The notes under the pieces were generated by a model. It made no database searches. It was not told the origin of the DNA and saw only the letters and a list, made by a program, of their open reading frames with translations. Of a DNA stretch of 64,000 bases, positions 1 through 64,000 are shown one piece after another (position 1 is the stretch's first letter; each line of letters starts with the position of its first letter). The position numbers and the translations under genes are program-made. Source of the DNA: Candidatus Multivoradales bacterium (GTDB lineage: Bacteria > Acidobacteriota > Thermoanaerobaculia > Multivoradales > JAHEKO01); NCBI GenBank assembly GCA_965248055.1, contig CBDFIJ010000004.1, positions 2,944,001-3,008,000 of the forward strand. The letters run 5' to 3'.

Positions 1-687
1 GGCGTTGGAGGGACAGACCACCGAGCCGTTGGTCTCGGTGCCAATGGCCACGGCGCACAGGTCCGCGGCGACCGCGGCTCCAGAACCCGAGCTGGAACCA
101 CAAGGGTTGCGGTCCAGCACGTAGGGGTTTTTGACCTGCCCACCCCGTCCGCTCCAGCCGCTGCTGGAAAAATTGGAACGAAAGTTGGCCCACTCGGAGA
201 GATTGGTTTTGCCGATCAGAATCGCCCCGGCGTCCCGCAGATGACGGACCACCGCGGAATCTTGTTTCGGTTTCGAACCGACCAGCGCCAACGAACCAGC
301 GGTGGTCATCATCTGGTCGGCGGTGTCCAGATTGTCTTTGACCATCACCGGAATGCCGTGCATCGGTCCGCGAACCTTACCTTCGGCGCGTTCTCGGTCC
401 ATAGCTTCGGCGATCTGGATCGCCTCAGGGTTGACTTCGAGCACCGATCGCAAGGTCGGACCGGAGCGATCAACGTGATCGATGCGGCTTAGGTAGGCCT
501 GAGTCAGTTGCCGGGCGGTGACCTCTCCCGCTTGCATCTTGGCCTGTAGCTCAGCAACGCTGAGACCACTGAAATCGAAATCCGGGACCGTGGAACCGGG
601 GTGGGAACGAGCCGGTTGGGCGATCGAGGCCAGCGTTGCGGCGGCAGCTCCGCTCTTGAGTAGGTCGCGACGGTTGATTGAACTCAT
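1..687 (-). CDS. Amidase-signature family protein with Tat signal (5' part; runs off the window edge)
   Basis: Manual translation from ATG 687 (AAGGAG upstream): MSSINRRDLLKSG... twin-Arg signal, then HGIPVMVKDN, GKTNLSEWANF, CGSSSGSGAAVAA and IGTETNGS. Absent from the ORF track because it is truncated. Confidence 0.9.
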   Translation of the reverse strand, partial: MSSINRRDLLKSGAAAATLASIAQPARSHPGSTVPDFDFSGLSVAELQAKMQAGEVTARQLTQAYLSRIDHVDRSGPTLRSVLEVNPEAIQIAEAMDRERAEGKVRGPMHGIPVMVKDNLDTADQMMTTAGSLALVGSKPKQDSAVVRHLRDAGAILIGKTNLSEWANFRSNFSSSGWSGRGGQVKNPYVLDRNPCGSSSGSGAAVAADLCAVAIGTETNGSVVCPSNA

Positions 688-815
688 GGAAACTCCTTCC
701 GGTTGTGGTCTGTCGAGACTGTGTACGGTTACACGACTTGCGGTAGTTTATGCGTCGTACTTTCGGATTCTCTAGATGCAAGGGAGGGCACGATGGCGGT
801 GGTTTGCTGATTGAG

Positions 816-855
816 GTAGGTCCCCGCCCCCCACACTCCCACCCGCGGGGATGAC
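816..855. repeat. REP-like palindrome, GTAG-headed
   Basis: GTAGG-TCCCCGC...GCGGGGA-TGAC inverted repeat; same design as 48581-48619. Confidence 0.6.
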
Positions 856-903
856 ATTCGTTCTCCGGGTGATTTCCATAACCATCCATAAATGAGGGAA
901 CGG

Positions 904-2445
904 CTAGCGAAGGACGCGAAAATAGTTGGACAACAACCGTTGCACGAATGGAGTCAATTTGCTGCGGCGCCAGTTGTCCGCCGCCTTGCGCACGACCTCG
1001 CCTTGGGTGGGGTAGGGATGGATGGTCGAAGAGATTTTGCCGATGCTGATCCCATGGGTGATCGCCAGCGCCAGTTCCCCGATCATGTCCCCGGCGTGTT
1101 CCGCGACCAAGGTTGCACCCAAAATCTGGTCACTGCCGCGCCGCAGATGAATTTTGAGGAATCCTTCGGTGGCGCCGTCCAAGATGGCTCGATCGACCTC
1201 TTTCAACGGCAGCAAGTGGCTGTCGAGGTCGACGCCGTCGCGTTCGGCTTCCTGCAAGGTCAGCCCGACATGGGCGACCTCGGGTGAGGTGTAGGTGCAC
1301 CAAGGAACTACCAACTTGCTAGCTTTGGCTCGTCCAAAGAACAGAGCATTCTGCACTGTGATGCGGGCTTCGGCGTCAGCGACGTGGGTGAATTGGTAAC
1401 GCGATGCGACATCTCCGATGGCATACACCCTGCGGTTGCTGGTACGCAGAAAGTCGTTGACCTTGATACCTTGGTTGGTGAATTCGACCTTGGCGGACTC
1501 CAGTCCTAGACCCGCTACGTTGGGTCGGCGTCCCACTGCGACCAACAAGGCATCCGCGGACTCATGGGCTCCGTCTTGGGTCTGCAGCGAGATGTTGCCG
1601 TCGGCTTCGGTTGCCACTTGGGTGACCGAAGCATTGAAGCGAAACTGCACCCCATCCCTTTGCAAGGCTACCTCGACAATCTCGGCGGCGTCGCGGTCCT
1701 CGTTACCCAGAGCTCCTGAGGCAATATCGAACACGGTCACGGCGCAACCAAAACGAACCAAGCTCTGGGCTAGTTCGCAGCCAATCGGACCGGCACCGAT
1801 CACCGCCAACCGCTTCGGCAATTCGGTGAGGGTAAAAATGGTTTCGTTGGTGAAATGGGGAGTCTCCGCGAGTCCGGGAATGGGTAGCTGAAGCGGCGAT
1901 GCGCCGGTTGCGATGACCGCGCCGCGGAAGCGAGTGCGCTGGCCGTTAATTTCAACTGTTCTTGGATCCACGAACCGAGCCTCGCCGAGAAATACGTCGG
2001 CTCCCAAATCGGCGAAACGTTGGGCGCTGTCGTGGTGGCCGATCTCGGCGCGCAGTTGTCTCACTCGCTCCATGACCGCTGCGAAGTCCCCTCCGGCTGT
2101 CACCTCGGGGCCAGCGAATCGGTTCTTGGCAGTCGCCGCGTCATGCCATGCTCGGGCGCTGCGGATCAGTGCTTTGGAGGGGACACAGCCAAAATTGAGG
2201 CAGTCGCCGCCCATTAGGCGTTTCTCGACCAGAGCCACCTTAGCGCCCAGGCTGGCTGCCGCCCCGGCGGTCACCAATCCCGCGGTTCCAGCCCCAATCA
2301 CCACTAGGTGGTAGCGAGACTGTACGGGGGGATTGCGCCAGTCGTGGGGATGGACTTGCTCTAGAAGTTCACGATTGTGCCGGTCAAACGGCTGTAGGGC
2401 CGGGTCCTGGGCGAAATCGGCGGAGAGGTCTTGCAACTCGGTCAT
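904..2445 (-). CDS. Pyridine nucleotide-disulfide oxidoreductase (mercuric reductase-like / LpdA family)
   Basis: GAGTAG FAD motif, GGDCLNFGCVPSK redox disulfide, GAGPIG NAD motif, HPYPTQGE. No C-terminal Cys-Cys pair. Confidence 0.88.
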   Translation of the reverse strand: MTELQDLSADFAQDPALQPFDRHNRELLEQVHPHDWRNPPVQSRYHLVVIGAGTAGLVTAGAAASLGAKVALVEKRLMGGDCLNFGCVPSKALIRSARAWHDAATAKNRFAGPEVTAGGDFAAVMERVRQLRAEIGHHDSAQRFADLGADVFLGEARFVDPRTVEINGQRTRFRGAVIATGASPLQLPIPGLAETPHFTNETIFTLTELPKRLAVIGAGPIGCELAQSLVRFGCAVTVFDIASGALGNEDRDAAEIVEVALQRDGVQFRFNASVTQVATEADGNISLQTQDGAHESADALLVAVGRRPNVAGLGLESAKVEFTNQGIKVNDFLRTSNRRVYAIGDVASRYQFTHVADAEARITVQNALFFGRAKASKLVVPWCTYTSPEVAHVGLTLQEAERDGVDLDSHLLPLKEVDRAILDGATEGFLKIHLRRGSDQILGATLVAEHAGDMIGELALAITHGISIGKISSTIHPYPTQGEVVRKAADNWRRSKLTPFVQRLLSNYFRVLR

Positions 2446-3173
2446 CCGTCGGCACCATCCACAACCGGGTCTAACTCTTTAGGGTCCAAGTGCGCCTCTG
2501 CCATCGCTCGACGGGCGATGCGCGTGACGTGCCATGAAACCGCCAAGGTAGCGATCAGACCCAGCGCCATGAAGATCCAATATTCACTACCACGTTCGCT
2601 CTCTTGGCCGCTGGCGATCGCCGCCAAGCTGCCGAGCGCAGCGCCGTAGTAGGTGTACAAGAAACTCCCTGGAATGGTCCCCATATGGCCAAAGAGATAG
2701 TCCCTGAAGCGGACGCTGGTGAGTCCCAGGGCGAAGTTGGCCAGGCCAAAGGGAATCACGGGCGACAGGCGAAAAAGAAAGATGATGCGCCGCCCTTCAC
2801 GGCTCACGGCTTTCTCGATGCGTTGCACCACTGGACGGTCGGCGAGCATCTTCTGGACCGGTTTGTGGGCCACGGTTCGGGCGAGCCAAAACGAGACGAT
2901 AGCGCCGAATAAGCCCCCGATTACCACCAAGACGAAGCCGTTGGCCAATCCGAACAAAGCCCCTGCAGCCAGGGTAAGGATTGAGGCTGGGATCATGGCC
3001 ACGCTGACCACCGCGTAGACGACGATAAACAACACCATGCCCCAGGTGCCGAGACCTTCAATCCACCCGGCCAGATGAAACAAGATCCCGCCCACACGAG
3101 GAGCAAACAGGGCGCCGATCACCAGCATTCCAAGCAGCAGGACAATGCGTGTCTTGGTAGATGGGAGTTTCAT
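2442..3173 (-). CDS. TVP38/TMEM64 (DedA-superfamily) membrane protein
   Basis: IPASILTLAAGALFG, FRLSPVIPF and GTIPGS motifs; 4-bp overlap with the oxidoreductase. Confidence 0.88.
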   Translation of the reverse strand: MKLPSTKTRIVLLLGMLVIGALFAPRVGGILFHLAGWIEGLGTWGMVLFIVVYAVVSVAMIPASILTLAAGALFGLANGFVLVVIGGLFGAIVSFWLARTVAHKPVQKMLADRPVVQRIEKAVSREGRRIIFLFRLSPVIPFGLANFALGLTSVRFRDYLFGHMGTIPGSFLYTYYGAALGSLAAIASGQESERGSEYWIFMALGLIATLAVSWHVTRIARRAMAEAHLDPKELDPVVDGADG

Positions 3174-3258
3174 CTAAGGGTTCTAAACTGAGAGCAACTT
3201 GGATCCTCCGGTTGGAGGCCGACGCTTAACTCAATACGTGTGGGGTGCAGGAGTCAGA

Positions 3259-3594
3259 TCAGGCAATCGCAGCGAGGGCGGCGGCGAGGAAGATGCCGTT
3301 GAGCCCGAGCAGACTGCCAATCACTGCGGCGATGTTGCCGTGGATGGTACCTTCTTTGGCGGTTTTGCCGAGCACCAACAAACTGGCGACGGCAATGGCC
3401 AATTGCAACAGCGTCCACAGGCCAATGAGAAACGGCGACAAGTCACCGCCTGCGGCCAGTGATGAGGCCGACATTAGCCCCCAAACAGCCAGCGCGGCGC
3501 TCAACAATGCGATGGCGATAGCGATCCAATCCCAAAACACCGGTTTGGGAATCTCCCAGCCAAGGCGGGGGATGGTGAAGGTGCTCTCGCTCAT
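3259..3594 (-). CDS. Small membrane protein (about 3 TM), unknown function
   Basis: MSESTFTIPRLGW... with three hydrophobic segments; start placed at ATG 3594. Confidence 0.65.
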   Translation of the reverse strand: MSESTFTIPRLGWEIPKPVFWDWIAIAIALLSAALAVWGLMSASSLAAGGDLSPFLIGLWTLLQLAIAVASLLVLGKTAKEGTIHGNIAAVIGSLLGLNGIFLAAALAAIA

Positions 3595-3881
3595 GGACGA
3601 TACTTTCTTGGTAAGGCTTAACGGACGGCTTTTCCTCGCAGTCGAGTCTAGCATTCAGGGGGGCAGTGTTGATCAAACTCTCTGTTACACTACAACCATC
3701 ATTAACCGAGCGCGTGTGGCGGGGGCTCACGCTCATGGCGAAGAGAGGAGGTCCGCTATGAACTTGGAGCCTAGACCGTGTTAACGCCTCAACCCAATGG
3801 CTTGGGGGCTGTAGGAGGAAATCGTCTGGCGGTTTCAGTTGTCGTTGCTGAGGTGCCGCGCAAAAAACGCAGGAGGTACGC

Positions 3882-3956
3882 ATGGACAACAATTCATCGC
3901 GTTGCGTCTGTCCGCGCGGCCACCCAGATGCTGAAGTGATAAGGAGGTTGTGTTGA
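3882..3956 (+). CDS. Possible 24-aa Cys-containing peptide MDNNSSRCVCPRGHPDAEVIRRLC
   Basis: AGGAGG at 3871-3876 before ATG 3882; its stop overlaps the start of the next ORF. Confidence 0.3.
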   Translation: MDNNSSRCVCPRGHPDAEVIRRLC

Positions 3957-4192
3957 GTAAGTATACGGACGGTGTGAAAGAGCGTTGGAATGTCTTGGTC
4001 AACGGCAAACTGCCAGTCGGTAGAACTGGAGGCAAAGCTACTGGCGGGACCGGTAGCGGAAACGGCGGATCAGGCGGTTTATCGGTAGTGCCGCCGAGTT
4101 CCGAATGGGAGCTAATTTACAAGAGATTTCGTCGGTCTCATGGCAGATACCCATACAGTCATCAGGAAGTTGTTGATTGGTGGGGGTATTAG
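3950..4192 (+). CDS. Small protein, paralog A (Gly-rich linker plus C-terminal EWxLI..FR...GRxPYSxQExVDWW motif)
   Basis: TAAGGAGG at 3940-3947 before GTG 3950/TTG 3953; C-terminal similarity to 4233-4469. Confidence 0.7.
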   Translation: MLSKYTDGVKERWNVLVNGKLPVGRTGGKATGGTGSGNGGSGGLSVVPPSSEWELIYKRFRRSHGRYPYSHQEVVDWWGY

Positions 4193-4232
4193 CTGACGTA
4201 CAAAGGTTGCACGAATCAAAGGAGTTACGACG

Positions 4233-4469
4233 ATGGGTTTGTTAAGACAATTTGGTAAAGCGTTGAAGGATCAGCAAAAGGCACTGCGTGAAGGAGATCC
4301 GAACTGGATGACACCGTGGTCCCGCTCACCAGGGAGCTCTGGTACTGGCGGAACTGGCGGATCAAACGAGCCTGGGGACGAGTGGAAACTAATCCACAAA
4401 AAATTTCGGCAAGTCATGGGACGCGAGCCATACAGTAAACAAGAATTAGTGGACTGGTGGAGCTCATAG
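4233..4469 (+). CDS. Small protein, paralog B
   Basis: AAAGGAG SD upstream; ends EWKLIHKKFRQVMGREPYSKQELVDWWSS. Confidence 0.75.
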   Translation: MGLLRQFGKALKDQQKALREGDPNWMTPWSRSPGSSGTGGTGGSNEPGDEWKLIHKKFRQVMGREPYSKQELVDWWSS

Positions 4470-4830
4470 CAGTCTTAGGCAGGGTAAAACGCTATTCGGT
4501 ACCGGCTCAGCTTGAGTCCAGCCAACAAATCGAGCCGGCAAAAGGGCACATTGAGCTGGCAAAGGGCGACAACATGCGGCGCCGATGCAGCAAGGGCCAG
4601 ATCAAGAACGACCCAGCATCGAAAGGGATGATCGTCATTTGTCGCTGCGAGACGGACAATGTGGTTGTGTGGCGCTGTAGGCGCTGAGGTAGAAGTGGGT
4701 CCGAATGAGGTGCAGTTCGAAGCTCTGAGCGATGTTTCGGGAGACCGTTGGCGTTGGGCAGGCTTTCTGGCGAGTACTGTTATCTAAGAAAACTGTAAGA
4801 GGTGGTCCCCCTGGGTGCATCCATCTCGCC

Positions 4831-5045
4831 GCAGCAGCAGGACACCCCCACCTACGAGTCCTTCAACATCCTAACCACAGCAGCCAATGAGGCCGTTTCA
4901 CCGCCACCGCATGCCGGTGATTCTCAGACCGGAAGCGCAGGGACTATGGCTCGATCCAAGTGTTGAAGACACCGATGCACTGGATGACTTGCTGAAGCTC
5001 CGGTTGAACGATGAACTAGTCAGCTACTCGGTTTCAACCTTTGTC
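4831..5045 (+). pseudogene. C-terminal remnant of an SOS response-associated peptidase (SRAP/YedK)
   Basis: TYESFNILTTAANEAVSP in one frame, then a frameshift to HRMPVILRPEAQGLWLDP...YSVSTFV. No N-terminal MCGR. Confidence 0.75.
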
Positions 5046-5244
5046 AGATGCGGTGGAATTTTGGGGAACCAGCAAACTGGGTCTGTTCAAGGTGTTGCGT
5101 TGCAGCAATCATAACGACCACTCCATACGACACTAGAGAAACCAATGCAGCGAGCGTCACGGTAACCGCGGCCAGATCGGATCCAATACTGAGGCAGATT
5201 TCAAGACATGGCAGGTGTACTGAATTCATAAAGTGGAGACCGAG

Positions 5245-6726
5245 CTACTCCGATTTAGTCTCGTCTTCGAGCGGTTGATGCTCCGGTCGCAACAAGTCGA
5301 AGATCGACTTCACCGGGGCGAAGGTCGAAGCTGGGACTTCGACGAATACCGTGTGCCAATAGGCCATCGAGCCGTTCCACAGGCCGGGCCGTTCCAGTGC
5401 TCGCACTTTTCGACCAGCAACACTGCGATCGGTGACGAAAACCGCCGAGGGATCTCGAAAGTCCTCAAGCCTGTAACGCGTTCCGTCGGGGCGACCGATG
5501 ACGCACGCGAGATCGACCGGATTGAAGTGGCTGGAGGATCGCCAAATTGCCGCTTGTTGGGGATTGTCCAAGTCCACCTCGGCCGACTCGACGATCTGCG
5601 GTCGCACCTCTCGGTTAGGTAGTTGAACCCAGAAGGGGCCGCCACCTGGCTCGCGTTGGTTGCGCACCATGCCGCATATCCGGAGCGGACGATCCAGCAA
5701 AGCCCGCCAGTGCGCGGGATCCACCGGGGATTCTGCAAGGCCCAGGTGGCGCAGAAGTTGCTCGATGCTCTGGGCGTCAATGCCTGCCGATCCTGCGTCC
5801 AGTTCTCGCAGAGTGTTGGAAATGCGTCTTGAGAAGTCCAATGCCAGGCCACCAAGAATCTTTTTCCAGTGGGCGATCTGGGGATGGATGGCTGCGGGCT
5901 GGATGTTGTCGATATTGCGGACAAATAGATGGTCGCTACGGCTTGCTGCCAAGTTTGTCAGTAGAGATCCGTGTCCACCCGGGCGCAGAACCGGCAGCCC
6001 GTCTCGATTCCGAACCACGGTGCCTGCTTCCGGGTCGTAGGCCAAGGTGCGCGACGCTGCACTCTGCTCGGTGAGCTCGACGTTGCAGGAGCCCGGGGAT
6101 TGCTCGGCCAGTGTCGACTCGAATAGGGCTCGATGTTCGGGTGAGACGGTGAGAGTCAGCCGCGGCTCGCCAAGACCGTAGTGAAGAGCCTCTGCAATAT
6201 GTTCTTCTAAGGGAGTCCGTGACCCCTCGGGGTAACGATGGAACGGAATTAAGGCTTTGGGGAGGGCGCCGAAATTCAAACCTGAAGCCTGGGGCAAAGC
6301 GGAACCCTTAGCAGGAGTATCAGCGGGAACGCCCACCAGAGCTTGAGCCAAGAGTTCCGGACTCCGGCTGCCGTTGGTCGCATCGAGCAGCTCGTTAGCA
6401 AAGGGAAAACGGTCCAGGTTGGAGGCTAGATTCTGCAGTGCCTCTGCGTCTTGCACTGCCATTTGGTGGAACATTCTGGAAGCTGCGCCAGAAGCAGGAA
6501 TCCATTTTTCGAAGCGAGCAGGACCGTTGTGTTTTTGCCAGAAGTCCAATGCATGGTGGACTTGTGTGGTGTCGAGTTGCAGGATGCCTGTGCCGACGGT
6601 GCACGCCGAGTGCAGTTGCCGTGGCGGCGGCGGGTCGACCAGGAAAACTAGCTGTTGGTTTGCGGAGTCTTTATCGATCCCCTGCGCAGCAAGGAATTCA
6701 AGATCTTGGGCGGTTAACAAAGACAT
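5245..6726 (-). CDS. DUF4301 family protein (nucleotidyltransferase-like)
   Basis: IPASGAASRMF, PKALIPFH, RPGGHGSL, NIDNI, EPGGGPFW, HFNPVDL and ERPGLWNGSM motifs. Confidence 0.85.
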   Translation of the reverse strand: MSLLTAQDLEFLAAQGIDKDSANQQLVFLVDPPPPRQLHSACTVGTGILQLDTTQVHHALDFWQKHNGPARFEKWIPASGAASRMFHQMAVQDAEALQNLASNLDRFPFANELLDATNGSRSPELLAQALVGVPADTPAKGSALPQASGLNFGALPKALIPFHRYPEGSRTPLEEHIAEALHYGLGEPRLTLTVSPEHRALFESTLAEQSPGSCNVELTEQSAASRTLAYDPEAGTVVRNRDGLPVLRPGGHGSLLTNLAASRSDHLFVRNIDNIQPAAIHPQIAHWKKILGGLALDFSRRISNTLRELDAGSAGIDAQSIEQLLRHLGLAESPVDPAHWRALLDRPLRICGMVRNQREPGGGPFWVQLPNREVRPQIVESAEVDLDNPQQAAIWRSSSHFNPVDLACVIGRPDGTRYRLEDFRDPSAVFVTDRSVAGRKVRALERPGLWNGSMAYWHTVFVEVPASTFAPVKSIFDLLRPEHQPLEDETKSE

Positions 6727-6854
6727 GACGTGGAGAAGCACCTCTGTAGATCGCCGCGCTCGACGGTCACCTACGGGGCTCTCGACTAGACTACCGTTGT
6801 CTGGTGTCGTCGTCGAAATTCCATCGTTCGCCCCGGTTAACCGTATTTCAATAA

Positions 6855-7688
6855 ATGATGTCGTTGAGTTGGATACAAGTGATTGTCTTGGCCGTGGTCC
6901 AAGGGGTTACCGAGTTCTTGCCGATCAGTTCGTCGGCGCATTTGATTCTATTTTCCAAGCTATTCGGGTGGCCGGATCAAGGCTTGAGCTTCGACATGGC
7001 GGTCCATGCGGGGTCAATGGTCGCCGTGATCGTCTATTTGCGTCGAGATTTGCTCGATATTGTGCGTGGCGGACTGCGCTTAGCTGGCGCCACGTCGGTT
7101 CCAGGTCGCCTAGCTTGGCCCTTGGTGATTGCCACGTTGCCAGTGGCTGTGGCGGGTCTGTTGATGCAGGACTGGGTGGCGACCACCGGTCGCAGTACCT
7201 GGGTCTTGGGCACTACGTCCTTGGTCTTCGCACTTTTGCTTTGGGGTGCGGACAAACTGGGGAGTCGAAATCGATCGTTTTCCGAAGCGACATGGAGGGA
7301 CACCCTGTGGATGGGGCTGGCCCAGGCATCGGCCCTGATCCCCGGCACCTCAAGGTCCGGGGTGACGATGACCGCTGGGCTGGCGACAGGACTTGATCGC
7401 CGGGCCGCTGCACGCTTGTCGTTTCTACTGTCGGTACCGGTGGGCTTGCTGGTCGCGGCCAAGGATCTGGTGGACTTGCGACACGGCGTGGACAGTGGGG
7501 TAATGCAGTTGATAGTGGGTTTTTGGGTCTCGGCGGTGACTGCGTTTGTTGCCATCGATGCCTTGCTGCGCTGGTTGCGTAAGCGGGGCATGATGCCTTT
7601 TGTCTTGTATCGAATTCTGTTGGGATTGTTCCTGCTTGCGGAGGCCTCCGGTTGGTTGTCGTTCTTCGGGACGAAGGCAGCAGGGTAG
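6855..7688 (+). CDS. uppP: Undecaprenyl-diphosphate phosphatase (BacA)
   Basis: QGVTEFLPISSSAH and LIPGTSRSGVT motifs. Confidence 0.95.
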   Translation: MMSLSWIQVIVLAVVQGVTEFLPISSSAHLILFSKLFGWPDQGLSFDMAVHAGSMVAVIVYLRRDLLDIVRGGLRLAGATSVPGRLAWPLVIATLPVAVAGLLMQDWVATTGRSTWVLGTTSLVFALLLWGADKLGSRNRSFSEATWRDTLWMGLAQASALIPGTSRSGVTMTAGLATGLDRRAAARLSFLLSVPVGLLVAAKDLVDLRHGVDSGVMQLIVGFWVSAVTAFVAIDALLRWLRKRGMMPFVLYRILLGLFLLAEASGWLSFFGTKAAG

Positions 7689-7718
7689 GGGATGTTTTGC
7701 AACACGGGCTAGTCACCC

Positions 7719-8318
7719 ATGAGTAAGCCTGTGCTCGAAGACCTGGATCTGGTGCAGCGTTGTCTGGCGGGCGAGACCGAGGCCTTTTCAGAGGTGGTTC
7801 GCCGCTACCAGCGGCCGGTCTTTGGGCTCATCATGCGCATGCTGACAGATCAGGGCCGTTCCGAGGAGATCACCCAAGACGTTTTTGTCCGTAGCTACAC
7901 CAAGCTGGCAACTTTTGATCACAGCCGGAAATTTTCGAGTTGGTTGTTTCGCATTGCCCACAACGCCGCGATCGACGAATTGCGCAAGCGTCGGGTGATT
8001 TTGGTCCCGCTGGAGACCGAGGACGAAGACAGCGGCGTCGATTTACTTCAAGTCCTGGCGGATCACAAAAACGTTGATCCGGAGCGTCAGACTGCAGGGA
8101 ACGCTTTGCGCGATGACTTGGAATCGGTCATTCAAGAGCTTAGACCCGAGTATGCCGAAGTCATGGTGTTGCGGTTTGTCGAGGAATTTTCCTACGAGGA
8201 GATCTCCGAAATCATGCAGTTACCTCTTGGCACGGTGAAGACTTACATCCATCGCGCACGGCAGCAGACAGCGAAGAAAATATCGGCCCGTGGATGGGGT
8301 CGAGAAAAGGACCAATAA
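7719..8318 (+). CDS. ECF sigma factor (SigW/RpoE-like)
   Basis: Region 2 (EEITQDVF, FSSWLFRIAHN) and region 4 (SYEEISEIMQLPLGTVKTYIHRAR). Confidence 0.92.
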   Translation: MSKPVLEDLDLVQRCLAGETEAFSEVVRRYQRPVFGLIMRMLTDQGRSEEITQDVFVRSYTKLATFDHSRKFSSWLFRIAHNAAIDELRKRRVILVPLETEDEDSGVDLLQVLADHKNVDPERQTAGNALRDDLESVIQELRPEYAEVMVLRFVEEFSYEEISEIMQLPLGTVKTYIHRARQQTAKKISARGWGREKDQ

Positions 8319-8328
8319 AGTGAAACAG

Positions 8329-8874
8329 ATGACCTCAGATCAGCGTATGGCAAACGGGAGCAATCAGTCGATGATGAACTTGCAGCATTTAACAACACAA
8401 TGGCTACAGGCGGAGGCCAGCCTGGCCGATGATGTAGATCAGCGTGCTGCAGCTGCCATACAGGCGTTGAACAAGCCCCACCCGCGGCAAGATTTGGTGG
8501 CTGCGGTGATGGCGAGAATTGCTACCGTCAGTATTTGGGCACGGCGCCCAGTCCACTACATTGTTGCTTCGCTTTTGGTGTTTTTTGGGGCTGGTGTGGT
8601 GATGACAGCCAACTCGGCACCGGCTGCGGTGTCGGTGGCCCGTCTACCGGTCTGGCGCACCCTGGGACAACGGATGATTTCGGCTGGATATCAATTAGTG
8701 ATTGAGATTCTGGAGATTTCGAAAACGGTGGTCGATGCCATCACTTTGTCCTCCAGCTCTTGGTTAGTGGAATCGTTTGTGCCGTGGCTGGGGATCGTGT
8801 TGTTTTTGGCCGGTACTGCGTCGATGGCGGTTTTTTCTTATTGGAGAGACGAACAAGGATTGAATCATGCGTAA
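8329..8874 (+). CDS. Putative membrane-bound anti-sigma factor
   Basis: Directly after the ECF gene; PRQDLVAAVMARI segment followed by TM helices. Start uncertain. Confidence 0.6.
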   Translation: MTSDQRMANGSNQSMMNLQHLTTQWLQAEASLADDVDQRAAAAIQALNKPHPRQDLVAAVMARIATVSIWARRPVHYIVASLLVFFGAGVVMTANSAPAAVSVARLPVWRTLGQRMISAGYQLVIEILEISKTVVDAITLSSSSWLVESFVPWLGIVLFLAGTASMAVFSYWRDEQGLNHA

Positions 8875-10195
8875 CAATATTTTGAATCGAATCTCGGCGC
8901 CAAGAACGGCCGTGCTGCTGGCGGCGCTGTTGGTTTTGCTGCTTGGATCAGGGTCACTAGGGCTCGCTCTTGCCCAAGAGACCCCCGAAGTCGAGCCAGT
9001 CCCAGAACCGGCGGAGCCGCCGGTAGTGGTACAAGAAGTTGAGGTGATTGAGCCTGAGGCGCCAGACGAACCCGCGACCGTGCGCATCAATCGCCACGAT
9101 ACTTCTGTGCAGATTTTCTCCGGCCTGACGGTGAAAGAAAACGAGATCTACAACGAAGCCGTGGCGATCTTGGGCCCGTTGAACGTCTACGGAATTGTAA
9201 AAGGTGACGCCGTGGCAGTCGGCGGGCCTGTCGAAGTTACGGGCAAAGTTGGCGGCGAACTGGTGAGTATCGGCGGCCCTGTCCATCTAGGACCTGAAGC
9301 TGAAGTCGGAAAGCTGGTCAACATTGGCGGTACCTTGGACCAAGATGAGGGTGCCGTGATCCACGGAGCGATCCAAGAGATTGGTGGCAGCGGGTTTTCG
9401 ATTGAGATTGATGGCGACAAGATCAAATTCGGTGATGACGAGATTGAGGAGCGGATCAGTGAGCGGATCCACGAGCGCCTCGACCGGGTGCATGAGCGCC
9501 GTGGCCGGGGTTATCGCAAGACAGCTAGGTTCTTCGGTGGCTTGGCTTGGTCCTTGGTGTCGATGGCTTTGTTGTTGTTCTTGCTCGCGGTGGCCGCAGT
9601 ACTCGCGCCTCGACTCATTGATCGGGCTGAAGTCAAAACTCGAATTGATCCGTGGAAATCTGCGGTGGCTGGATTTCTCGCTTTGGTTGGTTTTGTTCCC
9701 GCGATGGTGGCTGGAATTATCTTCCTGGTGATTTCTGTCGTCGGGATCTTGTTGATCCCGGTGTTTGTCCCGCTGATGTTATTGGCTCTGGTTGCTGGAG
9801 TGATTGTCGGTTTTGCTGCCGTGGCGCAACGAGTCGGTGGGCTGGTCTCCGGACGTTTTGGCTGGAGTTTTGGCAGAGTGCCGACGATCGCAGTAGGCGC
9901 GATCGCGATTTACGCGATTTGGTTGATCGGAAAGCTGTTGTCTTGGATTCCAATCCTCGGCTGGGGTACCGAGCTGATCGGTTGTCTGATCGTGATCATC
10001 GCTTGGACGGTGGGTTTGGGAGCGTTGCTTCTGGCGGCGTTCGACCCTCCGCGGGGGGATGACGAGGTCGGCGGCGCGACCGATGACGAGCCTCTAGTCT
10101 CAACACCCGCACCACCACCTCCGATACCGGCTGATGAAGCGGTGGTTGGGGCTCTCGATGAGATCGAAGAGGAGTTGTCGGACGAAGAGGGTTAA
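8867..10195 (+). CDS. Exported bactofilin-like beta-helix domain plus multi-TM membrane domain
   Basis: Signal peptide; repeats GDAVAVGGPVEVTGKVGGELVSIGG; several TM helices; acidic/Pro tail. Confidence 0.7.
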   Translation: MRNNILNRISAPRTAVLLAALLVLLLGSGSLGLALAQETPEVEPVPEPAEPPVVVQEVEVIEPEAPDEPATVRINRHDTSVQIFSGLTVKENEIYNEAVAILGPLNVYGIVKGDAVAVGGPVEVTGKVGGELVSIGGPVHLGPEAEVGKLVNIGGTLDQDEGAVIHGAIQEIGGSGFSIEIDGDKIKFGDDEIEERISERIHERLDRVHERRGRGYRKTARFFGGLAWSLVSMALLLFLLAVAAVLAPRLIDRAEVKTRIDPWKSAVAGFLALVGFVPAMVAGIIFLVISVVGILLIPVFVPLMLLALVAGVIVGFAAVAQRVGGLVSGRFGWSFGRVPTIAVGAIAIYAIWLIGKLLSWIPILGWGTELIGCLIVIIAWTVGLGALLLAAFDPPRGDDEVGGATDDEPLVSTPAPPPPIPADEAVVGALDEIEEELSDEEG

Positions 10196-10207
10196 CTTTC
10201 CACCGCC

Positions 10208-10226
10208 TTTCGGCTCAAGACCGAAA
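10208..10226. terminator. Weak hairpin between convergent genes
   Basis: TTTCGG-ctcaaga-CCGAAA. Confidence 0.3.
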
Positions 10227-10232
10227 TACCGA

Positions 10233-12431
10233 CTACGCCTGCGCTGGAGGTTTTCTTCGGCGCAGGCGTTCGTTTAGCGAGGTGTTACGGCGGCTGGGCT
10301 TGTGGGTTCGAATCGCCATCTCGACGGCGTTTTTGGGACCCAAAAGTACCACCAGCTTGGACGCTCTGGTGACCGCGGTATACAGCAAGTTGCGCACCAA
10401 CATGATGTAGTGCTGGGTGTGCAGCGGAATCACCACACAGGGATATTCACTGCCCTGTGACTTGTGGATGGAACAGGCATAGGCAAGCACGATCTGGTCG
10501 AGTTCTTGGTGCTTGTAGCTCAGCAATCGTCCGTCGATCTCGATGGTTGCGGTGCGTTTGTCGAGCGCCCTGATTTCGCCGATGTCGCCGTTGTAGACCC
10601 CCAACTCATAGTTGTTGCGGATTTGCATTACCCGGTCGCCGACCCGTAGTTCGCGGCGTTCGCTCTTGAGTCGTTGGCCGTCTGGATTGAGGATCTGTTG
10701 CAGGCATGAGTTGAGATTTTCGATCCCTAAGGTGCCACGACGCATCGGCGATAGGACTTGAATATCCCGCGTTGGGTCGAAGCCGAAGCGGGCTGGGAGA
10801 CGGTCAGTCACCAAGTGTTGCAGGGTGTCGATGATTTCCTCGGGCTGTTGCCGCTCGATCCAGTAAAAATCGCCGTCGACCGCTGAGGAGGTTTGTAGAT
10901 CGGTGTCGCCGTGCAAGATGCGATGGGCGTTGGCAATAATGCGACTGTTTCTAGCCTGGCGGTAGACCTCAGTCAGGCGGATGATCGGCACCGATGCCGA
11001 CGCGATGACATCGTGCAGCACCTTCCCAGGCCCCACCGACGGAAGTTGGTCGACATCGCCGGCTAGCACCAGTTGCGCAGTCGGGGGCAGGGCTCGGAGA
11101 AGGTCACGAAACAACGGTAGGTCGATCATCGAGGCCTCGTCCACCAGAATCAGGTCGTGGGAAAGAGGCCGCTCAGCGCCGCGCAGAAAACCACCTGTGC
11201 TGGGATCGAACTCCAACAGACGGTGCAAGGTGCTGGCGTCAAAACCGGTGGTCTCTTGCAGCCGCTTAGCAGCGCGACCGGTGGGCCCAGCGAGGGCAAC
11301 GCGGCGTTTCTTTTGCCGCAGGATGTCAACGATACCGCGCACCAAGGTGGTTTTTCCGGTTCCCGGACCGCCAGTGATCACCACCACCTTGTTCTCGATT
11401 GCCTGGCGGATCGCTGATCTCTGCGCTTCGGCCAGCTCGATTTGTTCCTGAGCTTCAAACCACTTCAGTGCTTTGTCGACTTGGATGCGAAACGGCTTCA
11501 GCGGGGCTGCGTTTAATCGAAACAGGAGCTTCGCAGCTTCCTCTTCGGCTGCCCACAGCTCCGCCAGGTAGGCACGGCCCTGGTCAATCTGCAGTCTTCT
11601 TTGCTTCACCAACTGTTGCATTCCGGTGGTGATCGCCGGCTCGGCTACTTGCAGCAGTTCCGATGCCTGTTGCAGCGCAGAGGACAGCGGCAGAAATACG
11701 TGTCCCTGTTCTCTGGCCCGCCCCAGAATGTGAAGCACGCCAGCCGCCACCCTGCTCGGTGCTTCCCCCACTACACCCAGGGATTGAGCCAGTCGATCTG
11801 AGGTATGAAAACCAATACCCGAGAAATCCAGGGCCAAGCGGTAGGGATCTGCCTCGACCACTTCCGCGGCGTTGCCACCGTAAAGCTTGGCCACCCGTTG
11901 CGCTTGGGCCAGGCCCATCCCGCCTCCCTGCAGCATCACCAGGACTTTCTGCTGGGAGGCATGCAGGCGCAGCGCCTTGCCAATCGATCGAGCCCGCTTG
12001 GGACCGATTCCGGAAACCCGGTTGAGCTTCTGTGGGGAGTCGATACCGACTTCCAGCACCTGCTCGCCGAATTCAGCCACCAAGCGCTCAGCCAGAGAAC
12101 GACCAATACCTGGGATCAACCCGGAGGCCAGGAAACGCAGCACGCCCTCTTTGCTTGCCGGCGGCACCACGCGGGCTTCTTGCGCCCGCAACTGCATGCC
12201 GAATTTCGGTTGTAGCTCCAGTTTCCCCGACGCTTCCAGTTCTTCGCCCGGTTCAACCGGGGGGAGCGAACCGACCACAGTCAGAGGTTTGCCGCCAGCG
12301 ACACGAATTCGCACCACCGCCCATCCGCCATCATCTGAGCGAAAAATGACCCGCTCAACCGGTCCTCGGGCGGTATGTCCAGAGTGGCTGGTGGCGCGAT
12401 CGGTTGGCTTGGCAGGGAAAGGGGAATCCAT
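10233..12431 (-). CDS. recD2: RecD-like DNA helicase RecD2
   Basis: HhH motifs (GIG..A), ITGGPGTGKT, VDEASM, GDVDQLPSVGPG, YRQA and HKSQGSEY. Confidence 0.93.
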   Translation of the reverse strand: MDSPFPAKPTDRATSHSGHTARGPVERVIFRSDDGGWAVVRIRVAGGKPLTVVGSLPPVEPGEELEASGKLELQPKFGMQLRAQEARVVPPASKEGVLRFLASGLIPGIGRSLAERLVAEFGEQVLEVGIDSPQKLNRVSGIGPKRARSIGKALRLHASQQKVLVMLQGGGMGLAQAQRVAKLYGGNAAEVVEADPYRLALDFSGIGFHTSDRLAQSLGVVGEAPSRVAAGVLHILGRAREQGHVFLPLSSALQQASELLQVAEPAITTGMQQLVKQRRLQIDQGRAYLAELWAAEEEAAKLLFRLNAAPLKPFRIQVDKALKWFEAQEQIELAEAQRSAIRQAIENKVVVITGGPGTGKTTLVRGIVDILRQKKRRVALAGPTGRAAKRLQETTGFDASTLHRLLEFDPSTGGFLRGAERPLSHDLILVDEASMIDLPLFRDLLRALPPTAQLVLAGDVDQLPSVGPGKVLHDVIASASVPIIRLTEVYRQARNSRIIANAHRILHGDTDLQTSSAVDGDFYWIERQQPEEIIDTLQHLVTDRLPARFGFDPTRDIQVLSPMRRGTLGIENLNSCLQQILNPDGQRLKSERRELRVGDRVMQIRNNYELGVYNGDIGEIRALDKRTATIEIDGRLLSYKHQELDQIVLAYACSIHKSQGSEYPCVVIPLHTQHYIMLVRNLLYTAVTRASKLVVLLGPKNAVEMAIRTHKPSRRNTSLNERLRRRKPPAQA

Positions 12432-12456
12432 CCGCCAATTGTGCCAGAATGGCGCC
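12432..12456. promoter_or_regulatory. Back-to-back extended -10 elements serving two divergent, apparently leaderless genes
   Basis: TGc-CAGAAT-N6-ATG on + and TGg-CACAAT-N6-ATG on -. Confidence 0.55.
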
Positions 12457-13851
12457 ATGGCTGCTGTACCTCAAGTGATGGTGATCGATGATGAGACCGG
12501 GTCGCGGGAGTCAATGGCGATTGCGGTGGAGAAGGCGGGCTGGGTGGTTCGCTCTTTTGCCGATGCCGAGGAGGCGCTGGCTTACCTCAGTGACCATCCG
12601 CAGATTCAGATCGCGATCTGTGACCTACGCATGCCTGGGGTCGACGGCCTGGAGTTCGTCCGTCGGGCGCGCGAGGCGGGCGAGGAATTGGCGATCATTT
12701 TAGTCACCGGCTACGGATCGATCGAGAATGCGGTCGAAGCGATGCGGATTGGCGCCAACGACTACTTGACCAAGCCTGTCGATCTCTATGAATTACGCCA
12801 ACGGGTACGCAACTTGACGGAAAACCAAGAGTTGCGCAGTGAGGTCTCCAGCCTCCGGCAAATGCTTGATAAGCGCTACGGATTTGAATCGATCTTGGGT
12901 CATTCCACGCCCATGGAACGGCTGTTCGAGCAGATGCGCATGGTTGCCTCGACCCGTTCTAGCGTCTTGATCGTCGGCGAGAGCGGTACCGGAAAAGAGT
13001 TGGTGGCCAAGGCGTTACACCAGGCGAGCGATCGCAACGAGCGTCGCTTCCTGGCGATCAACTGCGGTGCGATTCCCCCTGACATTTTGGAGAGCGAGCT
13101 GTTCGGTCATGAAAAGGGAGCTTTCACTGGCGCCATTAGCCGCAAGATCGGCAAGTTCGAGTTGGCGCATAAGGGCACATTGTTTCTCGATGAGATTAGC
13201 GAGTTGTACCCCGAACTACAGGTCAAGTTGCTGCGCGTGTTGGAGGAACGGCAAGTCATGCGGGTTGGCGCTGGAGACTTGATTGATGTTGATTTTCGAC
13301 TGATCGCTGCCACCAATCGAGATCTCGAGTCCTTGGTCGAGAACGGCAGATTCCGCGAAGATCTTTACTATCGGCTCAAGGTGGTAACACTGGAGATTCC
13401 ACCCTTGCGCCAGCGCGGTGAGGACATCGGTCTGCTGGCCGAACACTACTTAAACAAGTTTTGCACTGACCACGGTCGTGAACCGAAGCAACTGAGCGCG
13501 GAAGCGGTGTGGGCGTTACGCGGTTTTCCGTGGCCTGGCAACGTGCGCCAACTGCGCAACGTGATGGAGTCGGTGGTGATTTTTCATACCACCGATCGTG
13601 TCGAGGCCAGCGATCTGCCGGAGGAGATCGGTGGATCGCCGGTGCCCGCCTCGGCACTTGAGGGTGAAGTCCAAATGTCGCGCAAGATGACCATGGCCGA
13701 ACTGGAACAGTGGGCCATCTTGGACGCCCTGCAACGGTCGGACGGCCATCGCGGTGACGCTGCGAAAGCGCTAGAAATCGGCTTGCGTACGCTACAGCGT
13801 AAGCTCAAACAATATCGCGACGAGGGAGTCGAAATCGCCGGCTCCGACTAA
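12457..13851 (+). CDS. Sigma54-dependent response regulator (NtrC/AtoC family)
   Basis: Receiver domain (VIDDE, DLRMP), GESGTGKE, GAFTGA, WPGNVRQL and Fis-type HTH. Start taken as ATG 12457. Confidence 0.93.
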   Translation: MAAVPQVMVIDDETGSRESMAIAVEKAGWVVRSFADAEEALAYLSDHPQIQIAICDLRMPGVDGLEFVRRAREAGEELAIILVTGYGSIENAVEAMRIGANDYLTKPVDLYELRQRVRNLTENQELRSEVSSLRQMLDKRYGFESILGHSTPMERLFEQMRMVASTRSSVLIVGESGTGKELVAKALHQASDRNERRFLAINCGAIPPDILESELFGHEKGAFTGAISRKIGKFELAHKGTLFLDEISELYPELQVKLLRVLEERQVMRVGAGDLIDVDFRLIAATNRDLESLVENGRFREDLYYRLKVVTLEIPPLRQRGEDIGLLAEHYLNKFCTDHGREPKQLSAEAVWALRGFPWPGNVRQLRNVMESVVIFHTTDRVEASDLPEEIGGSPVPASALEGEVQMSRKMTMAELEQWAILDALQRSDGHRGDAAKALEIGLRTLQRKLKQYRDEGVEIAGSD

Positions 13852-13870
13852 CCGAGACCGAGAAACGACC

Positions 13871-14095
13871 ATGGATGTACCAACCATAGTGCTGATCCAC
13901 AATGCCCAACTTGGGCTCAAAGGCCAAGAGGGCAAGCTGTTTGAAATTGCCTCGGGCTACTATGAGGTTGAGTATGCGTTTGGTAACAATCGCCATCGCG
14001 TGTTGTTGCCGATTGCGGATACCGTTTTGATCGCCGCTGATCCAGAGGAGGATCTTGGCGAGACCATCGAGGTGGAGGAGATAGGGCGCGGTTAG
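13871..14095 (+). CDS. Small acidic hypothetical protein
   Basis: 74-aa ORF 19 bp after the regulator, with beta-rich composition. Confidence 0.7.
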   Translation: MDVPTIVLIHNAQLGLKGQEGKLFEIASGYYEVEYAFGNNRHRVLLPIADTVLIAADPEEDLGETIEVEEIGRG

Positions 14096-14123
14096 CAGCG
14101 CTCCATGTGACCTGGGGCGTGTC

Positions 14124-14855
14124 TTAGAGAGTCAAACCCCTCATCGCAGACAGCATCTCTTCCACTGCGGTGCCGATCCCGACCAGGGTGGATCGGGCGA
14201 TCAGCCAATGGCCGATGTTGAGTTCCTGGAGCGCGGGGTTTTCCGCAATCGGTCCGACATTGTTGGTGGTCAGGCCGTGCCCGGCATAAACCTGCAGTCC
14301 GAGTTCTGAACCCATTGCCACCGCCACCGAAAACCGATCGAGTTGCTGGTTTCGCCCGCTGCGGTCCGCACGGGTGTAGTGGTCGGTGTTGATTTCGAAA
14401 CCATGAATCGGTGCAAGGTCCCACTTAGCTAGCTGTTCGAACTGGATCGGTTCGGGATCAATAAATAGCGAAACTAGAATGCCGGCCTGTACCAAACGAG
14501 CTGCGGATTGCTCCAGCGCGTCTCGATTGCTGGCGAGGTCGAGCCCGCCCTCGGTGGTGATTTCACCATCCCGTTCGGGTACCAGAGTCACTTGATCGGG
14601 ATGCAGCTCCACGGCTATGTCGAGCATTTCGTCACTGGCGGCGATCTCCAAATTGAGCTTGCCGCGCACCGATCGGCGTAACTCCACGACGTCTTGGTCT
14701 TGAATGTGCCGACGGTCGTGGCGCAGATGCACGGTAATCCCCGCCGCACCTGCCCCTTCGGCCAGCAATGCTGCTTCCACCGGCGAAGGGTAGTTGCTAC
14801 CTCGGGCTTGTCGCAGAGTGGCGATGTGGTCGACGTTGACGGATAACAGGGTCAT
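14124..14855 (-). CDS. pdxJ: Pyridoxine 5'-phosphate synthase
   Basis: SVNVDHIATLRQAR, ITVHLRHDRRHIQ, AGHGL and ELNIGH motifs. Confidence 0.95.
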   Translation of the reverse strand: MTLLSVNVDHIATLRQARGSNYPSPVEAALLAEGAGAAGITVHLRHDRRHIQDQDVVELRRSVRGKLNLEIAASDEMLDIAVELHPDQVTLVPERDGEITTEGGLDLASNRDALEQSAARLVQAGILVSLFIDPEPIQFEQLAKWDLAPIHGFEINTDHYTRADRSGRNQQLDRFSVAVAMGSELGLQVYAGHGLTTNNVGPIAENPALQELNIGHWLIARSTLVGIGTAVEEMLSAMRGLTL

Positions 14856-16225
14856 GAAGGAGTTTCGACCAATTCGGTTTGGGATTCTGGGAGCTGGCGT
14901 CGAGCGACCACCGCGATGCTCTCGGCCAACGCCTCGATTTCGCTCTGTTCTTCGCCTTCGATCATGATTCTCAGCAAGGGCTCGGTGCCGCTGTAGCGAA
15001 TCACCAATCGACCTCGATCACCCAATTGCTGATGGACCTGCTCAATCACGGTTGCCAATGGCTCCACTTCGTTGATCGGTATTCTGACGCCCACCCGCAC
15101 GTTGGCGATCAATTGGGGCAAACGTTTCAAGTCGGCGAGTGCCTCGCTGAGTCGAAGGCGCAACGCTGCGAGAATTGACGCGACCCGCAGCCCGGTGAGG
15201 ATCCCGTCTCCGGTGGAAGCGGTGCTTAGGTCAACGATGTGCCCCGATTGCTCGCCGCCCAAGGTGAGTCCTTCGGAACGCAACGTTTCGACCACCGCGC
15301 GGTCTCCAACATCACAGCGAATCATTGAAATTCCTCGCGCTGCAAGAGCCTGTTCCAGTCCCAGGTTGCTCATTGAGGTGGCGACGATCTTCGGCGGGTC
15401 GAGCTGGCTTTGTCGAGTTAGTGCGGTTGCCCACAAGAACAGAATCGCGTCGCCATCGCGGGTGTTGCCCCGTTCGTCGACCAGCACCGCTCGGTCTGCG
15501 TCGCCGTCAAAGGCGATACCCAAATCCGCGCCCGCATCGACCACGGCTTGTTGTAATTTTCCGGTGTCAGTAGATCCACAACCGCGGTTGATGTTGATCC
15601 CGTTGGGGGCGTCAGCGATGGTTTGGACGTTGGCTCCGTAGGAAGAAAAGACCTGCTCGGCGATCGGTGCGGCGGCGCCGTTGGCGGTGTCGAGCACGAT
15701 TGTCAAGCCAGCCAAAGAACCGGCGGGAAGCGCTTGGCACAAGGTGTCTCGGTAGTGGTCGAGTAGAGAAATGTCCGTGGTCAGTGGGCTGGACTGGGGA
15801 ATGGTTCGTTCGATCGCTGCCAGGGCGCGGTGTTCAATGTCCTCTTCCGCTTGACGCGTGAGCTTACTGCCGTCGGCAGAAATCAATTTGATGCCGTTGT
15901 CGGTGTACGGGTTATGACTGGCGGAGACCACGATGCCAGCCCCGGCGGAGAAGTCGGTCACCAAGCGAGCCACGCCGGGGGTGGGAATCACCCCAGCATT
16001 GCGCACTGCTACCCCACAGCGTTCTAGGGCTGATTGCAACAGAGCCAAGATGTCCTCGGTGCTCGCCCGGGTATCACCGCCGACCACGATCGACGGATTG
16101 CTGCTCTGCTCAGCGAGCCATGAGCCGACCGCGGTGCCGAGGGCTGAGATCGTAATGGGATCTAACGGGTACTCACCGGCGACGCCGCGAACGCCGTCGG
16201 TGCCAAACAGGCGATTGGAGCTCAT
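14852..16225 (-). CDS. glmM: Phosphoglucosamine mutase
   Basis: FGTDGVRG, SASHNP, DGDADR, GGEQSGH and RYSGTEP motifs. Confidence 0.95.
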   Translation of the reverse strand: MSSNRLFGTDGVRGVAGEYPLDPITISALGTAVGSWLAEQSSNPSIVVGGDTRASTEDILALLQSALERCGVAVRNAGVIPTPGVARLVTDFSAGAGIVVSASHNPYTDNGIKLISADGSKLTRQAEEDIEHRALAAIERTIPQSSPLTTDISLLDHYRDTLCQALPAGSLAGLTIVLDTANGAAAPIAEQVFSSYGANVQTIADAPNGININRGCGSTDTGKLQQAVVDAGADLGIAFDGDADRAVLVDERGNTRDGDAILFLWATALTRQSQLDPPKIVATSMSNLGLEQALAARGISMIRCDVGDRAVVETLRSEGLTLGGEQSGHIVDLSTASTGDGILTGLRVASILAALRLRLSEALADLKRLPQLIANVRVGVRIPINEVEPLATVIEQVHQQLGDRGRLVIRYSGTEPLLRIMIEGEEQSEIEALAESIAVVARRQLPESQTELVETPS

Positions 16226-16887
16226 GATCCGTTGTCGCCGCCCGCTGGTACTTGGAGTTCAACCGTCACTTGCACCAACTGCGGACCGACGATTTGTAGT
16301 GCCGTGGGTTGGCCGGACACGATCGAGGCGGTTTCGGAGAAATCCAAGGCGTGTCCATCCAGGGTGATTGGGCTGGTTGGAACAAAATCGAGCGAGTTGA
16401 GCAGGCGCTCCGAGCCACGCAGTATCACCGTCGCTGGGTCTGAGGTCGCCTGGATGACAACGGCTCCGGCGGCCGGCTCACCGATCAGGCGAGGCTTAAC
16501 CGTGGCCTCGCGGGTTGCTTCGCGATCCAGTTCCACACTCAAGGTTTCCGGGTCGAGTGAGGTTACCGTCATCTCGGGAGGAAGTTGCACGGTGCTGGCG
16601 TCAAGAGGGATTTCTTGTGGCCCCAGGCGGGGTTCCGGGGTAACCAGGATACTGATTTGAAAGGGGTTGAGGGTGCGCACTGCGCTTTCCGATCCGCGTA
16701 CTGCAATTTGCACCTGGCCAGGCCGCCGTAACAGAACAAAACCTTCCGGTGAGTCATAGACCACGTCGACGTTGAGCACCCGCTCATTCTGCGGTTCCGT
16801 GCGCTCCAAGGTTATGAGGGTCCAGGCCACTAGTGCGGCAACCGCCGCAAACAGGCGTAGTCCCCACACTCCCATTCGAGGACTCAT
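16222..16887 (-). CDS. cdaR: CdaR/YbbR-domain regulator
   Basis: N-terminal TM plus YbbR-like repeats; lies between cdaA and glmM. Confidence 0.8.
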   Translation of the reverse strand: MSPRMGVWGLRLFAAVAALVAWTLITLERTEPQNERVLNVDVVYDSPEGFVLLRRPGQVQIAVRGSESAVRTLNPFQISILVTPEPRLGPQEIPLDASTVQLPPEMTVTSLDPETLSVELDREATREATVKPRLIGEPAAGAVVIQATSDPATVILRGSERLLNSLDFVPTSPITLDGHALDFSETASIVSGQPTALQIVGPQLVQVTVELQVPAGGDNGS

Positions 16888-17675
16888 GCCGCTCCTTTCT
16901 TGTTCTGTGGGTAAAGATCGGTGACCAAATACTTATACAGCAGGTTGCGTAGCGTGGTGGCGTCGAGGTCGCGTTGCAGAGTTCCAGCGATGCCCACCGA
17001 AATGGTTCCAGTTTCTTCGGAAACAACCACCGCGAGCGCGTCGGTTTCCCGGGTAATACCGATCGCCGCTCGATGACGGGTGCCCAAGCTGGTGGAAATT
17101 TCGGCGCCCAAGGACAAGGGGAGAAAGCAACCGGCGGCGACCACCCGGTCTTGATGAATCAAGACTGCTCCGTCGTGCAGCGGAGCACCAGGGTTGAAGA
17201 TGTTGACCAACAAGTCGTAGGAGAGCTGGCCGTCGATGGCGATGCCGTTCTGGGCAAACTCGCGCAGACCCTCCAATCGCTCGACGACAATTAAGGCGCC
17301 TTGCCGTTTCGCGGCGAGAGCGGTACTGGCTAGAACAATGTCTTCAAAGCCGGACACCACTTTTCCTTGCCCTCGAAAACCCCACAGCGGATTTCGACCG
17401 AACCGTGCCAGGGCTCGCCGAATTTCCGATTGGAAAAGCACAATCACCGCAAAGGGCAGGACGATCAGAAACTTGTCGAGAATTTCGTACAGCGCGTGCA
17501 GGCCGGTCGCGCGAGCAACGAAGTAAACCACCACCAAGAAGCTCATTCCGAGCAACACTTGAACCGCGCGGGTTCCACGAATCAACAGCAGGATGTAGTA
17601 GAAGACCAGCGCGACCAGCGCGATATCCAGCGCTTGGCGCCAGGTCAGGAGTTGCAGTAGGCCTTGGATCGTCAC
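16884..17675 (-). CDS. cdaA: Diadenylate cyclase CdaA (DacA)
   Basis: Three TM helices, then LHDGA, GTRHRAA and VSEETG. Start placed at GTG 17675. Confidence 0.93.
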   Translation of the reverse strand: MTIQGLLQLLTWRQALDIALVALVFYYILLLIRGTRAVQVLLGMSFLVVVYFVARATGLHALYEILDKFLIVLPFAVIVLFQSEIRRALARFGRNPLWGFRGQGKVVSGFEDIVLASTALAAKRQGALIVVERLEGLREFAQNGIAIDGQLSYDLLVNIFNPGAPLHDGAVLIHQDRVVAAGCFLPLSLGAEISTSLGTRHRAAIGITRETDALAVVVSEETGTISVGIAGTLQRDLDATTLRNLLYKYLVTDLYPQNKKGAA

Positions 17676-17688
17676 GGTGCCGATTTCA

Positions 17689-18681
17689 TCACGATGACCC
17701 CGGCTCGGGGAAGTCCTGCTGCGGAAATGCCTCATCGGCGGGTTGTCGATCGATCAAGGGCGATGGGGACAACAGCTGTTCGGGTTGTTGATGGGCGTAC
17801 CAGACGCGGAGAAAATTTACCGTCTCTGCGACATCATGGACCCGTACCATCGATGCGCATCCCAGAACCCGAGCCACGCTGGCGAGACTTGCGGCGACCC
17901 GATGCTGTGGATTCCGACCGGAAATCTCTCCCAGGTACCTTTTGCGGCTCGAGCCAAACAAAATCGGGTAGCCGAGCGCAGCCAATTGGTCCAGGCCGTT
18001 GGTCAATTGCAGGTTGTGGACAGATGACTTGCCAAAGCCGATCCCGGGGTCGAGGATGATCTGTGACACCCCGGCGCGTTCAGCGCGGCGAGCCACGGCT
18101 TTGAGTTCGTCTCGCACTTCGCTGACCACGTGGTCGAAGGAGATTCCCTGTTGCATGGTGCCAAGCGTGCCGCGGCTGTGCATGATGACCACTGGGCATC
18201 CACGTTGGGCGACCAAATCGATCATCTCCGAGTCGTTCAATCCGCCGATGTCGTTGATTAGATCGGCGCCGTTGTCGAGCGCCTGGTGGGCGACTGCCGC
18301 CTTCCGTGTGTCGACCGAGATCGGCTTTTCGGTGAGCACGCGGAGTTTCTTCAGCACTGGCAACAGGCGGCGGAGCTCTTCATCGCTGGAGATCTCTGCA
18401 GCGCCGTCGCCATAGATCCCACCGCCGGGGCGGCTAGATTCGGCGCCCAGATCGAGCAGATCTGCGCCGTTGTGGAGTAGACGCTCGGCGTGGGCGAGGG
18501 CTTGCTCCGGGGCAAGCCAGTTGCCGCCATCACTGAAAGAATCCGGGGTGATGTTGACCACGCCCATCACTACCGGGCGTTGGCGGCTCAGGCTTAACCG
18601 CCGCCCGCCAGCTAGCGACAGCTGGAAGCGGCTCTGATTGTGCGCGTCCTCTACAGAAGGCTGTGCTGCCGCGCGTACCAA
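17689..18681 (-). CDS. folP: Dihydropteroate synthase
   Basis: VMGVVNITPDSFSDGG, LDPGIGFGK, SRKR and RVHDV motifs. Start uncertain (TTG 18681). Confidence 0.93.
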   Translation of the reverse strand: MVRAAAQPSVEDAHNQSRFQLSLAGGRRLSLSRQRPVVMGVVNITPDSFSDGGNWLAPEQALAHAERLLHNGADLLDLGAESSRPGGGIYGDGAAEISSDEELRRLLPVLKKLRVLTEKPISVDTRKAAVAHQALDNGADLINDIGGLNDSEMIDLVAQRGCPVVIMHSRGTLGTMQQGISFDHVVSEVRDELKAVARRAERAGVSQIILDPGIGFGKSSVHNLQLTNGLDQLAALGYPILFGSSRKRYLGEISGRNPQHRVAASLASVARVLGCASMVRVHDVAETVNFLRVWYAHQQPEQLLSPSPLIDRQPADEAFPQQDFPEPGSS

Positions 18682-18688
18682 GGCGTTC

Positions 18689-20644
18689 TCAGGCGGTGGC
18701 TGGAGTCGGATTGGTCCCCGGCGGAAACTCGGGCTCGGAGTCAGCATCGGCGGTGGTTTCGGGTTCATCGCGCACCGAAGGCTCGGGTTCTACGGTGGGT
18801 TTGGGAGGTGCTGGCGGCCCCAGATCCATGCCGGTCATTTCTGAGATCAGAGCGTAGATCATGGCGCCGTCCAAGGACTCGTGCTCGAGCAATTCTTCGG
18901 CGAGGCGGTCCAGAATCTCGCGGCGTTCGGTCAGAATGCGCGTCGCCTCCGCGTGGCCTTTTTCCACCAGACGCTCGATTTCTCGATCAACCCGTCCTGC
19001 GGTTCCCTCACTGATTTCCGCGCGGTCGCTAAAGTCCCGTCCAAGAAACACTGGTTCGCTGGAACTGCCTAGGGCAAGAGGGCCCATCTCCGACATTCCC
19101 CACTCGCAGACCATGCGGCGAGCCATCTCAGTAGCCCGTTCGATGTCGTTGCCGGCTCCGGTTGTAATGTCGTCTTGGGTCAATTCTTCGGCCACGCGTC
19201 CACCCATAAGGATGGCGATCTGCGCTTCTACGTAGCCTTTCTTATGCGAGTAACGATCCTCCGTCGGCAACTGCATCGTTAGGCCGAGCGCACGTCCTCG
19301 CGGAATGATAGTGACCTTATGCAGCGGGTCACTCCCGGGGAGAAATGCCGCGACCAAGGCATGCCCGGCCTCATGGACCGCGGTAACTTTCTTTTCCTCG
19401 TCGGTCATGATCAGGGTCTTGCGCTCGGCTCCCATCAACACCTTGTCCTTGGCGAACTCGAAATCTGCCATGGTGACTGCTTTGCGTTCGAAGCGCGCGG
19501 CAAGCAGAGCCGCCTCATTGACCAAGTTGGCCAAGTCGGCTCCCGAGAAGCCTGGAGTTCCTCGAGCGATGACCGCTAACTCGACGTCTTCGTCCATCGG
19601 GATCTCTCGGGTGTGGACTTTCAGAATCCCGGTGCGACCGTTGATGTCGGGACGGTCCACCACGATGCGGCGGTCGAATCGACCTGGGCGCAGCAAGGCT
19701 GGATCTAGCACGTCAGGTCGATTGGTGGCGGCGATCAAGATCACTCCTTCGGAGGTCTCGAAGCCATCCATTTCTACCAAAAGTTGGTTCAAGGTCTGCT
19801 CTCGTTCATCGTGACCGCCGCCGAGTCCAGCGCCGCGCTGGCGTCCGACCGCGTCGATCTCGTCAATGAAAACGATGCACGGCGCGTTGCGCTTGCCTTG
19901 CTCGAAGAGGTCGCGTACACGGCTGGCGCCGACACCGACAAACATCTCGACAAAATCGGAGCCAGAAATTGAGAAAAACGGCACATCCGCTTCGCCAGAG
20001 ATCGCCCGGGCCAGGAGCGTCTTACCGGTTCCTGGGGGTCCCATGAGCAGCACCCCCTTGGGGATCTTGCCGCCCAGTCGCTGAAATTTCTGCGGTTCTT
20101 TGAGGAAGTCGACGATTTCCGAGAGCTCGTCTTTTGCCTCTTCAATCCCAGCCACGTCTTCGAAGGTGACCTTGTTGCCGGTTGAGGCATTTATCAACTT
20201 GGCTTTGCTCTTGCCGAAAGACAGGGCCTTGTTGCCGCCGCTTTGCATCTGGCGCATAAAGAAGATCCACAGGCCGACGATCAATAGAATCGGAGCATAG
20301 AGAAACAGGAATTGCAGCAATACATTTTGCTTTTCTGGCTCGACTACGATTTCGGCGTTGGCTGCCCGCAGTTTGTCCACTAGGCCGTCGTAGTTGGGGA
20401 CCGAACGGGAGATGAACGCTTCACCGCCGGCGTAGGGCAGATTGACATCGGAGCCAAATTCACCGGTGATTTCGTCTCCGCGCAGAGTCACCGAAGCGAT
20501 CTGTCCGTCTTCCAGTTGGGAAAGAAACTCGCTAAAGGTAAGTTCGTGTTCGCCACCCTTACCGGCTTGCAGCGCTTGCCAGCCCAAAAAGACCACTAGG
20601 AATAGGGCCATCCAGAGAAGTAGAGTCTTGGTCGTAGAATTCAA
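18689..20644 (-). CDS. ftsH: ATP-dependent zinc metalloprotease FtsH
   Basis: Two TM helices, [23 protein letters not shown] and HEAGH. Confidence 0.97.
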
Positions 20645-20747
20645 AAGTGCCTCCGGAACCGCGCTGCTCTTTAAGGTTCCACCTCAGTTAACGACAGGGA
20701 TGTCTGCAACATTCCCGCCGACGGAGGGAGTCGAGCCCTCGCGATGC

Positions 20748-22154
20748 CTAGTTTCCCCGCCCTGGGTGCCATTGCGCAACCCAAATCGGCCATTTTCCGC
20801 GGATCCGATGGCGGTGATCGATGGTGATGCCCGGAATCCACACCGGTTGGTCGTTGATGGTGACCAGCGGGATACGGTCACGATCTTGATAGGCGACTTT
20901 GGCGTCGATCAAGATGTCCTTGATTTTCCTTTGATAGTCGGCGCCGAAAGGTTGCAGGCGGTCGCCAGGGATGCGGCTGCGGACTTCGACCCGGGCGTCG
21001 GCGGGGGCTTCAAAAGCGGCGCGCGTGGCTTCGCCTTCGAGCATCCATGGTTCCAGGCTGGCCGCAACGATCTCCACCTGTCCCCCGTCAGGAAGAGTTA
21101 CCACTCCCGGCAAGGAGCACGAAAGACAAAATGGCATGCTGGGTGACGGAACGTCGGTGATCAAGAGCCGGTCGTCTTGTTCGACCAACCTTCGATCCTT
21201 GGATAGGCGAACATCGAGGGTGGTTTGCCGCTGGAGTTGTTTGCTCAGCTCGTCGATCGATGTTTGACCGGACAAAGGAGAAGTTTCGCCGGGCGTAGAC
21301 TCGTCTGGATCCAGGGTCGCGAGCACGAAGGGCCAAAGGACTCGTGGCAGAGTCCGAAGCCGGTTAGCGCTGATGGTGGGTTTTCCCGTTGGGTCTTGGC
21401 GAGCGTCGATCGTGTCACGCAAAGCTTCTGCCGTGGACTTCCGAAGTTGGGCCGTAGCTTGGGCAAGCGACGATAAGGTAGCCGGAAGCTCGGGGTTGTG
21501 AGCTGTCAGGTGGGGAATCAACCGGTGGCGGACCCAGTTGCGGGTGAGCGACAAGTCTGTGTTGGTGGGATCTTCGATCGGCGACCAGGTAACGTCGGCG
21601 TTTTGCTGGCGCACCAACTTGGCCGGAAGCTGGAGCCACGGACGGCCGATGGGCCCGAACCAGGGTTGAATTCCGGCCAACCCGCGGATGCCGGAGCCGA
21701 ACAAGATTCGCAAGAGGACCGTTTCCACTTGGTCGTCGAGGTGGTGGCCGGTGAGCACCGCACTGGCTGCCACCTGGCTGCGGACCCGTTCCAAGAACGA
21801 GTAGCGCTGTTCGCGGGCCCAAGCTTCGACTCCGGCTGGCCGGTGGCTCGGGACCGTGACCCGGTCGCTGATCCACTCGGCGCCGATCTGCTGGGCTAGT
21901 CCTCGAGCTTGTTGTGCTCGATCGGATGACCCGGGATCGATACCGTGGTCGAGATGTGCGGCGTAAACCGCGATGGTTGGCGAGTAGAGCTGAACCGCAG
22001 TGGTCAGCAGTGCACAGGAGTCTGGACCTCCAGAGAATGCGACCACCAGTGGTGAGCTATGCCGCGACTGGTGTTTGTCGCGCAGAAACTTGGTGAGGTG
22101 AACCTCCGCGGCGGAGAAAAGGGAGGTGGTGGCGGTGACGGGACTCGAACCCAT
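20748..22154 (-). CDS. tilS: tRNA(Ile)-lysidine synthetase (start uncertain)
   Basis: VAFSGGPDS, AREQRY, TGHHLDDQVET, EDPTN, RNWVRH and TilS_C (PGDRLQP). Confidence 0.92.
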   Translation of the reverse strand: MGSSPVTATTSLFSAAEVHLTKFLRDKHQSRHSSPLVVAFSGGPDSCALLTTAVQLYSPTIAVYAAHLDHGIDPGSSDRAQQARGLAQQIGAEWISDRVTVPSHRPAGVEAWAREQRYSFLERVRSQVAASAVLTGHHLDDQVETVLLRILFGSGIRGLAGIQPWFGPIGRPWLQLPAKLVRQQNADVTWSPIEDPTNTDLSLTRNWVRHRLIPHLTAHNPELPATLSSLAQATAQLRKSTAEALRDTIDARQDPTGKPTISANRLRTLPRVLWPFVLATLDPDESTPGETSPLSGQTSIDELSKQLQRQTTLDVRLSKDRRLVEQDDRLLITDVPSPSMPFCLSCSLPGVVTLPDGGQVEIVAASLEPWMLEGEATRAAFEAPADARVEVRSRIPGDRLQPFGADYQRKIKDILIDAKVAYQDRDRIPLVTINDQPVWIPGITIDHRHRIRGKWPIWVAQWHPGRGN

Positions 22155-22203
22155 GACCTAGCGGTTATGAGCCGCTCGCTCTAACCAGCTGAGCTACACC
22201 GCC
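22127..22203 (-). tRNA. tRNA with CAT anticodon (elongator Met most likely; Ile2 not excluded)
   Basis: Cloverleaf: GGCGGTG/CACCGCC acceptor, AGCGG-CTCATAA-CCGCT anticodon arm, TTCGAGT loop, encoded CCA. Confidence 0.95.
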
Positions 22204-22409
22204 AAAGGTGTTCCCCAACCGAGGGGCAATTGCCTCGGTCGCTGGGTTTCCGGTTTCGGTCGCCTCGATCTGGACCAACTCGAGATCAGTCAACCGGGTG
22301 GGCGACAACCAACCGAACGGCGAATGATAGCCCGAGTCCGGTTGGTTGCCCAGTCCATAAGACGCGACCCCGCAGTGTCTAACTCCCATGGGACCCTCGA
22401 TTGCGCGGC

Positions 22410-23018
22410 CTAGGCCTGCGCGGCCTGATAGCGATCGGCGACCGCTTCCCAGTCCACTAGATCAAAAAAGGCTTGGACGTAGTCCGGGCGACGATTTTGG
22501 TAGTTGAGGTAGTAAGCGTGCTCCCAAACATCGAGTCCCAAGATCGGAGTCGCTCCGGACATCAATGGGCTATCTTGATTGGCAGTCGCCAGGACCTTGA
22601 GGGTGCCATCATCGACCACCAGCCAGCCCCATCCGGAGCCGAATTGTCCGCCTGCAGCCGCGGCAAACTGAGCTTTGAAGTCGTCAAACGATCCGAAGGC
22701 GGAGTTGATGACAGCGGCCAGATCTCCTGATGGCGTGCCATCGCCAGCTGGGCTCATAATGCTCCAAAACAGCGAGTGATTGGCATGGCCTCCACCGTGG
22801 TTGCGCACCGCAGTACGGATGTCATCTGGAACCGCATGAATCCGGCCCAGCAAGTCCTCCACCGACAAAGCTTCGAGGTCGCTGTGACCCTCGAGGGCCT
22901 TGTTGAGGTTGGCGACATAGGCTGCGTGGTGCTTGCCGTGATGGATCTCCATGGTGCGGGCATCGATCGAAGGTTCTAACGCGTCGTGCGCGTAGGGTAA
23001 ATCGGGAAGCTGATGCAT
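22410..23018 (-). CDS. sodA: Superoxide dismutase, Mn-type signature
   Basis: [32 protein letters not shown] and DVWEHAYY. Confidence 0.93.
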
Positions 23019-23134
23019 GGTCGGATCTCCTTGAGGATAACAGTCAAAAGTGGGGAGAGAGATTGTCGCGCGAAAGAACTCCGAGGTCAAAGTCTGGGTG
23101 ACAGCGGTTCGACGAACGACAGGGTTTGAACTCG

Positions 23135-23163
23135 TTGACTTCCCGTTCCAGCGTTCGTAGACT
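23135..23163 (+). promoter_or_regulatory. Sigma70 promoter for tRNA-Val/tRNA-Asp/rpmG
   Basis: TTGACT-17 bp-TAGACT followed by a GC-rich discriminator. Confidence 0.7.
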
Positions 23164-23182
23164 CCGCTTTCGCTCTCGGGCG

Positions 23183-23257
23183 GGGAGGTTAGCTCAGTGG
23201 GAGAGCATCTGCCTTACACGCAGAGGGTCGGGGGTTCAAGCCCCCCACCTCCCACCA
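23183..23257 (+). tRNA. tRNA-Val(TAC)
   Basis: GGGAGGT/ACCTCCC acceptor, TCTGC-CTTACAC-GCAGA anticodon arm, CCA. Confidence 0.96.
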
Positions 23258-23284
23258 AGTACAAGATGCACGAGAGAGAATTTT

Positions 23285-23363
23285 GGGGGCGTAGTTCAGT
23301 TTTGGTTAGAACGCCGGCCTGTCAAGCCGGAGGTCGCGGGTTCAAGTCCCGTCGCTCCCGCCA
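23285..23363 (+). tRNA. tRNA-Asp(GTC)
   Basis: CCGGC-CTGTCAA-GCCGG anticodon arm, G73 discriminator, CCA. Confidence 0.96.
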
Positions 23364-23400
23364 CTCGCTATCACCCGTTTGAAATCGAACCGAGATCACC

Positions 23401-23556
23401 ATGCGCGAAAAAATTAAACTTGTATCGAGTGCCGGAACCGGTACCTTTTACACCACCACCAAGAACAAGCGTCTCTCGACCGAGAAGCTGCGGTTGAAGA
23501 AGTACGATCCCAAGATTCGCAAGCACGTCGAGTTCGTCGAAGAAAAAATGCGCTAG
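23401..23556 (+). CDS. rpmG: 50S ribosomal protein L33 (Cys-free, Zn-independent type)
   Basis: [51 protein letters not shown] (51 aa, below the ORF-track cutoff). Confidence 0.95.
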
Positions 23557-23575
23557 CAAAAATTCCGTCCGGCGG

Positions 23576-23604
23576 TTGACCACCCTCGGATCTACCGGTA
23601 CTCT
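23576..23604 (+). promoter_or_regulatory. Sigma70-type promoter upstream of the ECF-like gene
   Basis: TTGACC-17 bp-TACTCT. Confidence 0.55.
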
Positions 23605-23736
23605 CCTACCCATCTCGTCGGTTTCAGGTCTTCTTAGGTCGCGCTAATTTTGCGTTGGCTTTTCGCTACTAACATTTGCGGTAGCGCCTAACGTGGCTCC
23701 CGAGTGGCCCTCCTTTCTCCCAACCGGAGAAAGGAA

Positions 23737-24369
23737 ATGCACTCACAAACCCATCACCAACTAATTCGTCTGTGCCTGGACGGACCCATCTGCGAGGACG
23801 CTTGGCTGGAGTTTGAACGTCGATTTCGACCGCGGCTGGTCGCTGGTATTCGACGCGGCACGGCGTATTCGTACCGCGCGATAGACCGTGACCGCATCGA
23901 CGAACTCTTGCAGGACTGCTACTGCCGGATCCTGGACCGAGACCGTAAGGTGCTTCGAGATTGCCTTGACCTCGAAGAAGCCCAGACCGGTGCCTACTTA
24001 GTCCAACTGGGCCGTAGCGTGGCTTTGGACTGGCTGCGCCATCGCGGCGCTGCCAAACGTGGCGAGGATGAGACGGTCGAGGTCGATCAGGAGTGGCTGT
24101 CTGAACTGCATGTTCAGGAAGCGACTGCGGAGCGTCAATTGTGTGCCCAGGAGACGCTCGATGCGTTCTGGAGGGAGTGTCGAAGTATTGCGCTGGCAAT
24201 CGGCAATCCCCGTAGCCTCCAGTTCTTGCGTCAGGCGTGGTTTCAGCAGACTCCGAGCCGGGAGATTGCCGCAACCGCCGGCGTCGCTACCAGCACCGTG
24301 GACTCGGTCGTCTGTCGAATGCGTCGTCGCTTGGAGGCAAGAGGTTGGGATGTGGCGAAACGTCTGTAG
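23737..24369 (+). CDS. Divergent ECF-type sigma factor
   Basis: AWLEFERRFRP, DELLQDCY, ALDWLR..AAKRG and HTH SREIAATAGVATSTVDS. Confidence 0.75.
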   Translation: MHSQTHHQLIRLCLDGPICEDAWLEFERRFRPRLVAGIRRGTAYSYRAIDRDRIDELLQDCYCRILDRDRKVLRDCLDLEEAQTGAYLVQLGRSVALDWLRHRGAAKRGEDETVEVDQEWLSELHVQEATAERQLCAQETLDAFWRECRSIALAIGNPRSLQFLRQAWFQQTPSREIAATAGVATSTVDSVVCRMRRRLEARGWDVAKRL

Positions 24370-24384
24370 GCGAAAATTGCCAGG

Positions 24385-25998
24385 TCATCCTCGGATGTTC
24401 TGATCGCTTTGCTGGCCATCGCTGTCATCACCGGTATCTTCCAGAGCGGTTCGGGTCGCCAACAGCTCCGAGGCTTGGGGAAACCGCGCCAACGCCTCTT
24501 GCACTTGGGGGTCAGACAGGGCCAGTTCGCGCGAGCGGGCACCCAGGCCAAACGCGGCGCCCAATATTTCAGCACGCAGCCGGCGCAAGATGTTGGCTTG
24601 AATCTGAGCGTCGCTGTAGGCTTGATTCAGTTCGTCCGGGCTGACGATCTCCTGCTCGACCAACCAGTCGCCAAACTGTCCGACCAAGTCGCTTGGCTCC
24701 TTCCACTCCTGGTCGCTCAACGGGGCGCGGTTTTGGTACTCAACGCCGAAGTTGAAGAAGGTGTTGTGGACAAACAAGTAGCCGATGAACTCGGGAATCT
24801 CAGCCGGTTCGACGATGTAGTCGGGGGTGATGCCACCGCCGCCGAGGACGGTGCGCCCTAAGTCGGTGGAATAGGAGGCTTGGTTGTCGTTGGCGGCGTA
24901 GGAGCCATCGGCACGGGTGGTGTAGTCGAACCACGACGAGTAGTCGCGCTGAATCAACCGCCCGGATGGGGTGTAGTACTTGGCGGTGGTGAGCGCGACA
25001 CCGTTGCCGTGGCTGATGTTGTAGACCGTTTGCACCAGCCCCTTGCCCCAGGTGGCTTCCCCGACGATCAAACCGACATCGTGGTCTTGAACCGCGCCGG
25101 AGACGATTTCCGAGGCTGAGGCGGTCGCCGGGCCGACCAAGATCACCAGCGGTAGATCGGCTGGCACCGCAGAGGAGTCGGCGACATAAGTCTGCCCAGA
25201 TCCAGGTGTGCGGCCACGGGTTTCGACAATCTTGGAAATGGCGGGGACAAAGATCTCGCTGACCTCCACCGCTTGATCCAACAGTCCACCGCCGTTGTTG
25301 CGCAGGTCCAGCACCAAGTTCTCCATCCCCTCACCCTTGAGGGAATCGATCGCTTCCAACATCTCTTGGGTTGAGGAGTGGGAAAAATCGGTGAGCATGA
25401 TGTAGCCGGTCTTGGCGTCCAGCATGTAGGAATAGGCCACCGTGTTCTGTGGGATTTCGTCTCGGGTTACCGCCAGATCAAAGGACTCGTCCAAGCCGCG
25501 TCGCTCGATCGTGATGTTGACGGTGGTTCCCTGAGGCCCCTTGAGCTGTCGTACCGCCTCATTCAAATTCATCCCCGAGGTGGTCTCTCCTTCGATCGCC
25601 GAGATCACGTCGCCGGCACGAATGCCCGCCTTCCAAGCGGGCGTGCCCTCGACCGGCGTCACCACAGTCAGTTGCGAATTGCGCATACCAATCAAAATGC
25701 CGAGCCCAGAGAAACTCGCCTGTTGGCGCTGCCGCAGATCGTCGTACATCTCTTTGGGCAAGAAATTGGTGTGCGGGTCTAGGGTACGCAGCATGCCGTT
25801 GATTGAAGCCTCGACCAACTCTTGATAGCTGACTTCGGCGCCGTAGGCGTCGTGGGTACGGTGCAGAACTTTGGCGTAGCGAATCAGGGCTTGCTTGAGA
25901 TCGTCAGGAAGGGTGACTTGTCTCTGACTCAAGACCACGCTGCCGCCAAAGACAGCCAGGAAAACAGTGATCGCAAACCAACGCCAAGAGCTTCGCAT
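24385..25998 (-). CDS. S41 C-terminal processing peptidase (CtpA) with PDZ domain
   Basis: LDPHT, GLGI PDZ, LDLRNNGGGLL, TASASEIV and WGKGLVQ. Confidence 0.93.
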   Translation of the reverse strand: MRSSWRWFAITVFLAVFGGSVVLSQRQVTLPDDLKQALIRYAKVLHRTHDAYGAEVSYQELVEASINGMLRTLDPHTNFLPKEMYDDLRQRQQASFSGLGILIGMRNSQLTVVTPVEGTPAWKAGIRAGDVISAIEGETTSGMNLNEAVRQLKGPQGTTVNITIERRGLDESFDLAVTRDEIPQNTVAYSYMLDAKTGYIMLTDFSHSSTQEMLEAIDSLKGEGMENLVLDLRNNGGGLLDQAVEVSEIFVPAISKIVETRGRTPGSGQTYVADSSAVPADLPLVILVGPATASASEIVSGAVQDHDVGLIVGEATWGKGLVQTVYNISHGNGVALTTAKYYTPSGRLIQRDYSSWFDYTTRADGSYAANDNQASYSTDLGRTVLGGGGITPDYIVEPAEIPEFIGYLFVHNTFFNFGVEYQNRAPLSDQEWKEPSDLVGQFGDWLVEQEIVSPDELNQAYSDAQIQANILRRLRAEILGAAFGLGARSRELALSDPQVQEALARFPQASELLATRTALEDTGDDSDGQQSDQNIRG

Positions 25999-26310
25999 TC
26001 GGCGCAGCTTATCAGCGCTGGAGAGGGGGTCGAGGGGGGGACGAAATATTGACGGCATAGAAGATCCAGGGCTGACTTGTGCAGGCGTTCCTGTCCGCAA
26101 CAGGTGCTACGAAACAACCGAGCAGCTGGTTGTCCGCGATTGGGTGTCTGTGCTCGGGTGCCCTCTCCTCCCGGGGTATGAAGGGTAGACGTTGGAGCCG
26201 AGGAATCGACGGTTGTGTGGGTTGTCTCAGGCGATCGACTCGGGCCTCCTGCCTCACCCTCTTTGACGCTATGCTCCATAGGCGGGAAGATCGCGGTCTC
26301 GGGAGGTGTC

Positions 26311-26661
26311 GTGTTCGGAAGTTTAGGAATCTGGGAAATCGTCTTTATCGTCATTCTTGGGCTGCTGATTTTTGGCCCCAAGAAGTTGCCGGAGGTGAGT
26401 CGCACTATCGGGCGGACACTGGGTGAATTGCGCCGTTCAGCCGAGGAGTTCAAGCACACCGTTGAGCGAGAGGCCTCAGACGTGCAGAATTCGGTGGATA
26501 CAGTGGTTCGTGGATCGGCCTCTTCTGAAGCTGCAGATTCTGAAGATACAGCTTCTCCGGCTGGTACTTCTGAAGACGGCGTTTCTCAAGACAGTATTTC
26601 TCAAAACAGCAGCACGGAAGGTGCACCGTCCACGGATCTCTCAGCGGGAGATCGTTCTTGA
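26311..26661 (+). CDS. Twin-arginine translocase TatA/TatB subunit
   Basis: GGAGG SD before GTG 26311; FGSLGIWEI...IFGPKKLPE; adjacent to tatC. Confidence 0.88.
   Translation: MFGSLGIWEIVFIVILGLLIFGPKKLPEVSRTIGRTLGELRRSAEEFKHTVEREASDVQNSVDTVVRGSASSEAADSEDTASPAGTSEDGVSQDSISQNSSTEGAPSTDLSAGDRS
26524..26613 (+). repeat. Six degenerate 15-bp tandem repeats in the TatA/B tail
   Basis: TCTGAAGCTGCAGAT / TCTGAAGATACAGCT / TCTCCGGCTGGTACT / TCTGAAGACGGCGTT / TCTCAAGACAGTATT / TCTCAAAACAGCAGC. Confidence 0.7.
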
Positions 26662-27428
26662 ACCAAACCTCAGAATCTCTCCAACGGATGAGTCTGCTGG
26701 ACCATCTGCAGGAGCTTCGCACCCGTATTTTTCAGACTCTGGTGGTGGTGGTGGTGGCGTTTGGGGTCTGTTGGGTGTGGGTGCAACCGATGTTCGAGTT
26801 TCTCGCCCGACCGATCTACAAAGTGCTGCCGGAGGGCACCAAGCTGGCTTTTTTGGGAGTCACCGAGCCTCTGATCTTGTTCGTCAAAGTCGCCGGTTTG
26901 GGCGCCATCTTTCTCACCTCGCCGGTGATCCTCTATCAACTGTGGAGGTTTGTCGCCCCAGGTCTCTATAGCAGAGAACGACGTTTGGTGCTGCCCTTTA
27001 TCCTTGCCGGGACCTTCTTTTTTCTCTTGGGCGGTGTCTTCGCCTATACCGTCGCCTTTCCCTTCGCGGTTGAGTTCTTGATCGGTATGGGAGAACAGTT
27101 TGAGGCGGTGGTGACGGTGGATCGCTACTTTTCGTTCCTATTGACGGTGATTCTGGGCATGTCGATGATGTTCGAGTTGCCGATTTTCATCTTTTGCCTG
27201 GCGGTTGTCGGCATTGTTGAGGTCAAGACTTTGGTCAAACACTTCCGGTGGGCGGTGCTGCTGATCTTCATCGTTGCGGCGGTGATCACCCCGACTCCCG
27301 ACGTTTTCAATCTGATGATCTTTGCCCTGCCAACGATTGGTCTCTACGTGTTGGGGGTGGCTGCCGCTGCGTTGGTGACCTACCGCCGGCGAAGACGGGA
27401 GGCCAAGGCAGAATCCGCTTTGTCCTAA
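26658..27428 (+). CDS. tatC: Twin-arginine translocase TatC
   Basis: HLQELRTR, YQLWRFVAPGLY..E, FELP and AAVITPTPD. Confidence 0.95.
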   Translation: MNQTSESLQRMSLLDHLQELRTRIFQTLVVVVVAFGVCWVWVQPMFEFLARPIYKVLPEGTKLAFLGVTEPLILFVKVAGLGAIFLTSPVILYQLWRFVAPGLYSRERRLVLPFILAGTFFFLLGGVFAYTVAFPFAVEFLIGMGEQFEAVVTVDRYFSFLLTVILGMSMMFELPIFIFCLAVVGIVEVKTLVKHFRWAVLLIFIVAAVITPTPDVFNLMIFALPTIGLYVLGVAAAALVTYRRRRREAKAESALS

Positions 27429-27515
27429 GTTGGGAAGCCCTCGTCCTCTCGCACCACAGATCTATTTTGGGTGGTGGGTTGAGGACGCCTGGGGCAGGTT
27501 TACAGTTGATCGACT

Positions 27516-28070
27516 CTAAGGTTCAAATGAAAAACTGCCGAGGATGCGTTGCCAAGCGCCGCGGGTCTTGAGCAGGATTTCTGCCATTTCTCGCACCGCG
27601 CCACGACCTCCAGGTCGGTTGAGCACCACATCGGCGACGGTGCGCACTTCGTCTGCAGCGTTGGCCGGAGCGAATCCCAGCCCACAACGGGCCAGCACTA
27701 CTAGATCGTTGAGATCGTCCCCAATGTAGGCGACCCGGCTGGCGTCGCAATCGGCCTTGTGGAGAAAGTCACTGAACCCGGTGTCTTTGTCTTCGCGTCC
27801 GGTGAGTGTGAGATCCAGCTTCAGGCCCTCAGCCCGCCGGGCTAGCGCGGGGGAGGATCGAGCTGACAGCAGTCCCACTTTCAGGCCAGCTTGGCGCAGG
27901 CAGCCAATCCCTAGCCCGTCGCGCACGTCGAAAGCTTTGAACGCTTCGCCGTGGCCGTCAAAAAACAATCGACCGTCAGTGAGCACGCCATCAACGTCAC
28001 ACAGAACCCATTCCAGGGTTTTCGCGCGTTGCGCTTGCTCGCCGGTGAGAGGTCGTGTATTGCTGTCCAT
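27516..28070 (-). CDS. kdsC: KDO 8-phosphate phosphatase
   Basis: DVDGVLTDG, FDVRDG, GDDLND and GGRGAVRE. Confidence 0.92.
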   Translation of the reverse strand: MDSNTRPLTGEQAQRAKTLEWVLCDVDGVLTDGRLFFDGHGEAFKAFDVRDGLGIGCLRQAGLKVGLLSARSSPALARRAEGLKLDLTLTGREDKDTGFSDFLHKADCDASRVAYIGDDLNDLVVLARCGLGFAPANAADEVRTVADVVLNRPGGRGAVREMAEILLKTRGAWQRILGSFSFEP

Positions 28071-28088
28071 GGTCGTCTTGTCGCCGGT

Positions 28089-29084
28089 CTAGAATAATTC
28101 CAGTTTCCACAGGTCGTGGAGGTGGACGATGCCTTCGAGTTTGTCGTCTCCATCGATGACGAACAGTGAGGTGATGCGATGGGTCTCGAGCTCATGCAGG
28201 GCCTTGGACGCCAACTGATCCGGGGTGATGGTCTTGGGTGTCGGCAGCATCACTTGGTTGGCCGGAGTGGCGAGATCTACCGAACCCCCTTCCATCCGTC
28301 GACGCAGGTCGCCATCGGAAAAGCATCCCAGCAATTCGCCGTTCTCGTTGACCACCGCCGCAATGCCCAAGCCTTTGCGCGACATTTCGTAGATCACCTG
28401 GCTGAGAGGCGTGCGTTCTTCGACCTGTGGCAGTTGGTCGCCGGAACGCATCATTTCGCCAACCGTGAGTAGACGTCGTCCCAAGTGACCACCTGGGTGC
28501 AAGCGAGCGAAGTCATTGTGGGAAAAGCCACGATGTTCGAGCAGCGCCATCGCCAGCGCGTCACCGAGCGCCAGGGTGGCGGTGGTCGAGGCGGTGGGCG
28601 CCAAATTCAAGGGGCAGGCTTCGCGGCCGATGGCGATTGATAGATGAATGTCCGCAGAGCGGGCCAAGGGACTCTCGGGATCACCGGTGAGGATGATCAG
28701 GGGCACGGCGAGCCGTTTTAGGACCTCGACCAAACGCATCAACTCTTCGGTCTTGCCGGAGAACGAGGCGGCGATCACCACATCGCCTTCGCCGATCACC
28801 CCAATGTCACCGTGGATCGCCTCCGCAGGATGGAGAAACAGCGCTGGTGTTCCGGTGGAGGAAAGCGTCGCGGCCACCTTGCGCAGGATCAAGCCGCTTT
28901 TGCCCATGCCGGTGCATACCACTCTGCCGGAGACGGCGTGCAGCAACTCCACCGCCCGATCAAAAGACTCGTCCAGGTGATCCACCAGTCCAGCCAGCGC
29001 CTTGGACTCGGTCTCGATAACCTCGCGGGCGACCTCGCGCGGAGTCCGCTTGCGTTCGCCGGTGGATGCGGAGGGATCAGTCAT
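28089..29084 (-). CDS. kdsD: Arabinose-5-phosphate isomerase (KpsF/GutQ)
   Basis: GMGKSG, HPAEAIHGD, APTAST and HPGG motifs, plus a CBS pair. Confidence 0.93.
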   Translation of the reverse strand: MTDPSASTGERKRTPREVAREVIETESKALAGLVDHLDESFDRAVELLHAVSGRVVCTGMGKSGLILRKVAATLSSTGTPALFLHPAEAIHGDIGVIGEGDVVIAASFSGKTEELMRLVEVLKRLAVPLIILTGDPESPLARSADIHLSIAIGREACPLNLAPTASTTATLALGDALAMALLEHRGFSHNDFARLHPGGHLGRRLLTVGEMMRSGDQLPQVEERTPLSQVIYEMSRKGLGIAAVVNENGELLGCFSDGDLRRRMEGGSVDLATPANQVMLPTPKTITPDQLASKALHELETHRITSLFVIDGDDKLEGIVHLHDLWKLELF

Positions 29085-29925
29085 GAGGGAGATCATGAAT
29101 CAAGCTATGAATCCGAGCAACATCCTCGATCAACTGTGCTGCCCGGTCCGGGAGCAGTTGGGTGGTGGCGTCGGAAAGTGCGTTGCCTGGATCAGGGTGT
29201 ACCTCAAGGTAGAGCCCAGATGCACCCGCGGCCACCGCCGCACGCGCTAAAGGCTCCGCGTACTGTCGGACACCGCCGGTGCGATTTCCTTCGGCGGTCG
29301 GCAGTTGCAGTGAATGAGTGACGTCGAAAATCACCGGCACTCCGTGCTCCTGCAACTGGGGGATGCCACGCATGTCTACAACCAGGTTGTGATAGCCAAA
29401 CGAAGCGCCACGCTCGGTGACACTGACGCGATCATTGCCGGTTGAGCGCACCTTGTCGATCGCTCGCAACATGTCCTCGGGAGCCATGAACTGGCCCTTC
29501 TTGATGTTGATGGAACGTCCGGTGGCACCGGCTGCTAGCAAGAGGTCGGTCTGTCGGCAGAGAAAAGCCGGGATCTGCAGTACTTGGCAAACTTCTGCGG
29601 CTGCGGCGCACTGTTCCGGAAGATGGACGTCGGTCAAAAGCGGCAGTCCGGTTTCTTGGCCGACCTCAGCCAACACCCCCAATCCTTCGCTCAGGCCCGG
29701 CCCGCGATAGCTGTCGCCCGAACTGCGGTTGGCTTTGTCGTAGGAAGCCTTGAAGATGACCGGAAGGTTCAAACGCTGACCGGTTTCGAACAGCCACTCG
29801 GCCACCGCGAGGGTGGTTTCTCGGTTTTCGATGACGCACGGCCCGGCGATCACCGGAAGCCGATCACCACCGATCGCCACGTCCGTTGTCAGTTGGTAGC
29901 CAACCACCGAGCTTGATTCTGTCAA
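29077..29925 (-). CDS. kdsA: KDO 8-phosphate synthase
   Basis: AGPCVIE (Cys, metal-dependent class), KASYDKANRSS, QIPAFLCRQT and NIKKGQF. Confidence 0.95.
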   Translation of the reverse strand: MTESSSVVGYQLTTDVAIGGDRLPVIAGPCVIENRETTLAVAEWLFETGQRLNLPVIFKASYDKANRSSGDSYRGPGLSEGLGVLAEVGQETGLPLLTDVHLPEQCAAAAEVCQVLQIPAFLCRQTDLLLAAGATGRSINIKKGQFMAPEDMLRAIDKVRSTGNDRVSVTERGASFGYHNLVVDMRGIPQLQEHGVPVIFDVTHSLQLPTAEGNRTGGVRQYAEPLARAAVAAGASGLYLEVHPDPGNALSDATTQLLPDRAAQLIEDVARIHSLIHDLPHD

Positions 29926-29952
29926 TGTTTCAAGTCCCTGAATTTAAGCCGT

Positions 29953-31623
<1,671 letters not shown>

Positions 31624-31637
31624 TCAACCCTATCGAC

Positions 31638-32486
31638 TCACACATTGTTCGGTTCGGCATCGCCCGACGCGAAATCACCCAAGCTCCGATTTGGAGGATT
31701 CTCGTCAAGGTAGTTTTCCACACGTTGGATGTCTTCGGGGGTATCAACTCCCAGAGCGGGGGCATCGTGCATCAACACCCGGATCGGAATTCCGTGGGAG
31801 AGCGCCCGAAGTTGCTCCAACCCCTCGGTGATCTCCAACTCGGTCTGCGGTAGCGCGCTCAACTGCATCAAAGTCTTGTGTCGGTAGCCGTAGATCCCGA
31901 TATGGCGCAGCACATGATTGCGGCTACCCTGAGCAAAAGGGATCGTCGAGCGGCTGAAATACAGTGCGCGCGACTCCAGGTCGCAGACCACTTTAACCAC
32001 ATGCGGACTGTCAACGTCCGCTCTGGATCGGGACTCGGGTTGATCGACCGGCTCGGCACTGGCTAGCGTCACCAAGACATCACTGGTGGAGCGCAGGTGG
32101 TCGGCGATCTTTCCGATCGCCACGGGGTCGATCAGGGGTTCGTCGCCCTGAATGTTGATCACCGCGTCGCAATCCCATTGGCCGGCGGCAAAGGCGATGC
32201 GGTCGGTTCCGGTGGCGCACGCTTCGGGAGTCATTTCGACCTCACCGCCGAATCCGGTGACCGCGTCGGCGATCCTGGAATCGTCGGTCAGTACCACCAC
32301 ACGATCTAAACCCGCCTGGCAAGACCTGCGATACACGTGCTCGATCATCGATCGCCCAGCGATCTTGGCTAGGGGTTTGCCAGGGAAGCGGCTTGAAGCG
32401 AAACGGGCTGGAATTGCGCCGAATACGGTGACCGCCCTGGATTGGGTTCTGACTGCCTTGACAGGCGTGATTTCGCTGGAGTGCAC
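31638..32486 (-). CDS. kdsB: CMP-KDO synthetase
   Basis: IPARFASSRFPGKPL, NIQGDEP and EGLEQLRAL. Start placed at GTG 32486, just after a -10 box. Confidence 0.93.
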   Translation of the reverse strand: MHSSEITPVKAVRTQSRAVTVFGAIPARFASSRFPGKPLAKIAGRSMIEHVYRRSCQAGLDRVVVLTDDSRIADAVTGFGGEVEMTPEACATGTDRIAFAAGQWDCDAVINIQGDEPLIDPVAIGKIADHLRSTSDVLVTLASAEPVDQPESRSRADVDSPHVVKVVCDLESRALYFSRSTIPFAQGSRNHVLRHIGIYGYRHKTLMQLSALPQTELEITEGLEQLRALSHGIPIRVLMHDAPALGVDTPEDIQRVENYLDENPPNRSLGDFASGDAEPNNV

Positions 32487-32491
32487 GATCA

Positions 32492-32520
32492 AATCTACGT
32501 GACTGTCGCGGTGGGGTCAA
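32492..32520 (-). promoter_or_regulatory. Sigma70 promoter for the kdsB-pyrG-kdsA-kdsD-kdsC operon
   Basis: TTGACC-17 bp-TAGATT on the minus strand. Confidence 0.6.
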
Positions 32521-32787
32521 ATCTGGAAGTTGTCAAGCCAGAGGAAGCTCCCGATAGCCGGTGTAACGAGTTGCCTTGCGTGGCGGACATCTTGCGACCT
32601 ACGGTCGTTGTTTGATTGGGATGAGGGGCGCTGGATCGGAACTAGGTCGCTGGTTGACCAGGAAGCACCAATAAGAGAAACCGCCCAACGGTCTTAGCAA
32701 GGTCGGTCTCAAGGCGGTGTCGCATGGGCGCGGAGATCGGGTTTTTGGCGCATCTGGAGTGCGGGGAGCGTGCTAGATTGCGTTGCC

Positions 32788-33933
32788 ATGAGCTCCAGAA
32801 GCCGATTCCGTTTGTGGCAATTGCTGGCAGTATGCGGTGTGGCCGTTGTGCTGTTCGCTTTGATTGATTCTTGGCGCCTGCAGTCAGCGAGCGACCATCA
32901 GCCGACCGGCAGTGCCGAGTGGATCTGGGGGCGGCGTATGGAAGCTCCCGCGGCCTTCTTTATGGTCCGCGATTTCGAAATTGCAGAGAGCGTTGAACCA
33001 ACTGCCGAGAGTGCCGAGCTACAGATCCTGGCGGACGAGTCCTACACCGCATACCTGAATGGGCAACGTATCGGCTCCAATCGCTATCGTGCCGGTGCTG
33101 CGGTCGACCGTTATTTGGTACACCAGTTCTTGCGCCGGGGAGCCAACCGGATTGCGGTGTTGGTGGATCTCACACGTTTGCGCGGTGGCCTGTTGGCGCG
33201 GGTAGTGCGCGTGGATGCCGATGGTTCGAAGGAGGAATTGGTGGTTACCGACGAAGATTGGTCGGTGTTGCCAGAAAGTGCGGGGCCAAAATTTAGCAAT
33301 CCCAAACATCCTTTGCGACCGCTGCCTACTGTGGTGAGCCTCGGTCGTCCTCCGATTGGTCGTTGGGGTTGGCTGAAGCTTGGTGAACACCTCCGGACAC
33401 TGCTGCCCGATCAACAGCTGCTACGGCCAGACGGCACGGTGGCGTCCGCCGCGCGCCCGGCTAGCTATCGAGATCGTTCTGGGGTTTGGCACAACCTGCC
33501 GGCTCGCGCCCGTCGTCGGCCACTAGGGGATTGGGTCGAGTTTTCCTGGGATCAAGAGCAAACCGGTTTCTTTGGCATCCGACACCAGGCGAGCGAGCCG
33601 CCGGTGGGGTTGGTCTATTTGGGGATAGAACCACCCAACCCGGGAGTCGACGCTGCGGACTTGATCGTGGTCGGCCTCAAGAACCGGCAAACTTGGGAAG
33701 ACTCAGTGGTTCGCCGTTTTCGTTACGCCCTGGTTCTGGGGATTCCGTCGATTGTCGACGCCCGGGTGCATCGAACCAAACCGGAAGTCAGTGAACTCTG
33801 GGAACGGGAGCGAACTGGCGTGTTTTCGGTGGCGCCTCCTGCGGCAGGAGCTCGCTTACGATCGGCGGTGGAGGACGAAGTCTGGCGCCGCCTCGAGGGC
33901 ATTTCGCGCGCTGCTAGCGGGGATCTTGGATAA
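32788..33933 (+). CDS. Membrane-anchored protein with alpha-L-rhamnosidase N-terminal-like beta-sandwich
   Basis: N-terminal TM; AEWIW, ADESYTAYLNG, LRRGANRIAV and VTDEDW. No catalytic (alpha/alpha)6 domain apparent. Confidence 0.65.
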   Translation: MSSRSRFRLWQLLAVCGVAVVLFALIDSWRLQSASDHQPTGSAEWIWGRRMEAPAAFFMVRDFEIAESVEPTAESAELQILADESYTAYLNGQRIGSNRYRAGAAVDRYLVHQFLRRGANRIAVLVDLTRLRGGLLARVVRVDADGSKEELVVTDEDWSVLPESAGPKFSNPKHPLRPLPTVVSLGRPPIGRWGWLKLGEHLRTLLPDQQLLRPDGTVASAARPASYRDRSGVWHNLPARARRRPLGDWVEFSWDQEQTGFFGIRHQASEPPVGLVYLGIEPPNPGVDAADLIVVGLKNRQTWEDSVVRRFRYALVLGIPSIVDARVHRTKPEVSELWERERTGVFSVAPPAAGARLRSAVEDEVWRRLEGISRAASGDLG

Positions 33934-34938
33934 CGCTTCGAGTGCATTTTGTCCGTGTTGCTCGGCGATTTGGGTTGCCTGTTCCACGGTTCCTTCTCGG
34001 GCAATAATGTCCAGGACTTGCTCCGCTGGAATTCGGTCAAAGCTACGGTCTTTCATCACCTGGAAAATGCGCTGGCGTTCTTGATCGCTGATTTTTGGCA
34101 GCGACAATAGAACGGGCAAGGTCAGTTTGCCTTCACGGAGATCAGCCAAGGAAGGCTTGCCAAGATCGTCACTGACGGCGGTGAAGTCGAGCAGGTCGTC
34201 TTTGAGCTGGAAGCAAAGGCCCAGCTCCATACCATAGCTACGCAGGGAATCGCCTAGCTCTGACGATTGGCGGGCTGAGTCAGGGTCGATGAGTGTGGGT
34301 ACCTGGCAGGCAGCCGCGAACAGATGTGCAGTCTTGCGGCGGATAATGCGGTAGTACTCATCCAGCGTGAGATCGGGGGCGCCCAGCCGCTCCAACGTGA
34401 GTAACTCACCTTCGGTCATTTTCAGAGTTGCTTCGACCAAAGTGCGAATGACGTCGACGCGATCATGGCGCAGAGCCAGATGCATAGCGGTGGTGTAGAT
34501 CCAGTCGCCGAGCAACACAGTTCGGCTGTTGCCCCATTTTTGATTGGGAGTTGCTTGTCCTCGCCGTAACCCGGAGTGATCAACGACATCGTCGTGTACC
34601 AGGGTGGCGGTGTGGATCAGTTCGACCACGGCGGCATAGGTGACCGCCTCCTCGCCCAGGCGGTCGATAGCCCTGGCAACTAGCAGCAGCAGTGCTGGAC
34701 GCACTCTCTTGCCGCCCCCGGCGGCTATGTAGGTCCCGGCGTCATCGATGAAAGAAACGTCGGACGCCAAGCGGGCGCGGAACAGCTCTTCGACTTGTTC
34801 TAACTCGCTGGCGATCAGTGGCAAAAATGCCGCGGTGCCAGACACGGATGCACTTTGGGAGGGGACCTCACTGGACGTCACAGGACTAGATAACTCCGTC
34901 GCCGATGGCGGAGTTGCGATGGTTGATTCAGAAGCCAT
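33856..34938 (-). CDS. ispB: Polyprenyl diphosphate synthase (IspB-like)
   Basis: GGKRVRP, LVHDDVVD..LRRG, KTA and FQLKDDLLD. Confidence 0.9.
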   Translation of the reverse strand: MASESTIATPPSATELSSPVTSSEVPSQSASVSGTAAFLPLIASELEQVEELFRARLASDVSFIDDAGTYIAAGGGKRVRPALLLLVARAIDRLGEEAVTYAAVVELIHTATLVHDDVVDHSGLRRGQATPNQKWGNSRTVLLGDWIYTTAMHLALRHDRVDVIRTLVEATLKMTEGELLTLERLGAPDLTLDEYYRIIRRKTAHLFAAACQVPTLIDPDSARQSSELGDSLRSYGMELGLCFQLKDDLLDFTAVSDDLGKPSLADLREGKLTLPVLLSLPKISDQERQRIFQVMKDRSFDRIPAEQVLDIIAREGTVEQATQIAEQHGQNALEALSKIPASSARNALEAAPDFVLHRRS

Positions 34939-34982
34939 GGTGCTGGGCCGGCTGTTGCCGCCGGATGATCGGATTATACGAG

Positions 34983-35666
34983 TCAGTAGTCACCTTCCAC
35001 CCATTCAATCTCCGGGGGAAGGAATCGAGGGTCTCTCGCTGGCAGTAATTCTCCGGCGGCAAACTCGAACGCAGTCTCACTGCCTTCTTCGTCTTCATAT
35101 TCGAACCGGGTCGGCAACCCGGTCCTCAGATCGACGGTGATCTCGGCTACGGCAAAGCCCGCATTAGCTGATCCGGTTGTCTCAGAGGGGGATATGCGCA
35201 CCGCCGAATAATCGCCGTTGATCGAGACTTTGGTTGCCCGATACTTGTTTCTTAGTTCAGCCATCGGCGCCAACCACAATTCAAAGGCGCCCGACTGCTC
35301 TCCGTCCAGGTGCAAACGCCGCCCGGAATCTTCGCCCTGATTCCACACCATAACCGTTCGATCACACAGCAGGTAACTGCGAGGATCCGGCTGGTGATAG
35401 TCCCAGCGCAGGCAATCGGGCAGATCAAAGGAGACCACTCCGGTTTCCAAATCACCGGAGCTGAATCCCGCCGGGACGAAGGTCTGCTGAAAGGGGACTG
35501 CGCGGGCAGACTGAGCCAAAGCGTTGCGTGTCGCGGTCAGTGCGTTCCAGGCAGTGTCAGCTTCTGTATCGAGACCACCTGCTTGCCCCTGAACCGCCGC
35601 CGCATTCAGACAAAGGGCCAGCAACACGGTTGTTGCAATGGCAAATAGGGGAGTTGACTGGGGCAT
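34983..35666 (-). CDS. lolA: Outer-membrane lipoprotein carrier LolA-like protein
   Basis: Signal peptide; FQQT, P..LRWDY..P and D..G.ET.F.F pattern. Confidence 0.7.
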   Translation of the reverse strand: MPQSTPLFAIATTVLLALCLNAAAVQGQAGGLDTEADTAWNALTATRNALAQSARAVPFQQTFVPAGFSSGDLETGVVSFDLPDCLRWDYHQPDPRSYLLCDRTVMVWNQGEDSGRRLHLDGEQSGAFELWLAPMAELRNKYRATKVSINGDYSAVRISPSETTGSANAGFAVAEITVDLRTGLPTRFEYEDEEGSETAFEFAAGELLPARDPRFLPPEIEWVEGDY

Positions 35667-35695
35667 GGAGATTTTCTTCGAGTGGAGTGTTAGAA

Positions 35696-37219
35696 CTAGT
35701 GGCGAAAGTGTCGTCGCCCGGTCATCATCATTGCCACCCCGAGTCGATTCGCAGTGGCGATCACTTCGTCATCTCGGCGGCTTCCGCCGGGCTGCACCAC
35801 GGCCGTCACCCCGGCTTGGGCCAAGGTTTCCAAACCGTCGGCGAACGGGAAGAAGGCATCGGAGGCAGCGCAAGTGCCCTGCAAGTCGATCGTCGCTTTG
35901 TCGATGGCGATACGGCAGGAGTCAACCCGGCTCATCTGTCCCGCGCCAATGCCGACGGTTTGCTCGGCGTTGGCCAGGACGATGGCATTGGAACGCACCG
36001 CACCACAGACCGTCCAAGCGAGGCGCATTGCGTCGAGTTCCTCCTGGCTCGGTTGGCGTTCGGTTGCCACCGACCAGGATTCTGCTTTGTCGCTGATGGA
36101 ATCTCGCTGCTGTGTCAGGAGGCCACCGTCGATCGATCGATATTCAACTCCAGTCGCAGGTTCGATCGGGCATTGGATCAAACGCAGATTGGCCTTCTTG
36201 CCGAATAAGGCCAGTGCGTCGGAGGTAAATGTCGGGGCAACGATCACTTCGACAAATAGGCTTTGCAAGGCTGCCGCCAGCGACGGGTCGACAGGCCGAT
36301 TGACTCCAATTACCGATCCAAAGGCACTCACCGGGTCGCAGGCGAGCGCTCGTTGATAGGCATCTTCCAGGTCAGTGGCCAAGCCGACACCACAGGGGTT
36401 GTTGTGCTTGACGATGGCCACGCAGGGTTGTGCAAAGGAGGCAGCCAAAGAGCGTGCAGCGTCTAGGTCCAGGAAGTTGTTGTAGGACAGTTGTTTGCCC
36501 TGAAGCTGCTGATAGCCGCCCAGCAATTCCTGATCCGCAAGGCGGTAGACCGCGGCCAATTGGTGCGGATTCTCTCCGTAGCGGGGCACGAGTTCCCGTC
36601 GCAGGTTGAGAGTCAGCTCGGTCGGTAGCTCGGAGCCATCGGTCGCGGCCATCCAGTCGGCGATTTCCCGGTCATAAGCTGTAGTGTGCTGGAAGGCCTT
36701 GGTCGCCAGTTCGGTTCGCAGAGCATGGGATCGGTGCTGGTCACCCTCTCGCAGCGCATTCAGGATCTGGGAGTAGTCCGCAGGATCGACCACCACCCAA
36801 ACGGTTGCATGATTCTTCGCCGCTGCGCGGATCATGGTCGGACCGCCGATATCGATCATTTCGATGCAAGCGTCACGATCGGCCCCCGAGGCCACGGTTT
36901 GGCGAAACGGATAGAGGTTGACCGCGACCAGATCAATCGGGCTCATTCCTTGGCGGTCGAGTTCCGCTTGATGGGTCTCTTTGCTGCGGTCCGACAAGAT
37001 CCCGGCGTGAATCGCCGGGTGCAGAGTCTTGACCCGACCATCGAGGATCTCGGGAAATCCGGTTACTGCGCTGACTGCAGTAACCGCCACTCCTTGCTCG
37101 GTGAGTTGTCGCGCGGTGCCGCCGGTGGACAAGATTTCAAAGCCCAGTTCTTGCAACCCTTGAGCAAATCCCCTCACCTGCTTTTTGTCAAAAACAGAAA
37201 TCAGCGCGCGTCGGGTCAT
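35696..37219 (-). CDS. purH: Bifunctional AICAR transformylase / IMP cyclohydrolase
   Basis: RALISVFDK, IDIGGPTMIRAAAKN, RYGENPHQ, KHNNPCG and ASDAFFPF. Confidence 0.97.
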   Translation of the reverse strand: MTRRALISVFDKKQVRGFAQGLQELGFEILSTGGTARQLTEQGVAVTAVSAVTGFPEILDGRVKTLHPAIHAGILSDRSKETHQAELDRQGMSPIDLVAVNLYPFRQTVASGADRDACIEMIDIGGPTMIRAAAKNHATVWVVVDPADYSQILNALREGDQHRSHALRTELATKAFQHTTAYDREIADWMAATDGSELPTELTLNLRRELVPRYGENPHQLAAVYRLADQELLGGYQQLQGKQLSYNNFLDLDAARSLAASFAQPCVAIVKHNNPCGVGLATDLEDAYQRALACDPVSAFGSVIGVNRPVDPSLAAALQSLFVEVIVAPTFTSDALALFGKKANLRLIQCPIEPATGVEYRSIDGGLLTQQRDSISDKAESWSVATERQPSQEELDAMRLAWTVCGAVRSNAIVLANAEQTVGIGAGQMSRVDSCRIAIDKATIDLQGTCAASDAFFPFADGLETLAQAGVTAVVQPGGSRRDDEVIATANRLGVAMMMTGRRHFRH

Positions 37220-38070
37220 CAATCGAGTTTCTCACTGGCCTCGAGGGAGGCACTGGTTTGGGAAATGGTATTGATTTGCGAGAAGGCTGTGGATTGGGAA
37301 GGGGCACTGGTCTGAGCGCTTGCGGTGGGACCGGACTGCGCACCCCTGGCCGGGAGAATGCGCAAGTCGGCACCTCCGGCGTCGATCCAGATATCACGCA
37401 ACGCCAAGCCGACGTCGGTAATCGCGTGACTGAAGGCGAGCGCCGAGACGCCAAAAGCGCTGGAACGGTCATCAAATTTTCGCGCTCCGGGGGGACCGCC
37501 GACGCGCCGATATTCCGTTTCCAGAACTGTTCTGTAGCGTCGACCCCGGGCGCTTGCGCCCTTGACCACAGTTGCCAACCCTGAACCGGACTCGAGTTGT
37601 GGAATCAGTCCGTAGAAGACTGGCCGGAAACGATTGCGGGCACTGTCCACGTAACCCAAGTAGTCGGTGTAATTGGGGGTCCGCCCCCCAGCGTGGTACG
37701 GATTGTTGGCGTAGGCCACCCAGTAAGAGATCTTGCCCATCTGCTCGATGACGTCAGCGAACGGAACATGTTGTTGGATCATCGCCACGGCGCGTTGGGC
37801 TTCTCGCTCGATCAAGGTTCCGACCGAGCCGCTACCCAAGGAAGCCCCTCGCTCGACCCCGGTACGAAACGCTGCCTGGTGCTTTTCAATTTGCCGCGCC
37901 AAGTCCGGCGGGACCACGGCTTTGGCTTGCTCGGCGATTGCCTGTTGTGAGTTCTTAGTCCAAGCGTAGGTACCAGAGCTTGTCCACAGCGCCGAGCACA
38001 ACAGCAGCATCACGACTCGACCAGAACGGAGTCTAATTGTCCGTTCGCCGCTAGTACTCACCAAGATCAT
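37219..38070 (-). CDS. Secreted protein, possibly a degenerate Zn-phospholipase C / S1-P1 nuclease fold
   Basis: Signal peptide ending TYA|W, then mature W....Q.I...A...P; helical composition. Confidence 0.55.
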   Translation of the reverse strand: MILVSTSGERTIRLRSGRVVMLLLCSALWTSSGTYAWTKNSQQAIAEQAKAVVPPDLARQIEKHQAAFRTGVERGASLGSGSVGTLIEREAQRAVAMIQQHVPFADVIEQMGKISYWVAYANNPYHAGGRTPNYTDYLGYVDSARNRFRPVFYGLIPQLESGSGLATVVKGASARGRRYRTVLETEYRRVGGPPGARKFDDRSSAFGVSALAFSHAITDVGLALRDIWIDAGGADLRILPARGAQSGPTASAQTSAPSQSTAFSQINTISQTSASLEASEKLD

Positions 38071-38094
38071 CGGGCACTCACCAACATCATTGGG
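38056..38094. repeat. 20-bp-period tandem duplication over the start codon region
   Basis: ACTCACCAAGATCATCGGG-C-ACTCACCAACATCATTGGG. Confidence 0.7.
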
Positions 38095-38149
38095 AGATTG
38101 TATCGATGGATGGGGAGGCTGTTGAAAGGCCAGCTACTAATAACAGGGG

Positions 38150-38226
<77 letters not shown>

Positions 38227-38254
38227 CAGATTTCACGATGTGAAACCCAAGCGG

Positions 38255-38283
38255 TTTTTAGCAGCCGTCTGGGGTTCCGTCAA
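38255..38283 (-). promoter_or_regulatory. Promoter for tRNA-Phe
   Basis: TTGACG-17 bp-TAAAAA with a TG extension. Confidence 0.6.
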
Positions 38284-38292
38284 GTGTTTGTC

Positions 38293-39330
38293 CTAGATCA
38301 GTACCTTTGAGACAGTCGGCGGGAGCACGACCCCTGGGTCGAGCTTTAGAAGGTACCTTGCCGGGGGTTTTCTTTTCAAGCTCTTGTGCGGCCTGTAGGT
38401 GTTGTAAAGGTCCTGGAATCTCTGGATGTAAGGTCTCAAAGCCGAGACAGTATCGGGTAGCTCTTACATTTCATAAAACTCTCCTCTCCAGGTTTCCTGC
38501 ATTCGTTCGACGGTGCGGTTGAGCTTCGGACTCTTTGGCGGCAGCACATAGAGGGTGATGCCTCTATCTCGGCAGGCTTTCTCAAATTCATCCATAAATT
38601 CACTACCACCGTCCACTTGGATCGAGGTGATGTCAAACGGACACTCGGCAATGACTTTGTCTAGAAAGCGTGCTGCACAGCGAGAAGTGGCACGTTGATA
38701 GATCTCTCCCACTGTCCACCGGCTGACCGGACAGGAGGCTGAAAAGTGTTTGAGCCACTTGCCTGGAGCAGGGACCAGATGCAGCGTGTCGATCTGCAGT
38801 CGCTCGCCAGGGCGCGTTGGTCGGGGACACCATTTCGGCAGTCGCTGAGCGTGGAGCCGGCGCATACGCCGGGAGTTTTTGTACTTCTGGCGCCGGTAGC
38901 GTACCCGGTGGATTACCCCTCGATCCATTAGTTTGCGCAAGATACGCCCGACGGTGGCTTCTGATACCTCAAAGCCCTCGCCCTGGATCAGCGGCGCTAG
39001 GGTTTCCTTGCCCCAGGCAGGAAAGTCTCGACGGAGACTTTCGACTCTCTGTACCAATTCAGGTGACCAGTCAGCCTTACGCACCCGCTTGGGTCGGCTT
39101 GAGATCGGTTCTAGATGTCGGGGGCCACGCTCAAGGCGTTTGCGCCAGCGGTAAAGGGTAGCTCGACTCTTGCCCAAGATCTGAGCTGCTTCTTCACCCG
39201 AGATCCCCTTGTCGCGTAGTTGCTCGAAGCTCGCAACCAAGCGCAGCCGATCACGAGCCTGAGAGCTTAAGACAACGATGTCTTCACGGTAGTACTTGTA
39301 GAAACTTGGATCGAGTGCGACGATTTGCAT
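38293..39330 (-). pseudogene. IS481-family transposase with a premature stop (288 aa versus 345 aa)
   Basis: TAT>TAA at 38464-38466 relative to copy 2; also NGTVER>NRTVER. Confidence 0.88.
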
Positions 39331-39399
39331 CTGGGGGCCTCCCTTCGTTTTGGGTTATTCGATAGACCCGAAGGATCTTGGCCCCCTTTTTACTTGTCA

Positions 39400-39497
39400 A
39401 GGCTGTGGATGATGATGGGCTGGTGCAAAGCCAGCTACGCTTGCCTTCCCACAGCCCTTGGAAATCTCTCACGAGATTCCCACATCCCCCACAGCCT
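39400..39497. other. Structured multi-hairpin element in the IS leader
   Basis: Outer stem AGGCTGTGG..GATG.TGGG / CCCA-CATC..CCACAGCCT enclosing GCTGG/CCAGC and ATCTC/GAGAT hairpins. Confidence 0.7.
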
Positions 39498-39623
39498 CGG
39501 CGACTAACGGCGCTGTCTCACAGGTGTTTGATCTAGGTCAGTTTTGCGGTTCGACTGCAATCTTGGGTGACGCAAGCGGTCGAAAATGGAGAAAGTAGGG
39601 TATCTGATTGCAACAGCGGATCA

Positions 39624-39890
39624 TCAATTCGGAAATTCCGGTCCCGAATCACCGAGAACCTTGCCGTCGGGCAACACACGTACTTGGAGCCGAATTTCTT
39701 TTTCCAAGATCAAGGTCGCGGAGGTAGATCGTTCTGGGGGCGAATCCATCTCTAAGGTGCCTTCGATTTTGTAACGGCCACCCAAGCCGCCGAGAAATTG
39801 TTCCCAAACGTCCAGTTTGTAGGTGATCGGCTGCTCGGGCAAGGTGGCTGAATCGGTGAGTAGGCCACTCCCAGAGTACCGCTCTACCAT
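39624..39890 (-). CDS. Small beta-rich hypothetical protein (88 aa)
   Basis: AGGAGG SD before ATG 39890 (MVERYSGSGLL...). Confidence 0.65.
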   Translation of the reverse strand: MVERYSGSGLLTDSATLPEQPITYKLDVWEQFLGGLGGRYKIEGTLEMDSPPERSTSATLILEKEIRLQVRVLPDGKVLGDSGPEFPN

Positions 39891-40003
39891 ACGCCAGCCT
39901 CCTAAGCGTCTTTGCAATCGCACCGATAGAGCCTAGCAGGCTGGGTCACCCGTCAGATTAGCGAGTTAATAAGTAGAGCTTCTATGACGGCAGACGGCTC
40001 TGG

Positions 40004-41032
40004 TCACGGAGAGTGGTCGAACGTTTTCAGCTGAGCCAAGCTTTGATTCGCTAATTGGTCCAGCCAACGACCAAATCCCGGCTCGATACGGCGGAACTGA
40101 CCCTCGAATGCACGCACCAGCTCGGGTCGATTCCGGGTCGCGAGTTCTCTCAGCAGAGCACGAAATTCGCGCTGGGTGTCGCCATCTACTCCATCGAAGA
40201 GATAGCGAACCAGCAGACCAGCTTGCGGATAGAGCAACTCCAGGTCACCGTGCTTGTCGGACCAGTCTCCGAGCAGAGAGCCTAGCGGGGGCCAGCTTTG
40301 AGGTTGTTCGGAGTACTTCAGTAGCGCAGCCATCGGGCCCTCCAACTCGATCCGATGGGTGGTGGTACGCCTGCCGCCGGGGCCATTCTTGTGGCTTACC
40401 GAGGTGCTGGAAGTGGAGGAGATGGTTCCGAGGATGAGATGACCGTTGGCGTCGACGCGGTTGTACGACAGTGAGGTGGCCAAGCCTTCGTCGAGCCAAG
40501 AGGGCAATCGATCCTCAAAGGTGGCTCGGTTCAATAGGTGAACCGTTTCATGAATCACCAGCGAACGAAGATGATCCGGCGAGTGTCCGCTGACGAACGT
40601 CGCAGCCAGTTTCCCAGAGGCATGACCCTCGGCTTGGCGCGGCAGCCCCTGGCCAAATTGACGGCGAAATCGTCGATATTGCTTCTCGTCGGCGAACAAG
40701 ATGAACCAAGAGTCAGGAGGCGTGGATTGCACTCGAACCCGCGCCTGATAGGAATCACGAAGTGCATTCGCGATTGCCTGCAGCTCGCCCCGTGTCTCGG
40801 TCGCTAAGCGGGATTCCGCGAGCAGTTGACCACTCCCGAAGGGATACTCGAAGGGTCGTTGGAGTATGGTTTTGGCGAACTCGACTTGTTGACCAGTGGT
40901 CTCCGTGATTAGGCCGTGGTTGACTCTTGTCGCGTCGTTTTGCGCCGGCAGTTCTGAACAGCCTAGGTACAGGAGACAGGCCAAAACGGTGCGCAGCGAC
41001 GCAGTCGAGCGCTTGGTGACGGTTGCGCTCAT
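40004..41032 (-). CDS. Exported HExxH metallopeptidase (peptidase MA-like / DUF1570-like)
   Basis: VIHETVH...LPSWLDEGLA gluzincin pattern; signal peptide with LGC. Confidence 0.75.
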   Translation of the reverse strand: MSATVTKRSTASLRTVLACLLYLGCSELPAQNDATRVNHGLITETTGQQVEFAKTILQRPFEYPFGSGQLLAESRLATETRGELQAIANALRDSYQARVRVQSTPPDSWFILFADEKQYRRFRRQFGQGLPRQAEGHASGKLAATFVSGHSPDHLRSLVIHETVHLLNRATFEDRLPSWLDEGLATSLSYNRVDANGHLILGTISSTSSTSVSHKNGPGGRRTTTHRIELEGPMAALLKYSEQPQSWPPLGSLLGDWSDKHGDLELLYPQAGLLVRYLFDGVDGDTQREFRALLRELATRNRPELVRAFEGQFRRIEPGFGRWLDQLANQSLAQLKTFDHSP

Positions 41033-42771
41033 GGAGCAGGATTATCAGAAATCCCCGCGGCTTCCCGCTGCTGTTGTCGCAGACGATTTGCGGCCTCGGT
41101 CCACGGAGCGTGGGTCAAGATGTCATCGATTCCGGCAACCGCACTCGCTGCGTTGCCGATTCGCTGGTAGAGGAGGACCTCGGCGAGGCGGCTTTGGGCA
41201 AGCACCTCTAAGCGATCCCTGACGAGACTGATCATGGTGCCGGTGGGAGCGCACTTGAGGTAGGCCGCTCCAGTCTCCAGGTCGTGGAATGACTTCGCTT
41301 TAGCGGCCAGGGTTTCTCTGGCAAGATCGGCTGCGGCCGAGTCGGCTTGTTGGGTGCGTAGTAGTTCCAGCGCACACAAGTCATCGACGGCCTTGACCAA
41401 TACCGCAAGCGCACGTCTGGCGCCAGCGGCTTGCTCGGACTCCGGCTCGGCTTCGATCACCAACAGGTACTGGGCAACCGCCTCGGGTTGACGCTCCAAA
41501 CGAGCATAGCGGTCAGCCAGTTGCAGTCGTGCCGCGGCTCGGTCGTCGAAATCCGGAAAGTTAGCCAGCAGTGCTTCCAGGGTTTCTGTCTGCATCACAC
41601 CAGCTTGGTAGATGTCGAAGAAGTCCTGACGCGCTTCGGCGCTTGATCCTTCAATCTCTTTGACTTCTTGTCTCAGAGTCTCGGGCAGGGTGCTCTCTGG
41701 GTCGTCCTGCAACACTTCCTGAGCGGCGTTCTGGTAGGTGGTGACCAACGCCGTGTAGTTGCGCGATAACGGGTCCTGTTCCATCAGAGCTTCTCTTTTG
41801 GAGTGCAAGCGGGCCAAGAGAATTCCGTCGACCGCCACTCCTTTGGGCCACGCGTTGACCGCAGAATCCTCAAGGAATTTCCTCAGTTCTGGAGTTTCAA
41901 TTTGGTCCACCGCCCCCAGCAATTGGCGTTGGGTTTCCCGGCGCAGTTCGCTGGGGTCTTGGCTGGGCTGAGCCTTGAGCTGGTTGGCTCTGGCCTCGGC
42001 GTTGCGCACCCGCAGATCGTTAAACGGGTGAGTGCGCCAGTAGCCGTAGGTTTGATCTTGGGGGATTGCCGCACCCAATTTGGCCATCATCAGTCTTGCC
42101 CCAGCCGGGTCAAATCCGGCTCCGGCTGCCCAGCGTTGTCCCTCTAGGTCCGATTCATCCTCGAAGCCGCGGCTGTAGTCGCGAACCAGGAGTTCGGTGA
42201 CTGCAGCTCCAGCCATCGCGGTCCCTTGAATCAGGTCGCCTGAGTTGTTGCCACCGTAGATCTCTCCCGGATGACGTTGCTCTGAATCGTTTCGCCCCGC
42301 CGTGGCAGCCACTCCGACCAGTGCCGCCATCGACAGTCCGCTCAAGAGTGCTGCTCTGCGCTGCATTCGAGTACCGTGCTTGAGAGCTACGTGGGCAATT
42401 TCGTGCCCCAGCAGTGCCGCCAACTCATCGTCGGTCAGGTCTAACGCCAGCATCCCGCGGGTAATGAAAATTTGCCCTCCGGGCAGGGCGAAGGCGTTGG
42501 GTTCTGGCATGTCAATCAGGTGAAAGGTCAGCGGATATTCTTGGTATTTCGAAGCCGTTGCAACCAAATAGCCGATGTCTTGAACCCGGCGGTTGGTCTG
42601 GGGATCGTCGATCCGACCAAAACGCTCGAGCGAATGGCTGGCAGCGGCCAGACTCTTCTTAAAGGTCTCGTCGATCTCAGCCGCTGCCGGGCTGGCAGCA
42701 AGCAAGTTGAAAGTGAGCAATAAGGCAAAGACTTGAGATGTAGCTCTGCTCTTATGGGGCAATCCGATCAT
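41029..42771 (-). CDS. M48 family metalloprotease (BepA/YfgC-like) with TPR-like helical C-terminus
   Basis: PNAFALPGG, GHEIAH, YSRGFEDESD and RTHP. Confidence 0.88.
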   Translation of the reverse strand: MIGLPHKSRATSQVFALLLTFNLLAASPAAAEIDETFKKSLAAASHSLERFGRIDDPQTNRRVQDIGYLVATASKYQEYPLTFHLIDMPEPNAFALPGGQIFITRGMLALDLTDDELAALLGHEIAHVALKHGTRMQRRAALLSGLSMAALVGVAATAGRNDSEQRHPGEIYGGNNSGDLIQGTAMAGAAVTELLVRDYSRGFEDESDLEGQRWAAGAGFDPAGARLMMAKLGAAIPQDQTYGYWRTHPFNDLRVRNAEARANQLKAQPSQDPSELRRETQRQLLGAVDQIETPELRKFLEDSAVNAWPKGVAVDGILLARLHSKREALMEQDPLSRNYTALVTTYQNAAQEVLQDDPESTLPETLRQEVKEIEGSSAEARQDFFDIYQAGVMQTETLEALLANFPDFDDRAAARLQLADRYARLERQPEAVAQYLLVIEAEPESEQAAGARRALAVLVKAVDDLCALELLRTQQADSAAADLARETLAAKAKSFHDLETGAAYLKCAPTGTMISLVRDRLEVLAQSRLAEVLLYQRIGNAASAVAGIDDILTHAPWTEAANRLRQQQREAAGISDNPAP

Positions 42772-42852
42772 TCGATCTGAACGTAGCAAGATCGAGGCCC
42801 GGCCACGCTGGGGGGACTGATTGTGGTCCCGAGCGCGTGGTATGTTTTCCAA

Positions 42853-43188
42853 GTGAGTGATTGGCGAATCGAGGTGCCGACTGAATTCCAGTCGATGGCG
42901 GAAGCGCGGTCAGCGCTGGAGCAGGCGTTTATCGTTTCTGAAGTAGCGATCGAGCACAGCTGGGTCGGCGAAGAACTGCACTTGCGGGGTCCTGGCGCGC
43001 ATGGCCAAGTTTCCTGGCAAGCCGGCGCCTTGATCGGCAGGGCGACTTTACGGCCTCCAGCAAGTTTCTTCGCCGCTGTGATTCAGAACGAATTTGAGAA
43101 GGTGCTAAGGCGGGCAGCGGAAGTTAACGCCGAGCTGTCTGACTCGAATACCACCAAGGCAAATATCGACAGTCCCGAACCAGCCTAA
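42853..43188 (+). CDS. Small protein resembling the polyhydroxyalkanoic acid system (PHA_gran_rgn) family
   Basis: EAR..LE, W.GEEL.L.GPG..G and F...I..E..K.L pattern; GTG 6 nt after TATGTT. Confidence 0.55.
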   Translation: MSDWRIEVPTEFQSMAEARSALEQAFIVSEVAIEHSWVGEELHLRGPGAHGQVSWQAGALIGRATLRPPASFFAAVIQNEFEKVLRRAAEVNAELSDSNTTKANIDSPEPA

Positions 43189-43199
43189 GGAAACCGACA

Positions 43200-44630
43200 A
43201 TGACTCCAACCTCAGCAGCCTTTGCCCTTCCCAGCCCGAATACCGCCGGGGCTCAAGAAGAGGTTCAGCGACGCGCGGACAGTGTTTGGACCCATGGTCG
43301 GGCCAAATCGAGACCGGTTGCCGGGCAGACTCAGGAACTCAAGGGGCCACACGGGCGGGTTGCCGTGGTGGCTGGCTGTCGAACGCCATTCGTCAAGGCG
43401 CAGACTTCGTTTCAGGATATGGATGTGGTCGATCTCTCAGGTCTAGTCGCGGCGGAGTTGGTGGCGCGGGTGGGGGTCGACCCGGAGCAGATCGATTTAT
43501 CGATTTTTGGCACCGTGGTGCCCGCCTTGCACGCACCGAATCTGGGTCGGGAAGTAGTCTTTCGTGCCGGATTGCCCGGAACCATTCCTGGCAATGCGGT
43601 CAATTTGGCCTGTGCGTCCTCCAATCGCGCGATCGCCCAGGGTGCAGAGTCGATCTTGACCGGAATGACAGACGTGGTTCTTGCCGGTGGTGCGGAATCT
43701 CTGTCAACCGTACCGATTCAATTCCGCCGCTCAGCAGCTAAGAAACTGATGCGTCTCAACAAGGCGCGAACGCTGGGGCAAAAACTGGGTGTTGTTTCAG
43801 ACTTGCGCCCAGCTGACCTGACTCCGGTTCCTCCGGCGATCGCCGAATACACCACCGGTCTGTCGATGGGCCAGTCGTGCGAGAAGATGGCACGGGAAAA
43901 CGACATCTCACGCCGCGCTCAGGATGAGATCGCCTTGTTATCGCATCAACGCGCGAGTGTGGCGATTAAGGAGGGGCGTTTTGATCCCTATGTAGTACCG
44001 GTGTTCCCCCAACCGAAGTACGCACAGGCGGTGAGTCACGACTCCGGTGTTCGCAGCGACTCGTCGATGGAGGCCCTCGGGGGCCTGCGCCCGGTTTTTG
44101 ACAAGCGCTACGGGTCCTTGACCGCTGGCAATTCGAGTCCGATTACCGATGGCGCGGCGGCGGTGATGTTGATGTCTGAAGACCGAGCCAAGGAACTGGA
44201 GATCGAACCCCTGGGATACATTCGTTCCTATGCTTGGGCGGCGCTCGATCCAACTACCCAGTTACTGCAAGGTCCAGCTTACGCAGCTCCGGTGGCCCTG
44301 GATCGCGCCGGATTGACGCTCGAAGACTTGGACCTGATTGAAATGCACGAAGCGTTTGCGGCGCAGATATTGTCGAACATGAAGGCCTTTGCCTCGCCCA
44401 AATTCGCTCGTGACGAACTGGGCCGCTCTGCGCCCTTGGGTCCGGTGGATTTCGATCGTTTCAATGTCAACGGTGGATCGATTTCGATTGGCCACCCATT
44501 TGGCGCCACTGGCGCCCGGGTAACCATGCAGTTGCTCTACGAACTCCAACGTCGTGATCTCAACTTGGGGCTTCTGACCGTTTGTGCTGCCGGAGGAGTT
44601 GGCTTTGCGATGGTGGTGGAACGGGGCTAA
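43200..44630 (+). CDS. fadI: Acetyl-CoA C-acyltransferase, FadI/TFE-beta type thiolase
   Basis: NLACASS, MHEAFAAQ (HEAF type), GHPFGATG and CAAGG. Confidence 0.85.
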   Translation: MTPTSAAFALPSPNTAGAQEEVQRRADSVWTHGRAKSRPVAGQTQELKGPHGRVAVVAGCRTPFVKAQTSFQDMDVVDLSGLVAAELVARVGVDPEQIDLSIFGTVVPALHAPNLGREVVFRAGLPGTIPGNAVNLACASSNRAIAQGAESILTGMTDVVLAGGAESLSTVPIQFRRSAAKKLMRLNKARTLGQKLGVVSDLRPADLTPVPPAIAEYTTGLSMGQSCEKMARENDISRRAQDEIALLSHQRASVAIKEGRFDPYVVPVFPQPKYAQAVSHDSGVRSDSSMEALGGLRPVFDKRYGSLTAGNSSPITDGAAAVMLMSEDRAKELEIEPLGYIRSYAWAALDPTTQLLQGPAYAAPVALDRAGLTLEDLDLIEMHEAFAAQILSNMKAFASPKFARDELGRSAPLGPVDFDRFNVNGGSISIGHPFGATGARVTMQLLYELQRRDLNLGLLTVCAAGGVGFAMVVERG

Positions 44631-44642
44631 CGACCGCTGTCT

Positions 44643-45560
44643 GTGAAATTGTTTCTCCGTCGTTCCACAGTCCTTAGCAGTACCTTGCTACTGCTGGTCG
44701 GAACTGGATGTTCCCTGCAGAAGCTGGCCAGCGGTGCTCTATCGTCCAGTTTGGCGCAAGGAGCGGCGGTCTTTGCCGCCGACGAAGATCCTGAGTTCGT
44801 TCGGGACGCCTTGCCGTTCGCCCTCAAGACCTACGAAATGTTGCTGCAGGTCACTCCCGATGACCCCGAGCTATTGTTAGCCACTTGTTCCGGGTTTACC
44901 CAGTACGCCAAAGCATTCCTTGAAGAGGACGCGTTCTACGCTGCCGCAAAAGACTACGCCCAAGGAGAGAGGCTCAAGGGCCGGGCGCTGCGGATGTACC
45001 TGCGCGCACGTGGCTACTGCCTGCGAGCCTTAGAGATCCAAACACAGGTCGACCTTAAGGCTTTGACCTCGGACTCGGTCGCTGCTCTGGCAGCCGTTTC
45101 GGCGGATACCGTGCCGACCCTCTATTGGACCGGCGCCGCCTGGGGGTCAGCGATCGGCGTTGGCTTAGACCGCCCCGAATTGGTGGTCGACTTGCCGGTG
45201 GTGCGCGAGATTTTTAGACGCTGTAGCGAGTTGGACCCCGGCTACGATCGAGCGGGAATCGAAGAGGCGCTGATGGCGTTGGAGTCGGTGCCTGAGATTC
45301 TCGGCGGCTCTGTGGAGCGGGCCAAAGTGCATTTTGACAACGTGATTTCCGCGAGTAACGGGACCACCTTGTCGCCCTACGTCGCCTGGGCGGTGTCGGT
45401 GTCGATCCCGAATCAAGATCGCACCGAGTTTACCCAGATGCTGACCTCGGCATTGGCGATCGACGTCCGGCAAAACGCCGCCAGTCGCCTGTCCAACGAA
45501 TTGATGCGCCGACGGGCTCAGTACCTCTTGGACCACCAGGAGGAATACTTCATTGAGTGA
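44643..45560 (+). CDS. TRAP transporter T component (TatT) lipoprotein
   Basis: Lipobox GTGC; DEDPEFVRDALPFALK, LYWTGAAW and GGSVERAK.HF; upstream of dctP. Confidence 0.85.
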   Translation: MKLFLRRSTVLSSTLLLLVGTGCSLQKLASGALSSSLAQGAAVFAADEDPEFVRDALPFALKTYEMLLQVTPDDPELLLATCSGFTQYAKAFLEEDAFYAAAKDYAQGERLKGRALRMYLRARGYCLRALEIQTQVDLKALTSDSVAALAAVSADTVPTLYWTGAAWGSAIGVGLDRPELVVDLPVVREIFRRCSELDPGYDRAGIEEALMALESVPEILGGSVERAKVHFDNVISASNGTTLSPYVAWAVSVSIPNQDRTEFTQMLTSALAIDVRQNAASRLSNELMRRRAQYLLDHQEEYFIE

Positions 45561-45602
45561 GCCGCGTTAACCTTAGGTAGAGTCTTGGGAGGGCGAGGTC
45601 TG

Positions 45603-46622
45603 ATGATGCATCGAATCAAGGTATACCGACGGACAACGGCTGCTCTGGCAGGGTTGTTATTTGCAGCGGTTGGGTCGCTGTCGGCGCAAACCATCAAACT
45701 GGCGACCTTGGCCCCTGATGGCTCCGCCTGGGATCAGGCGTTGAGCGAAATGGGGTCGGAGTGGAAGAGCTCCAGCGGTGGCACGGTGAACTTGCGGATC
45801 TATCCCGGCGGGGTTGCCGGGGACGAATCCGACATCGTGCGCAAGATGCGGATTGGACAGCTCCATGCTGCCGGCCTGTCAGTCGCCGGGCTAGCTGAGA
45901 TCGATGATTCGTTTGAGGCTTTTGGGATTCCTCTCTTTTTTGAGGACTATCAGGAGCTGGTCGCTGTCTTGGACGCCACAGAGGCCTATTTTGCCGCTCG
46001 GTTGGAGGAGCAGGGATTCGTATTCCTCAACTGGACACCGGGTGGTTGGGCGCGACTGTTTTCCTCCAAGAAGGCGAGTAGCTTGGAGGAGATAAAGCGG
46101 CTGAAGCTGTTCGTGGTCGCCGGAGATGACGCTCGGGTGCAGTGGTGGAAATCGAATGGCTTTCGCCCGGTTCCTTTGGCCATGACGGACATTGCCACTG
46201 GACTGCAGACTGGCATGATCGACGCCTTAGCGTCGACTCCGTTGATCGCCCTTAGTTTTCAGTGGTTTCGTCAGACTCCGTTTATGCACGAGATGAAGCT
46301 GGCACCGGTGGTCGGTGCCACGGTGATCTCGAAACTCATGTGGCAGCGGATTCCTGAAGCACAGCGTCGGCAGTTGCTCGACGCCGCTGAAGTTATGGAA
46401 CAGCAGATCTTCGTCGCGGTGCAGGACCAGGACGAACGCGCGGTGGTGGCGATGTCCGAGAGAGGGCTCACGGTGGTTTCCGCTGACGATGAAGGCGCTT
46501 TGGCACAACAAGCCCTGACCTTTGCCGAGTCGATGACAGGATCGATCGTCCCTGAAGCTCCTTTGCAAGTGCTGACCGAGGCGCGGGATGCCTACCGCGC
46601 ACAACTCGGAGACGGGTCCTGA
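45603..46622 (+). CDS. dctP: TRAP substrate-binding protein DctP (TPAT type)
   Basis: IKLATLAPDGSAW, YPGGVAGDE, KMRIGQL and LQTGMID. Confidence 0.9.
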   Translation: MMHRIKVYRRTTAALAGLLFAAVGSLSAQTIKLATLAPDGSAWDQALSEMGSEWKSSSGGTVNLRIYPGGVAGDESDIVRKMRIGQLHAAGLSVAGLAEIDDSFEAFGIPLFFEDYQELVAVLDATEAYFAARLEEQGFVFLNWTPGGWARLFSSKKASSLEEIKRLKLFVVAGDDARVQWWKSNGFRPVPLAMTDIATGLQTGMIDALASTPLIALSFQWFRQTPFMHEMKLAPVVGATVISKLMWQRIPEAQRRQLLDAAEVMEQQIFVAVQDQDERAVVAMSERGLTVVSADDEGALAQQALTFAESMTGSIVPEAPLQVLTEARDAYRAQLGDGS

Positions 46623-48424
46623 CCGCAGCTACACCGCTTAGCTGGCTTCATCGCATTGAAGGACACTTTGCGTCTGCCTGCTTGGCGGCGATGGTGGCGT
46701 TGCCTCTGTTGGAGGCGTCGCTTCGATATCTATTTGAGACCGGAATTCCCGGCGCACTACCGTTCGTCCAGCACTTGAGCTTGTGGGTGGGTTTCTTGGG
46801 AGCGGCGATCGCAGCGCGCAAAGGTCGCTTGCTGCGTTTGGCCACCGGTGAGCTGATCGAGAACCGATTCGGCGGGCGGGCGCGACCTTGGCTGGAGTCA
46901 ATTACTGGGGTGATTGGAGCGGCAGTTTCGGCGCTGCTGGCGCAGGCCAGTTGGGTGATGGTGCAAATCGATCGCGACGCGGGGGGGGAGATCGCTGCCG
47001 GGGTCCCGGTTTGGGTTGGCGAATTGGTGTTGCCGATCGCCTTCGGCCTGATCGCCGTGCGCCTAGCGTGGCGCACCGGCACCATTCCGGGGCGTATTCT
47101 GGGGTTGGTTGCGGTGGTGGGTGGTTTGGCCATAGGACTGCACCCAGAATGGGCTGAAGGAGTGCCGACCTCGCCCGGGCTTTTGATCTTGGTTCTGGCA
47201 GGTCTTTTGGGCGCGCCGATCTTCGTCGTATTGGGTGGCGTTGCCTTGCTCTATTTCCTGGCCGACTTCGTGCCCCCTGCGGCGGTCCCCGCAGAGCTCT
47301 ACCGAATGGCTAGGTCCCCGACCTTGCCGGCGATTCCTTTATTTACTTTGGCGGGATTTCTGCTCTCTGAAGGGAACGCTTCGCAGCGATTGTTGGCGGT
47401 TTTTCGCGCTGCGGTGGGTTGGCTTCCGGGCGGTACCGCTATGGTTTGCGCCCTGCTTTGTGCTTTTTTCACCGCCTTTACCGGCGGCTCGGGGATCACC
47501 ATCTTGGCGTTGGGGGGCCTGTTGTTTGTCGCCCTGAAAGAGGACGGATACCGGGAACAATTTTCGTTAGGACTGCTGACCTCTTCGGGATCTTTGGGGC
47601 TGCTATTTCCACCCGCGCTGCCGGTGATTTTGTACGCGGTGGTTGCTCAAATACCAATTTTTGATCTGTTCCGTGGTGGCCTGATTCCCGGCGTGCTCTT
47701 GGTCGCTATGGTCGCGGGCTGGGGAATCTGGGAAGGAGTTCGACGGAAAATTCCTCGCTCGAAGTTTGGCTGGAAGCCGTTGGCGCAAGCGATCTGGAAA
47801 GCCAAGTGGGAAATGGCGATGCCGGTGGTGGTCGGGGTGGCGATCTTTGGTGGGTTTACCACCACCATTCAAGCTTCGGCGCTCGCCGCCGCCTACGCAT
47901 TGGTCACCCAAGTCTGGGTGCATCGAGACATCAAGACCTTCCAGCGGCTAGTGGAAGTTTTCGAGGAGTGTTTAGTCTTGGTCGGCGGAGTGATCATTAT
48001 TCTTGGGGTTGCTCTGGGCCTGACCAACTACCTAGTTGACGCGCAAGTGCCGGCCAGGCTGCTGGAGTGGGTCTCGACCAATATTGACTCACCGCTGGTT
48101 TTCTTGATCTATCTCAATGTATTTCTGCTCGTCGTCGGGTGTTTGATGGACATCTTTTCCGCCACCGTGGTGGTAGTGCCGTTGATCTTGCCGCTGGGCG
48201 TCGCCTTCGGTATCGATCCGATTCACTTGGGGATCATTTTTATCGCTAATCTCGAATTGGGCTATCTGACGCCGCCGGTGGGGCTCAACCTGTTTCTCGC
48301 GTCATATCGATTCGATCGCCCCTTGCTACAGATATGGCGCTCGGCGTTGGTGCCGCTGGTCTTGCTGGCGATCGGCGTGTTGCTGATTACCTACGTTCCA
48401 TTCCTTACCACCTGGGGTCGTTAG
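46619..48424 (+). CDS. Fused TRAP permease DctQ-DctM (probable CTG start)
   Basis: AIPLFTLAG, FTGGSG, GSLGLLFPP and LGYLTPPVGLNLF; DctQ-like N-terminus LHRIEG... upstream of TTG 46682. Confidence 0.88.
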   Translation: MTAATPLSWLHRIEGHFASACLAAMVALPLLEASLRYLFETGIPGALPFVQHLSLWVGFLGAAIAARKGRLLRLATGELIENRFGGRARPWLESITGVIGAAVSALLAQASWVMVQIDRDAGGEIAAGVPVWVGELVLPIAFGLIAVRLAWRTGTIPGRILGLVAVVGGLAIGLHPEWAEGVPTSPGLLILVLAGLLGAPIFVVLGGVALLYFLADFVPPAAVPAELYRMARSPTLPAIPLFTLAGFLLSEGNASQRLLAVFRAAVGWLPGGTAMVCALLCAFFTAFTGGSGITILALGGLLFVALKEDGYREQFSLGLLTSSGSLGLLFPPALPVILYAVVAQIPIFDLFRGGLIPGVLLVAMVAGWGIWEGVRRKIPRSKFGWKPLAQAIWKAKWEMAMPVVVGVAIFGGFTTTIQASALAAAYALVTQVWVHRDIKTFQRLVEVFEECLVLVGGVIIILGVALGLTNYLVDAQVPARLLEWVSTNIDSPLVFLIYLNVFLLVVGCLMDIFSATVVVVPLILPLGVAFGIDPIHLGIIFIANLELGYLTPPVGLNLFLASYRFDRPLLQIWRSALVPLVLLAIGVLLITYVPFLTTWGR

Positions 48425-48490
48425 TTTGGTGGGGGCCCGCTCATCGGTCGTCCCGGCGGGATATGGTGGGTGGGGGGCCGGGATTTAGCC

Positions 48491-48560
48491 GCAGTGCCAT
48501 CGAAGCAGTGGCATCGAAGCAGCGCCATAGAAGCAATGGCATAGAAGCAGCGCCGTAAAA
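48491..48560. repeat. Five tandem 14-bp repeats
   Basis: GCAGTGCCATCGAA / GCAGTGGCATCGAA / GCAGCGCCATAGAA / GCAATGGCATAGAA / GCAGCGCCGTAAAA. Confidence 0.85.
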
Positions 48561-48580
48561 GAGAGTGGTTTCTTAGAAAA

Positions 48581-48619
48581 GTAGATTCCCGCCCCACCTC
48601 CCGCCTCCGCGGGAATGAC
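48581..48619. repeat. REP-like palindrome, GTAG-headed
   Basis: GTAG-ATTCCCGC...GCGGGAAT-GAC. Confidence 0.65.
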
Positions 48620-48783
48620 GGGAAAAAATATTCGTGCGAATGCACAACGAAAAGAGTAATTGCTGGAGTGGCAGAAATCGCTATGGAGTTATGGGAACGA
48701 CAGATGCGGGAACGAGCCAGGGAGAGCACCAAAGATAGGAAGCGACGTGACCGCGATGCGATAACGGAAAGATGAGCCAGAGG

Positions 48784-49128
48784 TTACCCTCCGCGCTCAA
48801 GGGTCCTGGATTCCCAGCGCTCGGCCTTCAAGCCATGAACCAGTTTGGCGACCACCGCCTCACTATCAAATGGAGCGCAGTGGAATAGGTCGGCGGCAAA
48901 CGCCCCCCGCTCGGGCCAAGTGTGGATCGCCAAGTGGGACTCGGCCAGCGTCGCGACCACGGTGACCCCTTGGGGTGAGAAATGATGCACGCTGAGTTCT
49001 AGAAGATGCCCGCCACAGGCCTCAATCGCAGCCAAGACGGTAGCCTCGACTTGAGCAACATCGTCGAGCACCGAAAACGGCGAACAATCGCCCTCGACCA
49101 ACAGATGAACGCCTAAGTGATCCTTCAT
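48784..49128 (-). CDS. speD: Pyruvoyl-dependent S-adenosylmethionine decarboxylase proenzyme (class 1B)
   Basis: LGVHLL, HHFSPQGVT, LAESHLAIHTWPE and DLFHC; ATGA overlap with the upstream gene. Confidence 0.88.
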   Translation of the reverse strand: MKDHLGVHLLVEGDCSPFSVLDDVAQVEATVLAAIEACGGHLLELSVHHFSPQGVTVVATLAESHLAIHTWPERGAFAADLFHCAPFDSEAVVAKLVHGLKAERWESRTLERGG

Positions 49129-51263
49129 GGTTGCGATTTCGGGCGGGCGATGGCGGCGATCAGATATCCGTGCGATCGCAGCCATGGCAACCGGTCGTAG
49201 GCGGCAGAGAAAGGTATCAGTAGCCAGCGGACAAGGCTAGGCAAAGCTGGGATCTTGACCTTTTCGGTGTGCAATGCGAGATCCATCATTCGTAACCAAC
49301 CAGGTTGCAACAGGATACCGTTTCGCGCTTCAACTTGCAGCCCAGCGGCTTGGCAGATTCGTCCTAACTCGCTGTGGCTGTACGACTTCTCATCTCCATA
49401 GTGGTAAAGACCGAAAGCCTGAAGAGCGCCGACCAGGACCGGGCGCAAGAACGGGTCGCGGGCATTCGGCACTCCAAGAACCACCTTGCCGTTGGAGTCG
49501 GTGACCCGGCCGATCTCTCGCACCGCCTTTTGGGTTTCGGGGAAGTGTTCGACAGTGCCCATCGAATAGACGCCATCAAAGCAGCGATCTCGATAGGGAA
49601 TAGCTCGGACATCGGCGACCAGCAAGTTTGCCTTGACCCCGAGTCGGCGAAATTCATTCCTGGCCATGATCACGGTGGGCAAGGAGATGTCAATTCCATG
49701 TACGGTGGCTCCCTGCCCTGCGAGCCACTGCAAGATACGGGTGTTGCGCGCTTCGTCCCATAAGTCGGTTTTCAGGATCGTCAGTCCCTTGGGGCTAGGG
49801 AAAAACTCGCCTAGCAGCCTCTGCTCGTCACGGCGGTAGATCTGGGTGCTGGCTGCTTGACCAAGATCCGGGAACCATTCGCCGACTTGAATCCATTGGT
49901 CGAGATAGTCGGTGGTTGATTGCCTACGACGTAGACCCCAGGCAAGCAGCGTTGGCAATGCGATGCCGATGGTGCGCAATACCAGCGGATGCAGGACGAA
50001 TCCATCGGTAGCCAGATTGCCCAACAGAATCCGTAGACCGAGACCGGTTGCTACTAGGCCGACGCTAGCAACCGCGGTGGTGATCAAGCTCCGCCCACCG
50101 ACAACCAGTGTCAGGGCGACCAACAATCCAACCATGTAAGCTGGCAGAAAACTCAGTACTCCCTGCGGGTCGCCGATCGCCAGGTCGCTAGAGGTTCCAA
50201 TTCTGCCCCGATCCCATATTTGAATCAGGGTGCCGAGGCTAGCGCTGATCGTGATCGCCCAACCGGGACCGAGGTAAGTCGCAGCACCTCGTTGGCGGCG
50301 CACACGATTAATGGCGAACACCACCAGGACAGCCAGGATAATCTGGTAAAAGGCGTGCAGTGCGGTGTAGTGCTGCGTCCCCATCAGCCCAGTCGGCAGG
50401 GCCAAAACCAGAAGCCGGCTGGCGCCCAGGGCGGAAAACAACAGAAACGCGGCGAGGGTAGCGAAAATCTTGTTTAGGTTAGATTTTACCAGCGCCCAGA
50501 CCAGCCCCAGGTAGGCCGGGATCAAGGGGGTCAGCACGCACTCCTGGGTGACCAACCAGCGGCCGTGCGGGGTGGTCAGCAAGTTGCCGTTGATCCGTGC
50601 CTCGACACCCAACCAATTCATCACTTGAGCAGAGGCCGCAGTGATCCAAAACGCCCACTGGAGAATCAGGTCACTGGAGTAGAGGGTTGGCGCCAGGGCG
50701 AAGTAGACGATCGTAGCGCTGACTACCCAGGCCATCGGACCGGCGACTTCGCGCGCGATCGGCTTGCTGCTGATCGACGCCGCGGGTTTGCGAATCCAAT
50801 ATAGAACGAAGGTTGTTGCCGCCAAAACCAGCAACAAGGGAAACAATCGCAGGTGGAGAAGGTCGAAAAGGTCGCGATTGCTGGCCACCCAGGACAAAGA
50901 TCCGATGCGCGCGGTATTCAGCCCAATCAAGAGCGCCAAAGCGAGGCCGGCGCCGGTCCAGCGTCGTTTCCAAGCCAAAGGAAAAGACAGTAGCGCTCCC
51001 AACGTCACCGCCATGACGTCGGCTCCGGTGCAGCTCAGGTCGACCACCAACGCGTCGCGCGGAGCCCCAGTCAGAGAGCAGGCAGCACCGTGTTGCAACC
51101 GAGCAAATGGAATCAATAGATGGTCCTGCACCCAGGGAATACGTACCAAGGCAAAGAGGCCGACAATCCAGGCCAGTGAGCGTGCCAGGAATAGCACCAA
51201 TCCAGGTCGCTGTGGGTGGCGAACTGGTTGCGTTGGGGTAGTGATCTCTGTCGTGCTAGCCAT
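49125..51263 (-). CDS. Tandem exosortase-like domains fused to a class I SAM-dependent methyltransferase-like domain
   Basis: Domain 1: VDLSCTG..LNTARI..LLH. Domain 2: VTQECVL..ASRL..ALH. C-terminal ILKTDLWDE, GIDIS, ADVRAIPY and FDGVYSMGTVEH. Confidence 0.8.
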   Translation of the reverse strand: MASTTEITTPTQPVRHPQRPGLVLFLARSLAWIVGLFALVRIPWVQDHLLIPFARLQHGAACSLTGAPRDALVVDLSCTGADVMAVTLGALLSFPLAWKRRWTGAGLALALLIGLNTARIGSLSWVASNRDLFDLLHLRLFPLLLVLAATTFVLYWIRKPAASISSKPIAREVAGPMAWVVSATIVYFALAPTLYSSDLILQWAFWITAASAQVMNWLGVEARINGNLLTTPHGRWLVTQECVLTPLIPAYLGLVWALVKSNLNKIFATLAAFLLFSALGASRLLVLALPTGLMGTQHYTALHAFYQIILAVLVVFAINRVRRQRGAATYLGPGWAITISASLGTLIQIWDRGRIGTSSDLAIGDPQGVLSFLPAYMVGLLVALTLVVGGRSLITTAVASVGLVATGLGLRILLGNLATDGFVLHPLVLRTIGIALPTLLAWGLRRRQSTTDYLDQWIQVGEWFPDLGQAASTQIYRRDEQRLLGEFFPSPKGLTILKTDLWDEARNTRILQWLAGQGATVHGIDISLPTVIMARNEFRRLGVKANLLVADVRAIPYRDRCFDGVYSMGTVEHFPETQKAVREIGRVTDSNGKVVLGVPNARDPFLRPVLVGALQAFGLYHYGDEKSYSHSELGRICQAAGLQVEARNGILLQPGWLRMMDLALHTEKVKIPALPSLVRWLLIPFSAAYDRLPWLRSHGYLIAAIARPKSQP

Positions 51264-51318
51264 CTGATGCGTAGGCCTCGGCTGAGAAGGTTGCATCGTC
51301 GTCGTTTAGACTGCGTCG

Positions 51319-53268
51319 GTGCTCTCAGTTGTCGTTTCTCGAAGTCTACTGCGCCAATCCCTGATGGTTGCGATCGGTTCTGTGATCTTGACCTTGGCGA
51401 TGGCCTGGCCGGTGGTGCAGCAGCCCAACGATTTGTTGTTTGGCACAGAGATCGTTGGACGGCACGCTGACGCCTATACGGTCATTCGAGGATTCGCCGA
51501 ACGTCAGCCGCTGGGCGGGTCGACCCAGCCGGTGGTCGACTGGCTTGGGGTCGGGCTGGCGTCACTCATCGGGGCTGTTGCCGCCTACAACCTACTGATC
51601 TTGATCTCGTTTCCGCTGGCTGCACTGGCGGTATTCTGGCTCGCTCGTTACCTGAAACTGGGGAAGTGGCCCGCGGCGTGGGCGGCGTTCTTGTTTGCTT
51701 TTTCCCCTCTGCACATCGCCCACGTTGCCTACCATCCGCATGTGGCCCAGGTTCAGTGGATTCCATTGGTGATTTTGGCGGTGATCGCTGCAGTCGACCG
51801 GTGGTCCCTACTGCGAGCAACCATGATGCTGGCAGTTGTGGCTTTGGCCTGCCTGTCCAATTTTTATACCGGGTTGATTCTCTTGGTGGTCCTGCCGGTG
51901 GTTGTGTGGGTTCTCAAACGATATCCAGTTGGCAGTGGAGAAGGATGGCGAAAAACCGTGTGGACCCTATGGCTGATCGCCTTGGTGGGCTCGCTTTACG
52001 TCGGGTTTTTCCACGGCACGGTGTTTCGTGATCCGGCTGCATTGGCTTTTCCAACGGCAGACGGCCAAAAGTACGCTGCCCAGCCCTGGTCCTACCTAGT
52101 GCCACCGGTGGACCATGCAGTGTTAGGCAAGATCGGCCAGACGTTTTGGCAGCGGACCACCGAGCCCGAAACCTTGGACGATGCGTTGCTGGAGCAACAG
52201 GTCTACTTGGGTTGGGTGGCGCTCACTCTGGCGGTTCTGGGGGCGTGGATCTGGCGTAAGCAACCTGGAGCATCAGCGATGCGCGCGGCGCCAGTTTTGA
52301 TCGCTATGGGTGTGATCGCGTTCTTGTTCTCGTTGGCGCCGGTGTGGTCGGTTTGGGTGCTGCAACTGCCGGGTCCGTCGTGGTTGCTGCGCGCCATGGC
52401 GCCGATGTTTCGTGCCTATGCGCGGTTTGGGTTCGTGGTTCAACTGGCGATATTTCTTCTGGCGGGACTCACCTGGACCCGATGGCGACTCCAAGGGGGG
52501 CGATGGGCCAAAGTCCCGGCGATCGTCCTTGTCTGCATCAGCGTCTTGGAGTACCTGCCGTTGCCGCCGTTGCGCTCCCATCCCTTGCGGCCCCATGCAG
52601 GCTACCGATTGTTGGCCGAAGCAGAGCCCGGATGGTCGGTCTTGGATTGCATTCTCCGGCCGCAGCTGCGCAGCTCGGTGGCACCGGTAGTCGATGGGAC
52701 TATGTATGTTGCCGACGGCGACACTTTGGATTGTGGTGAACCTGGACTGGCATCGAAGCTGGCTAGCATGGGTGTTGGATACGTAGTGGAGAACCTCGAA
52801 CGTCGCTTGGAGGATCGACCGGAGTTTCGCCTGCTCAATGAGGCGGATGGGGTTGGGATTTATGGCGTAGAGGCGGAACCGGTGCCCATCCACATTCGAC
52901 GTTGGGCCGGGTTTTCTTGGCGGGAGGGCGCGGGAGAATCTTCCATCCGCTGGGCTGGAGGCCAAGCCTCGTGGTGGCTTTCCAACCCGCGGTGGATCCC
53001 CGGGCCGGTGGAGATCGAGGTTGAGTTGGTCGCTTTTCCTGACCCGAGGGAGCTTACCGTTAAGCTCAATGGCGAAGTAATCGAGACCTTTCTCATCTCC
53101 AACCAGCGTTCCTGGTTCGTCTTGCGATTTACACCACATAGGGCGCGCAACCATCTAAATTTCATTGCCAGCGGAGATGCGATCGTGGCGGATCAGATCT
53201 TGGGCAACAGCGATCGCCGCCGGTTGGCGTTTGGGGTAGGAGGGGTTCGCTACCGTTCCGCCGACTAG
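51319..53268 (+). CDS. GT-C fold multi-TM glycosyltransferase (YfhO/PMT-like)
   Basis: Asp in the first loop (RHADAY), AYNLLIL, AFSPLH, FRAYARFG and LEYLP; about 11-13 TM helices plus a periplasmic tail. Confidence 0.75.
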   Translation: MLSVVVSRSLLRQSLMVAIGSVILTLAMAWPVVQQPNDLLFGTEIVGRHADAYTVIRGFAERQPLGGSTQPVVDWLGVGLASLIGAVAAYNLLILISFPLAALAVFWLARYLKLGKWPAAWAAFLFAFSPLHIAHVAYHPHVAQVQWIPLVILAVIAAVDRWSLLRATMMLAVVALACLSNFYTGLILLVVLPVVVWVLKRYPVGSGEGWRKTVWTLWLIALVGSLYVGFFHGTVFRDPAALAFPTADGQKYAAQPWSYLVPPVDHAVLGKIGQTFWQRTTEPETLDDALLEQQVYLGWVALTLAVLGAWIWRKQPGASAMRAAPVLIAMGVIAFLFSLAPVWSVWVLQLPGPSWLLRAMAPMFRAYARFGFVVQLAIFLLAGLTWTRWRLQGGRWAKVPAIVLVCISVLEYLPLPPLRSHPLRPHAGYRLLAEAEPGWSVLDCILRPQLRSSVAPVVDGTMYVADGDTLDCGEPGLASKLASMGVGYVVENLERRLEDRPEFRLLNEADGVGIYGVEAEPVPIHIRRWAGFSWREGAGESSIRWAGGQASWWLSNPRWIPGPVEIEVELVAFPDPRELTVKLNGEVIETFLISNQRSWFVLRFTPHRARNHLNFIASGDAIVADQILGNSDRRRLAFGVGGVRYRSAD

Positions 53269-53417
53269 TGCAGAGAGCCAGCCGCTGCAGATGGCGGTAA
53301 GAGAATCGCCAGACACTCGGAGCCCTAGCAAAGAACCCCGTCCACTCCCGCAGACGGGATTGGATAACCGAACCGGTCGACCTGACGAAGCCAGAGTCGC
53401 CCCGGAGAGGGACAGGG

Positions 53418-54986
53418 TTAGTTGTCGAACAATTGCTGCTTGCGTAGCTGTAGCGCTGTGACGGTGAGCAAGGCCAGAACCAACAGGATCATCGCCCATT
53501 CCGGTACCGTCGGGGCAACCGGGGTTGGCTGGCAGGTGGCTTCGCAGCCATCGCCGTTGATCAGGTTGCCGTCGTCGCAAACTTCACCGAGACCAGTTTG
53601 CAAGACCCCGTCACCGCAGACTTCGGGGTCACAAACACTGTTGCAGCCATCGCCGTTGTCCAGGTTGCCATCGTCGCAGGTATCTCCAGCATCTAGGGTG
53701 CCATTGCCGCATGCCTCACTCTGACAGTCAGCGTTGCAACCATCCCCTTGGGTCTGGTTACCGTCGTCGCACTGTTCATCAAGGCCAGCCTGCGTGGTGC
53801 CATCGCCGCAGGATTCCGGAACACACATATCGGAGCATCCGTCTTCGGAGACCATGTTGCCGTCATCGCATTGCTCGCCGACATCAACCGTTCCATTGCC
53901 GCACACTTCGTTCATACAGGCAGCGTTGCAGCCATCCCCGTTGGTGCTGTTTCCGTCGTCGCACTCCTCGGGGTCTTGAACTACATTGTCGCCACAAGTT
54001 TCGCTAAGGCAAAGTGCGGTACAGCCGTCGCCATCAACGTTGTTGCCGTCATCGCAAGTTTCACCGAGTCCGAGTTGGACGATGTTGTCGCCGCAGAATT
54101 CGTCAATACACTCGAAGGTGCAACCGTCACCGGAGGTGGTGTTGCCGTCATCGCATTCCTCAGCGCCGCCGTCGTTGGTGGTGCCGTCGCCGCAGAATTC
54201 GTCTACGCACATGTCGGTGCAACCGTCACCGGAGGTGGTGTTGCCGTCATCGCATTCTTCGCCTGGGTCGATGTTGCCGTCGCCGCACTGGGGTTCATCC
54301 ATGCAGAATTCGTCGCAGCCGTCGCCGGATGTGTTATTACCGTCGTCGCATTGTTCGCTAGCGTCTAGGTTGCCGTCGCCGCAGACATCAACTTCCACAG
54401 TCATAGCAGTTAGGGCGTTGCATTTCGAGCCGGTTCCAGAGGTAACCGTTGGCGCTGTGCATGCCGGAATTGTTGCTCCGTTTTGCGCCCAGGAACTGAC
54501 GATACCGAGGCTCTGACCATCCCAGTCGCAAGAAACAGTGAACGTTTGTGTTGTGGTTACCGTGGCACTACCGGTACCGTCAACGTCATCACAAGAATCG
54601 CCATCGATTTGGTCGCCATCAGGATTGATCAAGTTGCCGAAGCACTGATCTGCGGCGCTCAAATTTGTGACGTCCGAGGTCGAACTGAAGGGCATCCACA
54701 GACCGGCGTCAAATTTTTGCCCGTTGCCTGCTGGGTCAAGATTCACCGTTACCTCCAAATCGAAGGTATCAGTCGGGTTTGCACAGGTGTCTGAAGTTGT
54801 AACTGAAATGACCGCCATACTGAGGTCGTTGGCTGAGCACGAGTTGAACTCGTTTGGACACGATTGTTGCTGCGCGTAGGCAGCCGCTGGCAGTAGCCAA
54901 CTCGCGGCTACGAAACTGGCTACAAACGCCAATGTTGGTATTGGAGCCAATGCGCGACGCTTAACCGACAAACTGAAGTGGATCAC
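53418..54986 (-). CDS. Surface protein with nine Myxococcus Cys-rich (DUF4215) repeats and an IPTL-CTERM-like sorting tail
   Basis: GGAGG SD before GTG 54986; signal peptide ...AAAYA|Q; 9x CG(D/N)x..E/DxCDDGN...DGC...C; C-terminal [12 protein letters not shown]. Confidence 0.88.
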
Positions 54987-55086
54987 TGGTGTGCCCTCCG
55001 GCCTTTGCCATTTTTGGGACCGTCTCTGAAACAAGAACTCCTCGGTCTCAAATGTCACCGAGGCGCAGAGAAAACTTATTGAGTGA

Positions 55087-55114
55087 TTTATATCACACCT
55101 TGACCGAATGTCAA
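55087..55114 (-). promoter_or_regulatory. Sigma70 promoter for the Cys-repeat surface protein
   Basis: TTGACA-16 bp-TATAAA with a TG extension. Confidence 0.6.
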
Positions 55115-55123
55115 GATTGTGTC

Positions 55124-56161
55124 CTAGATCAGTACCTTTGAGACAGTCGGCGGGAGCACGACCCCTGGGTCGAGCTTTAGAAGGTACCTTGCCGGGGGTT
55201 TTCTTTTCAAGCTCTTGTGCGGCCTGTAGGTGTTGTAGAGGTCCTGGAATCTCTGGATGTAAGGTCTCAAAGCCGAGACAGTATCGGGTAGCTCATACAT
55301 TTCATAAAACTCTCCTCTCCAGGTTTCCTGCATTCGTTCGACGGTGCCGTTGAGCTTCGGACTCTTTGGCGGCAGCACATAGAGGGTGATGCCTCTATCT
55401 CGGCAGGCTTTCTCAAATTCATCCATAAATTCACTACCACCGTCCACTTGGATCGAGGTGATGTCAAACGGACACTCGGCAATGACTTTGTCTAGAAAGC
55501 GTGCTGCACAGCGAGAAGTGGCACGTTGATAGATCTCTCCCACTGTCCACCGGCTGACCGGACAGGAGGCTGAAAAGTGTTTGAGCCACTTGCCTGGAGC
55601 AGGGACCAGATGCAGCGTGTCGATCTGCAGTCGCTCGCCAGGGCGCGTTGGTCGGGGACACCATTTCGGCAGTCGCTGAGCGTGGAGCCGGCGCATACGC
55701 CGGGAGTTTTTGTACTTCTGGCGCCGGTAGCGTACCCGGTGGATTACCCCTCGATCCATCAATTTGCGCAAGATACGCCCGACAGTGGCTTCTGATACCT
55801 CAAAGCCCTCGCCCTGGATCAGCGGCGCTAGGGTTTCCTTGCCCCAGGCAGGAAAGTCTCGACGGAGACTTTCGACTCTCTGTACCAATTCAGGTGACCA
55901 GTCAGCCTTACGCACCCGCTTGGGTCGGCTTGATATCGGTTCTAGATGTCGGGGGCCACGCTCAAGGCGTTTGCGCCAGCGGTAAAGGGTAGCTCGACTC
56001 TTGCCCAAGATCTGAGCTGCTTCTTCACCCGAGATCCCCTTGTCGCGTAGTTGCTCGAAGCTCGCAACCAAGCGCAGCCGATCACGAGCCTGAGAGCTTA
56101 AGACAACGATGTCTTCACGGTAGTACTTGTAGATACTGCGATCGAGTGCGACGATTTGCAT
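55124..56161 (-). CDS. IS481-family DDE transposase (intact)
   Basis: HTH (SRATLYRW), LQIDT, VDGGSEF, NGTVER and YNTYRPH; the stop codon lies within the IR. Confidence 0.92.
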   Translation of the reverse strand: MQIVALDRSIYKYYREDIVVLSSQARDRLRLVASFEQLRDKGISGEEAAQILGKSRATLYRWRKRLERGPRHLEPISSRPKRVRKADWSPELVQRVESLRRDFPAWGKETLAPLIQGEGFEVSEATVGRILRKLMDRGVIHRVRYRRQKYKNSRRMRRLHAQRLPKWCPRPTRPGERLQIDTLHLVPAPGKWLKHFSASCPVSRWTVGEIYQRATSRCAARFLDKVIAECPFDITSIQVDGGSEFMDEFEKACRDRGITLYVLPPKSPKLNGTVERMQETWRGEFYEMYELPDTVSALRPYIQRFQDLYNTYRPHKSLKRKPPARYLLKLDPGVVLPPTVSKVLI

Positions 56162-56230
56162 CTGGGGGCCTCCCTTCGTTTTGGGTTATTCGATAGACCC
56201 GAAGGATCTTGGCCCCCTTTTTACTTGTCA

Positions 56231-56328
56231 AGGCTGTGGATGATGATGGGCTGGTGCAAAGCCAGCTACGCTTGCCTTCCCACAGCCCTTGGAAATCTCT
56301 CACGAGATTCCCACATCCCCCACAGCCT
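56231..56328. other. Structured element in the IS leader (copy 2)
   Basis: Appears identical to 39400-39497. Confidence 0.7.
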
Positions 56329-56530
56329 CGGCGACTAACGGCGCTGTCTCACAGGTGTTTGATCTAGGTCAGTTCGTGTATGCGTCCATGACATTTGGCA
56401 CTGATCGGTATGTTCAGCTACGTATTGTAGCGGTGGTTTTTGTCCGTGGCTCCAGTGTGGCGAGCGAAGGTCGCGCTAGCTGTATTGCAGTAGTGAGGCC
56501 GAATCTTTGTAATTGTTGTAAAAACTAGGG

Positions 56531-58051
56531 TTATATCCTAGGAATCCAACGCATGGTGGTCATGATTTGACTGGCCCAAGAGGCGATTTTTGGCGATTTG
56601 AGTTGGCCCAAAATGGCGTCGTAGCCACCTCGTTTGGCGAAGCTGGTGGCGATGGTCTTCTGCTGGGTGAAGCGGGTGAGGCCGTATTCGCCGTGCCGGC
56701 GACCAAAGCCGCTGTCTTTGATTCCGCCCATCGGGGCGTCGACACAGTTGTAGACCATCAGCGTTGAATTGACTCCTACGCTTCCGGCGTTGACTTTCTC
56801 TGCCACCGCGTGCGCCGCCGATTGTGGCCCCCAAACCGAGGCGTTGAGTCCGTAGGCGGTGTCATTGGCTTGCTCTACCGCGTGCTCTAGATCGTGGTAC
56901 GGATAGACCGAGACTACCGGTCCGAAGGTCTCCTCGCGCGCCAAGACTGCTTTTTGCGGCACGTCGGTCAAGATTGTTGGTGCGAAGAAGGTCGGGCCCT
57001 GGTCTTCTAGCCTTCGCCCTCCGGTGAGGACTTGAGCTCCCTGCACGATGGCGTTGTTGACCTGTGATTCGACTTTTTGCAGATGGTCTTGGCTGATCAA
57101 GCTCCCCATGTCCGGGCGAAAGCTCTTTTCGTAGGCTACTGAAAGCTTCTCGGTGCGGGTCTTAGCTGCGTCGAGAAATTCATCGAAACGCTGGCGAGGT
57201 ATATATAGCCGTTCGATGTTGATGCAAGTCTGCCCAGAATTAAAAAAGGCACCTGGAAGAAGTCCTTCGATGGTGTTTTCGAGGTCTGCGTCCTCCAGCA
57301 CGATCGCCGGGTTCTTACCGCCGAGTTCCAGAGAACAAGGAATCAGGCGTCTGCCAGCAGCGGCAGCAACTTTGCGCCCAGTGGCGGCGCTTCCAGTAAA
57401 GGCGATGGCGTCCACTTCCTCGATCAAGGCGGCCCCCACCGGGCCCGGTCCGTGAACCACCCGAACGACCTCACTTGGGATTCCAGCTTCACGCAGGATC
57501 TCAATTGCCAGGTCGGCGCAGTGGGGGGTCAGTTCTGAGGGCTTGATCACCGCCGTGTTGCCCGCCAGCAGAGCCGGGATCGCGTCATCGACGGCCAGCA
57601 AGAAGGGGTAATTCCACGGAGTAATGAAACCGACCACCCCTAGAGGGTGGAAGGTCACCTGCGCCGAGGTCAACGTCGGCAGCGCTCCCGACCTATGTTG
57701 CGGTCGCAACATCCGGCGACCGTTCTTAAGGTAGTAGCGGCAGGTGGTCACCAAGGCTAGGAGCTCACCCAAAGCATCGCGACGTGCTTTCCCGGTCTCG
57801 TCCTGGATGCGATCCAGGATGTGGTTACGATGCGCGTGGAGTAGATCGTGGAAGCGTCGAATAACCGCGGCGCGCTGGCGAAACCCTGCTGCGTACCAAT
57901 CCTTGTGAGCCGCGCGAGCATCACCGACGGATGCCGCAACTTGTTCCTGGGTGGCGATCGATATCTTGCCGACAAACTCCCCGGTGGCTGGGTTGTAGAT
58001 TTCTAGGAAGTCGTCAGAAACGGTGGGTGCAGCCTCAACGAGAGTGGTCAT
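56531..58051 (-). CDS. NAD(P)-dependent aldehyde dehydrogenase (SSADH-like)
   Basis: TPWNYP, KPSE, FTGS, LELGGKNP, GQTC and EETFGP. Confidence 0.93.
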   Translation of the reverse strand: MTTLVEAAPTVSDDFLEIYNPATGEFVGKISIATQEQVAASVGDARAAHKDWYAAGFRQRAAVIRRFHDLLHAHRNHILDRIQDETGKARRDALGELLALVTTCRYYLKNGRRMLRPQHRSGALPTLTSAQVTFHPLGVVGFITPWNYPFLLAVDDAIPALLAGNTAVIKPSELTPHCADLAIEILREAGIPSEVVRVVHGPGPVGAALIEEVDAIAFTGSAATGRKVAAAAGRRLIPCSLELGGKNPAIVLEDADLENTIEGLLPGAFFNSGQTCINIERLYIPRQRFDEFLDAAKTRTEKLSVAYEKSFRPDMGSLISQDHLQKVESQVNNAIVQGAQVLTGGRRLEDQGPTFFAPTILTDVPQKAVLAREETFGPVVSVYPYHDLEHAVEQANDTAYGLNASVWGPQSAAHAVAEKVNAGSVGVNSTLMVYNCVDAPMGGIKDSGFGRRHGEYGLTRFTQQKTIATSFAKRGGYDAILGQLKSPKIASWASQIMTTMRWIPRI

Positions 58052-58417
58052 CGGGCCATTCTATGCCGCAGTGCGTCGTAAGTGTTTTTGCACCCGCCGC
58101 CCTGAAGACGGCAAGTGCTTTACCGACTCCAAGAGATGGCGCTCGCCTCGGCCCCGCCGCGCGCCGGATCCCTTGATGTCTTTGGTCGCCTTGCCGTGCG
58201 CTTGCGGGGACGCTTCGGGGCCGGCGGGTGCGGGATGGCGTCCTTCCGAGATAGGAAAGCAGAGATGTCAGAGCGATGCCTGCCGTTGTCTTAGCAGGTG
58301 AAGGCGATCCAGGCGTCGGTGGTGTGGGATGGCGATCTCCCGAGGAATAGGAGCCAAGCCTTGGTTTCCCCTGGGCGGTGAACCCTCGTCGGGCCAACAA
58401 GGGCGTAAACTTCGCCG

Positions 58418-59683
58418 ATGGGCGACATGATCAACTACATCGCTATTGCGATTCCGGTGTTTTTTGTCCTGATTGGTGTGGAGCTGTTGGTGGCGCGCCA
58501 TGAGCGCCAAGAAGTGGCCCGGCTGAATGACGCGATCGCCGATTTGTCAACCGGGGTGCTGCAGCAACTCAGCGGGTTGTTGACCAAGACGTTGACCTTC
58601 GCCGGGTATGCCGCGATCTATCAGTGGGGTCGGTTGTTTGAGATCAACGGCCAAGCCTGGCCGACCTGGGTACTGGGATTTTTGGCGGTCGATTTTTGCT
58701 ACTACTGGTTCCATCGGTTTAGCCACGAGTCGAACTTCGCTTGGGGTGCCCACGTGGTGCACCACCAAAGCGAGGAGTACAACCTGTCGGTGGCGCTACG
58801 CCAGGGTGCCTTGCAACCGTTTGTCTCGATGGTGTTTTACTGGCCATTGGCGTTGGTGGGCTTGCCGCCAGTGACGTTCCTGGCGTTGTCTTCGTTCAAC
58901 ACTCTGTACCAGTTTTGGATTCATACTAAGACCATGGGTCGACTGGGGTTCTTGGAGTGGTTTATGAACACTCCGTCGCATCACCGCGTGCATCACGGCT
59001 GTAACGCGCAGTACATAGACCGCAACCACGCCGGTACCTTGATCATCTGGGACCGGATGTTTGGCACCTTCGAGCCCGAGGGGGAAGAGGTGATCTACGG
59101 CGTTACGCGACCGCTCAAATCGTGGAACCCGATCGAGGCCAACCTGCACTACTTCCGTTATCTCTGGCGCTTAGCGGGTAGGGCGGGGAGCTGGAGAGAT
59201 AAATTCCTTGTTTGGGTGATGCCACCGGGTTGGCTACCAGCCGGGGTCGAGGAGGAAAAACCCAAGGACTCTCCACTCTATGGAGTCAAATACGACGCCA
59301 AAGCGCCACCGGGGCTGAATCGCTATGTGCTGGCGCACTTCGCCATCACCCTGCTGGTGACCTTTTGGATGCTGTGGAGTTACCGGTCTTGGCCCACGGT
59401 GCTGGCGCTGGCCGTCGGGCTCTGGGTGGTGTGGTCGTTGGTCAACTTTAGTGGTGTCTTTGAGGGAAACCGATGGCTGCCGGGCTCTGAAATCGCCCGT
59501 TTGGCTGCATTGATTCTTCTGGTCGCTATTGGCTGGGGCCAAGTGATGGCCGGAGTGGGCGTTGCTCTGGTGCTGGCGATGTTCTTAGCAGCAGTATCGG
59601 TCATCTGGCTCGGACGGTACCGAAGGCATTTTTCTGGGCTAAGCGGAGTGGGTCGGGTCGTACCGACCAGAAGGGGAGGATGA
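58418..59683 (+). CDS. Fatty acid hydroxylase / sterol desaturase family protein, alkylglycerol monooxygenase-like
   Basis: YYWFHRFSHE, HVVHHQSEEYNLSVALRQ, YQFWIHT, PSHHRVHH and WDRMFGTF, plus C-terminal TM extension. Confidence 0.88.
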   Translation: MGDMINYIAIAIPVFFVLIGVELLVARHERQEVARLNDAIADLSTGVLQQLSGLLTKTLTFAGYAAIYQWGRLFEINGQAWPTWVLGFLAVDFCYYWFHRFSHESNFAWGAHVVHHQSEEYNLSVALRQGALQPFVSMVFYWPLALVGLPPVTFLALSSFNTLYQFWIHTKTMGRLGFLEWFMNTPSHHRVHHGCNAQYIDRNHAGTLIIWDRMFGTFEPEGEEVIYGVTRPLKSWNPIEANLHYFRYLWRLAGRAGSWRDKFLVWVMPPGWLPAGVEEEKPKDSPLYGVKYDAKAPPGLNRYVLAHFAITLLVTFWMLWSYRSWPTVLALAVGLWVVWSLVNFSGVFEGNRWLPGSEIARLAALILLVAIGWGQVMAGVGVALVLAMFLAAVSVIWLGRYRRHFSGLSGVGRVVPTRRGG

Positions 59684-60342
59684 GGGACTTGATGTTAGCC
59701 ACCATACAGAAGATGTCAGGAATGTACCGTTTGGTTGGACTGCTTGCTGGGACGCTGGTTCTCGCCGGATGTGTGGCGGTTTGTCCGGATCAGAGAATTC
59801 AAGAACTTGTCTTGCTCGATGAAAGGTTGTGGAGGAGTTTGGACGCGATTGCGAAGTCAGGAGAAACCGAATCGAACGGAGATAAATCGCAAATAGCGCA
59901 GAGAAATCTCAGTGCTCTGACCGAAACCTGGGGTCGCTATGAGGAGGGGTTTCGACGTGAGTCCGAGGAATTCGCTGACGAAGTAGGTGCGAGAGTCGCG
60001 TTTTTGCATGTAGCCGTAGGAGGCAACTGGGTATATTTGCCGAGGCCCGGCGAGGAGATGCGGTTTCCTTCGGGAACAATGTCAGAGATGGAATTGGAAG
60101 AAGCGTTTGCATTGGTTCCTGCTGATTATTGGGATCACTTGAGGCGAGTCGTGGAGAGGGAGAATCCACCACCTGGCGAGGGGTCGCCTAGCAGTGACCT
60201 CTTGTTTCGCGACTTCCTTTACGGGTATGTCGCACATGGTGGCGGAATTCCGTGGTGGGGTCGCGCTCAGCGAATCACGTTGGAAGAGTTGAAGGGGATT
60301 TTGGAGTCTCGCTGTCAGCCGGCCTGGGCTTCATTTTTCTGA
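59680..60342 (+). CDS. Hypothetical lipoprotein
   Basis: GGGGAGG SD, ATGA overlap with the upstream gene, lipobox LAGC. Confidence 0.65.
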   Translation: MRDLMLATIQKMSGMYRLVGLLAGTLVLAGCVAVCPDQRIQELVLLDERLWRSLDAIAKSGETESNGDKSQIAQRNLSALTETWGRYEEGFRRESEEFADEVGARVAFLHVAVGGNWVYLPRPGEEMRFPSGTMSEMELEEAFALVPADYWDHLRRVVERENPPPGEGSPSSDLLFRDFLYGYVAHGGGIPWWGRAQRITLEELKGILESRCQPAWASFF

Positions 60343-60397
60343 GAAGCGTACAGGGAACTGAATTCAGCCCAAAAAACCGAAGATCGGCGCGTGCTCC

Positions 60398-63300
60398 TCA
60401 GCCGAACAACTTCAGCACCGCCAAAAACACGCTGACTCCATCATCAGGGCCAGCGACGGCTTTGCCGAGATCCAGGCGGATGATGGTGTTCCAAGGGCCG
60501 ACGAAGTTGCCTTGAATCCCGACGCCGCCCAGCAGTTCGTTGTCGAGGCCGGAGGCTTGGTCGGTAGCCCAAGCCGCATCTCCGCGCAGTTGCAGTTGGA
60601 TGATCTCTGCCAAGTCGAAGCCGTAGCCAAAGTGGATAGCGCTGGCCTCTTCAGCGCGCACTAGGCCGCTACGGTAGCCACGCACCCGAATATCGCTGAA
60701 GTAGCCGAAGTTGTATTTGGAGAAGCGATCGAGATCGGAGCCTCCGACATACTGCAGCTCGGAGTAGAACTTTTGGAATTTCGGCAAATGGAACGTCTTG
60801 CCAACCGTGAACTCGTAGGTCAAAAAACTGTCGGTATTGGCGTCGAAGGCGGCAACCTGATCGGCTGTGCCCCAAGCTTGCCAATCGGTTCGGTTATGGG
60901 CCGCTATACCGCTACTGAGGCGAAAGCCAGAGCGGTCGTAACGGGTGCGCAGCGCCAGTTGGTGCTCCAGATGGTCGGCGGGAAGGGTGAAGTCTGCTCC
61001 GGTGGCGTCTGCTCGGTCGAATCCCCGATTGGCAATACGGTAGTCCAGGACCGCGCGTCCTCGCTGGCCAAGGTCGTGCCCCAGTTCCAAAGACAAGCTG
61101 CCGGTCTGAGTGCGGATCTCTTCGCCGGGGATTTCGAGTCCGTTGCGGTAGAGCTCGTCGGATCCTTTGATGCCGAGCACAAAGAGGTCCGCGGCGGCAG
61201 TAAATTCGCTGCCCAGAAACGAGGGGTCCGACCAGTTCGCCAGGGCCAGAACTCCGGCGAAGAAGACGTTGACCTGTTGTCCGGAATCCCGGAAGTCGAA
61301 GTCGATCCAGTTGACTCCGCCCAGCGGCACCGGAAAGTCTAGACTCTCGTCATAGAACACTCCGCCGAGTGCGAAGAGGCGACTAGTATCAAACTCCTCC
61401 TGGACCACCCGTTCGCCGGTTTCTTCGTCCGGGATCAAGTAACGCATGCCTTGCTCAGTGTCGCGAACCATAGTGGCGTCGGAGGCCAAGGTGGTGGCAT
61501 AGCGTTGCTCAAACTCGACGCCGTTGATCGACAACTCAGAGAGTAGGGTTTCTTTTTCCACCAGTGTGTTGGCGTTGAGATAGTTGAAGACCTGCTGGGC
61601 GACGGTGCGCGTCGGCATGACAAAGGCCGCGTTGCCCCAGTCGGCGGGCGAACCTTGTGCGCTCAAAGGTGCAAAGAAGGCGGTCTCTTCATTGGAGATG
61701 ACATCACCCGAGAGCCCTAGTTGCAGTGCGCGGCTTTTCACCCGAAAAAAATTTTCCCGGTCGATCCAAACCGTACCGCGGTAGGGATTTTCGGTGTCAT
61801 CGACCACCCAAGGTTCGAACTCGACGACCCAACAATCCCGTCCCTGAACCTGTTCGGTGCCGCGTAGTCGATACTCGTATTCCTTGGTGAAATTGATCTC
61901 CAATGGCAGTGCAGCGGCTTTTTCTGGCTCCACCAAGGGGATTTCTGGGATCTTCTTGGAGCGCCAGCGCACACCGTTGATCAAGAACTCCTGCCATGCC
62001 CAGTCCCAGCCGTGCTCGCGACGAAAAAAGAAGTCGCCGGCGAATGTGGCCTCCAAAGATTCGTCGCCACCACCAAAGCGTAGATGGGTGGTATTGCGGG
62101 CACTGTAGTGATTGAGATTACGGCGTTGAGCGTCATCAAAAGCTTGCAGCCGCCGGAGGATTTCTGACACCGGTATCAGCCTTTCGGTGGTCACGGTCAG
62201 GGACTCTTCCAAACCTTCCAACCCTTCAGCTTCGGAAGCGGTGAGACGATCTAAGCGCAGTACCCATGGTTCGTTTGGACGTTCAATCGAAACCTCCAGG
62301 ACACGATCCGCATCGCGAGTGCCGAAGATCGATTGCACTTGGTCTGAGTCCGCTGAGATCCGCTGTGGGTCACGAACCATTGGGTCGGCGAAACGAAGAG
62401 TGAGTGGATCTGGGTGGCTGGCATCGGAGCCTGCGATTACCCTCAGAGACAAATCTTCGCCGCGGACAAAAGTCCACGCGGTCTCGTTTCCTAACGGCGT
62501 TGAGTAGGGGTCGAGAGAAATATCGCCGCCGAACTCGCGGGCCAAGAGTGCCAGGGGGGCAATCGAAGCGGTCTCTGCGGAGTCGGCGGAAAACATCGTC
62601 ACCGCCGCTCCGAGGGCGGCATCGCTGGCTGCGTGCGCCAACGCACTGGGCTGCTGATTGCTGCCGACCGTGGGATCTAGCTCTCTACTGTCGATGACCA
62701 CCGGAGTTCCAGGCATCAATGTGTTCAGGGCCTCAAGCGTCGCTGCCAAATTCGACGTAGGAACCACTGTAAGGCCGTCGATGTAGGGACCGGGGTCTTC
62801 GGCAAAAAACGCGGTGAGAAAACTTGTGGTGGATTCCAACGGACCCACGATCACCCGGACGTTCGAGTTGGCTCCGGTGATCGCTGCTGAAGCACGCTTG
62901 ATCAAGAACGCCAATTCGACCGGACTCACTAGGCCTGAAGACGGTATCCACGATACCTGGACATGACCGCGGTCGCCGAGACTGCCGCTCAGCGCAGCGA
63001 CTTTTTCGAGTGCAGCGTCGAGTTGGTTGACGTTGGCGGTGATTGGCGAGGGCGTGCGCAGGATCGCCTGTGGCCAGGCGACCGCCTGAGCGTTGCCCAG
63101 TTGTGACACTAGATCAGAGACATTCAGAGCTGTTTCGTCGATCGCGTCGACGTCAACCGGCCAAGAGACGTACAAGGTGCCCGATTCCGGGATTGGAGGT
63201 AATTGGGATAACGCGGTTGCGACGGAGTATGGATCTGCCGTTCGTACTCCGGCACAGGGACGGCATGGCGGAGACTGGGCACTCAGCGGACTGGCAGTTG

Positions 63301-63457
63301 AGACCAAAGCCAATGCCAATGCCAACGCCAGTGTTAGAGCCAGTGCCAAGGCCAGCGTGAACCCACCGGCCGTCGAGCGGCCCAGGGCAAGAGACTGGAT
63401 GAAGTAAGAGTAGGGGTTTAGGTTCGGACGCAGAGTGGTTCTTAAAGTGGGGCGCAT
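60398..63457 (-). CDS. Large exported protein: alpha/beta domain, LolA/MucB-like domain and C-terminal outer-membrane beta-barrel
   Basis: Signal peptide; YRLRGTEQVQGRDCWVVEFEP..GTVWIDRE; amphipathic strands ending VLKLFG. Confidence 0.7.
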   Translation of the reverse strand: MRPTLRTTLRPNLNPYSYFIQSLALGRSTAGGFTLALALALTLALALALALVSTASPLSAQSPPCRPCAGVRTADPYSVATALSQLPPIPESGTLYVSWPVDVDAIDETALNVSDLVSQLGNAQAVAWPQAILRTPSPITANVNQLDAALEKVAALSGSLGDRGHVQVSWIPSSGLVSPVELAFLIKRASAAITGANSNVRVIVGPLESTTSFLTAFFAEDPGPYIDGLTVVPTSNLAATLEALNTLMPGTPVVIDSRELDPTVGSNQQPSALAHAASDAALGAAVTMFSADSAETASIAPLALLAREFGGDISLDPYSTPLGNETAWTFVRGEDLSLRVIAGSDASHPDPLTLRFADPMVRDPQRISADSDQVQSIFGTRDADRVLEVSIERPNEPWVLRLDRLTASEAEGLEGLEESLTVTTERLIPVSEILRRLQAFDDAQRRNLNHYSARNTTHLRFGGGDESLEATFAGDFFFRREHGWDWAWQEFLINGVRWRSKKIPEIPLVEPEKAAALPLEINFTKEYEYRLRGTEQVQGRDCWVVEFEPWVVDDTENPYRGTVWIDRENFFRVKSRALQLGLSGDVISNEETAFFAPLSAQGSPADWGNAAFVMPTRTVAQQVFNYLNANTLVEKETLLSELSINGVEFEQRYATTLASDATMVRDTEQGMRYLIPDEETGERVVQEEFDTSRLFALGGVFYDESLDFPVPLGGVNWIDFDFRDSGQQVNVFFAGVLALANWSDPSFLGSEFTAAADLFVLGIKGSDELYRNGLEIPGEEIRTQTGSLSLELGHDLGQRGRAVLDYRIANRGFDRADATGADFTLPADHLEHQLALRTRYDRSGFRLSSGIAAHNRTDWQAWGTADQVAAFDANTDSFLTYEFTVGKTFHLPKFQKFYSELQYVGGSDLDRFSKYNFGYFSDIRVRGYRSGLVRAEEASAIHFGYGFDLAEIIQLQLRGDAAWATDQASGLDNELLGGVGIQGNFVGPWNTIIRLDLGKAVAGPDDGVSVFLAVLKLFG

Positions 63458-63531
63458 ATTGAGTCAGCAGGCTCCTGCAAGAGTTTCTAGTGAGGCGAGA
63501 CAGTTCTAGGGCTAGGCGTCGCCGCCGATGC

Positions 63532-64000
63532 TTAGGACTCGACGAGTCGGCCACGAAAACGGATGACAAGCACAATCACTGCCAAGCTGATCGCCAACAA
63601 GATCCAAGGTGGAACTCCGTACGAGGCTGGCAAGATACCGCCAAAAACTGCCAGCATGCCGACGCCTAGAGCGTAGGGAAGCTGGGTTCTGACATGGGCA
63701 ATGTGATCGCTACCTGTAGCCATGCTGGAGAGAATCGTGGTGTCGGAAATCGGCGAACAATGATCTCCCCAAACACTGCCTGCAAGGACCGACGCTACCG
63801 TGATCACCATGATCTGCGTGTGCTCAGCGGAACCGACCGCGAATCCAGCGGGAACTGCGAGTCCGTGCGCAAGGGGAACCGACAGCGGGGTCAAGATCGA
63901 CATCACTCCCCACGAAGTCCCGGTGGCAAATGCGACCACTGCGGCGAGGGCGAAAACCACGGTTGGCAGCAGGCGTGGTGAGAGCACGCCCTCGGTCAAG
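63532..64000 (-). CDS. NhaC family Na+/H+ antiporter (3' part; starts beyond the window)
   Basis: FATGTSWG, GDHCSPISDTTILSS and HVRTQLPYA. Confidence 0.9.
   Translation of the reverse strand, partial: LTEGVLSPRLLPTVVFALAAVVAFATGTSWGVMSILTPLSVPLAHGLAVPAGFAVGSAEHTQIMVITVASVLAGSVWGDHCSPISDTTILSSMATGSDHIAHVRTQLPYALGVGMLAVFGGILPASYGVPPWILLAISLAVIVLVIRFRGRLVES

Follow-up and report, generated by a model that had tools for sequence, protein, structure and literature searches.

The window analysed here is a stretch of 64,000 nucleotides from a contig of a Candidatus Multivoradales bacterium (Acidobacteriota), and the locus of interest occupies its positions 48784-55058, in a genome that is 97.7% complete. 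The locus comprises four adjacent genes, all of which are intact open reading frames located where an earlier note on this DNA had placed them. Three of them lie on the reverse strand, namely a gene for a 114-aa homolog of class 1b pyruvoyl S-adenosylmethionine (SAM) decarboxylases, hereafter SpeD (48784-49128), a gene encoding a large fusion protein (49125-51296) and a gene for an exported Cys-repeat protein, the candidate substrate (53418-55058, with the start possibly at 54986). The fourth (51319-53268, forward strand) encodes a 649-aa membrane protein and is divergent from the fusion gene. The reported overlap between the stop of the fusion gene and the start of the decarboxylase is read directly in the DNA as ATGA, which joins the SpeD ATG at 49128 with the TGA of the fusion gene. 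The fusion protein is 723 aa long when translated from 51296 and 712 aa from 51263; the latter form is the protein database entry P0001, whose residue numbering is followed here. A gene for an IS481-family transposase (55124-56161) adjoins the substrate gene.

Architecture of the encoded proteins

In the fusion protein (AlphaFold2 pLDDT 85.9), two exosortase-like units are followed by a third membrane module and then by a methyltransferase-like (MT-like) domain of class I. Unit 1 (50769-51206, reverse strand; residues 20-165) passes the exosortase/archaeosortase signature TIGR04178 (40 bits, cut-off 23, aa 85-168), and a search of the genome with this model returned unit 1 as the sole match, at 43.2 bits. 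The best specific exosortase model for this unit is XrtH, which scores 45.9 bits against a cut-off of 86; the exosortase-like assignment made in the earlier note holds at the level of the general signature. Unit 2 (50289-50756, reverse strand; residues 170-325) yields only a weak match to ArtE (E 0.0019, aa 218-297). Profile-profile comparison with hhalign aligns it to unit 1 with a probability of 96% and E 4.3e-9, Cys on Cys and Arg on Arg, and its profile is matched by five canonical XrtH-like proteins at 1e-6 to 1e-9; judged by these profiles, unit 2 arose by duplication of unit 1 and has diverged. In an alignment of 32 homologs, C78 of the unit 1 set (C78, N116, R119, H137) is conserved in at least 90%, and R119 and H137 are invariant, as are C242, R283 and H303 of unit 2. 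The two exosortase-like units proposed earlier are thus borne out, with Cys, Arg and His kept in both and conserved again in 23 split forms of the protein.

The third membrane module (49920-50276, reverse strand; residues 330-448), delimited by conservation, helices and topology, has invariant D365, Q367 and R430 among the 32 homologs and G368 in at least 90% of them, all near the outer face; profile comparison detected no similarity between this module and either exosortase unit. The PDB profile and Foldseek searches turned up no solved exosortase structure for fold comparison. The topology that we infer places the N-terminus of the fusion protein and the MT-like domain in the cytoplasm, and both catalytic sets, the third module's conserved polar residues and the active-site loop of the 649-aa protein on the outer side.

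Searches of the 649-aa protein against Pfam, NCBIfam and PDB sequences gave no match. Its AlphaFold2 model (pLDDT 88.1, pTM 0.86) retrieves only GT-C enzymes at the top of a Foldseek search of the PDB, with AftD first (E 1.3e-9), followed by STT3/PglB/AglB, EmbC, ArnT, DPY19, AftA, ALG12 and Pmt4, at query TM-scores mostly of 0.38-0.44 and lower for the larger Emb proteins. The model supports a GT-C fold and agrees with the earlier description of a membrane glycosyltransferase. The protein shares with ArnT, PglB/AglB/STT3, AftD, Emb and YfhO the predicted fold, a C-terminal periplasmic domain, here a beta-sandwich, and an extended first outer loop whose invariant residues (H49, D51, Q70, P71 and D74) include His and Asp, but differs from them in its lack of any sequence match and in modelled TM-scores of about 0.4 only. 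An Atlas lead for this protein is DUF6311/YfhO-like.

The candidate substrate carries an N-terminal signal-peptide-like segment and nine Cys-rich acidic DUF4215/myxo_disulf_rpt repeats (TIGR02232, 251.5 bits; DUF4215, 147.7 bits). Its C-terminal sorting signal (53421-53516, reverse strand) runs from APTVPEWA through a hydrophobic stretch to RKQQLFDN. The IPTL-CTERM-like character ascribed to this tail is upheld by TIGR04174 in the six-frame genome search (23.1 bits), but the protein itself scores 18.5 bits, under the cut-off of 20.5, and Pfam PF18203 gives no match to the substrate at E <= 0.1. No other tail of this kind was found in the genome.

Recurrence of the cassette and of its sorting signals

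A collection with one genome per species yielded relatives of the fusion protein at 296 sites, almost all of them in Acidobacteriota. Among 80 fetched loci, many of which end at contig ends, the MT-like domain is accompanied by the membrane part in 67, SpeD in 55 and the GT-C protein in 41, in varied gene orders and fusions, with a frequent arrangement of overlapping genes for SpeD, membrane part, GT-C and MT. SpeD is present in 40 of the 47 loci flanked on each side by 5 kb or more, and in several draft genomes it lies on a separate contig. The gene for the GT-C protein, which belongs to the core of the cassette in relatives, was not seen within roughly 10 kb in 13 of 38 well-flanked loci that have membrane part and SpeD. 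The SpeD family PF02675 resides in the same polypeptide in 38 of the 120 homologs listed, at the C-terminus in the fusions aligned and at the N-terminus in P0077. Additional gene families each recur in at most nine of the fetched loci. The neighbourhood recurrence asked about in the earlier note is therefore observed, and speD and the GT-C gene do co-occur with homologs of the fusion gene, in many genomes, several orders and fusions. None of five small canonical XrtH-like genes of the same order had SpeD, MT or GT-C in the surrounding 10 kb or so, which makes the SpeD link particular to the fusion family.

Since the arrangement recurs in other genomes, it is more than chance. That the four genes are unrelated neighbours, joined by accident or by the IS481-family element, might be suggested by the transposase gene adjoining the substrate gene and by the DUF4215 substrate family, which was found in none of the 80 related loci; however, SpeD, membrane part, GT-C and MT domain recur jointly in dozens of species, with overlapping frames and fusions. 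For these four enzyme modules a chance neighbourhood is rejected on this recurrence, and as an account of the whole locus it is extremely improbable. The choice of substrate may be recent.

In 37 of the 80 loci, the cassette has a neighbour whose product ends in a VPT(L/M)-TM-Arg tail, so that a secreted protein with a VPT(L/M)xxW-type (IPTL-CTERM) signal is a frequent companion. Tail matches number 38 in the 4,997 open reading frames of these loci versus one false match in 13,522 frames of the window genome, which makes tail-bearing genes about a hundredfold commoner next to the cassette than across the background genome; they are often directly adjacent. PF18203 exceeds its cut-off in three of ten cassette neighbours tested. 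In the family of the window organism, 8 of the 11 genomes that encode the membrane protein gave TIGR04174 matches (7 of 10 when the unpublished G002 is left aside), as against none of 14 genomes without it. The usual substrate in relatives is an Ice_binding-like protein, so the DUF4215 repeat protein of the window is atypical. The genome of the same genus, G001, has no tail-bearing gene within about 9 kb of its cassette.

These distributions also bear on the idea that the exosortase-like units process no protein at all, that the cassette's product is instead a modified lipid or polysaccharide, with the IPTL-tailed neighbours as bystanders. Proteolysis by the fusion family is a prediction from sequence, 43 of the 80 loci have no tail-bearing neighbour, and the TIGR04174 search gave no match in three genomes of the family that do carry the membrane protein. 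Against this stand the retention of Cys, Arg and His in both units, the enrichment of tails beside the cassette, their restriction within the family to genomes with the membrane protein and the contig ends that cut many loci, and this reading is very unlikely.

The decarboxylase and its SAM-fold partner

The SAM decarboxylase assignment of SpeD, for which an HMM search had been proposed, is secure at the level of family models (PF02675, 100.5 bits, cut-off 25; TIGR03330, 101.1 bits, cut-off 75.65), and the protein is the sole SpeD match in the genome. The ESH processing site, the His and the Cys are invariant among 21 cassette SpeDs, and the Pro of the HTWPE motif is found in at least 90% of them, including that of the window; the SpeDs of loci L043 and L048 lack it. 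Searches of the window genome with PF01564, NF037959 and TIGR00417 found no spermidine synthase, and PF01564 had no match in the sister genome G001 either. Within the family, SpeD is present in 10 of the 11 genomes with the membrane protein (9 of 10 without the unpublished G002) versus 1 of 14 without it, and this sole exception carries a canonical spermidine synthase.

A SpeD homolog in a genome without spermidine synthase is, in the available text of PMC10407285, the flag by which arginine and ornithine decarboxylases of SpeD origin were discovered. The protein could accordingly be a neofunctionalised enzyme of this type making agmatine or putrescine, for the system or as plain cell polyamine, with the MT-like domain acting as a methyltransferase or a binding module. 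The genome gave no match to PF02784, PF01276 or TIGR03099, and, having no decarboxylase of the first two families, it may need such an enzyme. The same text describes the arginine decarboxylase offshoots as little diverged from AdoMetDC and hard to separate from it by sequence (PMC10407285), and reports a Pro as fully conserved in true AdoMetDCs and not in the offshoots (PMC10407285), which would suit L043 and L048. In the SpeD of the window, however, the Pro is retained, and the score lies above the AdoMetDC equivalog cut-off. Fusion at either end to an exosortase-MT protein would be unexpected in a general polyamine enzyme, as would its tracking the membrane protein within the family, and no reason would be left for coupling an invariant SAM-fold domain to the decarboxylase. 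This alternative is considered unlikely.

The MT-like domain (49128-49910, reverse strand; residues 452-712) is the best-conserved part of the fusion protein. The Methyltransf_11 model confirms the predicted SAM-type domain (60.5 bits, cut-off 21.2, aa 520-606), and the Pfam models Methyltransf_25, _31 and _23 also exceed their cut-offs. Foldseek retrieved only class I methyltransferases (SpnF, MitM, AtmM, RebM and others) at E about 1e-10, the nearest solved folds being ordinary small-molecule, sugar and natural-product methyltransferases; spermidine synthase is absent from the top 50 matches, and aminopropyltransferase models, PF01564 included, do not match the domain. In class I enzymes the glycine-rich loop of motif I, usually GxGxG, holds the methionine end of SAM. 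Here motif I is replaced by K-T-D-L-W-D-E-A-R-N, the glycine-rich loop is lost in all 32 homologs aligned (K498, D500-A505 and N507 invariant), the replacement motif is found in 93 of 100 MT open reading frames, and PDB methyltransferase profiles begin to align at motif II. SpeD lies in the fetched stretch for 66 of the 91 open reading frames, out of 99 distinct ones, with Asp in "LWDE" and for none of the five with Asn or the G007 paralog with TGLWNE, a pattern that rests on few, related paralogs and in which Asp forms are over-represented by construction, because DLWDEA was part of the pattern used to retrieve the 80 loci. In G405 the Asp form occurs with no SpeD nearby.

The Pfam matches and the proximity to RebM, AtmM and MitM would be accounted for by an ordinary SAM-dependent methyltransferase acting, for example, on a lipid-linked sugar moved by the GT-C protein or on a lipid head group, with SpeD providing decarboxylated SAM (dcSAM) or polyamine for a separate purpose. 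The GT-C partner suits such glycan chemistry, the best NCBIfam methyltransferase model is the mycofactocin oligosaccharide methyltransferase MftM, although far under its cut-off, and SpeD-less paralogs of the domain exist. Yet six of seven of these paralogs carry Asn for Asp at the loop, the SAM loop itself is replaced throughout the homologs, and the repeated SpeD fusions and overlaps, together with the missing other user of dcSAM, are left unexplained. A plain methyltransferase is thus doubtful, on a par with the amino acid decarboxylase.

A proposed sorting and modification system

The explanation regarded as best, with about even confidence, is a dedicated system for sorting and modifying proteins around an XrtH-related exosortase, in which an acceptor borne in the membrane would receive an aminopropyl-type group from SpeD and the MT-like module, for use by the outward-facing exosortase units and the GT-C protein. 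Support comes from the SpeD fusions and overlaps and from the lack, in this genome, of another enzyme that would use dcSAM. Cytoplasmic SpeD would convert SAM to dcSAM, and the MT-like domain, with its acidic D-L-W-D-E loop, would hand the aminopropyl group to a membrane-held acceptor, probably a lipid or a carrier linked to one. Another order of events would lead to an identical product: transfer of the amino-carboxypropyl group of SAM by the domain first, and its decarboxylation by the SpeD homolog second. The amine-bearing molecule would reach the outer leaflet and serve the outward-facing enzymes, a flipping step that the model requires because the MT-like domain and the exosortase sites are on opposite sides of the membrane; no flippase gene was found among the recurring families of the loci. 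The exosortase would cut the C-terminal signal via a thioester to be resolved by the amine, and the GT-C protein might install or move the lipid-linked unit, or else glycosylate the substrate.

The proposal has partial counterparts in known systems. XrtH (TIGR04177) with IPTL-CTERM (TIGR04174/PF18203) provides the closest model for unit 1 and the class of the cassette tails. In other families of the order, this system consists of small XrtH-like genes with 7-28 IPTL-CTERM matches in most genomes searched. Besides its sub-threshold score, the fusion protein differs from XrtH-like proteins of about 190-240 aa in its size (about 450 + 260 aa, with two units, the third module and MT), in its SpeD and GT-C partners and in having few substrates, one or two per genome within the family of the window organism, where XrtH serves many. 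The SpeD/SpeE polyamine module, an AdoMetDC with an aminopropyltransferase, likewise shows genetic coupling of a SpeD-type decarboxylase and a SAM-type domain of Rossmann fold as the user of what the decarboxylase makes, and the GGGDGG loop of spermidine synthases is acidic where the methionine end of SAM sits, as is the cassette loop with its extra acidic residues; the partner domain of the cassette, however, is outside the spermidine synthase family and is tethered to a membrane sorting enzyme, and its acceptor is unlikely to be a free diamine. The PEP-CTERM/XrtA system also sets an exosortase within a locus of envelope-modifying enzymes and has a decarboxylase family of its own in NCBIfam, TIGR03099 (dCO2ase_PEP1), which is PLP-dependent. 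It differs in exosortase subfamily, signal and the type of decarboxylase, which is not pyruvoyl-dependent, and in having neither a SAM-fold fusion nor GT-C. The available part of PMC11631085 also cites work on N-acyl amino acid synthases with a PEP-CTERM/exosortase link.

The archaeosortase ArtA offers a precedent, by analogy, for a sortase-type enzyme whose amine nucleophile is produced by a decarboxylase. According to the accessible text of PMC7157517, this Cys-based member of the superfamily, studied in Haloferax and Methanosarcina, depends on a pyruvoyl decarboxylase making an amine-headed lipid, with artA-pssA-pssD synteny in Methanosarcina, a requirement for PssA/PssD in Haloferax and a proposed mechanism in which a thioester is resolved by the lipid amine. 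Its decarboxylase, homologous to phosphatidylserine decarboxylase, has archaetidylserine as its substrate, whereas that of the cassette is of the SpeD family and paired with a SAM-fold domain, and the cassette has no CDP-alcohol transferase.

A full-text literature search returned no description of exosortases linked to SpeD. The reading of the locus in the earlier note, as a system that would cleave, anchor and decorate its own surface protein with SAM or dcSAM chemistry wired into that step, is supported by the present analysis. In the window genome, the system appears to serve a single substrate, the neighbouring Cys-repeat protein, and the presence of the cassette in many Acidobacteriota points to an undescribed way to process and attach surface proteins.

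Gene content and anatomy of the exosortase-like fusion

All four adjacent genes described in the earlier note are present as intact ORFs in the region 48784-55058. The first encodes a 723-aa membrane protein (hereafter the fusion; 49125-51296, minus strand), the database form of which, P0001, starts at 51263 and comprises 712 aa. It is directly followed on the same strand by the gene for a SpeD protein, the ATG of which, at 49128, shares the tetranucleotide ATGA with the stop codon of the fusion, the very overlap that the note had pointed out. Divergent from the fusion is the gene for a 649-aa membrane protein (51319-53268, plus strand) and downstream of the latter lies the candidate substrate, a 546-aa ORF (53418-55058, minus strand; the start at 54986 proposed previously is equally possible) with a C-terminus composed of APTVPEWA, a hydrophobic stretch and RKQQLFDN. 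The four tRNA genes of the window, at 22130-22203 (minus strand), 23183-23254 (plus), 23285-23360 (plus) and 38153-38225 (minus), are its only Rfam matches at the gathering score.

Profile searches identify an exosortase signature in amino acids 85-168 of the fusion (TIGR04178, 40 bits against a cut-off of 23; 43.2 bits in the whole-genome search) and a Methyltransf_11 domain in residues 520-606 (60.5 bits, cut-off 21.2), and SpeD matches both PF02675 (100.5 bits, cut-off 25) and the AdoMetDC equivalog TIGR03330 (101.1 bits, cut-off 75.65). PF09721 belongs to the precomputed domain annotation of P0001 and of most of its homologs; hmmscan at E <= 0.1 reports no PF09721. The link to exosortases drawn in the earlier note holds for the general signature. 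The best specific model for the fusion is exosortase H (XrtH, TIGR04177), with a score of 45.9 bits, far under the cut-off of 86. Given this score and the presence of two exosortase-like units and extra modules, as opposed to the short, single-unit XrtH, the fusion is, judging by its sequence, a relative of XrtH and not a member of that family.

An alignment of 32 homologs delineates three membrane modules and one soluble domain. In unit 1, C78 (at least 90%), N116, R119 and H137 are conserved, with R119 and H137 invariant, and in unit 2, C242, R283 and H303 are invariant; the Cys, Arg and His residues of both units are kept again in 23 split forms. Profile-profile comparison detects homology between the two units (96% probability, E 4.3e-9), with the Cys and Arg columns aligned, and small XrtH-like proteins of related genomes match both unit profiles (5/5). 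The same comparison reveals no relation of the third module (residues 330-448, with D365, Q367, G368 and R430) to units 1 and 2. The AlphaFold2 model of the fusion (pLDDT 85.9) and the distribution of Arg and Lys in the loops both fit an N-in topology, which would put the Cys, Arg and His residues of units 1 and 2, together with the module 3 polar residues, close to the outer face, with the C-terminal, methyltransferase (MT)-like domain in the cytoplasm. A sequence-profile search of the PDB retrieves no exosortase or archaeosortase chain, and in a Foldseek search of the PDB with the whole fusion, every fold match is to the MT-like domain and none to the membrane part.

Recurrence of the cassette and its cargo

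At least 149 homologs of the fusion were detected in a word-indexed search with 7,999 scored candidates, and among the fusion homologs listed, 38 of 120 carry PF02675 in the same chain. The SpeD fusions in the 32-homolog alignment are C-terminal, with one N-terminal case (P0077). A pattern search of a collection in which each species is represented by a single genome gave 308 matches, 296 of them encoding a relative of the fusion; nearly all of the 80 loci kept come from Vicinamibacteria, Thermoanaerobaculia or unclassified Acidobacteriota. ORFs called in these loci were searched with a profile of each module, and the 47 loci flanked by 5 kb or more on each side were also considered separately. 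The MT-like domain is accompanied by the membrane part in 67/80 loci (44/47 among the well-flanked ones), by SpeD in 55/80 (40/47) and by the 649-aa protein, which we refer to as GT-C, in 41/80 (28/47); all three adjoin it in 25 of the 47 well-flanked loci. The four-module neighborhood thus recurs, with SpeD and GT-C co-occurring with homologs of the fusion. An independent sample of the phylum yields the same cassettes.

The modules are combined in several ways. The membrane part is fused to the MT-like domain in 27 of the 80 loci and SpeD is fused to the MT-bearing protein in 8; one arrangement is an uninterrupted run of overlapping genes for SpeD, the membrane part, GT-C and MT, in that order. 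In another variant, a SpeD-MT pair is found with the membrane gene at a distance of 1-3 kb and GT-C absent from the vicinity. On Vicinamibacterales chromosomes, SpeD overlaps MT, with the membrane gene 0.3-2.5 kb downstream and without GT-C over 10 kb, in L058, L065, L072, L076, L080, L082, L084, L087 and L091, and in one genome (G357), a long distance separates the SpeD-MT pair (L113) from the membrane gene, which is present in two copies (L121, L122). Clustering of the other neighbors over the 80 loci (GT2, flippase, CDP-alcohol transferase and others) produces no family present in more than 9 loci except for the cargo protein. That the parts of the cassette work together can hardly be doubted, given the fusions and the overlapping reading frames. 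Of five canonical XrtH-like loci inspected in other families of the same order, none carries SpeD, MT or GT-C over a distance of about 10 kb. These families possess small XrtH-like exosortases, and most of their genomes searched give 7-28 IPTL-CTERM matches.

The cassette family is not rare. When the phylum is sampled evenly, 14/401 genomes and 12/227 genera have the membrane protein, and 22/401 genomes the MT-like domain; of 1.84 billion cluster representatives, 275 match the membrane-part profile at E <= 1e-30. Within the taxonomic family of the window, 11 of 25 genomes encode the membrane protein. SpeD (PF02675) is present in 10 of these 11 (the exception being a 62% complete genome) against 1 of the 14 genomes without the membrane protein, and this lone genome has a canonical spermidine synthase. 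TIGR04174, the IPTL_CTERM model, scores over the cut-off in 8/11 against 0/14. These counts include an unpublished genome, without which they are 9/10 for SpeD and 7/10 for TIGR04174, and because the genomes of the family are non-independent kin, the counts are descriptive and do not amount to tests.

The candidate substrate in the window contains nine acidic repeats rich in Cys, which match TIGR02232 at 251.5 bits. With TIGR04174, the tail reaches 18.5 bits on the protein (cut-off 20.5) and 23.1 bits in a six-frame search of the genome; PF18203 gives no match to it at E <= 0.1. The IPTL-CTERM consensus is IPTLxxWG, to be compared with APTVPEWA in this protein. It is the single protein in the genome with such a tripartite tail of a motif, a transmembrane helix and a basic cluster, and it adjoins the cassette. 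A second IPTL-like match in the window (27324-27398, 16 bits) was discarded as false, being the C-terminus of a TatC-like membrane protein (26658-27428, plus strand) that ends in a hydrophobic helix followed by RRRRR.

Across the related loci, a pattern of [VA]P[TSAV][LM][PSG], a hydrophobic helix and a basic residue at the extreme C-terminus, which requires L or M at position 4 and so leaves APTVPEW of the window unmatched, identifies 38 ORFs in 37/80 loci, one of them clearly false; most directly adjoin the cassette. The background is 1 false match in the 13,522 frames of the window's genome. Among ten tail-bearing neighbors examined with Pfam, six are Ice_binding-like (PF11999), three contain DUF11 or DUF7507 repeats and one has no family; PF18203 exceeds its cut-off in 3 of the 10 (30.7, 32.4 and 25.1 bits) and is narrowly under it in a fourth (20.7 against 20.8). 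The commonest cargo is an Ice_binding-like surface protein (PF11999) that ends in an IPTL-CTERM tail and in some cases also contains DUF7933 or He_PIG domains, and the cargo cluster spans 24 loci, including L050, L054, L059, L063, L081 and L036. The DUF4215 substrate of the window has no homolog in the 80 related loci, so the cargo varies. In a genome of the same genus (G001, locus L102), the cassette is conserved and no tail-bearing gene is found within about 9 kb; given also that the substrate gene of the window adjoins an IS481-family transposase gene (55124-56161, minus strand; NF033577, 186.6 bits, under the cut-off of 224), the cargo gene may have been moved or swapped recently.

SpeD, the methyltransferase-like domain and the GT-C protein

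The 21 cassette SpeDs compared share invariant E63, S64, H65, H69 and C84, that is, the ESH self-processing site, the catalytic His and the Cys. The genome of the window (97.7% complete) encodes a single SpeD, and the spermidine synthase models PF01564, NF037959 and TIGR00417 have no match anywhere in it; the same-genus genome lacks PF01564 matches as well. A true AdoMetDC in this organism would therefore have no known consumer other than the coupled SAM-fold domain. This very combination, SpeD without spermidine synthase, is the flag for an altered substrate by which PMC10407285 found neofunctionalised SpeD homologs. In addition, PF02784 (Orn/Arg/DAP decarboxylase), PF01276 and TIGR03099 all lack matches in the genome at E <= 0.001, whereas PF02784 was found in 13/14 control genomes. 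The cassette SpeD may accordingly be an arginine or ornithine decarboxylase. However, PMC10407285 also reports one Pro that is fully conserved in true AdoMetDCs and not in the arginine decarboxylase offshoots, and the Pro of the HTWPE motif, probably the same residue, is retained in the SpeD of the window and in at least 90% of the 21 cassette SpeDs. The routes to lysine (via LysA) and to diamines look unusual in this organism.

If the cassette SpeD is a true AdoMetDC, the MT-like domain becomes the candidate user of its product. This domain has the class I methyltransferase fold (Foldseek probability 1.00 to many methyltransferases), with SpnF, MitM, AtmM, RebM and TleD as the closest PDB folds (E about 1e-10) and no spermidine synthase in the first 50 matches. 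The glycine-rich motif I (GxGxG) of class I methyltransferases holds the methionine end of SAM. In the MT-like domain, it is replaced by an invariant K-T-D-L-W-D-E-A-(R/K)-N, and Pfam and PDB profiles align from motif II onward only. PF01564, the aminopropyltransferase/spermidine synthase family, has no match on the fusion; a likeness to aminopropyltransferases in function is suggested by gene linkage. Methyltransferase-fold enzymes, such as MccD, can transfer the propylamine-type part of SAM, and MccD is among the PDB profile matches of the fusion (E 2.9e-4). A predicted complex of the MT-like domain with SpeD reaches a best score of 0.11 against a mark of 0.32, without controls, and points neither way.

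The LW(D/N)E loop was compared over 99 distinct MT-like ORFs. It is LWDE in 91, of which 66 have SpeD in the fetched stretch, and LWNE in 5, with TGLWNE in one further paralog (G007) and SpeD near none of these Asn forms; the Asp form is enriched since the 80 loci were fetched by a pattern containing DLWDEA, and the Asn forms are few and related. One genome (G405) has an Asp-form loop with no SpeD nearby. The Asp/Asn difference may provide a small lead on the cofactor choice of the domain. Stand-alone MT-like paralogs with Asn in this loop occur in L094, L095, L096, L107, L108 and L109, none with SpeD, an exosortase or GT-C nearby; their identity to the MT-like domain of the window is 42-45% (a figure obtained for all but L096). 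In another genome (G348), a diverged MT-like domain and a SpeD domain are joined in one 445-aa protein (L111, 9575-10912, minus strand), and exosortase and GT-C are absent from the 15 kb fetched around it. This MT-SpeD fusion without a nearby exosortase suggests that MT and SpeD form a functional unit in their own right.

The 649-aa protein has no Pfam, NCBIfam or PDB sequence match. An AlphaFold2 model built on 25 homologs from related loci (pLDDT 88.1, pTM 0.86) matches GT-C glycosyltransferases throughout Foldseek PDB ranks 1-34, starting with AftD (E 1.3e-9), followed by STT3/PglB/AglB, EmbC, ArnT, DPY19, AftA and ALG12, with Pmt4 at rank 37; the query TM-scores against GT-C structures are mostly 0.38-0.44. 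The C-terminal beta-sandwich matches carbohydrate-binding modules. The long outer loop that joins the first two transmembrane helices of this protein has H49, D51, Q70, P71 and D74 as invariant residues, and it is in this loop that the catalytic acids of GT-C enzymes are located. With only GT-C enzymes as top matches and these invariant residues, the GT-C label assigned from the sequence finds support in the fold. The Atlas lead for this protein is DUF6311/YfhO-like.

A possible amine-dependent anchoring pathway

The membership of unit 1 in the exosortases, the duplicated unit with its catalytic residues, the class I fold in which the SAM loop is altered, the GT-C fold, the genetic coupling of all parts and the IPTL-type cargo beside the cassette are observed. 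A pathway can be proposed from them in which SpeD would make decarboxylated SAM (dcSAM) and the MT-like domain would move the aminopropyl group to a membrane-borne acceptor or, alternatively, would move the amino-carboxypropyl group of SAM, with SpeD then decarboxylating the product. The amine-bearing product would cross the membrane, the exosortase would form a thioester with the cargo to be resolved by the amine, and GT-C would install or move a lipid-linked unit, or glycosylate the cargo. Two precedents bear on this chemistry, MccD and the haloarchaeal ArtA/PssA/PssD system, in which, according to PMC7157517, a decarboxylase provides the amine lipid that is used by a sortase from the exosortase/archaeosortase superfamily.

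A more specific version, which we regard as improbable, makes the cassette a diderm counterpart of the sortase/lipid II route. At the cytoplasmic face, SpeD and the MT-like module would use dcSAM to attach an aminopropyl group by alkylation to a lipid phosphate or a lipid-linked carrier, yielding a primary amine; after flipping, the tandem exosortase would ligate the C-terminus of the cleaved IPTL-CTERM protein to this amine, and GT-C would pass the protein-loaded lipid-linked unit to the final envelope acceptor. We know of no attachment target identified for bacterial exosortase substrates since the PEP-CTERM system was described. If true, this version would for the first time reveal what the nucleophile of a bacterial exosortase is chemically, and dcSAM, beyond its part in polyamine synthesis, would for the first time be seen to serve protein anchoring.

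The remark in the earlier note that it knew of no described exosortase pathway linked to SpeD agrees with our full-text literature search, which had the founding 2012 exosortase/archaeosortase paper outside its scope and found no exosortase tied to SpeD, to polyamines or to a methyltransferase fusion. In the literature searched, IPTL-CTERM appears only as the annotation of the Methylomirabilis S-layer protein (PMC8671808). NCBIfam release 20.0 contains no model specific to the fusion family, with generic or sub-threshold matches only, and the source names of the homologs are generic as well ("exosortase/archaeosortase family protein", "S-adenosylmethionine decarboxylase", "methyltransferase domain-containing protein"). 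By comparative analysis, then, the locus is an exosortase system with a tandem, domain-fused sortase and an accessory set of SpeD, MT-like and GT-C proteins undescribed for any other exosortase system. As far as comparison goes, the original interpretation of the locus is supported, and its chemistry stays inferential.

A sorting enzyme appears here hard-wired to two cytoplasmic enzymes of SAM chemistry and a GT-C protein, and this coupling therefore offers a testable chemical lead, namely, an aminopropyl or another SpeD-derived amine as the anchoring handle. The genome of the window offers a small, self-contained system for this purpose, with one exosortase, one SpeD and one substrate. Such a pathway would also explain the "orphan" SpeD genes that occur without spermidine synthase in Acidobacteriota and that could otherwise be read as arginine or ornithine decarboxylases.
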